Of a stretch of DNA of 64,000 nucleotides, positions 1 to 64,000 are shown in pieces. The translations under genes were made by a program, and so were the position numbers. Below the pieces are notes generated by a model. That model did not search any database and was not told where the DNA came from. It saw only the letters and a program-made list of their open reading frames with translations. Each line of letters begins with the position of its first letter. Position 1 is the stretch's first letter. The stretch lies in assembly GCA_002269645.1 (NCBI GenBank), contig NIVC01000219.1:208532-272531 (forward strand), given 5' to 3'. Origin of the DNA: Macrostomum lignano. Taxonomy: Eukaryota.

Positions 1-28
1 CTGGCGCCTCTGGTGCTGGCGCCTCTGG
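1..28 (-). repeat. End of a 15-bp GGCGCCAGCACCAGA minisatellite in a LOXHD1-like intron
   Basis: Reverse complement of the unit at 4496-5029. Confidence 0.75.
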
Positions 29-86
29 ACAATCATAGCTGCTAGAGACGATAATACCCTACTCAAAAAGCAACTCAAATTGTCAG

Positions 87-1705
87 GTACGAATTCCCCT
101 GCGGCAACTGGCTATCGCTGAGAGATTCCGGCCTGATCAAGCGAGACCTGCTGTGCGACGCGCCCCCAGGCGAGGACCTGACGCGCGACCTGGAAGACCC
201 GAAGCGGAAGGTCACCTACGAGATCACGGTGCAAACTGGCGACAAGAAAGACGCTGGAATGCCGCACGACGCCTTCCTGTTCCTCGAGGGCGACCTGGAC
301 GTGATGACTGGCGAGTTTATCATGGCAAACTCGCTGGATGGCGAGCGATTCGCGCGCGGCTCAAGCGACACGTTCCGGATGAAGCACCGGAATCTGGGCC
401 GTCTGCAAACGCTACGTATTGGGGCAGTAGACAATGGCGCCGGCGATAGGAAAGGCTACGGAGACCGAGGCGCTCGGGGACGTCGGCGAGACTCTCAAGC
501 TACGGACGGAGCGTCGGGAACCCCAAAGCAGCAGTGGAACGTGTTCAGCGTCTCGGTGCTGGACACTGGCACGGGCACGCAGTACAGCTTCCCGGTGAAC
601 AAGTGGGTGCCAGTTGAGCACGACGTTCGGCGCAAAGGCGGCGTCACGGCCGAAGTGGACGAAATCAAGGAGACTTCAACGAAGGCCAGACTAGCAAAGA
701 AGAGAGGTAATGTAGAGAGTTCATTTCTGAAAACCATCGTTAGATTTCGGAAAACAGTCGATTGATTTTTTAATTTCTCTTCTACACGCCCTGTAGATCT
801 GAAGATCGTTCGCTACGACGTCGAAGTTCACACTGGCGAAGAGTTCGGTAGCGGCACCAACGCCAACGTGTCAATCAATCTCATCGGAGAGAACGGCGAG
901 CTCGGCATGACTCCATTGAAGCAGAAAAATCGCGACCTATTCGAAAGAAAACAGGTCGACCGATTCCCAATTGAGTGCAGCGATTTGGGTAAGGCGAACT
1001 GGCTATTTTTTTGCTAAAATGCTTTTTCGCTACTGTTAGTAGACTAAATGGACTGACCGTGAAATTTCGAATGTAAAGTGCAATAAAGTGTAATGTAAAA
1101 TGTAAAGGAGTTTCCAGAAACTTGGATCGGATCTATAGAATTCTTTAAAGTAATGACAATCTCTACGTCATTCGTTTAACTTCGAAAAACTGCACAATTT
1201 TCTTCTGCTAGAGTACATTTCTTTCGATACATATCGGGAGCATTGATATAGCGCAAACTAAATGCATGTATATGTGTAAAGTAGATCTAATAATTGTTCC
1301 AGTAACATACCCATATGAAAGCCTTTAAGTGTTAGGGGTAGCCACCATCTGGTAGCAAGCATGCAGTAGCGCATCCATTACCATACAATAATTATAACTA
1401 TTTGAATACAGTTGGAATCGAACCTGGGTCCTTCCCGTATGTTTCCATATCCGATACAAGCGCTCTGCCACACGTCTTTAGCATAAAAAACAAATGCCCC
1501 CCCACGGCACGCATTCGCAGGTGAGTTGAAGAAGATTCGCATTGAGCACGACAACACAGGATTCCGGCCCGACTGGCTGCTGTCCAAGGTGATCGTGCGG
1601 GACTCCAGCAGCGGCCGTGTCTGGAACTTCAACTGCAACCAGTGGCTGTCAACGAAGAAAGGCGACATGCAGTTGTTTAAAGAGTTGTACCCGTCTCCGG
1701 CTTAA
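87..1705 (+). CDS. LOXHD1: Lipoxygenase homology (PLAT) domain-containing protein, LOXHD1-like, last three exons; gene begins upstream of the window
   Basis: Exons 87-706, 797-988, 1521-1705 join in frame at GT-AG sites. They give tandem PLAT motifs: YEFPCGNWL, VTYEITVQTGDKKDAG, YDVEVHTGEEFGSGTNANVSINLIGENG, LGELKKIRIEHDNTGFRPDWLLSKVIV, FNCNQWLS. Stop TAA at 1703-1705. Confidence 0.8.
1405..1477 (-). mobile_element. Degenerate tRNA-like or SINE head in an intron
   Basis: Perfect B-box GGTTCGATTCC (1414-1424 on - strand) with an A-box-like TGGCAGAGCG upstream; no clean cloverleaf. Confidence 0.4.
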
Positions 1706-2802
1706 AGCCCCAAGGGGTGAAGTGGAAAAGCATAAAAAACTAAAATGCGATCGTTATCGAATTAACAAACAGTGGCTTAGTTAAGTTTTCACGACATGCT
1801 GTATTCTATACAATATGTTTTCGTAAACTATTTGGTATACTACACTACTGTGAGTAGCTGGTTCGCGAATGGATATTCATTTTGCATACGATTAAAATGT
1901 CTTTATCCACTTTATATTTGCCTCTTTGGTCGACGCAGATTTACTAAATTCTTTGATTTAAACAAACTCTGCACAATTGTGAAACACAGATACGTCACTT
2001 ATTTATGTTATTGTCGCTTATTTTCAAAGTGAATATAATTTTTGCGTTTTTACTATTTATAGTAGTAAGTTTACATGTACCTTGTAATTTTTACTGATTT
2101 CGCCACATAGTTAACATTATTTACGGATGTGTGATATTTCGCACCTTTCTACTAACTACAATAATTTATTGAACTTCTGCTGATTAACTGTGGCCTTCGT
2201 GACAACAAGTTATATTAGAGCAGCTTAATATTTAATCCTTTCCGTCTGCCTCAGGTTGTGCCTCCTCTTTTAGTGTCTTCTTAGTGTTTTTCAATGGCTT
2301 TAATTCTATCGGGGAAGACTAGATTGTTTAAAATTAATATTAGCACTACCTACTACAAGTAGATAATATGAAAGTAAAACACCGAGCATTACCAAAACAT
2401 GCTGTATACATCTGGAATGTTTTTGATTTAGCAGCTTAAGTTACAATTTTGTCATTTCTATCTTACTACTTTTTGACAATCTTTTGGATAGAAGTGAATC
2501 CAAACACAACACACTTATTTAATTAAATTTATACGGAATTGAATATTTTTTAATAAGTCTTTAGCAAAATCCTGTCAAGATTATATTTTGCTCGTGGTAT
2601 AAACACGAAGGTGTTTAAAATATAGGAAAAAAAGAGTGTTTGCCTTATTTTTTTATTTATAATTAATGTTCCACTAACAAATATTTTAAGCAACTTTTAT
2701 CAATAATGATCTTTGTCTTTATAAAATAAATTCTTTCTAGCAGGACAACTTTTGTTAAAATATTTCCTGCTTTGTTTTACCATGAAAAAAAAGAAACTCG
2801 CC

Positions 2803-3500
2803 TTATTGTTATTATTATTATTAAACAGACGCTGGCTCAGGGGTCAGCGAAGCACCGGCTGGTGGAAAACAGCTGAGTCCAGCCTAGCTGCAGACTGAGG
2901 AGAAGGCCCAGAGCCTGCAAGTCAGTGAGAAAGGTGTCAGTCAGAGTGGTGTAGCGCGCCTGGCCCCGGTGGAGTCTCCCACAAGGCGGGCTGAGGCAGC
3001 AGGTCAGCGAGCGGGGGCCCGGTGCCCCGTGTGTGGGCCCGCAGGCAGTGGCCGATCAACATCTGGCGTCGCCTCTGCAAGGTGCGGCCCAGGCACGGCA
3101 CGCGGGTCCGGGCCATCAGTTCAGCGTTGCTCACGCGCTCGGGGAACCGGATGCCCAGGGCATTGCGCAGGAGGTGGCGATGGCAGGCCTCCAAGCTCGC
3201 CTCACGAGTGGCAGTCATGGGAACAGCTTCCAGCCCGTAGGTCAGCACCGTCTCAACTGCCGAGCGGAAGAGGGGCGACCTTCAGGCTGTCGGAGGCGAG
3301 TCTGCAGTTGAAGATGGAGCGGATCGAGAAGGTGGGAGGCCCGCCACGCCAGCTGCTTGCAGTTGTTGACATGGCATCCGGGTCAGTGACCAGGACGCCC
3401 AGATATTTGGACTGGTTGCACAGGGCGATGTTGTTGCGGTGGAGAGTTGGCAATGCCAACATGCAGCATCTGCCTTGCCGTCTTCAAACTTGGCTTACGA
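2803..3500 (-). mobile_element. 5'-truncated, degraded non-LTR retrotransposon (RTE-like LINE) 3' end
   Basis: Frameshifted RT C-terminal motifs (KYLGVLV...; AVETVLTYGLEAVPMT...; VSNAELMARTRVPCLGRTLQRRRQMLIGHCLR) followed by an (AAT)n tail at 2803-2823. GC-rich island in AT-rich DNA. Confidence 0.75.
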
Positions 3501-4078
3501 GTTATCAATAGTCCATTAATGGGGTATTCAAGGACAACGAAAACAACGTATCCTTCTACTCGTACTTTAGTAGTCCTTGGGGGTGGTATTTTCCCGAATA
3601 ATTTATTCGAAGCTACCCGAATAATTATACTATTATAAAAACGAAAAGTCTACATGCATGTCCTAAAAATTGACTCAAAAATTGATTTGTGCTGTCTGTG
3701 CTCGATAGTCCGAGAAATCTTGGTATCCAATTTGATCTTAAAATGATAAAAATATATACTATAAGGTAAATCAATATTCTTGCATAATATTATATTATTT
3801 GCATTATTCATATTATCTTTATATTGTTTAAATTGATAAATACGTTTCTAATAATATAAAAAGACATTTAAATACACATGCGGGGTCCTGGCAAACTTTT
3901 TGTTAAGTAGCAGTCGAGAATTACTATAAAAGTTGTGCATTTTTTCTGGTCTACTAATAGTAGTACAATAAAGAACAAATGTTATTTAAAAGGCATTTAA
4001 ATTCATTCGAGGTTTGAGTCGGTGTAGAGTGGAGTAAACTTGGACAGTTACTTGGGGCAACTCATATTCGCTTCAATA

Positions 4079-12004
<7,926 letters not shown>

Positions 12005-12584
12005 TGCATTTGACGAACAATTATAATTAAAATATTCCGCAGAAATTTCCGAAGCGATTTATTTTGAAACACGCAGCACATTTATAGCTGTTGTATAGTG
12101 CCTGTCAGCCAACCAATGAGACTGAGGTTACCAACACGCATAGAAAAGCCTTCAGATCCCATTTTTTCATACTATACTACTTCTAATAGGAGATTCAGTT
12201 CACGACATGTACATTTAGTTCATTGGTACTCCTGAAGAATTCTAACAATCGTTTATTTTTTATCGCTATTTTTTTCAACAGAAAACTCACATATTCACGG
12301 TTTCGTTTAAACTGTGTACGAAAGTCGGCATGTAGCAATAACTCCGAGGAAAATGCTTGTTAATTTAATCAATATGCTTCTAAGAGCTATATTGTAAATA
12401 GAATATGGATTTATGAAAGGCAATCCATCTATCAGACTGCAATTTGCTGAACAAAAACATGGCATAATTGGATTATTATTCCAGCATGCATGTAAATGTT
12501 TCAACAAAATCATCCATTAATCATTCACTACTTTACTAGTATCACAGATGACTTGCTCCAAGTCAGTTGATATGGCTCCATCAG

Positions 12585-13615
<1,031 letters not shown>

Positions 13616-14157
13616 ACAGACACAGACAGGTGGGCAGGCAGATGGGCAAGCAGCTTGGCCAGCAGATTCATTACAAAAAGTCTGTTTGCATACCGGTAGG
13701 AGCATTGTTGTTGCATGAAAGGATGTAGTCCAGGAACAAGTTAAACATGGATATTGAGCAAACAGTCACATTCATTGTCAACTCATGATAATTAGCACGT
13801 TCAACCTATGACTCCCAACATGTAGAGCTGCATTTTTACACTGATTCTTCCGTTGTGTCAACTTTGAATACTCGTAGCTTCGACCGGCCGTTTGGAAAAC
13901 TGGGATGAACAATCCATCCAAGCATGTTTACTCAGCACACTGACAGAACTGGTCGTGTGAAATTTAAAGGCTTCTTCGGGTACAAATGCAGCCCTGAGCT
14001 GAGCAGGATTTGCTTCGGAAGCGATAAGTCCTATTGTTTGTTATACACCAATCGGAACACGTGTAGCTTTGCTTAAATACACCTGTCGGCCTGTCACGTC
14101 TCGTTTTTGAGTACGTAATTTGTCGTAGGATTGATTCTCAAGTGCTATCAATCCACA

Positions 14158-15126
14158 ATGTCGTCATCGTTGCTGTTGCTGCTTCTACTGTTTCTGCTGC
14201 ATTGCCAGTCAGCTGGCACCAGCAACTGTCCGCCGCTGGGGCGCACGTGCACGACTTTCAACTCGATGCCGTTGTGTCCGAAAACAGATGACGATACAAC
14301 CGGGACTCGCGTCAAGTATGAGTCTAAACCGAGCTGCGTTTACCGGTGTGCCATCGATCAGGCCTGCTCAGCCGTGCACATCAGTGCCGAGCAGTCCAAA
14401 TGCTTGCTGGCTACATCAGCTCAATGGCAGGACAACTGGTTGAACTTCAGCTCGAGGTGCAGCTCTCTGTTCAAGCGGCTAGCGGCTCCGCAGAAGAGCG
14501 GTCTTGCCGAAGGCTTAGTCGCGTGGTACAACTTTCGCTATTCGCTGCTAAATCTGGCTGACGAGAACGTGCTGACGTCAAGCTTAACAACCGCGTCACA
14601 AAGGAAGGCTTCTGGTGCAATTCTGAACGGTCGCAGTGGAAGCTGCATCCGCGTGTCGGTGCCAAACGGCCTGCAGAATATTGCGGGCCCGGCTGGTGAG
14701 TTCAGCTACTACGTGAAGGCGGAGCGAGACTACAAGGCCAGCACTTACTATATGCGCGCTTCTTCTAGCTCAGCCGAATCGAGCGTTGAAGCCTTCCTAA
14801 TGGAGTCGAACCGTAGAATTGTCTTTGGAAATGCCAAGGTCAGTGCTTACGGACAGGAAACTGGTCAAATCACTGATTCTGGAACCGCTACCGTGTCCAT
14901 AGGTGTCACTTACGGAGTAGCTTTCAGTGCCTACTACAATGGAAGGCGACTTGTCGTTGGTAGCACTGGGACAAGGCTTCAATCTGTCCGTGCTGGAACC
15001 GACGTCCTTCTCGGATGCAAGCACAATGACGCATCGAAGACTCTGAGTGGAAGAATTCTGTGCTTTGGCCTCTGGAATAGAAGCTTGTCGATGAGTGATT
15101 TTGAAAATCTCGGCGGTGAATGCTGA
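14158..15126 (+). CDS. Intronless secreted protein: signal peptide, PAN/apple-like Cys domain, LamG/concanavalin-A-like domain (322 aa)
   Basis: ATG 14158, hydrophobic leader (SSSLLLLLLLFLLHCQS), SCVYRCAIDQACSAVH...SKCLL cysteine spacing, then GLVAWYNF...ILNG...IGVTY...AYYNG...VLLG...LSGRILCFGLWNRSLS typical of ConA-like lectin/LamG folds. Domain names are by motif recall, not by search. Confidence 0.7.
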   Translation: MSSSLLLLLLLFLLHCQSAGTSNCPPLGRTCTTFNSMPLCPKTDDDTTGTRVKYESKPSCVYRCAIDQACSAVHISAEQSKCLLATSAQWQDNWLNFSSRCSSLFKRLAAPQKSGLAEGLVAWYNFRYSLLNLADENVLTSSLTTASQRKASGAILNGRSGSCIRVSVPNGLQNIAGPAGEFSYYVKAERDYKASTYYMRASSSSAESSVEAFLMESNRRIVFGNAKVSAYGQETGQITDSGTATVSIGVTYGVAFSAYYNGRRLVVGSTGTRLQSVRAGTDVLLGCKHNDASKTLSGRILCFGLWNRSLSMSDFENLGGEC

Positions 15127-15636
15127 TGCATGCTGGTTGTCGATTCATCTTTAGCTTAACTTTCAGCGTCTGAGCGGCTTAACACTAGCGCTGCAGTTGT
15201 GTGTTTTTTCTTTCACGATTTTATTTATCCCTCTCGGACTTTATTAGAAACCTTACTTTTTGGGACAAGTTTGGGATAATGCAGACCGAATATTTTCTAC
15301 AGCACTGAGAATATGGATCCCAGAGTTTGAATCTACTCTATCTCATCAGAGACCATTGATTGTGTTACATCGTGACCACAGATCCTACAATAAGAACGCA
15401 AGATGGGTCAACTCAAATGACTGTTTTGCCTCACGATTGTTCCACTAGCCTGACAACTGTTGTTTCTATGCCTCAAATTGATGCGATACATGAACTTCAT
15501 GTATTTTATTGACGTTGAAATTCGCTAAAACAACTTGATTCAATGTTGATAGTTCTTATTTTTACTACATGGATGGTTAAACATGGTTTCTATGAGACAT
15601 TGCTGCTGAAAATTTGGCATAATTTGTGCTGATTTC

Positions 15637-15836
15637 TATGGCCGAAGTACAAAACTTGCTTGCCTTTACCGCTCGGACTTACAACTGAGGGGGGTTCGAT
15701 TCTCGACCCACTCAGAACAATTTGTGTCCTTGAGCTCAAGACACTTAACTCTGCATTGCTTCAGTTCACCCAGCTGTAAAATGGGTGCCAGCATTAGCTG
15801 GGATAATTGAAGGTGTGTGTGGCGACCCCCAAGTCC
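15637..15836 (+). mobile_element. tRNA-headed SINE with CORE-like central domain
   Basis: B-box GGTTCGATTCT then GTGTCCTTGAGC..AAGACACTTAAC...CAGCTGTAAAATGGGT; second copy at 55578-55768 on the - strand. Confidence 0.75.
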
Positions 15837-16279
15837 TTGGACTGAACAGCCCAAGTCCTTGGACTGAACAGCCGTACGCAGCGAGTTTTCAGATTCGCTG
15901 CGCGATAGCTGCGGCTGATCGCTGTTGGTTGCATATCATCCCATTAGGACAGGTGTACTCAATTACATGTATGTATTATTATTATTATTTCAAGCGCCAC
16001 ACAGATCCATGGCAGGCAGAAATTGAAATGAGCTGTTTTTTCAGAGCTTTGCAATTGTCTTTGCTATTGATCGAGAAATTCATTCTTTTCACGGAGCTGC
16101 TCAAAGGCTTGCTAAGATTAAACATAATGCATTCAAAAGCCAATCATCTTTAAACAGAAACGACCTGGTTTTTAATTTTAACAAGATGTTTTTCTCGTCA
16201 TATTGCTTAAAATTGGCATGTTAAAAATGCAAAATCAATTTTCGCAATTGCCTCCGGTTTCTATAAGAATATTTTCCTT

Positions 16280-16520
16280 TTGCAAATAGGGTGCGCCCTC
16301 TGCCCCAGTCGACGTCCCAGCCCCGGTTCTCGGCCATTTATTACATGTAGGTTCAGCGTCATGTCGCCGCCCCGTACTCGGCCTCCGAGTCCCGAACCAG
16401 CGCTTCGTCCATGTACACATCGACCTGCTGGGGCCATTGCCGCCTTCGCAAGATATTTGACCTATTCACCAGATGGGCGGAGGCAATCCCAACGGTCGAC
16501 ACCTGCATGTATCACATGTA
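16280..16520 (+). pseudogene. Degenerate Gypsy-type integrase core fragment
   Basis: RFVHVHIDLLGPLPPS and, after a frameshift, DLFTRWAEAIP match the Gypsy integrase motifs RFxHVHIDLVGPLP and DRFTRWPEAIP. Confidence 0.7.
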
Positions 16521-16774
16521 CTTTATAACTCCGCATGCAGTACTGTACGTCCCTGCACCTGCTGCCTTTAATTGTGAGGACCCAGTGGATCGCCAGGTTC
16601 GGCGTGCAGAACTACATGTACATCACTTTGGACTGCACCTCCCTGCAGTTCACAGCAAGCTTTGGTCTAACTTAACGTCTGATGACTTCACGCCACTGTC
16701 TGCGCACCTCCATGTGTGCTTAATTATAATGCTCCCATGCATAACTGTGCCACCTACACATGTAGCTGCTTAGC

Positions 16775-17005
16775 GTTATGATATTTCGGGTTTGTGATAT
16801 TTTCTCAATCGGGTTTATGATGGGCGTTGCTAACACTTTGGGAGTTATGATATTTCGGGTTTGTGATATTTTCTCAATCGGGTTTATGATGGGCGTTGCT
16901 AACACTTTCGGAGTTATGATATTTCGGGTTTGTGATATTTTCTCAATCGCGTTTATGATGGGCGTTGCTAACACTTTCGGAGTTATGATATTTTGGGTTC
17001 ATGAT
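16775..17005 (+). repeat. 69-bp tandem repeat x ~3.3
   Basis: Unit starts at 16775, 16844, 16913, 16982. Confidence 0.9.
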
Positions 17006-17051
17006 GGGCAATGCTATTTTAGTTTTCGGAGTTGTAACTTTTCGGGGTGAT

Positions 17052-18877
17052 TGATGAGGACGCACTTTTTCCCAAATTCCACGCTAGCACATGGGCTCTA
17101 AACTTACTAGCCTACTAACAGTGGGCAATGGGCATTTTTATCCTTTTTCTGCGAATTTTCATAGAATCCATACTAGATATAATGTTTGGTCATACTAGTA
17201 GTCATAATAACAGGCGCAGCTTTTTGGGTCATAAATCATCGCTTTCGAAGCTGGTCTGACAGCCACCTGCGCCTCACTCAGTGTTGAGGCGGGCGCCAGA
17301 TGGTCTGAGGGGATGCGGGCGGTAGCTTTTTTCTCATCATTTTGACAGGCCATCAAGATTTATGAGGTCAGAGCCTATTGTTCGGATTCACTCAAGCGTG
17401 TGACAGCTTTGACAGCTATGCGTTTTACCCCTAAAAGTACCTTGGGATTAGCGATTAGCGATTTCTCTTCATTATCTTCACTTTCTATTTAATAAGAGCT
17501 TTCTAATGTATATTTTTTCATTAACTTTTGTCAATTCTACGCGAAAAGTCATAAAACATTTTGTTGCGATTTTGATTGATTTATGGCCGCACCTGTCATG
17601 TTTTTACGACCCTGTGGGAACTGATAGGATCTCCCGGTCACGTGATTCTGGGTGGCAACAAGCTTAGCCAATCAGAAAATTCGACGCTCATTTTCGGCTC
17701 AGCCAATCAGAATCGACGTGTCCCATTATAACAAACTGCGGTCCAGTTGGCGGCTATTTAAACCGGTGTTTTTCGCGCCGAGCGCCGATATCGATACGCG
17801 TATCGATCACCTAGTGATCGGGGCGCCATGCAGCCAATGAGAGGCGAGGAGGGTTGACACCCACCCCACCTCCAAAATCAACGGATTTTGGTGTCCATGT
17901 AGTGAGGCTACCTAGACTTGCTTGATTGGGTGATTCCTTATCTGTCCCCTGTTTCAGTAGCTGGATTAGGCGCACACTTTTGCTCATTTTGTTCAGCAGT
18001 GCTGTTGTTGAGGCAGAAGTCATTCAATAATACTGATAGTAGTCTAAAGCTCCAATTTAATCTGAGGTGTGAAGTGATTCAAGGAGAAGGTGAAATCTGA
18101 TAGTTATTTTTATCGGTTTTATTTCTTTGTTCGCCGATGGCTCAGATGAGCGGCTAAGCTACTAGGCGCCGGTCATAGTAGACCAATGGCAAGGCAGTTC
18201 TCAGTCGATCAATCTAACAAATCAGTTAGCGAAACTGCCAGTAGTGCAGAATCGGCGCCAGAGATGTACTTTGTGCACTCTAGGTTAGCCAAGCGGCTCG
18301 GGTGATGAATCATGCGGTCTCTGATGTTCGAGTTAGCCTATCATCAGCGCTAGGAGAGGCTAGTTGGCGCGTTGAAGGCCAAAAGTACAATTCCTCGTAT
18401 TTAGCAATGTAATAGTACATGTAGCTACCCCATAGACTCGCCACTGCAAGAATCCCCTGCACAAGTCCCCTGTACCTGCATGGCCAATGCGATCTAGTCC
18501 CAGTAGCGTCCCTTAACATCGGCTATGACTTCGAGATTGACAGCAAAAAGACACTAGTTGGCAGGTAAGTGCAAAGCCCCTTCTAGTCGGAAGCCCGATT
18601 TCGAGAGTCCCGGTGTGGTGAGCCAGGACGTACGGGCTGGTGGCAGCGAGCTAGCTAATCTGCGGATTAACTAATTTCTACCTTCAAAATCCTCCTTGCT
18701 TGTCTCTCGCTGTCCCTCTCTTAGCTATAGGACCTAGACTGCTCGCCACATGATCAAGCTACCATGGGGCTGACCATATCTGACAGGAGTGGGGGGCCAG
18801 GACTCTAATTGATTTATTTCTGAGACCTGAGGCCCGAAGGCTTCCCCACAAGGGGGCCGAAAGGCCGAAACCCATCA
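17052..18877. mobile_element. TGATG...CATCA element, copy 1 (1826 bp); solo LTR or non-autonomous TIR element
   Basis: TGAT duplication at 17048-17051 and 18878-18881; end-to-end similarity to 45205-47209; no coding capacity. Confidence 0.85.
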
Positions 18878-19384
18878 TGATGATGGCGACCCGACCCGGC
18901 GACCCCTAAACAGTCACACGCATACTATACTATACTTTTGGAAACCAATTGCAATGAACCGCTTTAACCATGCATGGCGGTATCCTTGCATTTGGAGACC
19001 CACCACACAATAAATTGATGTGTACATTGTCGTCTGTTTAATTTTTCAAACTTTCGTACTCGCAACATCGACTTCAATTTATGCTCCCAATTAATACCCC
19101 GAATTTTATTTAATTGGTTAATTTTGGTACTTCGAAAATTTTTTATAAATTTTTATAATATACTTTCAATTAAAATGACTGGTTGTTGAAAGCCTCTGGG
19201 ACATTAATTGGTAGAGCTATTTAGAACGCAGCTTGTTATTAGATGATACATCCGCCGGCCTATCATACTAGTAAAAAGGGCAAACTTGCATTGCAATATA
19301 TGCCAATTTGTCCTGACGAAGAGCCTAGAGGCTCGAAACCGGTAGCCTATCTAAAAAATATTTTAACACGCTGTGACCTCTCTT

Positions 19385-19424
<40 letters not shown>

Positions 19425-21095
19425 GTATTTTCCTCTTGCGAGCCTCTAAGTACTGTTAGAATATGCATGCAGCGACGATTAGAATACGTTTCAGTACGAT
19501 GTCCTTGTGTTATCTAGCTTCGCAGCGTCACGGCTAAAATTATGTCTAAAGTGATGTGATGGTTGATGGTTCCTAAAAAGAAGGAACGGTTAACGACGCC
19601 ATTTTCAGTTTTAAAGAAACAACAAAACAGAATGCCACAAATTAGCTAATAAAATGCTTAAAAATTAATTTTGCTATATAACATTATTCAAGGCATTTAA
19701 ATATTTTTACTGAAAAATTGGTTAATTATATGATATTTAATGCCGGAATTTTCGAATCAGCGGCTTGGCCGGCCGTATGTATTTAAACTGGCAAGTGGCT
19801 TGACTGGATCAGGGTCGCAATGTTATGATCTCAGCCCTCGCAGTCCTCGCAGCCCTCGCATATCACCAAAACCACAGTATGTTCGTGCCTTGTGCAATAT
19901 GCTACGGTTGGGCCTAGACTCAGCTCTGGAGAAAATCTTTTACACTTTTATGTACTATTTTAAATATGAAATCTGCTCGTAAAAATAGGCCATGGCTGTG
20001 TAAAGATAGCAATATTAAAGATTGATAGTTAATTACTAGGCCTAATTAACATCATCAAATAATTATTTGCTTTTTGAATATAAATTATGACAATCTTAAT
20101 TCTTAAGCCTACACAATTCTTGGAGTACCTGTTGTATTGACTTCTAACGGCCTACTTTGATATGTAGGCCTATACTAAAGCACTAAGCTAAGAGCCTGCC
20201 TAGTAGTAGTACAACCTAGGCCTAGTTGACTCTATCTAGAGACCCCTTGTATATGCCAAAATTCTCAATGACAAAGGCCACCTCTTGACAATGGTTCCTC
20301 ACAGGGTTTAAAATTTTGTGTCACTAATATTCCATAGCAAGGGGAAAGCCAAATTTGAAACAAACTTAAAACAAAGTCAAGCTCTCAATATAAATTAAAA
20401 ATTCATAATATTAATAATATATTTAGGCCTTAACTTTGGGTGTGGGTTATTTTGTTTAACTGTTAGTTTGTTTGCTCTCTGCTAGAGGTCCACGCTAGGG
20501 TAGGTAGGCAGGCCTAGGTTAGGCAATTTATCTGCTAGCTTGTATTGTTTCCAATGAAAAAATACCAAGTAATAAGGCAATAAAACATATCTTAGTATAC
20601 AGAGCAGTATTTGCTACAAAAAGCATCTATTTTTTTATTTAGTGCTACTTTTATTAAGATAAATATTGATTTATCTTAGGTCTTGAGTGTGCATTTTGAT
20701 TTTTAGTAGACATTTTGCATGAAGTAAGCGGTAGGCCTTGGCCTTATGAAGTTCATATAGTTTCTTAATGCATTTCTTTTAGCATTATATAAGTAAATAA
20801 ACTTATAATTAATATATTATAAAATCATATTTAAAAATAAAAGCTAAATTATATAGTATCATCTTTTTAAATTGTTATATAGCATGCCATAGTCCAAATC
20901 ATGCTAGGTGCACACGTGAACAAAAATAGTATATTTAGAAATGCATGCCAAATTTTTTTTGAGTGTATTATTATACTCTTAAATATATTCTGGTGTTGTG
21001 ACATTGAATAACCTTTTTTTTGAGTTGCATAGAAGACCTTTTTTGGCTAATAATTTGGTTGATTTTTTGCTTTTTTGTTTATACTATTTACAGTA

Positions 21096-21864
21096 TGTGA
21101 CAGGCCTTTTTGGCTCTGTCTTTCTAAACTTCTAACTATTAGTGTTTATTAAATATCCTACGAGCTGCCACCAAAGTTGTTACAGGCCTTTCACCTCTTA
21201 CTTTATCAATTTTAATCCCACCGATTTGCCAACTACAGTTATCCTGATTATACTTGCTTTTACTCCCTAACTATTTCTTAGAATTTCATTTAAATATTTC
21301 TGGGTAGCGTTCTTAGTAGCGTTTCTGGTAGCATTCTTAGTAGCGTTTCTGGTAGCTTATGGCTTGCTTTCTGGTAGCGTTCTAGTAGCTTATGGCCTGA
21401 GCGGTCTAGTACTGGTATATGTATTAGTGTATAGTCCTAATCGGGCGTTCACCGAGACTAGAGGGTCACGGCGCCTCTCTTGGTATATCTCCAAGAATTA
21501 GTCCCAATTCCCTTCTCTTAGCAAATTTCTTAGAATCGTTTCACAGGTTTTGCAAATAAATAAGTCGCTATTTAGCTCAAAGACTTTGAAATGGTTTAGA
21601 TTGAACTGCTTATTCTGTTCGCAATTATTTGCTCACGAGTAAAAGACAGTTAGAGTATATTTGTCGCGAAACCGCTCCTATATATAGTGATTTTCCCCAC
21701 ATACGATTAAAACAAAAAAATAATTCTCCAATTTATTTCGCGCATTAAAACAAACTATTATTTGGCGTTTGCGTAGATTCAGTTTCTAAGAAAGATTCGA
21801 ATATACAGTTATTACATTGAAAGAACATTCTAGTATACTATGATAAAGGCATAGCACTAGTACA
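21096..21864 (-). repeat. 3' LTR
   Basis: Near-identical to 25386-26154; on the - strand a TATATA precedes an AATAAA. Confidence 0.93.
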
Positions 21865-21877
21865 ACTTTCCTCCTCT
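21865..21877 (-). promoter_or_regulatory. Polypurine tract AGAGGAGGAAAGT
   Basis: Immediately 5' of the 3' LTR on the - strand. Confidence 0.85.
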
Positions 21878-22150
21878 ATATATCAAATTTTGAACGAAAT
21901 ACTATATTATATGTATACAGTGAAAAATTGATATCGTAGGAAAATGTAGGTGAAAAGGTGCAAAGCAAGGTGCAGAAAACACAATTCAGTGCTAAAACAA
22001 TTGGTGCATAAAATGGTTGTGATAGAACTATTATGTAGGTAAACCATTAAAGTGAGAACTATTATGGAAGCAAAACGAACTATTATAAAAGTATTATAAA
22101 AGGCAAAATTGTTATTAAAGGCAACGCAAAAGTTAGTTCACCTCAATAGT

Positions 22151-23024
22151 TCAGATAAACATGCAGGGCTCCGGGAGGTCGCGATAGTAGGGCCAGCCGA
22201 CTTGAGCGAAAAACCATCGGTACTCTTCGTCGAGGACCGTCAGCGCTGGCGGCGGATTGGCTCTTATAGCTCGCTGGAGGCGATAGGCGACGTCCTGGAG
22301 AACAGCGACAGCTTCCTGGTAACTGAATTGATCCCTTAGAAACTTCAGGTGTGTCCAAATTTGCGAGCATTGGGGTAGCGCTGTCGGCTGTCGGATCGGT
22401 GGTACGCTACTTTCAGTGCGTATTGCTCAATGTGGAAGCGTAGCTTTTCCACCTCTGCTCCGCGAGTCTCCACAAGTTCTCGGACGATGCGATGAAAATC
22501 TCTCTGCGAATTCTATTGCTGCTGGCTCGGCTGTAGTGCTGATGGCTGGCTAGACTGCTGCGCTGATTGCAGGCTCGGCTGCAACGCTGACTGCTGCGCT
22601 GATTGCAGGCTCGGCTGCGACGCTGGCTGCTGAGCTGGCGGTGTCGCAGCTGTCGATTTCTTCTGCCGTGGTGCCGGGGTCTTTCTCGATGATGGGGCAG
22701 CTGGCGGTGACACCAACTGCTGCGTTCGGCTTGATGTCGACGATCCTGGCGTGGCCTTGACAACATAGGAGCGCACGGGCGCAGCTGCCTGTGCTGCCAC
22801 CAGGGCGGCGCGCTTCTGCTCGGGCCTTCGACCCTCATTTGGCGGCAAGGCGATGAAGCTGGCGATGATGTTCTTGGCCGTTTGCTGGATACACCAGGCG
22901 CCTTTGGACGTGTTGCACATCGAAGCGGTGCCTCATTTTCGTCGGTGTTGGGCGCTGGCTGGGGCTCCATATCGTCTGACAGATTGCCAATTAACTCGTC
23001 CAAGATATCAATAGAGTTGTTCAT
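22151..23024 (-). pseudogene. Accessory gene inside the LTR element, disrupted (original product about 290 aa: acidic N-terminus, Q/S/P/A-rich linker, helical C-terminal domain)
   Basis: ATG 23024 (MNNSIDILDELIGNLSDD...). Three frames can be stitched across one stop and at least two frameshifts to ...NSQRDFHRIVRELVETRGAEVEKLRFHIEQYALKVAYHRS...LKFLRDQFSYQEAVAVLQDVAYRLQRAIRANPPPALTVLDEEYRWFFAQVGWPYYRDLPEPCMFI*. Confidence 0.55.
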
Positions 23025-23108
23025 TTTGATTTCTCTGCGAATGGCTCTTAGAATAGAAAGGAAGCTAGCAGTGAGCTATGGGATCTGTGGGGCCTGCGGG
23101 GTGCTCGT

Positions 23109-23174
23109 ATTTATAGGCTGGCGGGTTGAAAAACTGGACCTCTTCGAAGCACTCCCCTCGCGCGTGGGGCGGGG
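23109..23174 (-). promoter_or_regulatory. Internal Pol II promoter: GC box and TATA box
   Basis: GGGGCGGGG at 23166-23174 and TATAAAT at 23115-23109 (- strand), ~85 nt upstream of ATG 23024. Confidence 0.6.
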
Positions 23175-23424
23175 CATGCCAGATTTGACAGATTTGACAA
23201 CTAAATTTTTATGGATTTTCTATTTCTTTTTATAACTTTTTTATTTTTTGATAGATTTTCTTGAGTAAAGTATCAAATTAAAGATCGCATTTTGTAGATT
23301 AATATGGTATTTACAGATTCGCTCTATGTACAGCATGTCAAATTTTATAAGCAGATAAGTAATTCTAATACGGAATTTTAACTATTTAACACTGTTTCTT
23401 ATGGGAAATTGCTTACGTCATGAT

Positions 23425-24440
23425 TTAAGGTGCTAAATATTTCGCGTAGCGCCTTCGGGGCACAAATCCTGTCGCGCCTTCTCTTTCTCTCCTTCGCTGA
23501 GTCATCCTAAAGTTATACCTATTCTCTGGCTGAACTCGTTCCTCCTCTAACTCTAATGCTCCTTCTTCTTCTTCTGATGGCTCATCTGAGTCAGTCGCTC
23601 TCTCTGTATTCTCACTGTTCAATTCCTCATTTCCTTCGTTTTCACTCTGCGAATTCGGATCTGCGAATACTCTCCATTGAATTCTGTTTTCTTCGTCTGA
23701 GCTTTCCTCCTCTAAAATTTGAACTTCTGGAATTCTAACTTCTTTTTGTCTATGGCAAATTCTTTTCTTCGGCTTCGGCTGTTCTTTCTTCTTAGTTGGC
23801 ACTATTGCTGGTTCTAAATTATCATTATTAATTTCTTCTGGTAAATCAATTTCGGATTTCGGCACTGGAGTCAGATTATTACTGTTTTTCTTCGAACAAT
23901 TTTGCAAATTCTCACAGCTTCTCTTCGAAATCTCATCTTCATTTCATCTCATCTCAACTCAACAACTTCTCGACTCAATATCTCAACTCGACCCTGACCT
24001 CTCGAAAGCTTCTCTGCTGAACTCATGCCAGCTACAGCTCTACTGTCACGGGTCCTACAACTCTTAACAAATTCTCAAATCTCGAATCTCCTTCCGCTAT
24101 CTCAGTTTGGCCTCGTCAGTAGAATCATAGAAATTCTGTATTAATCTGCTCTTTAGGCCTTACTGCCCTTCCTTTCCTGCATGGCCTGACTCTCTGAACC
24201 TTTTTTGGCTCTTCTGAAAGCGTCATCGGCCTCTTCTTTCTGCCTTTGGCCAATCCGCAATTGGTCAGCATGCGTAGCTGTCCGCGCGTCATGCCAATCT
24301 CTGCAATCCAATCTTTTCGACAATTCTCTTCGCACAATTCTGCACAGTTCTCTCAGCATCAACTTCTCGTCAACTTCTCTGAGTAAAATAATCTTCCTTC
24401 AATGTTTTCAGTCCGAAATTGCAGTTCCCTGGCTTTCCTA
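23425..24440 (-). pseudogene. Decayed pol 3' remnant (probable integrase core trace plus acidic C-terminal tail)
   Basis: DAERTVQNCAKRIVEK weakly resembles the integrase helix GLAERxVQTxK; ORF 23425-23907 is acidic and ends ENRYNFRMTQRRRE like Gypsy Pol tails. Many stops. Confidence 0.35.
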
Positions 24441-24706
24441 AATAAGTTTCTTAGTAAAACGGCCCTTTTAAGGTCAAACGGCCCTTTTAAGGGTCACCTT
24501 CCTAAAATTTAATTATTTTATTTCTTTTAGACAGCTTATTGCCTTGCAACATGCCAACAAAATACCTCTTAATCAAATGTTTTTGGGTTTTTGTGAATTT
24601 TTTTATTCGTTTTTATATTTATGCATATATATTTGAAACATATTTACAGATTTGCTTTACAGACACTTTTAATTTGCTGATTCGCTTGAGTTCGCTCACT
24701 TTCTGA

Positions 24707-25285
24707 TTATGGCGGCTTCTGCTGGGCGTACCGATTGAAGTTGATTCGGCACTGGTGTCCTGCTTGAGGCCTAATGGGTCCTGGCTGGTTGCAGAAGAAG
24801 CAGTGACCAGGTGTCGGCTCTGGCCTGATTCCACTGAATCTGTTCAGGCGGCGCGGTCTTAGCACTGACTGCTGCTGCTGCCCTGTCTTTGGTTCTAGGC
24901 TAATGTTCGTTAGCACGAAGGTCAAGGTCATTAGACACTCTACTAATGCATCAATTCCCTCTTTTCGGTTCTGCTGCTTCGGCTCAAATTCTTCGATTAT
25001 TCGTCGCCTAATTTCCTGATACTGACTCTGCTCTTTTCTGTGACTGATTCGGCGTTTCAGTCCCTCTGGGATGTTTAGATTAGCAAAGAGAGCTTCCTTC
25101 TGTTTCTCGCCTGTAATCCCTTGGATTCTGCACTGCTGCTCAAACGTGTTCATCCACTGCCTAATGTTCTGACCAGGTGTGAACTTTTCTACTTGCACTT
25201 CAGCCTCCTTCGATCCTAACTTGAGATGTTTCCTCAGTTCCTCTGCCAGCATGGCGATGGCATCATTAGCCTGATTCTGATTCAT
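24707..25285 (-). CDS. Gag-like protein with degenerate zinc knuckle (192 aa)
   Basis: First ORF after the primer site; VEKFTPGQNIRQWMNTFEQQC (capsid-like) and CFFCNQPGPIRPQAGHQC. Confidence 0.75.
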   Translation of the reverse strand: MNQNQANDAIAMLAEELRKHLKLGSKEAEVQVEKFTPGQNIRQWMNTFEQQCRIQGITGEKQKEALFANLNIPEGLKRRISHRKEQSQYQEIRRRIIEEFEPKQQNRKEGIDALVECLMTLTFVLTNISLEPKTGQQQQSVLRPRRLNRFSGIRPEPTPGHCFFCNQPGPIRPQAGHQCRINFNRYAQQKPP

Positions 25286-25364
25286 CTTCTCTCTATGAAA
25301 AACTTTTCAAATTATTCTTCGGAATTCTTCTGAATCTAGTTTTGAGAGTTCGCGCCGTTTCTCT

Positions 25365-25383
25365 AATCCCACCGCTGCCACCA
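25365..25383 (-). promoter_or_regulatory. Primer-binding site complementary to tRNA-Leu(AAG/TAG type) 3' end
   Basis: TGGTGGCAGCGGTGGGATT, 2 nt after the 5' LTR; complement of ...AATCCCACCGCTGCCACCA. Confidence 0.88.
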
Positions 25384-25385
25384 GC

Positions 25386-26154
25386 TGTGACAGGCCTTTT
25401 TGGCTCTGTCTTTCTAAACTTCTAACTATTAGTGTTTATTAAATATCCTACGAGCTGCCACCAAAGTTGTTACAGGCCTTTCACCTCTTACTTTATCAAT
25501 TTTAATCCCACCGATTTGCCAACTACAGTTATCCTGATTATACTTGCTTTTACTCCCTAACTATTTCTTAGAATTTCATTTAAATATTTCTGGGTAGCGT
25601 TCTTAGTAGCGTTTCTGGTAGCGTTCTTAGTAGCGTTTCTGGTAGCTTATGGCTTGCTTTCTGGTAGCGTTCTAGTAGCTTATGGCCTGAGCGGTCTAGT
25701 ACTGGTATATGTATTAGTGTATAGTCCTAATCGGGCGTTCACCGAGACTAGAGGGTCACGGCGCCTCTCTTGGTATATCTCCAAGAATTAGTCCCAATTC
25801 CCTTCTCTTAGCAAATTTCTTAGAATCGTTTCACAGGTTTTGCAAATAAATAAGTCGCTATTTAGCTCAAAGACTTTGAAATGGTTTAGATTGAACTGCT
25901 TATTCTGTTCGCAATTATTTGCTCACGAGTAAAAGACAGTTAGAGTATATTTGTCGCGAAACCGCTCCTATATATAGTGATTTTCCCCACATACGATTAA
26001 AACAAAAAAATAATTCTCCAATTTATTTCGCGCATTAAAACAAACTATTATTTGGCGTTCGCGTAGATTCAGTTTCTAAGAAAGATTCAAATATACAGTT
26101 ATTACATTGAAAGAACATTCTAGTATACTATGATAAAGGCATAGCACTAGTACA
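25386..26154 (-). repeat. 5' LTR
   Basis: Near-identical to 21096-21864. Confidence 0.93.
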
Positions 26155-27700
26155 AGTAAAAAGTGATACATACAAAGATCTGTTCAAATGCCTTAATATA
26201 AGATTAAAAAACTGGGAAGCTTGAAATTTATGCTTAAAAATAAACTTTTTAAATTGTTTTACCACTTAACAATAACTTTTCTATGTGATTCTATAAGGTG
26301 CATAGCAAATTTTTGGGCATATATTACATGATCCAATGTGTAAATAGCATGTAATTGAACTATAACAATTTTTCCCTTTGCTTTAAATATTGGCAACCAA
26401 GCACAAATAAATTAACTAATCATATAATATGTAATATATAATATAGTGCTATATTGGTGCTATAAAGTTGATTATTAAATGGCAATAGCCAAGAACAAAT
26501 TGAAAAAAAAAATGTGCAAAGTGAGGCTACTCAGGCAGTTAAACATTCAACAAAGTTAAATAATAGGCCTCCCTATATTGATTTTTTCTTAGAAGATCCA
26601 AACTGATTCTGGTTTTAGAATTGGTTAATATGAAAAAAGTCTGAAAGTCTTTACACTGTCTGTGTGCTATTTTTTATGCGAATCTGCTTGCTTTTAAAAA
26701 TACACCTAGGCTATATAAAAATAATAATTAATAAAGATTGATTAGTAATTAATAATAGGTATAATTAATTAGGCCTAACTGCTAATATCAACAAATAATT
26801 TTTTGCTTTATGAATATAAATTCTAACAAGCCTATGCTTAAGCCAATACAATTCAATAAAAAACACAATTTAGCATATCTTAATTTTTATAACAATTTTG
26901 TTTGCTTAGGATCTAGCTTAAGGATATTATATTAAAGGTTTTTCAAATTTCCTAGTCAGTCAAAATTAAAAAATCAAATATATACAAAATATTTGAGATT
27001 CATATAGTAAAGTATAACAATTCCCTTCTATAGTATTTTTCCTGTAACAAATTATATATCAAAAGGGTATGGGATTTCTAGGCTATGCTTTTTATTGCTA
27101 AAATATCAAACAATCTTTTAAATTAATTTTTTGTGTATTAAATATTTCATATTTTTAAATTTTTAGCTAAAATTACAGTACCAGAGATAAAAAATCTATC
27201 AGATGCAGAATTATTATAAATTTTTGTTTGAGTATAAACTTATTTTTTTAATGTACCTTGTCTAACACATAAGTATCTTGTCATTGGCAACCAATCATAC
27301 ATGCGCAACTTCTGGCCAACCTGGCCGATCTGGCCACCGTAAATTGTGGTGGACCAGGAGTAAGTCGCAAAGATGCCCAGCCTAAAGAATAGACGTATTA
27401 CTAATTAGATGACGAGGCATTTAGCCCTTATAAGACAATCATAGCTACTCCTGCCGTTTACCCAAAAGGGTTAGGTTTCTTTTACAGGTTAGTCGCATTA
27501 TTGGTCAAAAATTAAGTCGCATGGCCAGTGTAAATCAGGGGGGTTGCGCATGTATGCAACCAATTGTTTTCTAATTTTTTATATCTAACATGTAGTTTTA
27601 TATCTGCAAGTTTGATTACATTAATTGTCTGATTGTTTTCAGCAGTAGCATTCATTATTAATCTTTGCTATACAAACAGAGCAATACTTATTGAAATTGA

Positions 27701-27907
<207 letters not shown>

Positions 27908-28129
27908 TTATTGATTTTGCCACTGATGGCTGTGTCACTTCTGATTAGCTTTGTTATGGGTTTATTTTCTGTCGCTTAGGATTGCAATTGACTAAAGTGC
28001 TTTGAGTAAATGATTTCAGGGTAGCCTTGCTATACTGATACTTTACCTTGTTAGGATTTTGATTTATCCAGGCGTATGACATTGGGATCTCAGATTTAAG
28101 GGTTCAGAAAGTGGGATATCAGATCTAGA

Positions 28130-28790
28130 TTCTAAAACTGTGATCTCGGATTCGGGATTCTGAAATTGGGATGAAGATTTTTTAAGATTCTGAAATTGGA
28201 ATCTTAGATTTTTGGGATTCTGAAATTGGGATCTTCGATCTGGGATTCTAAAATTGGGATTTTGGATTTGGGATTCTGAAATTGAGATCTTAATTCGGGA
28301 TTCTGAAATCGGGATCTTGGATTTTTGGGATTCTGAAATCGGGATCTTAGATTTTTGGGATTCTGAAATCGGGATCTTAGATTTTTGGAATTCTGAAATT
28401 GGGATCCTAGATTTTTGGGATTCTGAAATTGGGATCTTCGATCTGGGATTCTAAAATTGGGATTTTGGATTTCTTAAAATGACATCTTAATTCGGGATTC
28501 TAAAATTAGGATCTTAGATTTGGGATTCTGAAATCGGGATCTTAGATTTTTGGGATTCTAAAATTGGAATCCTAGATTTTTGGGATTCTAAAATTGGGAT
28601 CCTAGATTTTTGGGATTCTGAAATTGGGATCTTTGATCTGGGATTCTAAAATTGGGATTTTGGATTTGGGATACTGGAACTGGGATCTTAGATTTTTGGG
28701 ATTCAAAAATATGGATCTTAGATTCGGGATTCTAAAAATGGAATTTCGGATTTGATTTGGGATTCTGGAACGAACTGTTTTCTTAGATTT
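28130..28790 (+). repeat. ~29-bp degenerate minisatellite (GGGATTCTGAAATCGGGATCTTAGATTTT)
   Basis: Direct reading. Confidence 0.9.
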
Positions 28791-29924
28791 ATGATTGTGA
28801 AATCATTAAGACGTAAGAGTATTTCTATTGACCAATTTTGCTTAAATTTGTTCGAATTCATTCAAAAATTGCTTGTGGTTTTCAGTGTTTTAATCAACTA
28901 TGAAAAATTGATTACAGAATATTCTTGTGGTGTTGGCACGCGGTGTCATTTCAGTTTTCTGTTGTTTAATTTTGTCTGTGTGTTTGGCTTGAATTTGTCA
29001 TTTTTATGTGCCTTGGATGGAAATCAGTTGGAAGCAATCATTACTTGGTATTAAAGAGCATTCTGATTATTATTATAGGCATAAATTTCACGCACGCGCA
29101 CAAGATGTCGTTCTTCCACTGTTGAATTTTTTAAGAGCATAAAATCCATTTTGTTTGTTAACTAGTTTTGATTGATTGTTGTTTCAATTTATAATTTTCC
29201 TCTTGTCAATTGGTATTTTATATAACTTATGCACAGTTTTAGTGTCAATCGGCGTTCGCCTACTGTCAGTAATACTTGTCAGGATTTTTTGTTGTTTTTT
29301 TAATCAATGAAATTTTAGAAAGAAACTCTAAGATTTCCGATTCCCTAGTCGTGTAATTAGATTTGTAATGATGAAGCTAGATTGGATCACTGGGATAATT
29401 CCAACTACGAGTATGTAGTCATGAATTCTGTTAAGAGCAAAAGTGATTAAAATAAAAAATAATCAAAAACCCGCACCTTTATAAACCCTCTAAAACAGGT
29501 GTTGTGCTTTATTTTGTTCATCTTCTGCACTGTTTGCTTTTTCTCTCGTAATTTTGTATTTTTTTAATTTTTTTTCTTGTCTGTGTGCCTGCGTGTGTTT
29601 TTAACAGTAAAGAATGCAACACTCATTTCGTTTGCGTATTTTGCTTCCCGTGTGTTTACATTAATTCAGTTGACATCAATAATGTTCGCAATAAATGACC
29701 ATTAATTAATTATCTAATCTTCTCATCTTCAGCACCCTGTTGGCAGGCGCTGCCCCCCTAAATGCTGGGTTCTGGATTTTGATTCTGAAAAGTCTGAAAA
29801 CTTAAGTATTTAATTGGTGATTTTTGAGCTGCTTTGCCAATCTGGGCTTCTTAAAAATATTTTAAAGCCGAATTCATGCAATTTACTTTTATTTATTTTC
29901 TCGGTTTAGGCACGTTTCCCCAAA

Positions 29925-30700
29925 GTGTTTATGTAGGGTTTCCCCCCAGTGTTTATGTAGGGTTTCCCCCCAGTGTTTATGTAGGGTTTCCCCCCAGTGT
30001 TTATGTAGGGTTTCCCCTAGTCTTTATGTAGAGTTTCCCCTAGTGTTTATGTAGGGTTTCCCCCTAGTGTTTATGTAGGGTTTCCCCCCAGTGTTTATGT
30101 AGGGTTTCCCCTAGTCTTTATGTAGAGTTTCCCCTAGTCTTTATGTAGAGTTTCCCCTAGTGTTTATGTAGGGTTTCCGCCTAGTGTTTATGTAGGGTTT
30201 CCCCCTAGTGTTTATGTAGGGTTTCCCCTAGTCTTTATGTAGAGTTTCCCCTAGTCTTTATGTAGAGTTTCCCCTAGTGTTTATGTAGGGTTTCCCCCTA
30301 GTGTTTATGTAGGGTTTCCCCCTAGTGTTTATGTAGGGTTTCCCCTAGTGTTTATGTAGGGTTTCCCCCTAGTGTTTATGTAGGGTTTCCCCCTAGTGTT
30401 TATGTAGGGTTTCCCCCTAGTGTTTATGTAGGGTTTCCCCCTAGTGTTTATGTAGGGTTTCCCCTAGTGTTTATGTAGGGTTTCCCCTAGTGTTTATGTA
30501 GGATTTCCCCTAGTGTTTATGTAGGGTTTTCACTAGTGTTTATGTAGGGTTTTCACTAGTGTTTATGTAGGGTTTTCACTAGTGTTTATGTAGAGTTTAC
30601 CCTAGTGTTTATGTAGGGTTTCCCCTAGTGTTTAGACAGGGTTTCCCCTAGTGTTTATACAGGGTTTCCCCTTGTGTTTAGACAGGGTTCCCCTTGTGTT
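29925..30700 (+). repeat. 23-25-bp minisatellite (TAGTGTTTATGTAGGGTTTCCCC)
   Basis: Direct reading; ends ~120 bp upstream of the MOCS3 ATG. Confidence 0.95.
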
Positions 30701-30821
30701 TAGAATGACTGAATAATTAATATTTGCAATGCTTCGCCATTTACCCTGAAATTAAATAATCTAAATCGTTAACGGTAACGCTCCAGCGGTTTTTAAAACT
30801 TCAACTAATAAATAAACAGCA

Positions 30822-32233
30822 ATGGCTAGCAAAGACAGTGCGGTGGCTCACAGCCTCACAAATCCCGAGATCAGTCGCTACAGTCGGCAGTTAATTATGC
30901 CCGAAATTGGCGTCGCCGGTCAAATGGCTTTGAAGTCCAGCCGGGTGCTAATTATCGGCGCGGGGGGTCTGGGCTGCCCTGCCGCTATCTACCTGGCCGC
31001 TGCTGGTGTTGGTGAGTGCTCGCTGACCATTCTGTGTGTGGCTAAAATTAGGCCAGCATAAACTGGCTTCATTAATAAATACTAGTCAGTATAATGATAA
31101 CTCACATTAGGGCCCAATTATAAAATCACTCTCGGGCGATTTCAAACGGACAATCACTCTCTTGGATCACGAATGGAAAATCACTCTCTCGGATCCCTAA
31201 TGGAAAATCACTCTCTTGGATCCCTAATGGAAAATCACTCTCTTGGAAAATCAGTCTCTTGGATCCCTAATGGAAAATCACTCTCTTGGAAAACCAGTCT
31301 CTTGGATCCCTAATGGAAAATCACTCTCTTGGAAAATCAGTCTCTTGGATCCCTAATGGAAAATCACTCTCTTGGAAAACCAGTCTCTTGGATCCCTAAT
31401 GGAAAATCACTCTCTTGGAAAATCAGTCTCTTGGATCCCTAATGGAAAATCACTCTCTTGGATCCCTAATGGAAAATCACTCTCTTGGATCCCTAATGGA
31501 AAATCACTCTCTTGGATCCCTAATGGAAAATCACTCTCTTGGATCCCTAATGGAAAATCACTCTCTTGGATCCCTAATGGAAAATCACTCTCTTGGATCC
31601 CTAATGGAAAATCACTCTCTTGGATCCCTAATGGAAAATCACTCTCTTGGATCCCTAATGGAAAATCACTCTCTTGGATCCCTAATGGAAAATCACTCTT
31701 AGATCCCAAAATTCCCAATGGAAAATCACTCTTCCTTTAATCCTCCGCAGGCCACATAGGCATAGTGGATCACGACAATGTTGAGCTGAGCAATCTGCAT
31801 CGCCAGATTCTGCACACAGAATCTGCTATTGGCACACCTAAAGCCGTCTCTGCTGCTGAGCAGTGCCGCAGGTAATTTTTTGCTTTTACAGGTAGGCAAT
31901 GTTAGTAGACTTGGTAAACTTTATTTAATTAATGCTGTTGGTTTTATTTATTTTTCTCTCAGGCTAAATTCAAGCATTACTTTGGAGCCGATCACAGAGA
32001 AATTTACTAACAAAGTGGCTATAAACATTGTTAGTCGGTGAGTTCAATTATCAAATTAAAAACTGTTTTTGATAGTGCTAAGCAAGTACGAGTAAATAAA
32101 ATACTGTAATAAGTGTTGTATATAATGTACTACCACTACCACTACTACTACTACTACTACTAGTACTACTACTACTACTACTAATACTACTACTAATGCT
32201 ACTACTACTACTACTACTGTACTACTACTACTG

Positions 32234-32267
<34 letters not shown>

Positions 32268-35102
32268 TACTAGTGCTACTACTACTGCTACCACTACTAC
32301 TACTACTAATGCTACTACTACTACTACTAGTACTACTACTACTGCTACCACTACTACTACTACTAATGCTACTACTACTACTACTAGTAGTACTACTACT
32401 AATGCTACTACTACTACTATTAATGCTACTCCTACTACTACTAATGCCACTACTACTACTACTACTAATGCTACTACTACTACTACTAGTACTACTACTA
32501 ATGCTACTACTACTACTACTAGTACTACTACTAATGCTACTACTACTACTACTAGTACTACTACTAATGCTACTACTACTACTACTACTAATGCTACTAC
32601 TACTACTAGCCCTTACCCGATATCCCTTCTCAACCCGCAGCTTCGACCTGGTGCTGGACTGCACAGACAACGTGGCCACCCGCTATCTAATCAATGACGC
32701 CTGCGTCCTAGCCGGCAAACCGCTGGTATCCGGCGCTGCTCTCGGCTTTGAAGGGCAACTCTGCGTGTACAATCACCGCGGCGGGCCGTGCTACCGGTGT
32801 CTGCACCCGGCCCCGCCTCCGCCCGAGACCGTGGTGTCCTGCGCCGAGGGTGGCGTACTGGGTTTAGTGCCAGGCATTATTGGTAGCATGCAGGTATAAT
32901 AATTCATGTCCTGTCATGTCCTTCTCTGTCACCTCGCATTTCCTCCGTTAATATCCCTCGCTTCCCCCCTCTATCCTTCCCCATCCCCCCTCGCTTCCCC
33001 CCTCTATCCTTCCCATCCCCCTCGCTTCCCCACTCTATCCTTCCCCATCTCCCCTCGGCTCCTCTCTCTATCCTTCATTCCTTCCCCATCTCCCCCTCGC
33101 TTCCCCTCTCTATCCTTCCCCATCTCCTCTCGCTTCCTCTCTTATCCTTCCCCATCTCCCCCCTCGCTTCCCCTCTCTATCCTTCCCCATCTCCCCTCGC
33201 TTCCCCTCTCTATCCTTCCCCATCTCCTCTCGCTTCCTCTCTTATCCTTCCCCATCTCCCCCCTCGCTTCCCCTCTCTATCCTTCCCCATCTCCTCTCGC
33301 TTCCTCTCCTATCCTTCCCCATCTCCTCTCGCTTCCTCTCCTATCCTTCCCCATCTCCCCCCTCGCTTCCCCTCTCTATCCTTCCCCATCTCCCCTCGCT
33401 TCCCCTCTCTTTCCTTCCCCATCTCCTCTCTATCCTTCATTCCTTCCCCATCTCCCCCTCGCTTCCCCTCTCTATTCTTCCCCATCTCCCCTCGCTTCCC
33501 CACTCTATCCTTCACCAAATTCTCCTCATTTTCTCATTATTCAGGCTCTGGAAGCAGTCAAAGTGATCCTGCAGCCGGTTCAGGCGAAAGCCAATCTGTC
33601 AGCTACTGGCACTGACGAGCAGCAGCCGCCGCAGGCGCCCAAACAACAGCTGAGACTATTCAACGCCTTAGAGAGCTCCCTACGCTGCGTAGCTATCAGG
33701 AAACGCTCGCCAGGCTGCGAAGTCTGCGGTCGGGAGCCTCGCATTGTCGACGTGCGCTCCGTTGATTATGAAGCTTTCTGCGGCCTGCCAGCCTGCGACT
33801 TGGTGACGCCAAGGACGCCGCTGCCCGGTCAGACTCGAATCAGCGCCACCGAGTTTGCTAAGGTTTGTTTTGCAGCTTCACTTGTGTTTAGGCTTGTATT
33901 GCCGTTAGCTAGCCAGGTTCTGGAATTTTAGGTCTCTAGACACTAACATCTCGTCTAAGGACTAGCTTTAGACCTTTGAGAGCCCTATGTTAAGCTTCAG
34001 GAGCACATCCAATCTGAAGAGTCTGTTGTACAGCCAGAACCTGAAGGGCCTGTTTTACACCCAGAACCCGAAGGGCCTAGTGTACACCCAGAACCTAGGG
34101 TGTCTGTTGTACACCCAGAACGTAGGGTGTCTGTTGTACACCCAGAACCTAGGGTGTCTGTTGTACACCCAGAACCTGAAGGCCAATGAAGTGTCTGTTG
34201 TACACCCAGAACCTGAAGGCCAATGAAGTGTCTGTTGTACACCCAGAACCTGAAGGCCAATGAAGAGTCTGTTGTACACCATTGTACACCATGCAACCAT
34301 TGGTTTTAAACCCGCGCCACCATCAGGTGTACAATGCCGCCGGATCGTTGCCGACAGAACAGCGATCGCCGCGTCTGCTTCTCGACGTTCGTCCGGAATG
34401 CGAGTTTGCCATCTGCCGGCTTCGTGGCAGCCTGAACGTGCCGCTGTCTCGATTGGCCCAGCCTGTTGGCAAAAGTCTGCTGGCTGAGGCTCTGCATCCT
34501 CTGTTAAACAGTTCTTTGGCTGCCGGAGATGCCAGCCTCTGCGATAAGGACAAACTTTTGCCAGGTGAGCTGTTTCCTTTAGTTGCAACTGGAGTTTTTG
34601 CTCCAGGAATTCGATTTACTGAAAGTTTCGTTTTTAAATCTAATTAAAGATCACCCTCAGATCTCATCGAAAATCGCCCTAACGAATCCTGTAAATAATC
34701 GCCCTCCAATGCTTATGAAAATTATTCTCAAATCCCAATGCAATACCGGCCTTCAATACTGCTAAACATCGGCCTCCAATACTACTGAAAATTGGCCTTC
34801 AATCCCAGTGTAAAATAGGCCTTCAATACTACTGAAAATAGGTCTTCAATATGACTGAAAATCGCCCTGTAGTTAGATTAAAAACGACTTTTTCACTCTA
34901 TTTTTCAACTTAACTTTTTATGCAACAACCATCGCCCTCGCCGTTCCCAGTGTACGTAATCTGTCGCCGTGGCAACGACTCTCAAGTGGCGGTTCGCATC
35001 CTGCAAGAGCAGCTGGCTGACCGGCCCTGCCGTCTAATAGACATTGCTGGCGGCCTCACCGCCTGGGCTGCTCAAGTTGATCGAGAATTCCCTATTTATT
35101 AA
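30822..35102 (+). CDS. MOCS3: Adenylyltransferase and sulfurtransferase MOCS3/UBA4
   Basis: Exons 30822-31011, 31751-31871, 31963-32037, 32641-32893, 33545-33862, 34327-34564, 34951-35102 splice in frame. Motifs [63 protein letters not shown], and rhodanese loop CRRGNDSQ with GGLTAW...FPIY. Confidence 0.95.
31135..31735 (+). repeat. 27-bp minisatellite (GGATCCCTAATGGAAAATCACTCTCTT), MOCS3 intron 1
   Basis: Direct reading. Confidence 0.95.
32128..32608 (+). repeat. (CTA)n-type trinucleotide repeat, MOCS3 intron 3
   Basis: Direct reading. Confidence 0.95.
32955..33512 (+). repeat. ~32-bp pyrimidine-rich minisatellite, MOCS3 intron 4
   Basis: CTTCCCCATCTCCCCTCGCTTCCCCTCTCTAT units. Confidence 0.9.
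34018..34275 (+). repeat. 27/37-bp minisatellite (CTGTTGTACACCCAGAACCT...), MOCS3 intron 5
   Basis: Direct reading. Confidence 0.88.
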
Positions 35103-35699
35103 TTAATAATTCTTACTAATTAACAGGTCTTTTGTACTATATCAAAAAGATAGGTCACTGAGCTTTGAATAGATAAACAGACACAAATAATTTGATCGAG
35201 TTTGCTTATAAAGGCAAAGAAGAAGGGTGGTTCAGTCAGGGTGGCTCCTTTTTTTAAACTCTTGGTGCCCTTCACTTTTAGATTTTTCTTTTAGTCTGTG
35301 TAAAATAAAGTTTGAAAAGTTGATTAACGTGCGCATTTCTACTAATGGTAGTATTTTAGTAGTGCATAATTAACGACTTAAGTCTGCTTTTATAGAAACT
35401 CGATTTCCTCTAGGGGATCTGGTAAAAAAATTTCGGGTCAGTTATTTGTTCTCAAATCAGTTTATTCTCGGTGAATTGTTTATTTAATTTTTTAATGGCA
35501 AATATTTTAATTGTATATGTTAATTAGTTCGTATGTTAATGCTTATAAACCCCGAATACATGTTAATGTGTTTCTATTTTTAAATTCAGCTGAAATTTTT
35601 TGTCAATTCTATGTTTATTCTTGTCTACAAAGTGCAAAAAATCGATAAAAACTTTCTATTACTTTCTTTTTGAAGCGGCCCATGATTAGCTGCGCCCCT

Positions 35700-35970
35700 C
35701 TCATCCAATCAGATTAGGCTTAGGCTAGACTATGGGGAGGACCCATAGTTTAGGTCACGTGATTTAGCTAGCGCTCCGCTCAGCCAATCAGATTAGACCT
35801 AGACTGGACTATGGGAAGGAACCATAGTTTAAGTCACGTGATTTAGCTAGCGCTCCGCTCAGCCAATCAGATTAGGTCTAGACTGGACTATGGGAAGGAA
35901 CCATAGTTTAGGTCACGTGATTTAGCTAGCGCTCCGCTTAGCCAATCAGATTAGGCCTAGACTAGACTAT
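35700..35970 (+). promoter_or_regulatory. 79-bp tandem repeat x ~3.4, each unit with a CCAAT box and a TCACGTGA E-box, upstream of Aurora kinase
   Basis: CCAAT at 35705, 35784, 35863, 35942; GTCACGTGA in each full unit. Confidence 0.7.
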
Positions 35971-36543
35971 AGTTAGCACGGAAGAAAGATACGATTGAGG
36001 TGGCTGTTGATTGAGCTTCCTCCCTCGTCCTTATCTATAAGGCAATTTAGGTGTAAATGTAATCAGTTAATTCCCTGTTTAAGCCAAGCTGCCGTAAATC
36101 GGTTTAAATTATGTTTTACTTATATTTACTTACTAATATGCTTGCTATATCCAGAGTCAGTGTTTTTAGTCAGACTGAGTAAGTAAGTAAATAAAATAAA
36201 AGTTTTAATGCTTTCAAAGCTATTTTGGAGATTGATAATTTATTGTAGCTTTTGTTACTTTTTCTACTTTTGAAGTAGTATGTAGGCTATTATTTATGCG
36301 ATTCACACCCATGAGAGTCAGCCCCCAAAGCCACAGAGAGTGTGCATTCCTGACTACACTGAGACTTGAACTGAATTGGGCTGAGGCTAATTCCGCTTTT
36401 GGCCATAGACTAAAGAAACACTTTATCCACTCTCGAGCTCGAATTGAATGTCATTCCGCATTTTACACTAAATATTCCAGCCGTTAACTTCACTAAAACG
36501 CAAATTCGACGCGTCCAGTAGTCGAGTTCAAGCCACCGCTAGC

Positions 36544-39500
36544 ATGGAAACCACGGCCAACAATAAGAAGAAAACCGATATTGATACCGCCGCTACTAAG
36601 AAACGCTTGCCAGTGTCATCGGCAGCGTCATCTTATCGCTTGCCTGTGCCACATCAGCAGCCGGCATCGCGTATCCAATCTCAGTTGAGGCCGCCAGCCG
36701 CAGGCGCTAGATTTGGTGCTGGATCTGCTGCTACTGCTGCCGGTACTGCCACTTCAGCTAAAGAGAACAAGCGACCATTGGTATCGGCAACAGCAGCCGC
36801 TGGAGGCCGATACCAGCTGCGGCATCCGGCGCCTAGACCTGCAGCTGGCCAGGCGCATCCTCCTTCATCAACATCTGCTGCGGCTGCTAAGACCGCTGCT
36901 GCCAATGCCGCGGCCCTCAGACTCCGGGCCGCTGCTGCCGCTGCCGCCGCGTCAACTCCAGCAGCAGCTTCAGCCTCTTCGTCATCCTCTGTGTCAGCTT
37001 CAACTTCGGAGCGCTTAAAACAGCTGACGGTGTCTTCTGCTGCCAAGCTGGCCCAGCAGGACAAGCTGAAATCCGCCACTAATATCGATATGATTAGGGC
37101 TAAGCTGAAGCAGACTGTTGCTGTCGATGCTGCTGCCTCCGGTTCCACCTCAGCATCCGCCTCAGCATCCGCCTCAGCTGTCGCTCCGTCTTCATCCGAT
37201 GCCGATGCAGCCGCTAAACTGGGCCAAGTGAAGCTGGACGCCAACGGTCCAACTGGGGATATTAATCGTGAGGACAAGGAAACGCTCAGCGATACAATTT
37301 GTCGATTAGAATGCGAGGGTGACAATGAGCAGTCTGACAAGCAGAAGTCTGCTCGGCAGCAGAAACAGGTAAAGATCGATTCTTCATCGATTCTTAGTTA
37401 CAAGAATTCTCATATGAAATACAGTTTTTATATTCTACTTGAGACTTAAAAATCCTAGTCCAAAAGTAAGAAGCCCCTTGAGTCTCCAACTCAAACTTAG
37501 GAATCCCCGTCCCAAACTTGGGAATCCCCGTCCCAAACTTAGGAATCCCCGTCCCAAACTTGGGAATCCCCGTCCCAAACTTAGGAATCCCCACCCAAAC
37601 TTAGGAATCCCCACCCAAACTTAGGAATCCCCACCCCAAACTTTGGAATCCCCATCCAAAACTCGGGAATCCCCATTCAAATCTCGGGAATCCCCATCCA
37701 AATCTCTGGAATCCCCATTCAAATCTTGGGAATCCCTATTCAAATTTCGGAAATCCCCATCCAAATCTCGGGAATCCCGATTCAAATCTTGGGAATTTAC
37801 ATTCAAATCTCGGGAATCCCTATCCAAATCTTGGAAATCCCTATTCAAAACTCGAAAATCCCCATTCAAATCTCGGGAATTCCCATTCAAATCTCGGGAA
37901 TTCCCACAAAGACTTAGTAAGGCATACTGTTCCTTGCTGCAACAATTCAGAAGAATCTGCAATATTCAATAATATCAGGATTCGGGTCAGCAACACCAGC
38001 AGCAGCAGCAGCAACAACAGCAGCGCCAACGGGAGCAATGGTCAATCCAAGACTTCGACATTGGCCAGATGCTTGGCCGCGGCAAATTCGGCTGCGTATT
38101 CCAGGGCCGCGAGAAGCGATCAGGTTTCCTAGTCGGCTTGAAGATCCTATTCAAGGCTCAGATTGATAAGTACGCCATTCACAATCAGATTCGCCGCGAA
38201 ATTGAAATCCAAAGCCACCTGCAGCATCCCAATATCCTGAGACTGTACGCCTATTTTCACGATCCCCGGCGAGTCTACCTGGTGCTGGAGTTTGCCAGCG
38301 GCGGCGAACTCTTCAAAATGTTGTCCTCTGCCAGCCGCTTCAGCGACAGGCGGGCGGCCACCTACATCTATCAGCTGCTGCACGCGCTGCGCTACTGCCA
38401 CTCGCTCAATGTCTATCATAGGGATATTAAGCCCGAGAACCTGCTGCTGTCTGGCAGCGGAGCGCTTAAGGTAATCTCTGCTCCCTGCATCTCCCCTGCT
38501 CTCTGCATCTCCCCTGCTCCCTGCATCTTCCTCTGCTCCCTGCATCTCCCCTGCTCCCTGCATCTTCCTCTGCTCTCTGCATCTCCCCTGCTCCCTGCAT
38601 CTTCCTCTGCTCCCTGCATCTCCCCTGCTCCCTGCATCTTCCTCTGCTCCCTGCATCTCACCTGCTCCCTGCATCTTCCTGTGCTCCATGCACCTCGCCT
38701 GCTCCCTGCATCTCCCCTGCTCCCTGCATCTCACCTGCTCCCTGCATCTCCATTGCTCCCTGCATCTCCCTGCTCCCTGCATCTCACCTGCTCCCTGCAT
38801 CTCCATTGCTCCCTGCATCTCCCTGCTCCCTGCATCTTACTCTGCTCCCTGCAACTCACCTGCTCCCTGCATCTACCTGCTCCCTGCATCTCACCTGCTC
38901 CCTGCATCTCACCTGCTCCCTGCATCTCCCTGCTCCCTGCATCTTACTCTGCTCCCTGCATCTTACTCTGCTCCCTGCATCTCACCTGCTCCTTGCATCT
39001 CCCTGCTCCCTGCATCTCCCCTGCTCCCTGCATCTCACCTGCTCCCTACATCCTCCTGTGCTCCATGCACCTCACCTGCTCCCTGCATCTCCTTTGCTCC
39101 CTGCATCTTACTCTGCTCCCTGCATCTCACCTGCTCCCTGCATCTCCCTGCTCCCTGCATCTTACTCTGCTCCCTGCATCTCACCTGTTCTCTGCATCTT
39201 TTTCTGCTCCCTGCATCTCCTCTTGCTCCCTGCATCTGAGCCTCTGCTCCCTGCATCTCACCTGTTCTTTGCATCTCTTCTGCTCCCTGCATCTGAGCCT
39301 CTGCTTCCTGCGCTGCTCCCTGCATCTCCCCTTCCTCTCTGCATCTCCTCTGCTCCCTGCATCTCCCCTTCCTCCCTGCATCTCCTCTGCTCCCTGCATC
39401 TCCTCTGCTCCCGGCTTCCTGCGTCTCCTCTGCTCCCTGCATCTCCCCTTCCTCCCTGCATCTCCTCTGCTCCCTGCATCTCCTCTGCTCCCTGCATCTC

Positions 39501-40036
39501 CCTGCTCCCTGCATCTCCCCTGCTCCCTGCATCTCCCTGCTCCCTGCATCCCCGGCTTCCTGCGTCTCCTCTGCTCGCACACCCCCCACTGACAATGTCC
39601 GGCCCTCCCGCAGATGGCCGACTTCGGCTGGTCGGTGCACTCGCCGGGCTCAAACAGGACCACCGTGTGCGGCACCCCCGACTACCTGCCGCCGGAGATG
39701 ATCGCCAACAAGCGCTACGATCACCGGGTGGACATCTGGGCCACCGGGGTCCTGACCTACGAGTTCCTTCGCGGTGCGCCGCCATTCTACGACAGCAACG
39801 ACCAGTTGAAAATGTCGAAAATTGTTCGCGGCAAATTTGACTGGCCGAAATTCTTTCAACCGTTGGCGAAATCTTTTATCGGCTCCATTCTGCGAGTCAA
39901 TCCTGACGAACGGGCCAGCGTCCAGCAGCTCATGTCGCATGCTTGGATTGAGAACTTCGCCGAGAAGGTGCTGGATCGGGGGCCGGACCTCACTGGCGAG
40001 GCTGAGCGACTGGCAGCTGCGGGCTCGGCTAACTGA
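36544..40036 (+). CDS. Aurora kinase with long Ala/Ser-rich N-terminus (~579 aa)
   Basis: Exons 36544-37368, 37979-38470, 39614-40036 in frame. WSIQDFDIGQMLGRGKFG, QIRREIEIQSHLQHPNILRLYAYFHD, HRDIKPENLL, ADFGWSVHSPGSNRTTVCGTPDYLPPEMI are Aurora-specific; A/B subtype not assignable. Confidence 0.95.
37480..37915 (+). repeat. ~21-bp minisatellite (GGAATCCCC.TCC.AAA.T), Aurora intron 1
   Basis: Direct reading. Confidence 0.9.
38476..39575 (+). repeat. Composite CTCCCTGCATCT minisatellite filling Aurora intron 2
   Basis: Starts ~5 nt after the donor at 38471 and ends ~40 nt before the acceptor at 39613. Confidence 0.95.
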
Positions 40037-40329
40037 CTGTGCGACTGCGACTGCGAAGCTTGATTTTTATATTTAATTATACTAATCCTCTTCTTGTCGT
40101 GTTTTAATAGCTCCGATAGTATATAAATCTGTTTACCAAGTTGTCTATTGTAGTACCCTAATTATAGTACACACTGCTCTTTAATATATCAAACCTATGA
40201 TTTAAGGATAAAAATAAAATATAATAGAAGTACCGAATATGCAATCAGTCCCGTGGCTGAGTTCTGTTTTTGTGAGCTTGAACCTTCTATTATGCCATTT
40301 GCAAAACCACATGCCCCAAACTTCTCTCC

Positions 40330-40905
40330 CCAATACCTACTTCACAAACCATCGACCCCACAAACCCTGACCCCACAAGCCCTGACCCCACAACCTCAAA
40401 CCACACAAACCCAAACCTCCCAACCCCCAACCCTACAACCCCTCCAACTTCGCAACCCGTAACCCCAGTTACCCCACACACCCTCCAAACCCACAACCCC
40501 CAACCCCACAAACCCTCCAAACCCACAACCCCCAACCCCACAAACCCTCCAAACCCACAACCCCCAACCCCACACACCCTCCAAACCCGCAACCCCCAAC
40601 CCCACAAACCCTCCAAACCCACAACCCCCAACCCACAAACCCTCCAAACCCACAACCCCCAACCCCACAAACCCTCCAAACCCGCAACCCCCAACCCCAC
40701 AAACCCTCCAAACCCACAACCCCCAACCCACAAACCCTCCAAACCCACAACCCCCAACCCCACAAACCCTCCAAACCCGCAACCCCCAACCCCACAAACC
40801 CTCCAAACCCACAACCCCCAACCCCACAAACCCTCCAAACCCACAACCCCCAACCCCACAAACCCTCCAAACCCGCAACCCCCAACCCCACAAACCCAAC
40901 CCCAC
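40330..40905 (+). repeat. 32-bp C/A-rich minisatellite (AAACCCTCCAAACCCACAACCCCCAACCCCAC)
   Basis: Direct reading. Confidence 0.93.
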
Positions 40906-41624
40906 CACGTACCGCCGACCCCAGAAACCCAGCTGATTTTAGGTTACAATTTCTGAAGTACTTTTGCTGTTTAAACAAAATCCTCTTTCACAAACAAATT
41001 ATTTTACGTCTCAGCTGATTGCACACCTTATTTATATCGTTGCTACAGGCATTTTAAAATAATTAATGCATTTTGCTAAACCACTGCATTGCAACTGATT
41101 TATTGTTTACTTTTATACCAGTTTTCAGCTCAAATATTGTTTCATTGTGAAAAATTAAAGTGAAACAAAAATCAGCATTTCGCATGTAACAATGGTGCTT
41201 GATTACATTTGCTTTAATTTCTTGCTTTCTAATTTATCCATTCAATACCCCTGAGAGTTCACTAATGTGCTTCTCCTTCTTTACCCTGACAAATATTTTC
41301 CCATCAAATGGAAAGTCAAATATCGTTAATTCAAAGCTATTCGATGGTGTGTTTTTTTAGAAAATAAAAGCTTAAAATAACAAAATAAACGAAATATTAT
41401 TTTTTAAAGCCGACCGTCTCATTGCTGTTTGAAACTGGAAAACTCAAATCTTACTCTGGTTGATTATTTACTTCTGTGCCGCTCATTTTATACCGGTTAA
41501 TTGTAGCACACAACTCTGCACTTCACACACCTTAAATCACACGCACGAACTAACGCACCTGGGCTCACACACACACACACACACTCCTCAACTTACACAC
41601 TCCCGGTCTCGCACCCAACGTACA

Positions 41625-42655
41625 CAAACCCCAAATCCCACAAACCCAAATAACACAAACTCAACTCACACAAACCCAGGGACTACTCAAGTTTGAGTAG
41701 TCCCTGCACAAACCCAAATCACACGAACCCAAATCACACAAACCCTAATCACACAAACCCTAATCACACGAACCCAAATCACACAAACCCTAATCACACA
41801 AACCCTAATCACACGAACCCAAATCACACAAACCCTAATCACACAAACCCTAATCACACGAACCCAAATCACACAAACCCTAATCACACAAACCCTAATC
41901 ACACGAACCCAAATCACACGAACCCAAATCACACGAACCCAAATCACACGAACCCAAATCACACGAACCCAAATCACACGAACCCAAATCACACAAACCC
42001 AAATCACACGAACCCAAATCACACGAACCCAAATCACACAAACCCAAATCACACGAACCCAAATCACACAAACCCAAATCACACGAACCCAAATCATACA
42101 AACCCAAATCACACAAACCCAAATCACACGAACCCAAATCACACGAACCCAAATCACACGAACCCAAATCAAACAAACCCAAATCACACAAACCCAAATC
42201 AAACAAACCCTAATCACACAAACCCAAATCACACGAACCCAAATCATACAAACCCAAATCACACGAACCCAAATCAAACAAGCCCCAATCACACGAACCC
42301 AAATCAAACAAACCCAAATCACACAAACCCAAATCACACAAACCCAAATCAAACAAACCCTAATCACACAAACCCAAATCACACGAACCCAAATCATACA
42401 AACCCAAATCACACGAACCCAAATCAAACAAGCCCCAATCACACGAACCCAAATCAAACAAACCCTAATCACACAAACCCAAATCACACGAACCCAAATC
42501 AAACAAGCCCAAATCACACAAACCCAAATCAAACAAACCCTAATCACACAAACCCAAATCACACGAACCCTAATCAAACAAACCCAAATCACACGAACAC
42601 ATTCACACGAACCCAAATCACACGAACACATTCACACAAACCCAAATCACACACC
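41625..42655 (+). repeat. 15-bp minisatellite (AACCCAAATCACAC[A/G])
   Basis: Direct reading; abuts the LRR gene stop codon. Confidence 0.95.
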
Positions 42656-42672
42656 AACTGACACTCAAACTG

Positions 42673-45600
42673 TCAGCAGTCCACACTGTTGGCAGGAAAC
42701 GCGGCAGTCCACTCCGCCTCTTGATCCATTCCGCATTCGTAGTCGTTGGGCATCTGCCCCCAGTCCAGCCGCATGTACATGCACACGGCGGCTCGGTTCT
42801 CGTAGCAGACGGCCGCTTCTGCCAGTTGCCTGTTGTTCCTGCATCCGCCTTTCTGCCGACAGAATCTGCTGCCGGTCCTGTGCAGCCAGCAGCGTAGTAG
42901 GATGACGCTTGTTGCAGAAATTGCCGCTAGGAAAATTAAGCCAGCTAGCCAGGTGAAGACTTCACTGCTGGACACGCTGGAGAGCGAAGCGTAGGATAGA
43001 GACTGCTGGTCTTTGTTCGGGCCTGTTACAGGCACTGTGCTAGCCAAGATGCAGTGCAGAGTTTGATACTCGGGCATCAGGTGAACTCTGGTTGCTAAGC
43101 AGATTCGATAGCCAAGCCGAGGTTGCAGTTGGTTGCAGGTGACTCCAGCTGGCTGCAGTGAAGTGACTGCCAGCGGAAGGATTCTGCTGTCAGATGATGG
43201 AGAGAGGGGCTGATGGCTGTGCTCGGCAGGGCCACACAGTATGGCGTAGTCTGACCAGCGATGGTCTGCAGCTTCTCGGTGGCTGGTGAAATTGTGAACG
43301 CGCACTGTCAGGCTGCTGAGGGTCACCTTGAAATGGGTAGGTTTGAAACTAATTGTGGCTAAAGATAGTTTGCACTTTTTAAAGGTAAATGGTCAGACAC
43401 TCAATGTTGATTCCGAACGAAAAAATGATAATAAGGGCTATAAACTAAATGTACATTGTGAGGGAAGGAATGATAATAAGGGCTATAAACTAAATGTACA
43501 TTGTGAGGGAAGGAATTACAATAAGGGCTATAAACTAAATGTACATTGTGAGGGAAGGAATGATAATAAGGGCTATAAACTAAATGTACATTGTGAGGGA
43601 AGGAATTATAATAAGGGCTATAAACTAAATGTACATTGTGAGGGAAGGAATGATAATAATGGCTATAAACTAAATGTACATTGTGAGGGAAGGAATGATA
43701 ATTCTAAGCAAACAAAGATCGAGTAACCCTAAATATCGAGGTTAAATGTTAAAAGTGCCTGTTTCATCTATCCGCTCGTATACTAATACTGGCTTCACCT
43801 GAATCAGTTCAAGCCGAGCGTAAGTCCTCTTCACAATAATCCTCACAGCGCGCACGGGCGCATCGGTGGCATTGTCCCGACGGCTGCCAGATAAAGTACG
43901 CTGTTGCCGATTGGATTCCAAAGCAAACACGCACCGATAGAGACCTGTGTGCTGTACAGAGGCATCAGCTATGAGCAGGTCCTGATCAGCTGTGATTCGC
44001 ACCCTGTCCCAGACAGACGCTGATGAAGTTGCCTCAGCAGTTGTATCTGGAAGAAGCCAGCGACCGCGACCTTCCATCGGTGGCAGCGATCGGCAGGGTA
44101 GTAGAAGTCGTTGGCCAGGAGCCAAGCGAATCTCAGGTGGAAACAGGTTGGCCAGCGCCGGTCGCTCAGACCGTCGGCCTGTATGTGCGCGTGTAGTTTT
44201 TAAAACAGAGTTTAACAGTAAAACTTGATAAATGGCATTAATACTCGACTCAGGATTGGTAAAGTCTATGATAAAATCTCCAAGGAGTGTGTGCAGGATC
44301 GGTGATGTCTATGGCAACATCTCCAAGGAGTGTGTGCAGGATTGGTGATGTCTATGGCAACATCTCCAAGGAGTGTGTGCAGGATTGGTGATGTCTATGG
44401 CAACATCTCCAAGGAGTGTGTGCAGGATTGGTGATGTCTATGGCAACATCTCCAAGGAGCGCTAGCACAGTGAGCCCACAATCATTACCGGCACTCAAAC
44501 GAGGTAGCGCTGGACAGTCAATGGCTGCCAGCTCGCTTACGAACTCCAACCTCGGACAGTCGTTCAAGTCCACTCGGCTGAGACGAGGCATCGAGCGAAT
44601 GGCTTCAGCGTCAATAAGCAGAAGTCTCCTTGAGCCGTTCATTAGCAGCGTCTCCAGATTAGCCAGGCGAACTAAGCTGTCGCGCTGCAGAGCTTCCAGT
44701 TGGTTGTCGCCGACGTCGAGATGACTCAGGCTGGACAGCATAGCCGGCAGTTTGAGCAGCCGGTTTCCAGATAGCAACAGCCGCTGCAAAGACCAGAGAC
44801 CTTGGAGACTGTCAAGGGACAGGTCTGACAGGCGGTTGGCGCTCAGGTCCAGGCTGCGCAGGCTGCTGTTGAGATGCCGGAACACCGCCGGAGGCAGGTA
44901 GCTGAGCTGGTTAGAGTGCAGGGACAGGTGCTCCAGCGAGGTCAGGCCTGCCGTTTGACAGTGAGATCGTCTGTTTACTTCGTGTATATACGGGTGTGGC
45001 TCACCGACAGGTATATATTTGCCTGTATATGACTCATCCATCCCTTGAAGCGGAACGCACCTAACGACTAACCCATTGTCCTCACCCTATTTTATTACCC
45101 AATCACAGCATGCCTAGGGAGCTGACGTCACTCGGCTGCTAGGCAACGCAAGTCAATTTAAGGGCAGTTTAAGGGCGCTCTGATCGCATATTTATACCAG
45201 AAATTGATGAGGACGCACTTTTTCCCAAATTCCACGCTAGCACATGGGCTCTAAACTTGCTAGCCTACTAACAGCAGGTTATGGGTATTTTTCTCCATTT
45301 TTCGTAATTTTTCTAGAATTCATACTAGTAGGACTTCTGTAGCTATATATATGAATCTGCCAGACTTGTAGTTATAATAACATAGGCGCGGTTTTTTGCT
45401 ACCTTTGGGGTCATAAATCATTGCTTTTGAGCTGGTCTGACAGCAAACTCAGTGTTGAGACTGGCGCCAGATGGTCTGAGAGGATGCGGGCGGTAGCTTT
45501 TTTCTCATCATTTTGACAGGCCATCAAGATTTATGAGTTCAGGGCCTATTTTTCGGGTTCACTCAAGCGTGTGACAGCTTTGACAGCTATGCGTTTTACC

Positions 45601-48246
45601 CCTAAAAGTACGTTGGGATTAGCGATTAGCGATTTCTTTTCATTATCTTCACTTTCTGCTTAATAAGAGCTTTTTAATGTATATTTTTTCATTAATTTTT
45701 GTCATTCCTACGCGAAAAGTAATAAATCATTTTGTTGCGATTTTGATTGATTTATGGCCGCACCGGTCATATTTTTACGACCCCGAGGGAACTGATAGGA
45801 TCTCCCGGTCACGTGACTTTGGGTGGCAACAAGCTCAGCCAATCAGAAAATTCGACGCTCATTTTAACAAATCGGCTCAGCCAATCAGAATCGACGTGTT
45901 CCAATTTAACAAACTACGGTCCAGTTGGCGGCTATTTAAACCGCGGTGTTTTTGGCCCGCTCGGACTAACTTTGCAACCCTTTGGGGAGACCGGCCAGGA
46001 ACTTGCTCTCTCATTGGCCCGACCGTCGTTTCTTGATCCCCGGATTGCGACTCCCCCATCATCATCAAGGACGAATTCCCCCGGTCATCAGCAGTGAACA
46101 TCAAAGTGAAGAGCATCACCTGCTAGCTATCTGCGAAGGTTGTGACATCAGCATCATCCCGAGTCTACAGCTGCGAAGCACTAAGCCGATTCGGTCACTG
46201 TGGATTACCTGGTCTCAGGCTGTTGAGTTTCTGATTGGTTGGGTGAGAGGCTACCTAGACTTGCTTGATTGGGTGATTCCCTATCTGTCCCCTGTTTCAG
46301 TTAGGATTAGGTGCACACTTTTGCTCATTTTGTTCAGTAGTTCTGTTACTGAGGCAGAAATCATTCAATAATACTGCTAGTAGTCTGAAGCTCCAATTTA
46401 ATCTGAGGTGTGAAGTGATTCAAGGAGAAGGTGAAATCTGATAGATATTTTTATCGGTTTTATTTCTTTGTTCGCCGATGGCTCAGATGAGCGGCTAAGC
46501 TAGTAGGCGCCGGTCATAGTAGACCGATGACAAGGCAGTTCTCAGTCGATCAATCTATCAAATCAGTGAGCGAAACTGCCAGTAGTGCAGAATCGGCGCC
46601 AGAGATGTACTCTGTGCACTCTAGGTTAGCCAAGCGGCTCGGGTGATGAATCATGCGGTCTCTGATGTTCGAGTTAGCCTATCATCAGCGCTAGGAGAGG
46701 CTGGTTGGCGCGTTGAAGGCCAAAAGTACAATTCTTCGTATTTAGCAATGTTATAGTACATGTAGCTACCCCATAGTCTCGCCACTGCAAGAATCCCCTG
46801 CACAAGTCCCCTCTGTACCTGCATGGCCAATGCGATCAAGTCCCAGCAGTGTCCCTTATCATCGGCTATGACTTCAAGATTGACAGCAAAAAGACACTAG
46901 TTGGCAGGTAAGTGCAAAGCCCCTTCTAGTCGGAAGCCCGATTACGAAAGTTCCGGTTTGGTGAGCCAGGACGTACGGGCTGGTGGCAGCGAGCTAGCTA
47001 ATCTGCGGATTAACTAATTTCTACCTTCAAAATTCTCCTTGCTTGTCTCTCGCTGTCCCTCTCTTAGCTATAGGACCTAGACTGCTCGCCACATGATCAA
47101 GCTACCATGGGGCTGACCATCTGACAGGATTGGGGGCCAGGACTCTAATTGATTTATTTCTGAGACCTGAGGCTTCCCCACAAGGGGGCCGAAAGGCCGA
47201 AACCCATCAAAATCCTGTCCTGACAGTTCTTACTGAATGCAGTACAGATTAAGCCTGATGAAGCATGGCTCGTGTAGTGTAGTAAGTACACGATCGAATT
47301 GCTATCACAGTATAGGACATCGCCTACTACTGAAGAGTAGCAATAATCCGAAGCGAATAACGTTCGCGTGGGCATGTGCATTCCCGCTATAAGTTAAAGA
47401 GAGCTTCGAACGGGTGTTGTCCACAAGAGTGAGGCCCTGCAGAGCTTAACGGTTTTAACTTTGGCTGTCAAATTGTCTTGGGACTCGTTTTGTATCCTTT
47501 TACAGCAGGGGTCAGCAAAGTCCTTTAAAACCTCACAATAGAAATCCGGCAAGCTCTCCTTAGCTCTCTTCTCTCCTCTCATCTAGCCCGCAGTCATACA
47601 CTGGATTCTCTATACTGGCCTTCGGTGTGAAAAGTTATCCGACAACTGTATTACAGCCTTCAATCAATGCAGCCATGCATGTACGACTCTTTACCCAGAA
47701 TGCCTCAGCCGACAGCCGCTCCAGCAGGTTGGCGCCCAGGTCAAGCCGGGTCAAACTCTGGCAGCACCTCCGTCCGATGCCGCCTGCCGCCCCATCATCA
47801 ACGGTTGTCAGGCTTCGAATCCGATTGCCATCCAGCCGCAAATCCGTGAGCCCAGCAGCCCAGGTGAACCATCCAGTGCCAATGAGCTCAAAGCGATTCC
47901 CGGAGAGTCGCAGGTCAGTCAGAGCAGACCACTGCAAGCCCGCAGTTGAGACGTCAAAGTTTGTCAAACCGCAGTGCACAGCGTCAAGTCTTCGTACCCG
48001 AGGAAACGAGCTGGCTAGGAAAGCCACATCCAGGCTAGCCAGGCCTCTGTTATACGACACGTCCAGCCTGTCCAGAGCGGCCAGCCGTTCGGCAGTTGCT
48101 GGCAGATCAATCTCAGCAGCTAGATGAACTAAACCAGCGTGCAAGCACTCGTAGATGTGCCCGTTGCGGTATTGGCAGGCCAGAGCCCTGCTAAGGCTTC
48201 GCTGTTGCAACAGCAGCAATACCAGCAGAGTCCTCAGGAGCTGCAT
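42673..48246 (-). CDS. Leucine-rich repeat, Ig and FN3-like single-pass membrane protein (LRRN/LINGO-type architecture); exon 1-2 junction is out of phase by 1 nt
   Basis: Exons 48246-47695 (signal peptide, LRRs), 44947-44489 (LRRs), 44178-43799 (Ig: LLLPC...GRWLLP...DLLIADASVQHTGLYRC), 43326-42673 (FN3-like, TM VFTWLAGLIFLAAISATSVILL, tail). Junctions 2-3 and 3-4 are in phase. Confidence 0.78.
43420..43702 (+). repeat. 45-bp tandem repeat x ~6 in LRR gene intron 3
   Basis: GGCTATAAACTAAATGTACATTGTGAGGGAAGGAATGATAATAAG units. Confidence 0.93.
44278..44458 (+). repeat. 43-bp tandem repeat x ~4 in LRR gene intron 2
   Basis: TCTCCAAGGAGTGTGTGCAGGATTGGTGATGTCTATGGCAACA units. Confidence 0.93.
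45205..47209. mobile_element. TGATG...CATCA element, copy 2 (2005 bp), inserted in LRR gene intron 1
   Basis: AAAT duplication at 45201-45204 and 47210-47213; same orientation as copy 1. Confidence 0.85.
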
Positions 48247-48664
48247 TTCTGTACCTAATGGACGTGTTTCGGTGCTTGGCTGTGCTGCCTAGCCTAATAT
48301 ACTCAGACAGAAGACTCCAGTCCATCCAAAATGCAATTTGCTCAACTCGAGACCAAAAGCAAATTTGCTCCGACATCGGGGGCAGGACTTAGCTTTATAG
48401 CGAGCAGATCGATGTTTTCTACTCTTCATCTCGATCGTTAATGACTGATCGCATTACCATCTTACAAAGAGATTCTGACCAACATGGGGCCTGCCGGTTC
48501 AGCTGACGGTTCTCTAGGTCTCCATGCAACAGATAAATTCACTTCTAAAAGCAGACGTTTCGGCTTCTTCTGTTGAACTAAATCTTCGACATTATCTTTA
48601 AACTCAATTTCCTATACCCATATGCAATTACAATTTGGAAGCTTGGCCTTGAGTACAGAGAGCA

Positions 48665-48825
48665 GCTCAGTGGTGCGTGCGATTCACAACGAAGACGGCG
48701 AGGAGGGCCTGCGTGTCTTGTGTACAGTATGTGCTCAGAAGCGAGTCAGCCGAATGGGCAGAATTGCCTCAGGGATCACGTGTTGCGCAAGGGTGCCCCA
48801 CAGCCCTCCAAATCTTCAAAGTCCA
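48665..48825 (+). pseudogene. Possible degraded LINE reverse-transcriptase fragment
   Basis: SESAEWAELPQGSRVAQGCPTALQIF loosely resembles the RT motif SEWFxVxxGVxQGCxLSPxLF. Confidence 0.3.
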
Positions 48826-49214
48826 TGTTAAGATCATTATTGTTTGTTTAACTACAGCTAAAAATTAGATATTCGCTATTCGAAAAGTTAAAACTTAAAA
48901 ATCAGTCAAACTAAGAGAGTAAACACTTTAAATTTAACATTTCAATTAGCCATATTTATATGGACGTCCAAAACTTATTATTACTCTTAAATAACTTTAG
49001 TACTTAAAAAAACATATTATAGAACATCCAGCAGTTGTTTTGATTACGAACCGTGGCTCAGGCAGTAGAAAAAGACTCAAACAATGTCACCGAAAAGAGG
49101 TAATTTACTTTTTCACTCTTTTAAGTTGAGACAAAAATATTAATCGTTTAAACTAGAACAGAAAAAACTGAATGAAAAATACATTGAAAAATAGAGCTAT
49201 TTATCGAAGCAACA

Positions 49215-50410
49215 GAAGCGATTTTGACGGGCGATTTTTTGGACATGATGATTTTTGATGGGCGATTTTTCTGAGCATGATTACTTTTAATGGGCGATTT
49301 TTCTGAACTTGATTTTTGATGGGCGATTTTTCTGAACTTGATTTTTGATGGGCGATTTTTCTGAACTTGATAATTTTTGATGGGCGATTTTTCTGAACTT
49401 GATGATTTTTGATGGGCGATTTTTCTGAACTTGATAATTTTTGATGGGCGATTTTTCTGAACTTGATGATTTTTGATGGCGATTTTTCTGAACTTGATAA
49501 TTTTTAATGGGCGATTTTTCTGAACTTGATGATTTTTGATGGGCGATTTTTCTGAACTTGATAATTTTTGATGGGCGATTTTTCTGAACTTGATGATTTT
49601 TGATGGGCGATTTTTCTGAACTTGATAATTTTTGATGGGCGATTTTTCTGAACTTGATGATTTTTGATGGGCGATTTTTCTGAGCATGATTACTTTTGAT
49701 GGGCGATTTTTCTGAACTTGATTTTTGATGGGCGATTTTTCTGAACTTGATAATTTTTGATGGGCGATTTTTCTGAACTTGATGATTTTTGATGGGCGAT
49801 TTTTCTGAGCATGATTACTTTTGATGGGCGATTTTTCTGAACTTGATTTTTGATGGGCGATTTTTCTGAACTTGATAATTTTTGATGGGCGATTTTTCTG
49901 AACTTGATGATTTTTGATGGGCGATTTTTCTGAACTTGATGATTTTTGATGGGCGATTTTTCTGAACTTGATAATTTTTGATGGGCGATTTTTCTGAACT
50001 TGATGATTTTTGATGGGCGATTTTTCTGAACTTGATAATTTTTGATGGGCGATTTTTCTGAACTTGATAATTTTTGATGGGCGATTTTTCTGAACTTGAT
50101 GATTTTTGATGGGCGATTTTTCTGAACTTGATGATTTTTGATGGGCGATTTTTCTGAACTTGATGATTTTTTATGGGAGATTTTTGTGAGCATGATGATT
50201 TTTCACAGGTGATTTTCTCAGCATGATGATTTTTGACAGGCGATTTTCTCAACATGATGATTTTTGACAGGCGATTTTTTTGCATGAGCATGATGATTTT
50301 TGACAGGCGATTCTCTCAGCATGATGATTTTTGACAGGCGATTCTCTCAGCATGATGATTTTTGACAGGCGATTCTCTCAGCATGATGATTTTTGACAGG
50401 CGATTTTTGA
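49215..50410 (+). repeat. 32-bp minisatellite (TTTTTGATGGGCGATTTTTCTGAACTTGAT[G/A]A) grading into a 28-31-bp variant
   Basis: Direct reading. Confidence 0.95.
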
Positions 50411-50618
50411 GGTTTGACGTTTTTCGATGGAAAAATTTTCAAGGCCTTTTTGTCAATTTTTTAATTTAACAAGAAAGTTTATCTTTGCTTAAGTAAAGGT
50501 TACTAAAAACTTCTTTCATGACTCAAAGCGTTAGTCGCCTAGTCGGGATGAAAAATAATAATAAATCAAGCTGAATTTAAACAACATGTCTAAACAGATC
50601 GGCCGTCTGATCGTTGAT

Positions 50619-53600
50619 TCATTCACCGCCTCCGCCAGCTGATGGCGAAGAGGCCCGAACCCATTTTGGGGCGGCGGCAGCAGCGGCAGACGAAGCCGAC
50701 GCACCGGCACCGGCTACCCGCTGCTGGCTCCCGCCACCAGAAAACTTTTGCCGATTTCTTTCCATCCATCGAGCGGCTTTCTGCGACTTTTTCGACTCCG
50801 GATTCCTGGCCCGGGGGCCGCCGCCCTCTCCGCCGCCGCCGCCGCCGCCTCTTCGACCACCTCGCCGACCGCCTCGCCCACGATGACTGCCCCTGCCGGT
50901 GCCTCGACCCCGATCTGGGTAATTTCAAGAGAACTCGCTCTGCTGCCGCTGCTGGTCGAGCTTCAACTCAGACGAGTCTCTCGACCCGAACCGGATGCCC
51001 TGTTTATCAACCTCATCGACAATTCTGGGATCGAACAGGGCCGGTACTCGCCGGTCGCGCCAGTGCGGATGGCTGAGCAGCACCGTGTCGATGGGTCGCC
51101 AATCTGGCGGCGGCAGGGCCAAAGCCGACGGCGGATTGGGCGGCATGGACAGCAGGTGCTCGCGGCAGGAGGCCTCGGACAGCATCAGGCGGCAGGCCGG
51201 GTCGCCAGGTGACCGGCGGAGCAGCAGGCGGACGCCGGCGGGGAAGCCGCCGACAGTCACTCGCAGCCGTTCGATGGCATTGGCCAGCGTGTTGAAGGCC
51301 ACCAGCCCGCCGGGCAGCAGGCCGGAGCCGGCCGCCTCCTCTGCTAAATCGTCCGGCGATAGAAACTCGTACAGCAGAACTCGGCCGTCGAATACGTTGC
51401 ATCGAGTCCTTAGCAACGGGGTGTCGCCGCCGGTTGCTAGGCAAGCCAGCCAATCCCGACAGGATTGCAGCGGCGAAGGCGCCTCGCAGCCGAAGTAGGG
51501 CTGGCGCTCCAGCTGGACGCGCAGATGGCATGGGGTTGCTGATTGACAATATTTGGCGTGCCCACTGGCTGCCGATGGACGGGGCGCGAACCCGCGACCT
51601 ACCGAATCGAACAGTCGTTTAGCAGTCTGATGCGGCAGGATAAAGGGTCGGCGAGACCGAACTAGCAGTCGATGGCGACCGATCTGCAATACGCTGTAGA
51701 TCAGAGCTGGGCCGCTTGCTGCTGCTGTTACCGCTGCTGCGGTGGCAGCTGATGAAGTCTCAGCGCCAGCATCTTCGTCATTCGATGAATCAGTGGCGTT
51801 GCTGCATTAAGAGAAACAGAGGTTTGTTACATATAATATATATTACATATGTTTGAAGTGAGGTGTCCTGATAGTGAAATTCTCGAACTTGCGATCGGCT
51901 GAGTGTCTGGTTTGTGAATTGTATATGTTTTTTTGAATTGTCTATGGTTTGTGAAGTGTCTATGGTCTGTGAATTGTCTATGGTCTGTGAATTGTCTATG
52001 GTTTGTGAAGTGTCTATGGTTTGTGAAGTGTCTATGGTCTGTGAATTGTCTATGGTCTGTGAATTGTCTATGGTTTGTGAAGTGTCTATGGTCTGTGAAA
52101 TGTCTATGGTCTGTGAATTGTCTATGGTTTGTGAAGTGTCTATGGTTTGTGAAGTGTCTATGGTCTGTGAATTGTCTATGGTCTGTGAATTGTCTATGGT
52201 TTGTGAAGTGTCTATGGTCTGTGAATTGTCTATGGTCTGTGAATTGTCTATGGTTTGTGAAGTGTCTATGGTTTGTGAAGTGTCTATGGTCTGTGAATTG
52301 TCTATGGTCTGTGAATTGTCTATGGTTTGTGAAGTGTCTATGGTCTGTGAATTGTCTATGGTCTGTGAATTGTCTATGGTCTGTGAATTGTTTTTGGTTT
52401 GTGAAGTGTCTATGGTTTGTGAAGTGTCCAGTTAGTGAAGTGTCCAGTTAGTGAAGTGTCCAGTTAGTGAAGTGTCCAGTTTGTGAAGTGTCCAGTATGT
52501 GAAGCGCTACCTACCCATCGCAGTCACCCACAGCGGTGCCAAAAGTTTCCAGCAGAGCCAGATTATCAGTGTCCTCAGCATCCGGACTGATTTTCTGCCT
52601 CTTCTCCGCCGGCTGCTCCTGTTGCTGCTTCTTAATCTGCTTTTGGCTTTTATTAGCTTTAGTAAACTTGAGCCTAGCCCTCATCTGAGCCAGCTTAGCC
52701 TGTATGTCAGCTGCAGACACCCCAGCGGCATTAAAGTGCGGCAGTGTGTTGTCAATGCAGAGCAGCCACTGCCCATTGCCAGCGTCAAACTTGTCATGCG
52801 GCTCCTCCATCAGGGCGGGCATCTCCCAGCCAGCCTCGCAGACTCTATCAAGCAGCATGCGCTTCAGAGTGCCGCAGCTCAGCACCAGGTGACAATCATG
52901 CCGTCTGGCCAGCTTCTTAGCAAAATCGTCTTCACTGATAGGACACGGTTTCCAATGCAGCTGGTAGCCAGAGTTGTCAGCTGTCTGATTTGGGAAATTG
53001 TCAGCCAAATGTTCGATGCCAATAGTGACGCTGGGACAGTTGGATTGGCTGATCTGATGAGGATTCAGCAGCATTCGATGGCCCTGCAAAAATGTAGACT
53101 TCGTTATAGCTGTATGCGGCATTTTATATGGCTGGGCCAATGGCCAGAACCAACTGCAGAGGCTTTGCTGCCCATTCCGCCGACTCCCCTGAGCAGGCCC
53201 ACAAGCGCGCGGATATGTACGCAGTCATACGCACAGGCACACACTCACACAGGAGTGTACAGCGGTCCTAACTTTATTTATCGTTAGGCATGTACACCAC
53301 TGTGCCTTGGAGGTTGGCCCTCAAGGGCGTTGATTTAGAATCGAGTCTGTTTACTAACCGCAGCGGTATCTGCTTAACTTCTTAACAACAATAAAACTTA
53401 CCCGTCGAGCCACCACTTGCTCAAGTTTAATATTCAATTTCACGGCCTCATCGCTGGTGGTGGCCCAGCAGTCGATATCGCCGTTCTGTCTGGGCACCAT
53501 GGACACGCTGTCTAGGGTTCTGTAGTAGTCTGGATAGCGGCTTCTGCGGTGGCTGAGGGTGCGCTGCAGACACTGAAATATTCAAGATCAGGTCAAGTTA

Positions 53601-56600
53601 TGAACAACAAAATTAGGTTGGCACCCATCTGCACTCAGCAACAGCAAAACTACCCTTAACTGATGCTGACAGAATAAAAGCAGGGGCGCCAGCACCAGGG
53701 GCTTTAGCACCAAGGGGCTTTAGCACCAAGGAGCTTTAGCACCAGGAGCTTTAGCACCAGGGGCTTTAGCACCAAGGAGCTTTAGCACCAAGGGCTTTAG
53801 CACCAGGTTCGCCAGTAGCAGGGAAATTTCTTTAAATCTATTCAAGACAGACGACTTACATTAAAATAAGCCTTGTCCTCATCCGGCAGCACGCATGTTG
53901 TGAAACTTGGAAAGTGCTTGTGAGCCTCTTCTGCGTACTTTTGAAACAGCGCTTGCTCTTTTCGCACTTTGGGCGACAGGAGCTGCAGTGTTTGAATGTG
54001 TGGGAGATTTTAATTATTTTCGGATTTCAAAGAATTGCCTGTTCCAATTATGTTTTGCAAAATCGTTCGTGGGCCTTTAAAGTAGTGGGCTAAATCTAAA
54101 TGCTAAAAATACTGTATATAGAAGTAGAAAGGGGGAGCAGCTACAGAGGGGGGCGCAGCTACAGAGGGGCGCCAGCTACAGAGGGCGCCAGCTACAGAGG
54201 GGCGCAAGCTACAGAAGGGCGCCAGCTACAGAAGGGGCACCAGCTACAGAAGGGGCGCCAGCTACAGAGGGAGCGCCAGCTACAGAAGGGGCGCCAGCTA
54301 CAGAAGGGGCGCCAGCTACAGAGTGGGTGCCAGCTACAGAGCAGAGGGGGGCGCCAGCTACAGAGGGGGCGCCAGCTACAGAGCGGGCGCCAGCTACAGA
54401 AGGGGCGCCAGCTACAGAAGGGGCGCCAGCTACAGAAGGGGCGCCAGCTACAGAGTGGGTGCCAGCTACAGAGCAGAGGGGGGCGCCAGCTACAGAGGGG
54501 GCGCCAGCTACAGAGCGGGCGCCAGCTACAGAGCGGGTGCCAGCTACAGAACAGAGGGGCGCCAGCTACAGAACGGAGGGGCGCCAGCTACAGAACGGAG
54601 GGGCGCCAGCTAAAGAGGGGGCGCCAGCTACAGAAAAGATGTGGGCGCAAGCTACAGAATTGGGCGCCAGCTACAGAGGGGCGCCAGCTACAGAAGGGGG
54701 CGCCAGCTACAGAGGGGGCGCCAGCTACAGAAGGGGCGCCAGCTACAGATGGGGCGCCAGCTACAGAAGGGGCGCCAGCTACAAAGGGGGCGCCGGCTAC
54801 AGAGGGGGCGCCAGCTACAGAAGGGGCGCCAGCTACAGAACAGATGTGGGCGCCAGCTACAGATGTGGGCGCCAGCTACAGAGGGGGGCGCCGGCTACAG
54901 ACGGGGCGCCAGCTACAGAACAGAGGGGGGCGCCAGCTACAGAACGGAGGGGCGCCAGCTACAGAGGGGGCGCCAGCTACAGAAGGGGCGCCAGCTACAG
55001 ATGTGGGCGCCAGCTACAGACGGGGGGCCAGCTACAGACGGGGGGCCAGCTACAGAAGGTATAGAGGGGCACTTAGTGAAAGATCGGCCATATCAACTGC
55101 TGTATCAATACACAATTTAAACTGATCGCACACAATAAAAGTGCAAAAGCGCCACTCTCACCCGATAAATTTCCAAATCTGCCTCGATAACATTTGGTCC
55201 AAGCGTGCGTTTTTCATTTATAGTGGCACTACTACTGGCCGCACGCATCAGTAGCAGTAGTATGCGTAGTTTTGTCAGTCTCAGTTATCTCAGCAATAGC
55301 GATGGCATATCGCCAACGCATGGACATCAGACGGCTGAATTGCTGACTCTCCGATAAAGTGAGGACAGATTTTTTAGGAAACGGATGCTGAAATTTGATG
55401 TTTCGCCGCTGGTACATTGCCTGCCTCTCGGTTGGAATCTCGGCTGCGGAAGTGGCACCGGAAGTGCCTGATTGAGAGCTAGCAGATGCTGCAGTTTGCG
55501 GAGTTCTAGAATTACAAATAATAATAATTGATTACACCTGCCCATGTGCAACCGACAGCTCAGCCGCAGCTATTTCTGGACTTGGGAGGGGGTCGCCACA
55601 CACAGCCTCAATTACCCCAGCTAATGCTGGCACCCATTTTACAGCTGAGTGAACTGAAGCAATGCAGAGTTAAATGTCTTGCCCAATGATACAAATTGTT
55701 CCGGTGCGATAGGGAATCGAACCCCTGACTTCCAAGTGGCGAGTCCGACGCTCTAACCATTAGACTACAAAATCACAGTCAGGCTTCAGTCAGGCGTGTA
55801 CACTCCCATGTACGTCCCACTAAATGGCTTGGGTTTACGATTGTTTACGATGGTTTATGATGGTTTATGATGGTTTACGATGGTTTACGATGGTTTATGA
55901 TGGATTACGATGGCTTACGATGGTTTACGATGGTTTATGATGGTTTATGATGATTTACGATGGTTTATGATGATTTACGATGGTTTACGATGGTTTATGA
56001 CGGTTTAAGATGGTTTATGATGGTCTATGATAGTTTACGATGGTTCACGATGATTTATGATGATTTATGATGGTTTATGACGGTTTATGATGGTTTACGA
56101 TGGTTTATGACGGTTTATGATGGTTTACGATGGTTTATGATGGTTTATGGTGGTTTATGATGGTTTACGATGGTTTATGATGGTTTATGATGATTTACGA
56201 TGGTTTATGATGATTTACGATGGTTTACGATGGTTTATGACGGTTTAAGATGGTTTATGATGGTCTATGATAGTTTACGATGGTTCACGATGATTTATGA
56301 TGATTTATGATGGTTTATGACGGTTTATGATGGTTTACGATGGTTTATGACGGTTTATGATGGTTTACGATGGTTTATGATGGTTTATGGTGGTTTATGA
56401 TGGTTTACGATGGTTTATGATGGTTTATACGATGGTTTATGACGGTTTAAGATGGTTTATGATGGTCTATGATAGTTTACGATGGTTCACGATGATTTAT
56501 GATGATTTATGATGGTTTATGACGGTTTATGATGGTTTACGATGGTTTATGGTGGTTTACGATGGTTTACGAAGGTTTATGATGGTTTATCAAACTCACC

Positions 56601-57095
56601 CAGATGACTTTCGCTTTCTCGATTTTGGCAAGCAAGCACTCTGCTGAGAAGGCTTCGGAGGCGCAGACGACACAGCTGCTGGCAATTTAGAAATATTCGA
56701 AGGCTCGTCAGCAAGTAGTACAGTCTTTGTTGGCTTATTATTAGCCAATGTCTTTGTTATAGTTGTAGTATCATCACGCTTCGTCCTATTAAAAGATTTG
56801 CTAGCCTGCAAAGTCGGCCTAGTCTTTGTGCGGACAAACTGACTGTCATCATCTGGTGAGCCTGCAGCGGGTTCAACAGGCTCGACTTTCAATTGCGGCT
56901 CAGAAGCTTTCGTGGACACCTCTTGCGACTTCTCAGCCTCTTTAGAGATACCTGCAGCTTCATCTGTGCCAGCCTCTTGCTTTATCTGAGCCGAAGTGCC
57001 AAACGTTTCTTCCAGATGTTCCAATGACTTTCAAAGTCAAATGTTTGCATAAATCTGTCAAGCTCCTCATCAGCGCCCGTATCTTTGTTAGCCAT
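50619..57095 (-). CDS. ICE2: Little elongation complex subunit 2 (ICE2/NARG2)-like; as written carries two 1-nt frameshifts and an in-frame TGA
   Basis: Exons 57095-56600, 55505-55162, 53982-53860, 53572-53402, 53188-52515, 51801-50925 (or -50619). ISEDDFAKKLARRHDCHLVLSCGTLKRML...GWEMPA...LCIDNTLP and LIYSVLQIGRHRLLVRS...VQLERQPYFGCE...WL...LLRTRCNV match recalled ICE2 and NARG2_C motifs. Confidence 0.72.
51918..52497 (+). repeat. 18-bp minisatellite (TGTCTATGGT[T/C]TGTGAA[G/T]), ICE2 intron 5
   Basis: Direct reading. Confidence 0.95.
53683..53806 (+). repeat. Short GGCTTTAGCACCA[A]G repeat, ICE2 intron 3
   Basis: Direct reading; begins with GGGGCGCCAGCACCAG. Confidence 0.85.
54130..55057 (+). 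repeat. 17-20-bp minisatellite (GGGGCGCCAGCTACAGA), ICE2 intron 2
   Basis: Direct reading. Confidence 0.95.
55578..55768 (-). mobile_element. tRNA-headed SINE with CORE-like domain, second copy
   Basis: A-box TAGTCTAATGG, B-box GGTTCGATTCC, central domain shared with 15637-15836. Confidence 0.8.
55836..56590 (+). repeat. 10-bp minisatellite (TGGTTTA[T/C]GA) with 240-bp higher-order repeat, ICE2 intron 1
   Basis: 55921-56160 is repeated at 56161-56400. Confidence 0.95.
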
Positions 57096-58665
57096 TGGCT
57101 GAAACAAAGCATTAAGACAGGAAAATATAACTACAGTACGCATTGATACATTGGCAGTTAATTCGATATATTGAACCCGGGATCAATTTTTAGTTCACTT
57201 TATTATAGTTAGAGACAGAGGGCTGTGCTGTGTGCACTCTGGTGCACTTTAAGCGAAATGTTACATACGATTACATACGAGTAACTGGCTGGCAAGAGTT
57301 ATAGGCATTACTTCTCATTCCACTAATTCCCTTGAGCAGGCACACACACAGGAGTGTACAATGGCCCTAACTTTATTTATTATTAAGGCATGTACACTTT
57401 TTATTGTGCTTTGGGGGTTGGCCCTCGAGAGCACTAATTTCATGAGCAGAGCCAAGCCAAGATTCCAATTTAGCTCCAAATTAATGTGACTACATATCAG
57501 AGTGGTGCGCCAGACCACTAGGCTTTGGCCTTCTACTATGCCAGCTAATTGTTTATCGAAAATGAATTACAACTTTCAGGTCAACAACCTTTAATTATAT
57601 TATATCTAACCCAAAAATCTTTTGTACGAGTAGCTGCTCCCTATATAAATAATGGGAATAATGGCATGGCTATAAAAGTGAAGAATTATGTCAAAACAGA
57701 AAATACAGATACAATCTACTTGTTTAGTAAGAAGCTTTGTTTTTAACATATGTAAATAAGACTATTAAATAAACATATACACACATATTAGGTCCTAGGA
57801 TGTCTAGGCTATACAAAGTCTAAGACTCATTTATAAAGCCTATTGCTAAAAAAATAAAACCAATTTGCTAAATATTTAGCAAATATAGGTCGATAGAATA
57901 CAAATTTCTACTGTTATGACTTGGCCTAATCTAGTATGTCACGTAATCCCTTTAGCAGACAAGCTAAGGATCACTTCAGCCTATTGAACAGACTGACTAT
58001 AATAGCTAAGCAATGAGCATGATATTGTGTCAAACACCAAGTTACTTTGTCCCTAGATCCCACAACTCAAAAGTTCCCAAAGGTAGTGTTCCTAAGAAAT
58101 TTAAGTGGAAGCAACTAATTCTATTTTTTTGGAAACTGGCAGCTGGCTTAGCTGGGTGTTGTACATATATGATAAAAAGAGAACATAAATAGAAAAAGCA
58201 AAATAAAATAAAAATGATAGCAAATTTTATTTTAATTTTATCTAATTTAATAATGGCAACTCCATAGTCTAGATCATGCTGGATGCATACCCAAACAAAA
58301 ATCAAATAGTTACAAATGCATACCAAATTTTTTTTCAGTGAACATCTATACTCTTAAATCTAGGCCAGTGTTGTAATCTAACAATAAATAAATGGCCTTT
58401 GCATTGCAACAGTAAATGACCTTTTTGTGTTGCATAAAGAACCCTTTTAGGTAATAATTTGGTTCATTATTTATTTTTTTTTTTTGTATACTATTGACAG
58501 AACACAATTAATACAGACAAATATTTGTTTATATGCCTTATTACAAGCTTAAAAAAACTACAAGGGTTAAAATTTATATCTAAAAATCAACCTTTTAGGT
58601 ATACACATGCATTTTTTAAGGGTAATACTTGCCATATGCCATGCCAACCATAGTTCAGATTATGT

Positions 58666-59784
58666 ATTAGCGTATGCTGGGTCCAGTGGGGGAAAATATA
58701 GGACCACATTTGTATATTGTGATTAAAAAAATATTTTCAACTTTGTATGCCAAAGTTGTATGCTTTTTTTGTTCTTGAATTTATTACTCATGCAGAATAA
58801 CAAACTTAAAAAGTATGCACTTTTGCAATTTGCTCTGAAAAAAAGACAGTTATAAAAGAAGTATTTTAAATATATTTATTTGCGAAAATTGAGAAAAAAT
58901 AAGCTTTTAGGGCACAAAAATTAAAATTGTTTTATATTTTTTGTTCTGTGAATCCATGTTGATAGCATTCTATGTAGCATAATTTATGTAAAAGTCACTT
59001 TATTTGATCCTAATATTTATGCAGGTATACCATAGATCTATGCTAAAATTTCTGCTGTGCCATAGTTCAGAAGGTAGACATGTACGCCAAAATTTCCCAG
59101 AATACAACAAGGGTACTTGCCTTTTTAGTGTATATCAGCATACATCCCAGTGTACATGATATAGTATATTTTTGGCTTATATCTATGACATACCCATGCT
59201 TGGGTACAATCTAGGGATTTGCCTAGCTGTTTCTATTGGTACCTCATACATGTAAGTCACTATTGGACACAATAATAGTCACATTGACTGCTCTCAGCCA
59301 ATAGTGACTTACATGTGTGTTTTGCCAATAGAAATGGCTGGGTGAATCCCAAGGTTATATATATATATGTATATGTTAGGATCAAATAAAGTGATCCTGC
59401 ATTTTTTCATATATGACTGCATTCTATCTAGTGACTACATATAATAAACTAGGCCAATATGCAACATTGTCATTATGGAATGTTATTATTGTCATGTTAA
59501 AGAATAATAAAAAAAACAATTTTAAACTTTGCACTCTTAAACACTTGTTTTTTCTTAATTTTAGCAAATAAAAAGTATTTAAACTTCTTTTATAATTGTT
59601 TTTTCTTATTGCACATTGCAAAAGTGCATAATTTTTAAATTTGTTATTCTGTATGAATAATAAATTCAAAAATGAATAAAAGAATACAACTTTGGCATAC
59701 ATACATAATTGAGAACTTTTTTTAGTCCTGCTATACAAATGTGGTCTTGTACTTTTCCCTCTACTAGACCTAATATACACTAAT
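58666..59784. mobile_element. Foldback/MITE-like element with long, diverged inverted arms (~58666-59030 and ~59370-59784)
   Basis: Several arm matches read directly, e.g. GGACCACATTTGTAT vs ATACAAATGTGGTC and CACTTTATTTGATCCTAA vs TTAGGATCAAATAAAGTG. Confidence 0.7.
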
Positions 59785-62266
59785 TTTGTTTTTATGTTGT
59801 TATATTGTTATGTTATATTGTTATATTGTTGTTATGAATGTTGATATTGATGTACACTAATGTTGATGCTAATATACAATCCAAACTATGGCCACTGTGT
59901 CATGTATACTAGTGTATACTAGTCATATATATATGCTGATGTACACTGAAAAATGGCAAGTATCCTTGTTGTATGCCAATAAATCTCAATATATATATTA
60001 TATTCTAAACTATGGCATGCCTAATTTTTGGTATACAAAGCCAATGCATACCCAAATTTTTTGGGTAGCCTAGGCCTATATACTATATAATCTAGAGTCT
60101 AGACTAGAGAGTGGCAGCAACTTTGATAACAACTAGGCCTACTTTAATAACAAAATAGGCCCAGACTAGATAGACTAGTTAGAGTCTTCATGGTTATGAC
60201 TCATGATATAAAGGTCATAAGAACTTAAATATAGACTTAATTTATCAATGAAATTGTCATGAATACATTAATATGGTACTTAATATCAATTACTGAATAC
60301 TAGGCCTAAGTCAAAAGACCTAGGCCTACTTGATACTTATTTGTCTAATATTTAAAACTAAAATTTAATCTAAGATTTGAAAATTGAAATTTAAGATTGT
60401 AGCTGGTTTGATAATAATTTATTTTAGAAGTTTAATAGAACATAGGCTAGGCCTAACCTCTGAAGTTCTGAACTGTCTTTATGTCTAATGATTTTTTTGC
60501 CAAAATGCTAATTGATATTTGCTTTGCTATATAAATCATTAGGAATTGGCCTATGCTAATGCTAGGCTGGCTAGACATACATATGTTTTGCAATGCAGCT
60601 GCTTTCATCTCAGCCACTCTAACTTAAGTTGTTAGGCCTAGTGTACAGACGAGTGCATGGGTGGGGCAAAATATTTGTCGAATTTTGTCCATGTCTATGT
60701 TTAGTTTAGGTCTAGGAGGCAAAATATTCTGCCCCAACAGGCTATCTATATGATATGTACGATATAACCTTGAGAAAAAAACTGACGTGTGACTAATTCA
60801 TTTCTCATGGATTGGGAGTTAGCAGCAGAGAGACACTTACACCTTCACTTTCCTGCTCTGTTGTCAAGCTCAGTGTTTAATTCGTCTGGCTATTGCACGC
60901 TTCGTGATTCAAAAAAGACCATTAAATGCGCTATTCTGATAATTTATCGTTTAAACAAAAAAGTTTCTGTGCTTGTCTAGAATTTAAAAACGGAATTGAA
61001 AATTTATCAAAAGCAACAACTTTTCCATATTTTTTATCTGATTCTTTACTGCAACGTTGGTAACAAAGTCAGTTGATACTACTGCCATAGTCTTAGAATA
61101 AAAGTAGTGCGCTCGAATCTAATTCGACTTCATTGCTGTAATTTCTGTGGTAGAGCCACTAACTTGCAAGAGTTTATCCCTGACGGCTCCTAAAAACCAG
61201 TCCCAGCCCGGAAGGCTATAGACTTTAAGAGCTAGACTAGCTCTGAGAGCTCTCTCGAGGCTCGACTTCATGACTTCAAACGCTTCATGACTGCATATCA
61301 TCGTCATGTCGACTGAAATCGGTGATGAATTGAAGAAAGCGTTGTAGCTCTCTATCTTCACTATGATCTTCCCGAATCAGTTCGGTAACCAGAGCCAATT
61401 AGTTTGATGTAACGCCATCGAGGGATTCTATACATGGTAACTGCTCATCTTTCTCGATCCAGTGTCAAATAAGCTAGCAATGTGTTCGTGTATTCTCAAA
61501 GGCTTCAGACTGCGCTTCTGTCCTCTTTCTGCCCAACAAAAGCTCGATTTTTGTTGCAGCTACTTATGTCTATGGTTCAAACCAGACCCTAGACGTCTAA
61601 TTTTAGGCATGCATTGCTACATATGCTACAGCTAGACGTTTGTAGCTTTAACATACGTGCGTAAGAGCAGATTTACCTAATATACTCGACTCGTAAATTA
61701 GGAGTTAACTGCGAGAGAGAGACGGCAGATAGTTTACGCGGCACATTAATCGAATTTGCTTTTGTTTATTGTATTGGCGTTTTATTTGCATAGGACAATT
61801 GTACTACAAAAACTTTACAAATTATGAAGTCAAGGATTTAGTAGAGATAGATGTAAATAGTTTTAGAATGTACTCGCACGAGCGTTCGTGTATAATTGAC
61901 TACTGAACACATCATGCATAATCTGGGGGATATTAGTCGATTTCGTGAAGTAAAATCAAAAGCTTAGCACCACTCAGAGAGCTCGACTTTGAAAGCCAGC
62001 ATAACAATTATATAGCTCGTATTGTAAAATTACATTGGGCTAGTATAAGAGAGGTGTCGCTTACGGTTGATGGTCTGCCGCTAACGATTATATAATTAAT
62101 TTTCACTCTGCATAAAGGAGCACCCACCTATTGATGAATCTGTGATATGTGTGAATGGCATTATTATCATTTCTAGTGAATCTTGGTGAATCTCAGAGTC
62201 ATCATGTCCTAATCGCAGTTGATGTAAGCAGACGTGCTCGACGACCCACGCAGATTCTCATTTGCG

Positions 62267-63558
62267 CTATTTGAATTGGAACACTTTCAAGAAGCTTGTT
62301 AGCGGTGAAATGGACACTTCCTCGTAGCAATTGAGATCGGACTCTTCATAGTAAGTGCCGTCATTGCTGACAGGACGTATTGGACTGTCTGGGAGCTTTT
62401 CAGCTCCAGAGTTTGCAGTTGACGCTTTTGCTGTTCTAGCAAGCACGCGGTTGCAAGTCGATTTGTTGTTGTTATCAGAGATTTTGTGTGCCTCTACAAA
62501 ATTGGGATATGGGAACCTGGCGTGAATCAGAATTGTCATTTTCAGACTGGGTGCACATACGATACCCAGAGGCAGGAGGGGAGAGGCAGGGGGGCTGACC
62601 TCCCCCCCACAAAAAGTGCGCTTCGCTCCTTCGGCCTAAGAGACAGAGCGAGGGGCGTCCATAAAGACAAAGGGGCGTCCATCTAGAGACAAGGGCAACC
62701 ATCTAGACACAGGGGCAACCATTTAGAGACAAGGGGCACGTACCCAAAGACAGGTGCACCCATCTAAAGACAGGTGCACCCATCTAGAGACAGGGGCACC
62801 CATCTACATGTAGAGACTGGGGCACGTACTAGAGACAGGGGCAACCATCTAGAGACAGAAGGAGTACCTGAATGTATAGAGACAGGGCATGCAACCTAGA
62901 GAGGGATACCCACCTAGAAACAAGGGCAACCACTTGGAGACAGGGGCACGCATCTAGAGACATGGGCACCCATCTAGGGACAGGAGCAGCCTTTTTGAGA
63001 CTGGGGCGACCATCTAGAAATAGGGGCACGTACCTAGAGACAGGAATACCCACCTAGAGAACAGGGGCAACCATTTAGAGACATCTGGGGTCCAAATTCA
63101 GGATGCCAAAGTTAAAGTTGATGTGCCAATCACACGCTGGCGCAACAACTCAGAGTCATACATGCAACTAACCTTGACGATCAGAGCGGTGACTGCAGCA
63201 ACAACAATAACGCACAGGACCAGAGCACCAAATAAGATTAACAACTGTAGCAGGAATTTTTCTCCATCTCCAATCATACTCGAGTTTGCCTCCAGCTGCC
63301 GGAGTACAGGGCAAAGCTGTTCCTGATGGCTTCAATATCGGAGGCATCCACATTCGGACTCAGCGGCAGTGTGAAAATCTTCTTAGTTGTTGCAAAAGTA
63401 GCTTTTGACTCTTCTGCTCCAGTAGACATTCGAGCAGCACTACGCTTGACTTATCAAATATTCTGCAGCCCAGGATTTTTAAAGTCCATTTGCTGCAGCC
63501 TGTCTGATGTTGGAGCGGCTGAGTCCAACAAGCGCTGAGCTGTTTTGTTAGGCAGGGT
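62267..63558 (-). CDS. Last two exons of an unidentified single-pass membrane protein with a Tyr-motif tail; frame-disrupted as written
   Basis: Exon 63558-63173 ends in TM LLQLLILFGALVLCVIVVAAVTALIVK and donor GTTAGT; exon from 62493 gives RHTK(I)SDNNNK...NDGTYYEESDLNCYEEVSISPLTS. Needs three small indel corrections. Confidence 0.45.
62690..63082 (+). repeat. ~20-bp degenerate minisatellite (CATCTAGAGACAGGGGCA[A/C]C)
   Basis: Direct reading. Confidence 0.88.
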
Positions 63559-64000
63559 CTGAAATAAAGTAAGCCATACGTTTTTTTTCTGGCTACCGAG
63601 CGAGGCCTTTGACAGACTCTCCGAGGAGTATGCACACGGATGCATGAGCGTAGCATGCACAAGTTCACTACTCAAGCAATAGGATTGGCCAATGGATCAA
63701 AGAGGTAATGAATATTCTTCTCTAGTTTAAATTGAGTTATATCACTGCGAATCTCAACAAGGTTTAAACACGATCGGGGAATAGACTAATGATAATTGCA
63801 GGATGGGTCCATGAGAATTGCCCGCAGACGAATTAATTGTTCGCCGAGTTTTCCCGCCGAGGTTTTGCCTCAGAATCTAGTTGCCCGTAGCTAAATGCGC
63901 TGCAGGAAAAAGGCATTGCGGCAAACCTCGGCGGGCAATTCACTCACGAACAAAATGCACTGCGGCAATTCTTGTCTTGCGCCAGGGCGGCTGCATGGAT

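Follow-up and report, generated by a model that had tools for sequence, protein, structure and literature searches.

To our knowledge, the function is established for few of the accessory proteins that animal LTR retrotransposons encode. In foamy viruses, a second promoter downstream of pol works in the sense direction and independently of the LTR to drive the non-structural accessory genes tas and bet, and Tas, a nuclear trans-activator, then activates the LTR (PMC3185757, in part). Gypsy-type LTR elements of an invertebrate, Tor3b and Tor4b of Oikopleura, carry a third gene after a gap behind pol, with an internal promoter, and its product is a furin-cleaved transmembrane glycoprotein (PMC4402516, in part). 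At the env position of Cer1, an element of C. elegans, lies the gene of CERV, a lineage-restricted, nuclear, non-Env protein of 517 aa, which is made from a spliced mRNA joined to gag exons, combines helical domains with flexible linkers and a Cys-rich region (a possible C4 zinc finger), and is needed for export of the genomic RNA, with a candidate NLS and NES (PMC10309623, in part). Varied non-Env third ORFs, comprising GDSL esterases, DEDDy exonucleases and transmembrane (TM) proteins with known homologs, occur in LTR elements of bdelloid rotifers, small invertebrates as well (PMC5408684, in part), and extra ORFs are common in plant LTR elements (PMC7264820, in part).

The gene described here, ORF3, lies between pol and the 3' LTR on the sense strand (the env position) of one LTR element of Macrostomum lignano, in a stretch of 64,000 nucleotides (contig NIVC01000219.1, positions 208,532 to 272,531 of the forward strand) that is referred to as the window. 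Since the Oikopleura Tor elements and the foamy viruses already provide examples of this layout, a third gene behind an internal promoter, the locus is not an undescribed kind of system, for which the original prediction had named it the best candidate. ORF3 is a real, conserved, non-Env accessory gene that is integral to a young, pol-less LTR family, and its protein family is apparently undescribed, as literature searches gave no description of it. LTR elements of M. lignano were surveyed in 2025 on the basis of their reverse transcriptase (RT), and an extra ORF goes unmentioned in the portion of the survey text covered (PMC12801592); the motifs of the element are absent from the supplements of that survey, and the gene ids of the homologs given below are absent from the supplements of PMC12801592, PMC5816591 and PMC12896417.

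The host element runs on the minus strand from 26154 to 21096 (5.06 kb) and has two TG...CA LTRs, a target-site duplication (TSD), a primer-binding site (PBS) and a polypurine tract (PPT), as an LTR retrotransposon should. Its 3.5-kb interior comprises, in this order, a gag-like ORF, a decayed region of about 760 nt, an open, acidic stretch of 172 aa and the cassette with ORF3. Outside the cassette, the following features were located:

25386 to 26154, minus strand: 5' LTR, 769 nt, TG...CA, with a 4-nt TSD before it.
25365 to 25385, minus strand: PBS, directly behind the 5' LTR.
24707 to 25267, minus strand: short ORF of 186 aa, gag-like, that contains a Cys/His knuckle in degenerate form.
23944 to 24706, minus strand: decayed region at the pol site, without RT, RNase H or integrase core.
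23425 to 23943, minus strand: acidic open stretch (pol tail), 172 aa, ending in a basic RYNFR...RRY motif.
21866 to 21880, minus strand: PPT, before the 3' LTR.
21096 to 21864, minus strand: 3' LTR of 769 nt, with the other copy of the TSD behind it.

Because the 769-nt LTRs differ by 3 mismatches (0.4%) and the 4-nt TSD, PBS and PPT are in place, the insertion is young. The PBS is, as we take it, similar to the complement of the 3' end of tRNA-Leu. A tRNA-Leu PBS is known from Mag-like elements and is not diagnostic for the clade (PMC3286476, in part). The element is non-autonomous, its interior being without an RT, RNase H or integrase core: no long pol frame (PR-RT-RH-IN), as an autonomous Ty3/gypsy element would have, occurs in the 3.5-kb interior, and the pol region, read through its stops in three frames, gave no match to Pfam. 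Nor did any of the seven ORF pieces of the element match Pfam below an E-value of 0.1. The 186-aa ORF is a putative gag, a label that comes, like that of the pol tail, from position and motifs, and the RYNFR...RRY stretch we take to be a likely integrase tail. Searches of Pfam, homologs and PDB lent support to neither the gag nor the "pol remnant" label, and the gag-like ORF had no match in any of the three (best PDB E-value 0.14). Four public runs from four studies (X3, X11, X12 and X18) were compared with positions 21866 to 26400 of the window; three of them are guessed to be RNA, and none of the runs containing the sequence is catalogued as RNA. Their contigs bridge the region from gag to the pol tail (X3 record 27, X11 records 5-6) in runs guessed to be DNA and RNA alike; hence, the pol-less form is present in other DNA and is not peculiar to the window copy.

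Several further observations concern the LTRs and the gag-pol region. The LTR has a TATATA box at about 25976, between two motifs at 26033-26026 and 25961-25955 (minus strand) that we regard as E2F-like and that would be a possible link to dividing stem cells. A 12/24-nt tandem array lies inside each LTR (25587-25679 and 21297-21389). At the 3' end of the LTR (25521-25445, minus strand, and the same in the 3' LTR), there are two PBS-like motifs, one of them right after a near-copy of the terminal 12 nt of the LTR, and the LTR may have grown by absorbing older LTR-end/PBS junctions. Many loose contig ends fall in the LTR and point to related LTR families. At 24765-25049, contigs of X12 and X18 (records 15 and 22) are about 90% identical to the gag-like ORF, which indicates a second subfamily. 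In the decayed pol region (24475-24519), a sub-threshold Rfam match to the Histone3 stem-loop (27.8 bits, gathering threshold 34) lies over a short direct repeat and is likely due to chance.

The cassette stands out by a GC content of 0.45-0.64, against 0.19-0.32 on either side. On its minus strand, ORF3 extends over 874 nt or about 291 codons, with the ATG at 23024 and the final stop at 22151. The frame of the window copy is disrupted three times, near 22820 (frame), 22513 (stop) and 22370 (frame), and this copy is broken and likely dead. Its pieces are as follows:

22830 to 23024, minus strand: piece 1, with the ATG, an acidic amphipathic helix (LDELIGNL), an EAPLRxxTRP motif and an NLS-like KRPR.
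22513 to 22821, minus strand: piece 2a, a predicted disordered linker rich in Ala, Pro, Ser and Gln with 36-nt QPS repeats, terminating at the in-frame stop.
22378 to 22512, minus strand: piece 2b, helices 1 and 2 of the conserved C-terminal domain.
22151 to 22372, minus strand: piece 3, the last three helices and the GWPYY tail of the C-terminal domain, with the stop.

Homologs were searched with HMMER using the last 73 residues of ORF3 as query against 1.84 billion representatives, at an E-value of at most 0.001. Among the six hits, three true homologs span the whole query at 39-49% identity: P0001, a hypothetical protein of M. lignano with 349 aa, of which an identical record exists under two gene numbers on two contigs; P0002, another hypothetical protein of M. 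lignano (90 aa); and P0003, an unnamed Logan cluster with a longer member, P0007 (251 aa), that is recorded on four contigs. The other three hits (P0004, TPR/NB-ARC; P0005, SH3 glucosaminidase; P0006, a repeat protein) were dropped as multi-stretch matches in repeat proteins. Among the 8000 candidates scored in a profile search, P0001 and P0003 were the sole hits, word-index homolog searches gave no match for the 71-aa piece or for gag, and scans of viral and metagenome contigs found no relative. On P0001, piece 1 aligns with residues 114-154 (23 of 41 identical), piece 2 with 160-272 (42 of 111) and piece 3 with 277-349 (39 of 69), at BLASTP E-values of 4e-10, 0.08 and 2e-24, respectively; on P0007, the three pieces correspond to residues 1-49, 25-173 and 178-251, the first two of which overlap. 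As the three pieces are collinear with P0001 and P0007, both unbroken, the stitched frames match natural, unbroken proteins, in keeping with the original prediction of about 290 aa by stitching.

At all three breaks, the contigs of all four runs depart from the window at full depth, so that the breaks are specific to this copy or to its assembly, and from these contigs together with the homologs the ORF3 frame appears to be open in the family. The long contigs over the cassette show few differences (4 letters and 1 gap in one case, 0 and 1 in another). Outside the breaks, all three ORF3 substitutions among the differences listed (40 of 161) are synonymous, a small sample with a chance of about 0.04 for transitions; among the substitutions listed for the pol tail, which is drifting, 2 of 11 are synonymous, and 1 of 3 for the gag-like ORF. 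One X3 contig covers 21866-23862, i.e., pol tail, cassette and PPT, and the joint into the LTR is present in all four runs; the cassette is, thus, a fixed part of the element family.

These data also bear on the origin of the gene. ORF3 could be a host gene of a Macrostomum-specific family, captured with its own promoter and carried as cargo or to the benefit of the host cell. The sharp GC step, the complete promoter and the annotation of two homologs as stand-alone genes of M. lignano, in an annotation built from RNA-seq (PMC5730564, in part), would agree with this. However, no homolog was found beyond M. lignano and one unnamed cluster, P0001 occurs on two contigs and P0007 on four, as repeats would (although the assembly is redundant), and the synonymous-only differences speak against mere cargo. 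We consider such a capture distinctly improbable, and the idea of a captured host domain, raised in the original prediction, is disfavoured by true homologs among the 1.84 billion representatives that amount to two M. lignano proteins and one Logan cluster.

The protein itself begins with an acidic amphipathic helix of the pattern [IL]D[DEM][FL][IL]xxL in all three members that possess an N-terminus (frequency in shuffled sequences at most 0.0004, for a pattern derived from those same sequences). The EAPLRxxTRP motif is likewise present in 3/3 members. A basic motif follows as KRP or KRPR in all three and as K(K/R)x(K/R) in two of the three, and the KRPR of the window copy matches an NLS pattern. 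The N-terminal helix carries a 9aaTAD pattern in two of the three members; that of the window copy fits the class-3 NES pattern and not 9aaTAD, and the NES pattern is not found in P0001 and P0007. The middle is a variable, basic linker of Ala, Pro, Ser and Gln, and the chain closes with a C-terminal domain of about 118 aa ending in GWPYY. In AlphaFold2 models of the natural homologs, a short helix at the N-terminus is followed by a linker of low confidence and by a domain that is modelled with confidence. Modelled alone from a 5-row alignment, the C-terminal domain is predicted to form five helices (pLDDT 88.9, pTM 0.83); its net charge is +4, 0 and +4, with 1-2 Cys residues (3 in the whole homologs).

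Comparisons with known families gave no relative. The three true homologs matched nothing in Pfam below an E-value of 0.1, the best E-values in PHROGs and by sequence in PDB were 0.22 and 0.64, no usable feature match was obtained from the ESM Atlas (structure rows below threshold), and Foldseek gave 0 hits in PDB at an E-value of at most 0.001 (whole model only) and 0 in BFVD. The best VIA-align Z-scores (7.7, 8.2 and 7.4) all belong to unrelated helical bundles, and the best fold match of the C-terminal domain, a cullin repeat (Z 8.2, rmsd 3.4, 101 residues aligned), is within the range of generic bundles; as the matches are generic only, they establish neither a known nor a new fold for the domain. 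Unlike the bdelloid third ORFs with their known homologs, ORF3 matches no family, and it is no segment of Pol. The view of ORF3 as an unrecognised accessory protein has gained from its conservation and its place in the element family.

ORF3 is not an envelope protein. The highest 19-residue hydropathy in the three pieces and four homologs is 1.02, i.e., no TM or signal stretch was found, as the original prediction had it, and the furin site R-x-K/R-R is absent from all seven sequences. In this, it differs from the glycoprotein of Tor3b and Tor4b, and about half of the Macrostomum protein is disordered. With neither TM segment, signal peptide nor furin site, and with an NLS-like motif in its chain, ORF3 is also very unlikely to be a cytoplasmic, particle-associated helper in assembly, trafficking or non-Env cell-to-cell transfer, despite its env position and an N-terminal helix that, in our reading, resembles LD-type docking motifs. 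Auxiliary roles of this kind have been proposed for other ORF3s (PMC5408684, in part).

Upstream of ORF3, the cassette contains the elements of a probable promoter:

23180 to 23199, minus strand: 9-nt tandem repeat shortly before the GC box, a candidate for a regulatory site.
23166 to 23174, minus strand: GC box, CCCCGCCCC on the sense strand and GGGGCGGGG on the plus strand.
23109 to 23115, minus strand: TATA box TATAAAT, unaltered in X12 record 11, with a predicted start near 23090-23083.

GC box, TATAAAT and ATG are where they had been placed beforehand (23174-23166, 23115-23109 and 23024, minus strand), the GC box having been given in its plus-strand reading GGGGCGGGG. The GC box is unaltered in X11 record 3 and X12 record 11. 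The window has 49 TATAAA[AT] sites, counting both strands, and that of ORF3 is the single one preceded by a GC box at a distance of up to 100 nt. In two runs guessed to be RNA, contigs over the cassette and 3' UTR reach a mean depth of 43 and 30, compared with 22 and 11 in the sequence just before; in X3 the depth is flat and one contig reads through, so that the step is seen in two of the three RNA-guessed runs. X18 has no contig across 23098-23205. In the DNA run, depth falls with GC content (rho -0.55), and contigs of any run are unable to place a start. The step in RNA depth at the cassette is a weak hint that the promoter is used. Taking motifs and depth step together, ORF3 probably has a working internal promoter, and expression independent of the LTR, as originally suggested, may be expected from the unchanged promoter motifs and the weak depth step. 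In foamy viruses, the corresponding promoter is inside the env gene of a complete retrovirus, whereas the Macrostomum element has neither env nor a pol core.

Contig ends at 23045 (X12) and 23074 (X11) were considered as a splice acceptor and rejected; since the break recurs at that branch point in the DNA run, these ends are likely due to a variant of the genome. In X18, the end at 23097 is adjacent to one of the variable sites listed and is therefore not a mapped start. Between TATA and ATG, there is a pyrimidine tract with AG dinucleotides, so that splicing or trans-splicing into ORF3 is possible; in M. lignano, trans-splicing affects 38.8% of the genes (PMC5730564, in part). No splice joint entering the cassette was found among 15 of the 19 joints, in contigs that drop rare forms. 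Between the pol-tail stop and the GC box (23420-23180, minus strand), the sequence contains TGACGT directly behind that stop, an AATAAA at 23245-23240 and a doubled TGTCAAATC; the DNA run and one RNA-guessed run skip 90 nt at 23242-23333.

The layout of the gene also invites comparison with CERV, which shares with ORF3 the lineage restriction, the non-Env product at the env position, the helical domain with flexible linker and the nuclear location (predicted for ORF3). ORF3 could accordingly be a Rev- or CERV-like RNA factor that shuttles and exports or stabilises the full-length element RNA, for which the class-3 NES pattern on the helix of the window copy, the NLS pattern at KRPR and the basic linker would be suitable equipment. 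We hold this to be quite unlikely: CERV is made from a spliced mRNA, and none of the 15 of 19 joints covered enters the cassette; the NES pattern is not kept in P0001 and P0007; CERV is Cys-rich, whereas the ORF3 domain has 1-2 Cys; and a separate promoter would leave no balance of spliced and unspliced RNA to control. ORF3, which is 250-350 aa long, has a single helical domain and probably a promoter of its own, also differs in build from the larger protein of Cer1.

For the function of ORF3, we put forward, tentatively and with less than even confidence, a nuclear trans-activator similar to Tas whose gene is read from the TATA/GC-box promoter in the cassette. At times when the LTR is quiet, this promoter would show weak activity, and the KRP(R) motif would take the protein into the nucleus. 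There, the five-helix C-terminal domain would dock on the DNA or chromatin of the element, directly or via a host factor, and the N-terminal acidic amphipathic helix, set on a long and flexible linker, would bring in co-activators and increase transcription from the LTR. The result would be an early/late switch as in foamy-virus Tas, for whose role ORF3 is a candidate by analogy. An LTR-independent promoter suits a gene that is needed before the LTR is on, and ORF3 has the parts that an activator usually combines, namely an acidic helix, a basic motif resembling import signals, a linker predicted to be disordered and a compact domain. Several points weigh against this proposal: the C-terminal domain has no match to a known DNA-binding fold, and its net charge is low (+4, 0 and +4); the helix of the window copy fits the NES rather than the 9aaTAD pattern; and the internal promoter and the LTR have no 10-mer in common, the common 8- and 9-mers being AT-rich. 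The searches of Pfam, PDB and BFVD list no match of ORF3 to Tas or Bet. A canonical three-unit heat-shock element was found in neither promoter, and GAAnnTTC occurs once in the LTR and not in the internal promoter.

An LTR-independent promoter would equally suit a factor that is required while the LTR is silenced. ORF3 might counteract the repression of its own family by piRNAs or heterochromatin. Like VANC, it could bind the DNA of the element, or it could serve as an adaptor through which a host silencing protein is bound or degraded. The VANDALs, which encode VANC, belong to the class of Mutator-like DNA transposons. VANC is a fast-diverging, transposon-encoded accessory protein, as ORF3 would be, and the tandem repeats in the non-coding DNA of the VANDALs, often the targets of VANC, have a possible counterpart in the 12/24-nt array of the Macrostomum LTR at 25587-25679; VANDALs, however, are elements of a plant, Arabidopsis, in which VANC acts on DNA methylation, and homology to ORF3 was not found (PMC5735166, in part). 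In the genus Macrostomum, transposons are silenced by the Macpiwi1 piRNA pathway (PMC4604429, in part). Short conserved motifs within a disordered chain would suit an adaptor, and cullin repeats recur in the fold rows (Z 5.8-8.2), but those scores are generic, no similarity to known suppressors was found in the searches, and an activation domain would account for the acidic helix no less well. An anti-silencing role is, on balance, unlikely.

Returning to the Tas-like activator, a broader scenario is conceivable but doubtful: Macrostomum LTR elements would use a second promoter to express a transcriptional activator or anti-silencer that they themselves encode, a foamy-style early/late switch would have arisen independently in a gypsy-type element with a new five-helix domain, and pol-less satellites would keep the gene, drop the enzymes and possibly supply the protein to autonomous partners. 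ORF3 makes it testable whether simple animal retrotransposons run regulatory circuits like those of complex retroviruses, and Macrostomum, a flatworm, offers RNAi, transgenesis and a studied piRNA pathway for such work. Some "hypothetical" genes of Macrostomum would then be transposon accessory genes, and a helical domain without known family is added. Should ORF3 be cargo or a generic helper, it would still represent a new ORF3 family, of modest interest.

The surroundings of the element yielded some additional observations. The AT-rich flanks at 20013-20098 and 26729-26834 have short repeats of 81-85% identity in common, and in the DNA run the coverage of the upstream flank is deep; the element is, therefore, likely nested in another repeat. 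On the plus strand, a single-exon ORF of 322 aa at 14158-15126 has a signal-like start and a Cys-rich N-terminal part, and its exact sequence is absent from the protein collection. Also on the plus strand, exons with minisatellite-filled introns extend over 30816-34650 and look, in our judgement, like a MOCS3/Uba4 gene (ThiF and rhodanese).
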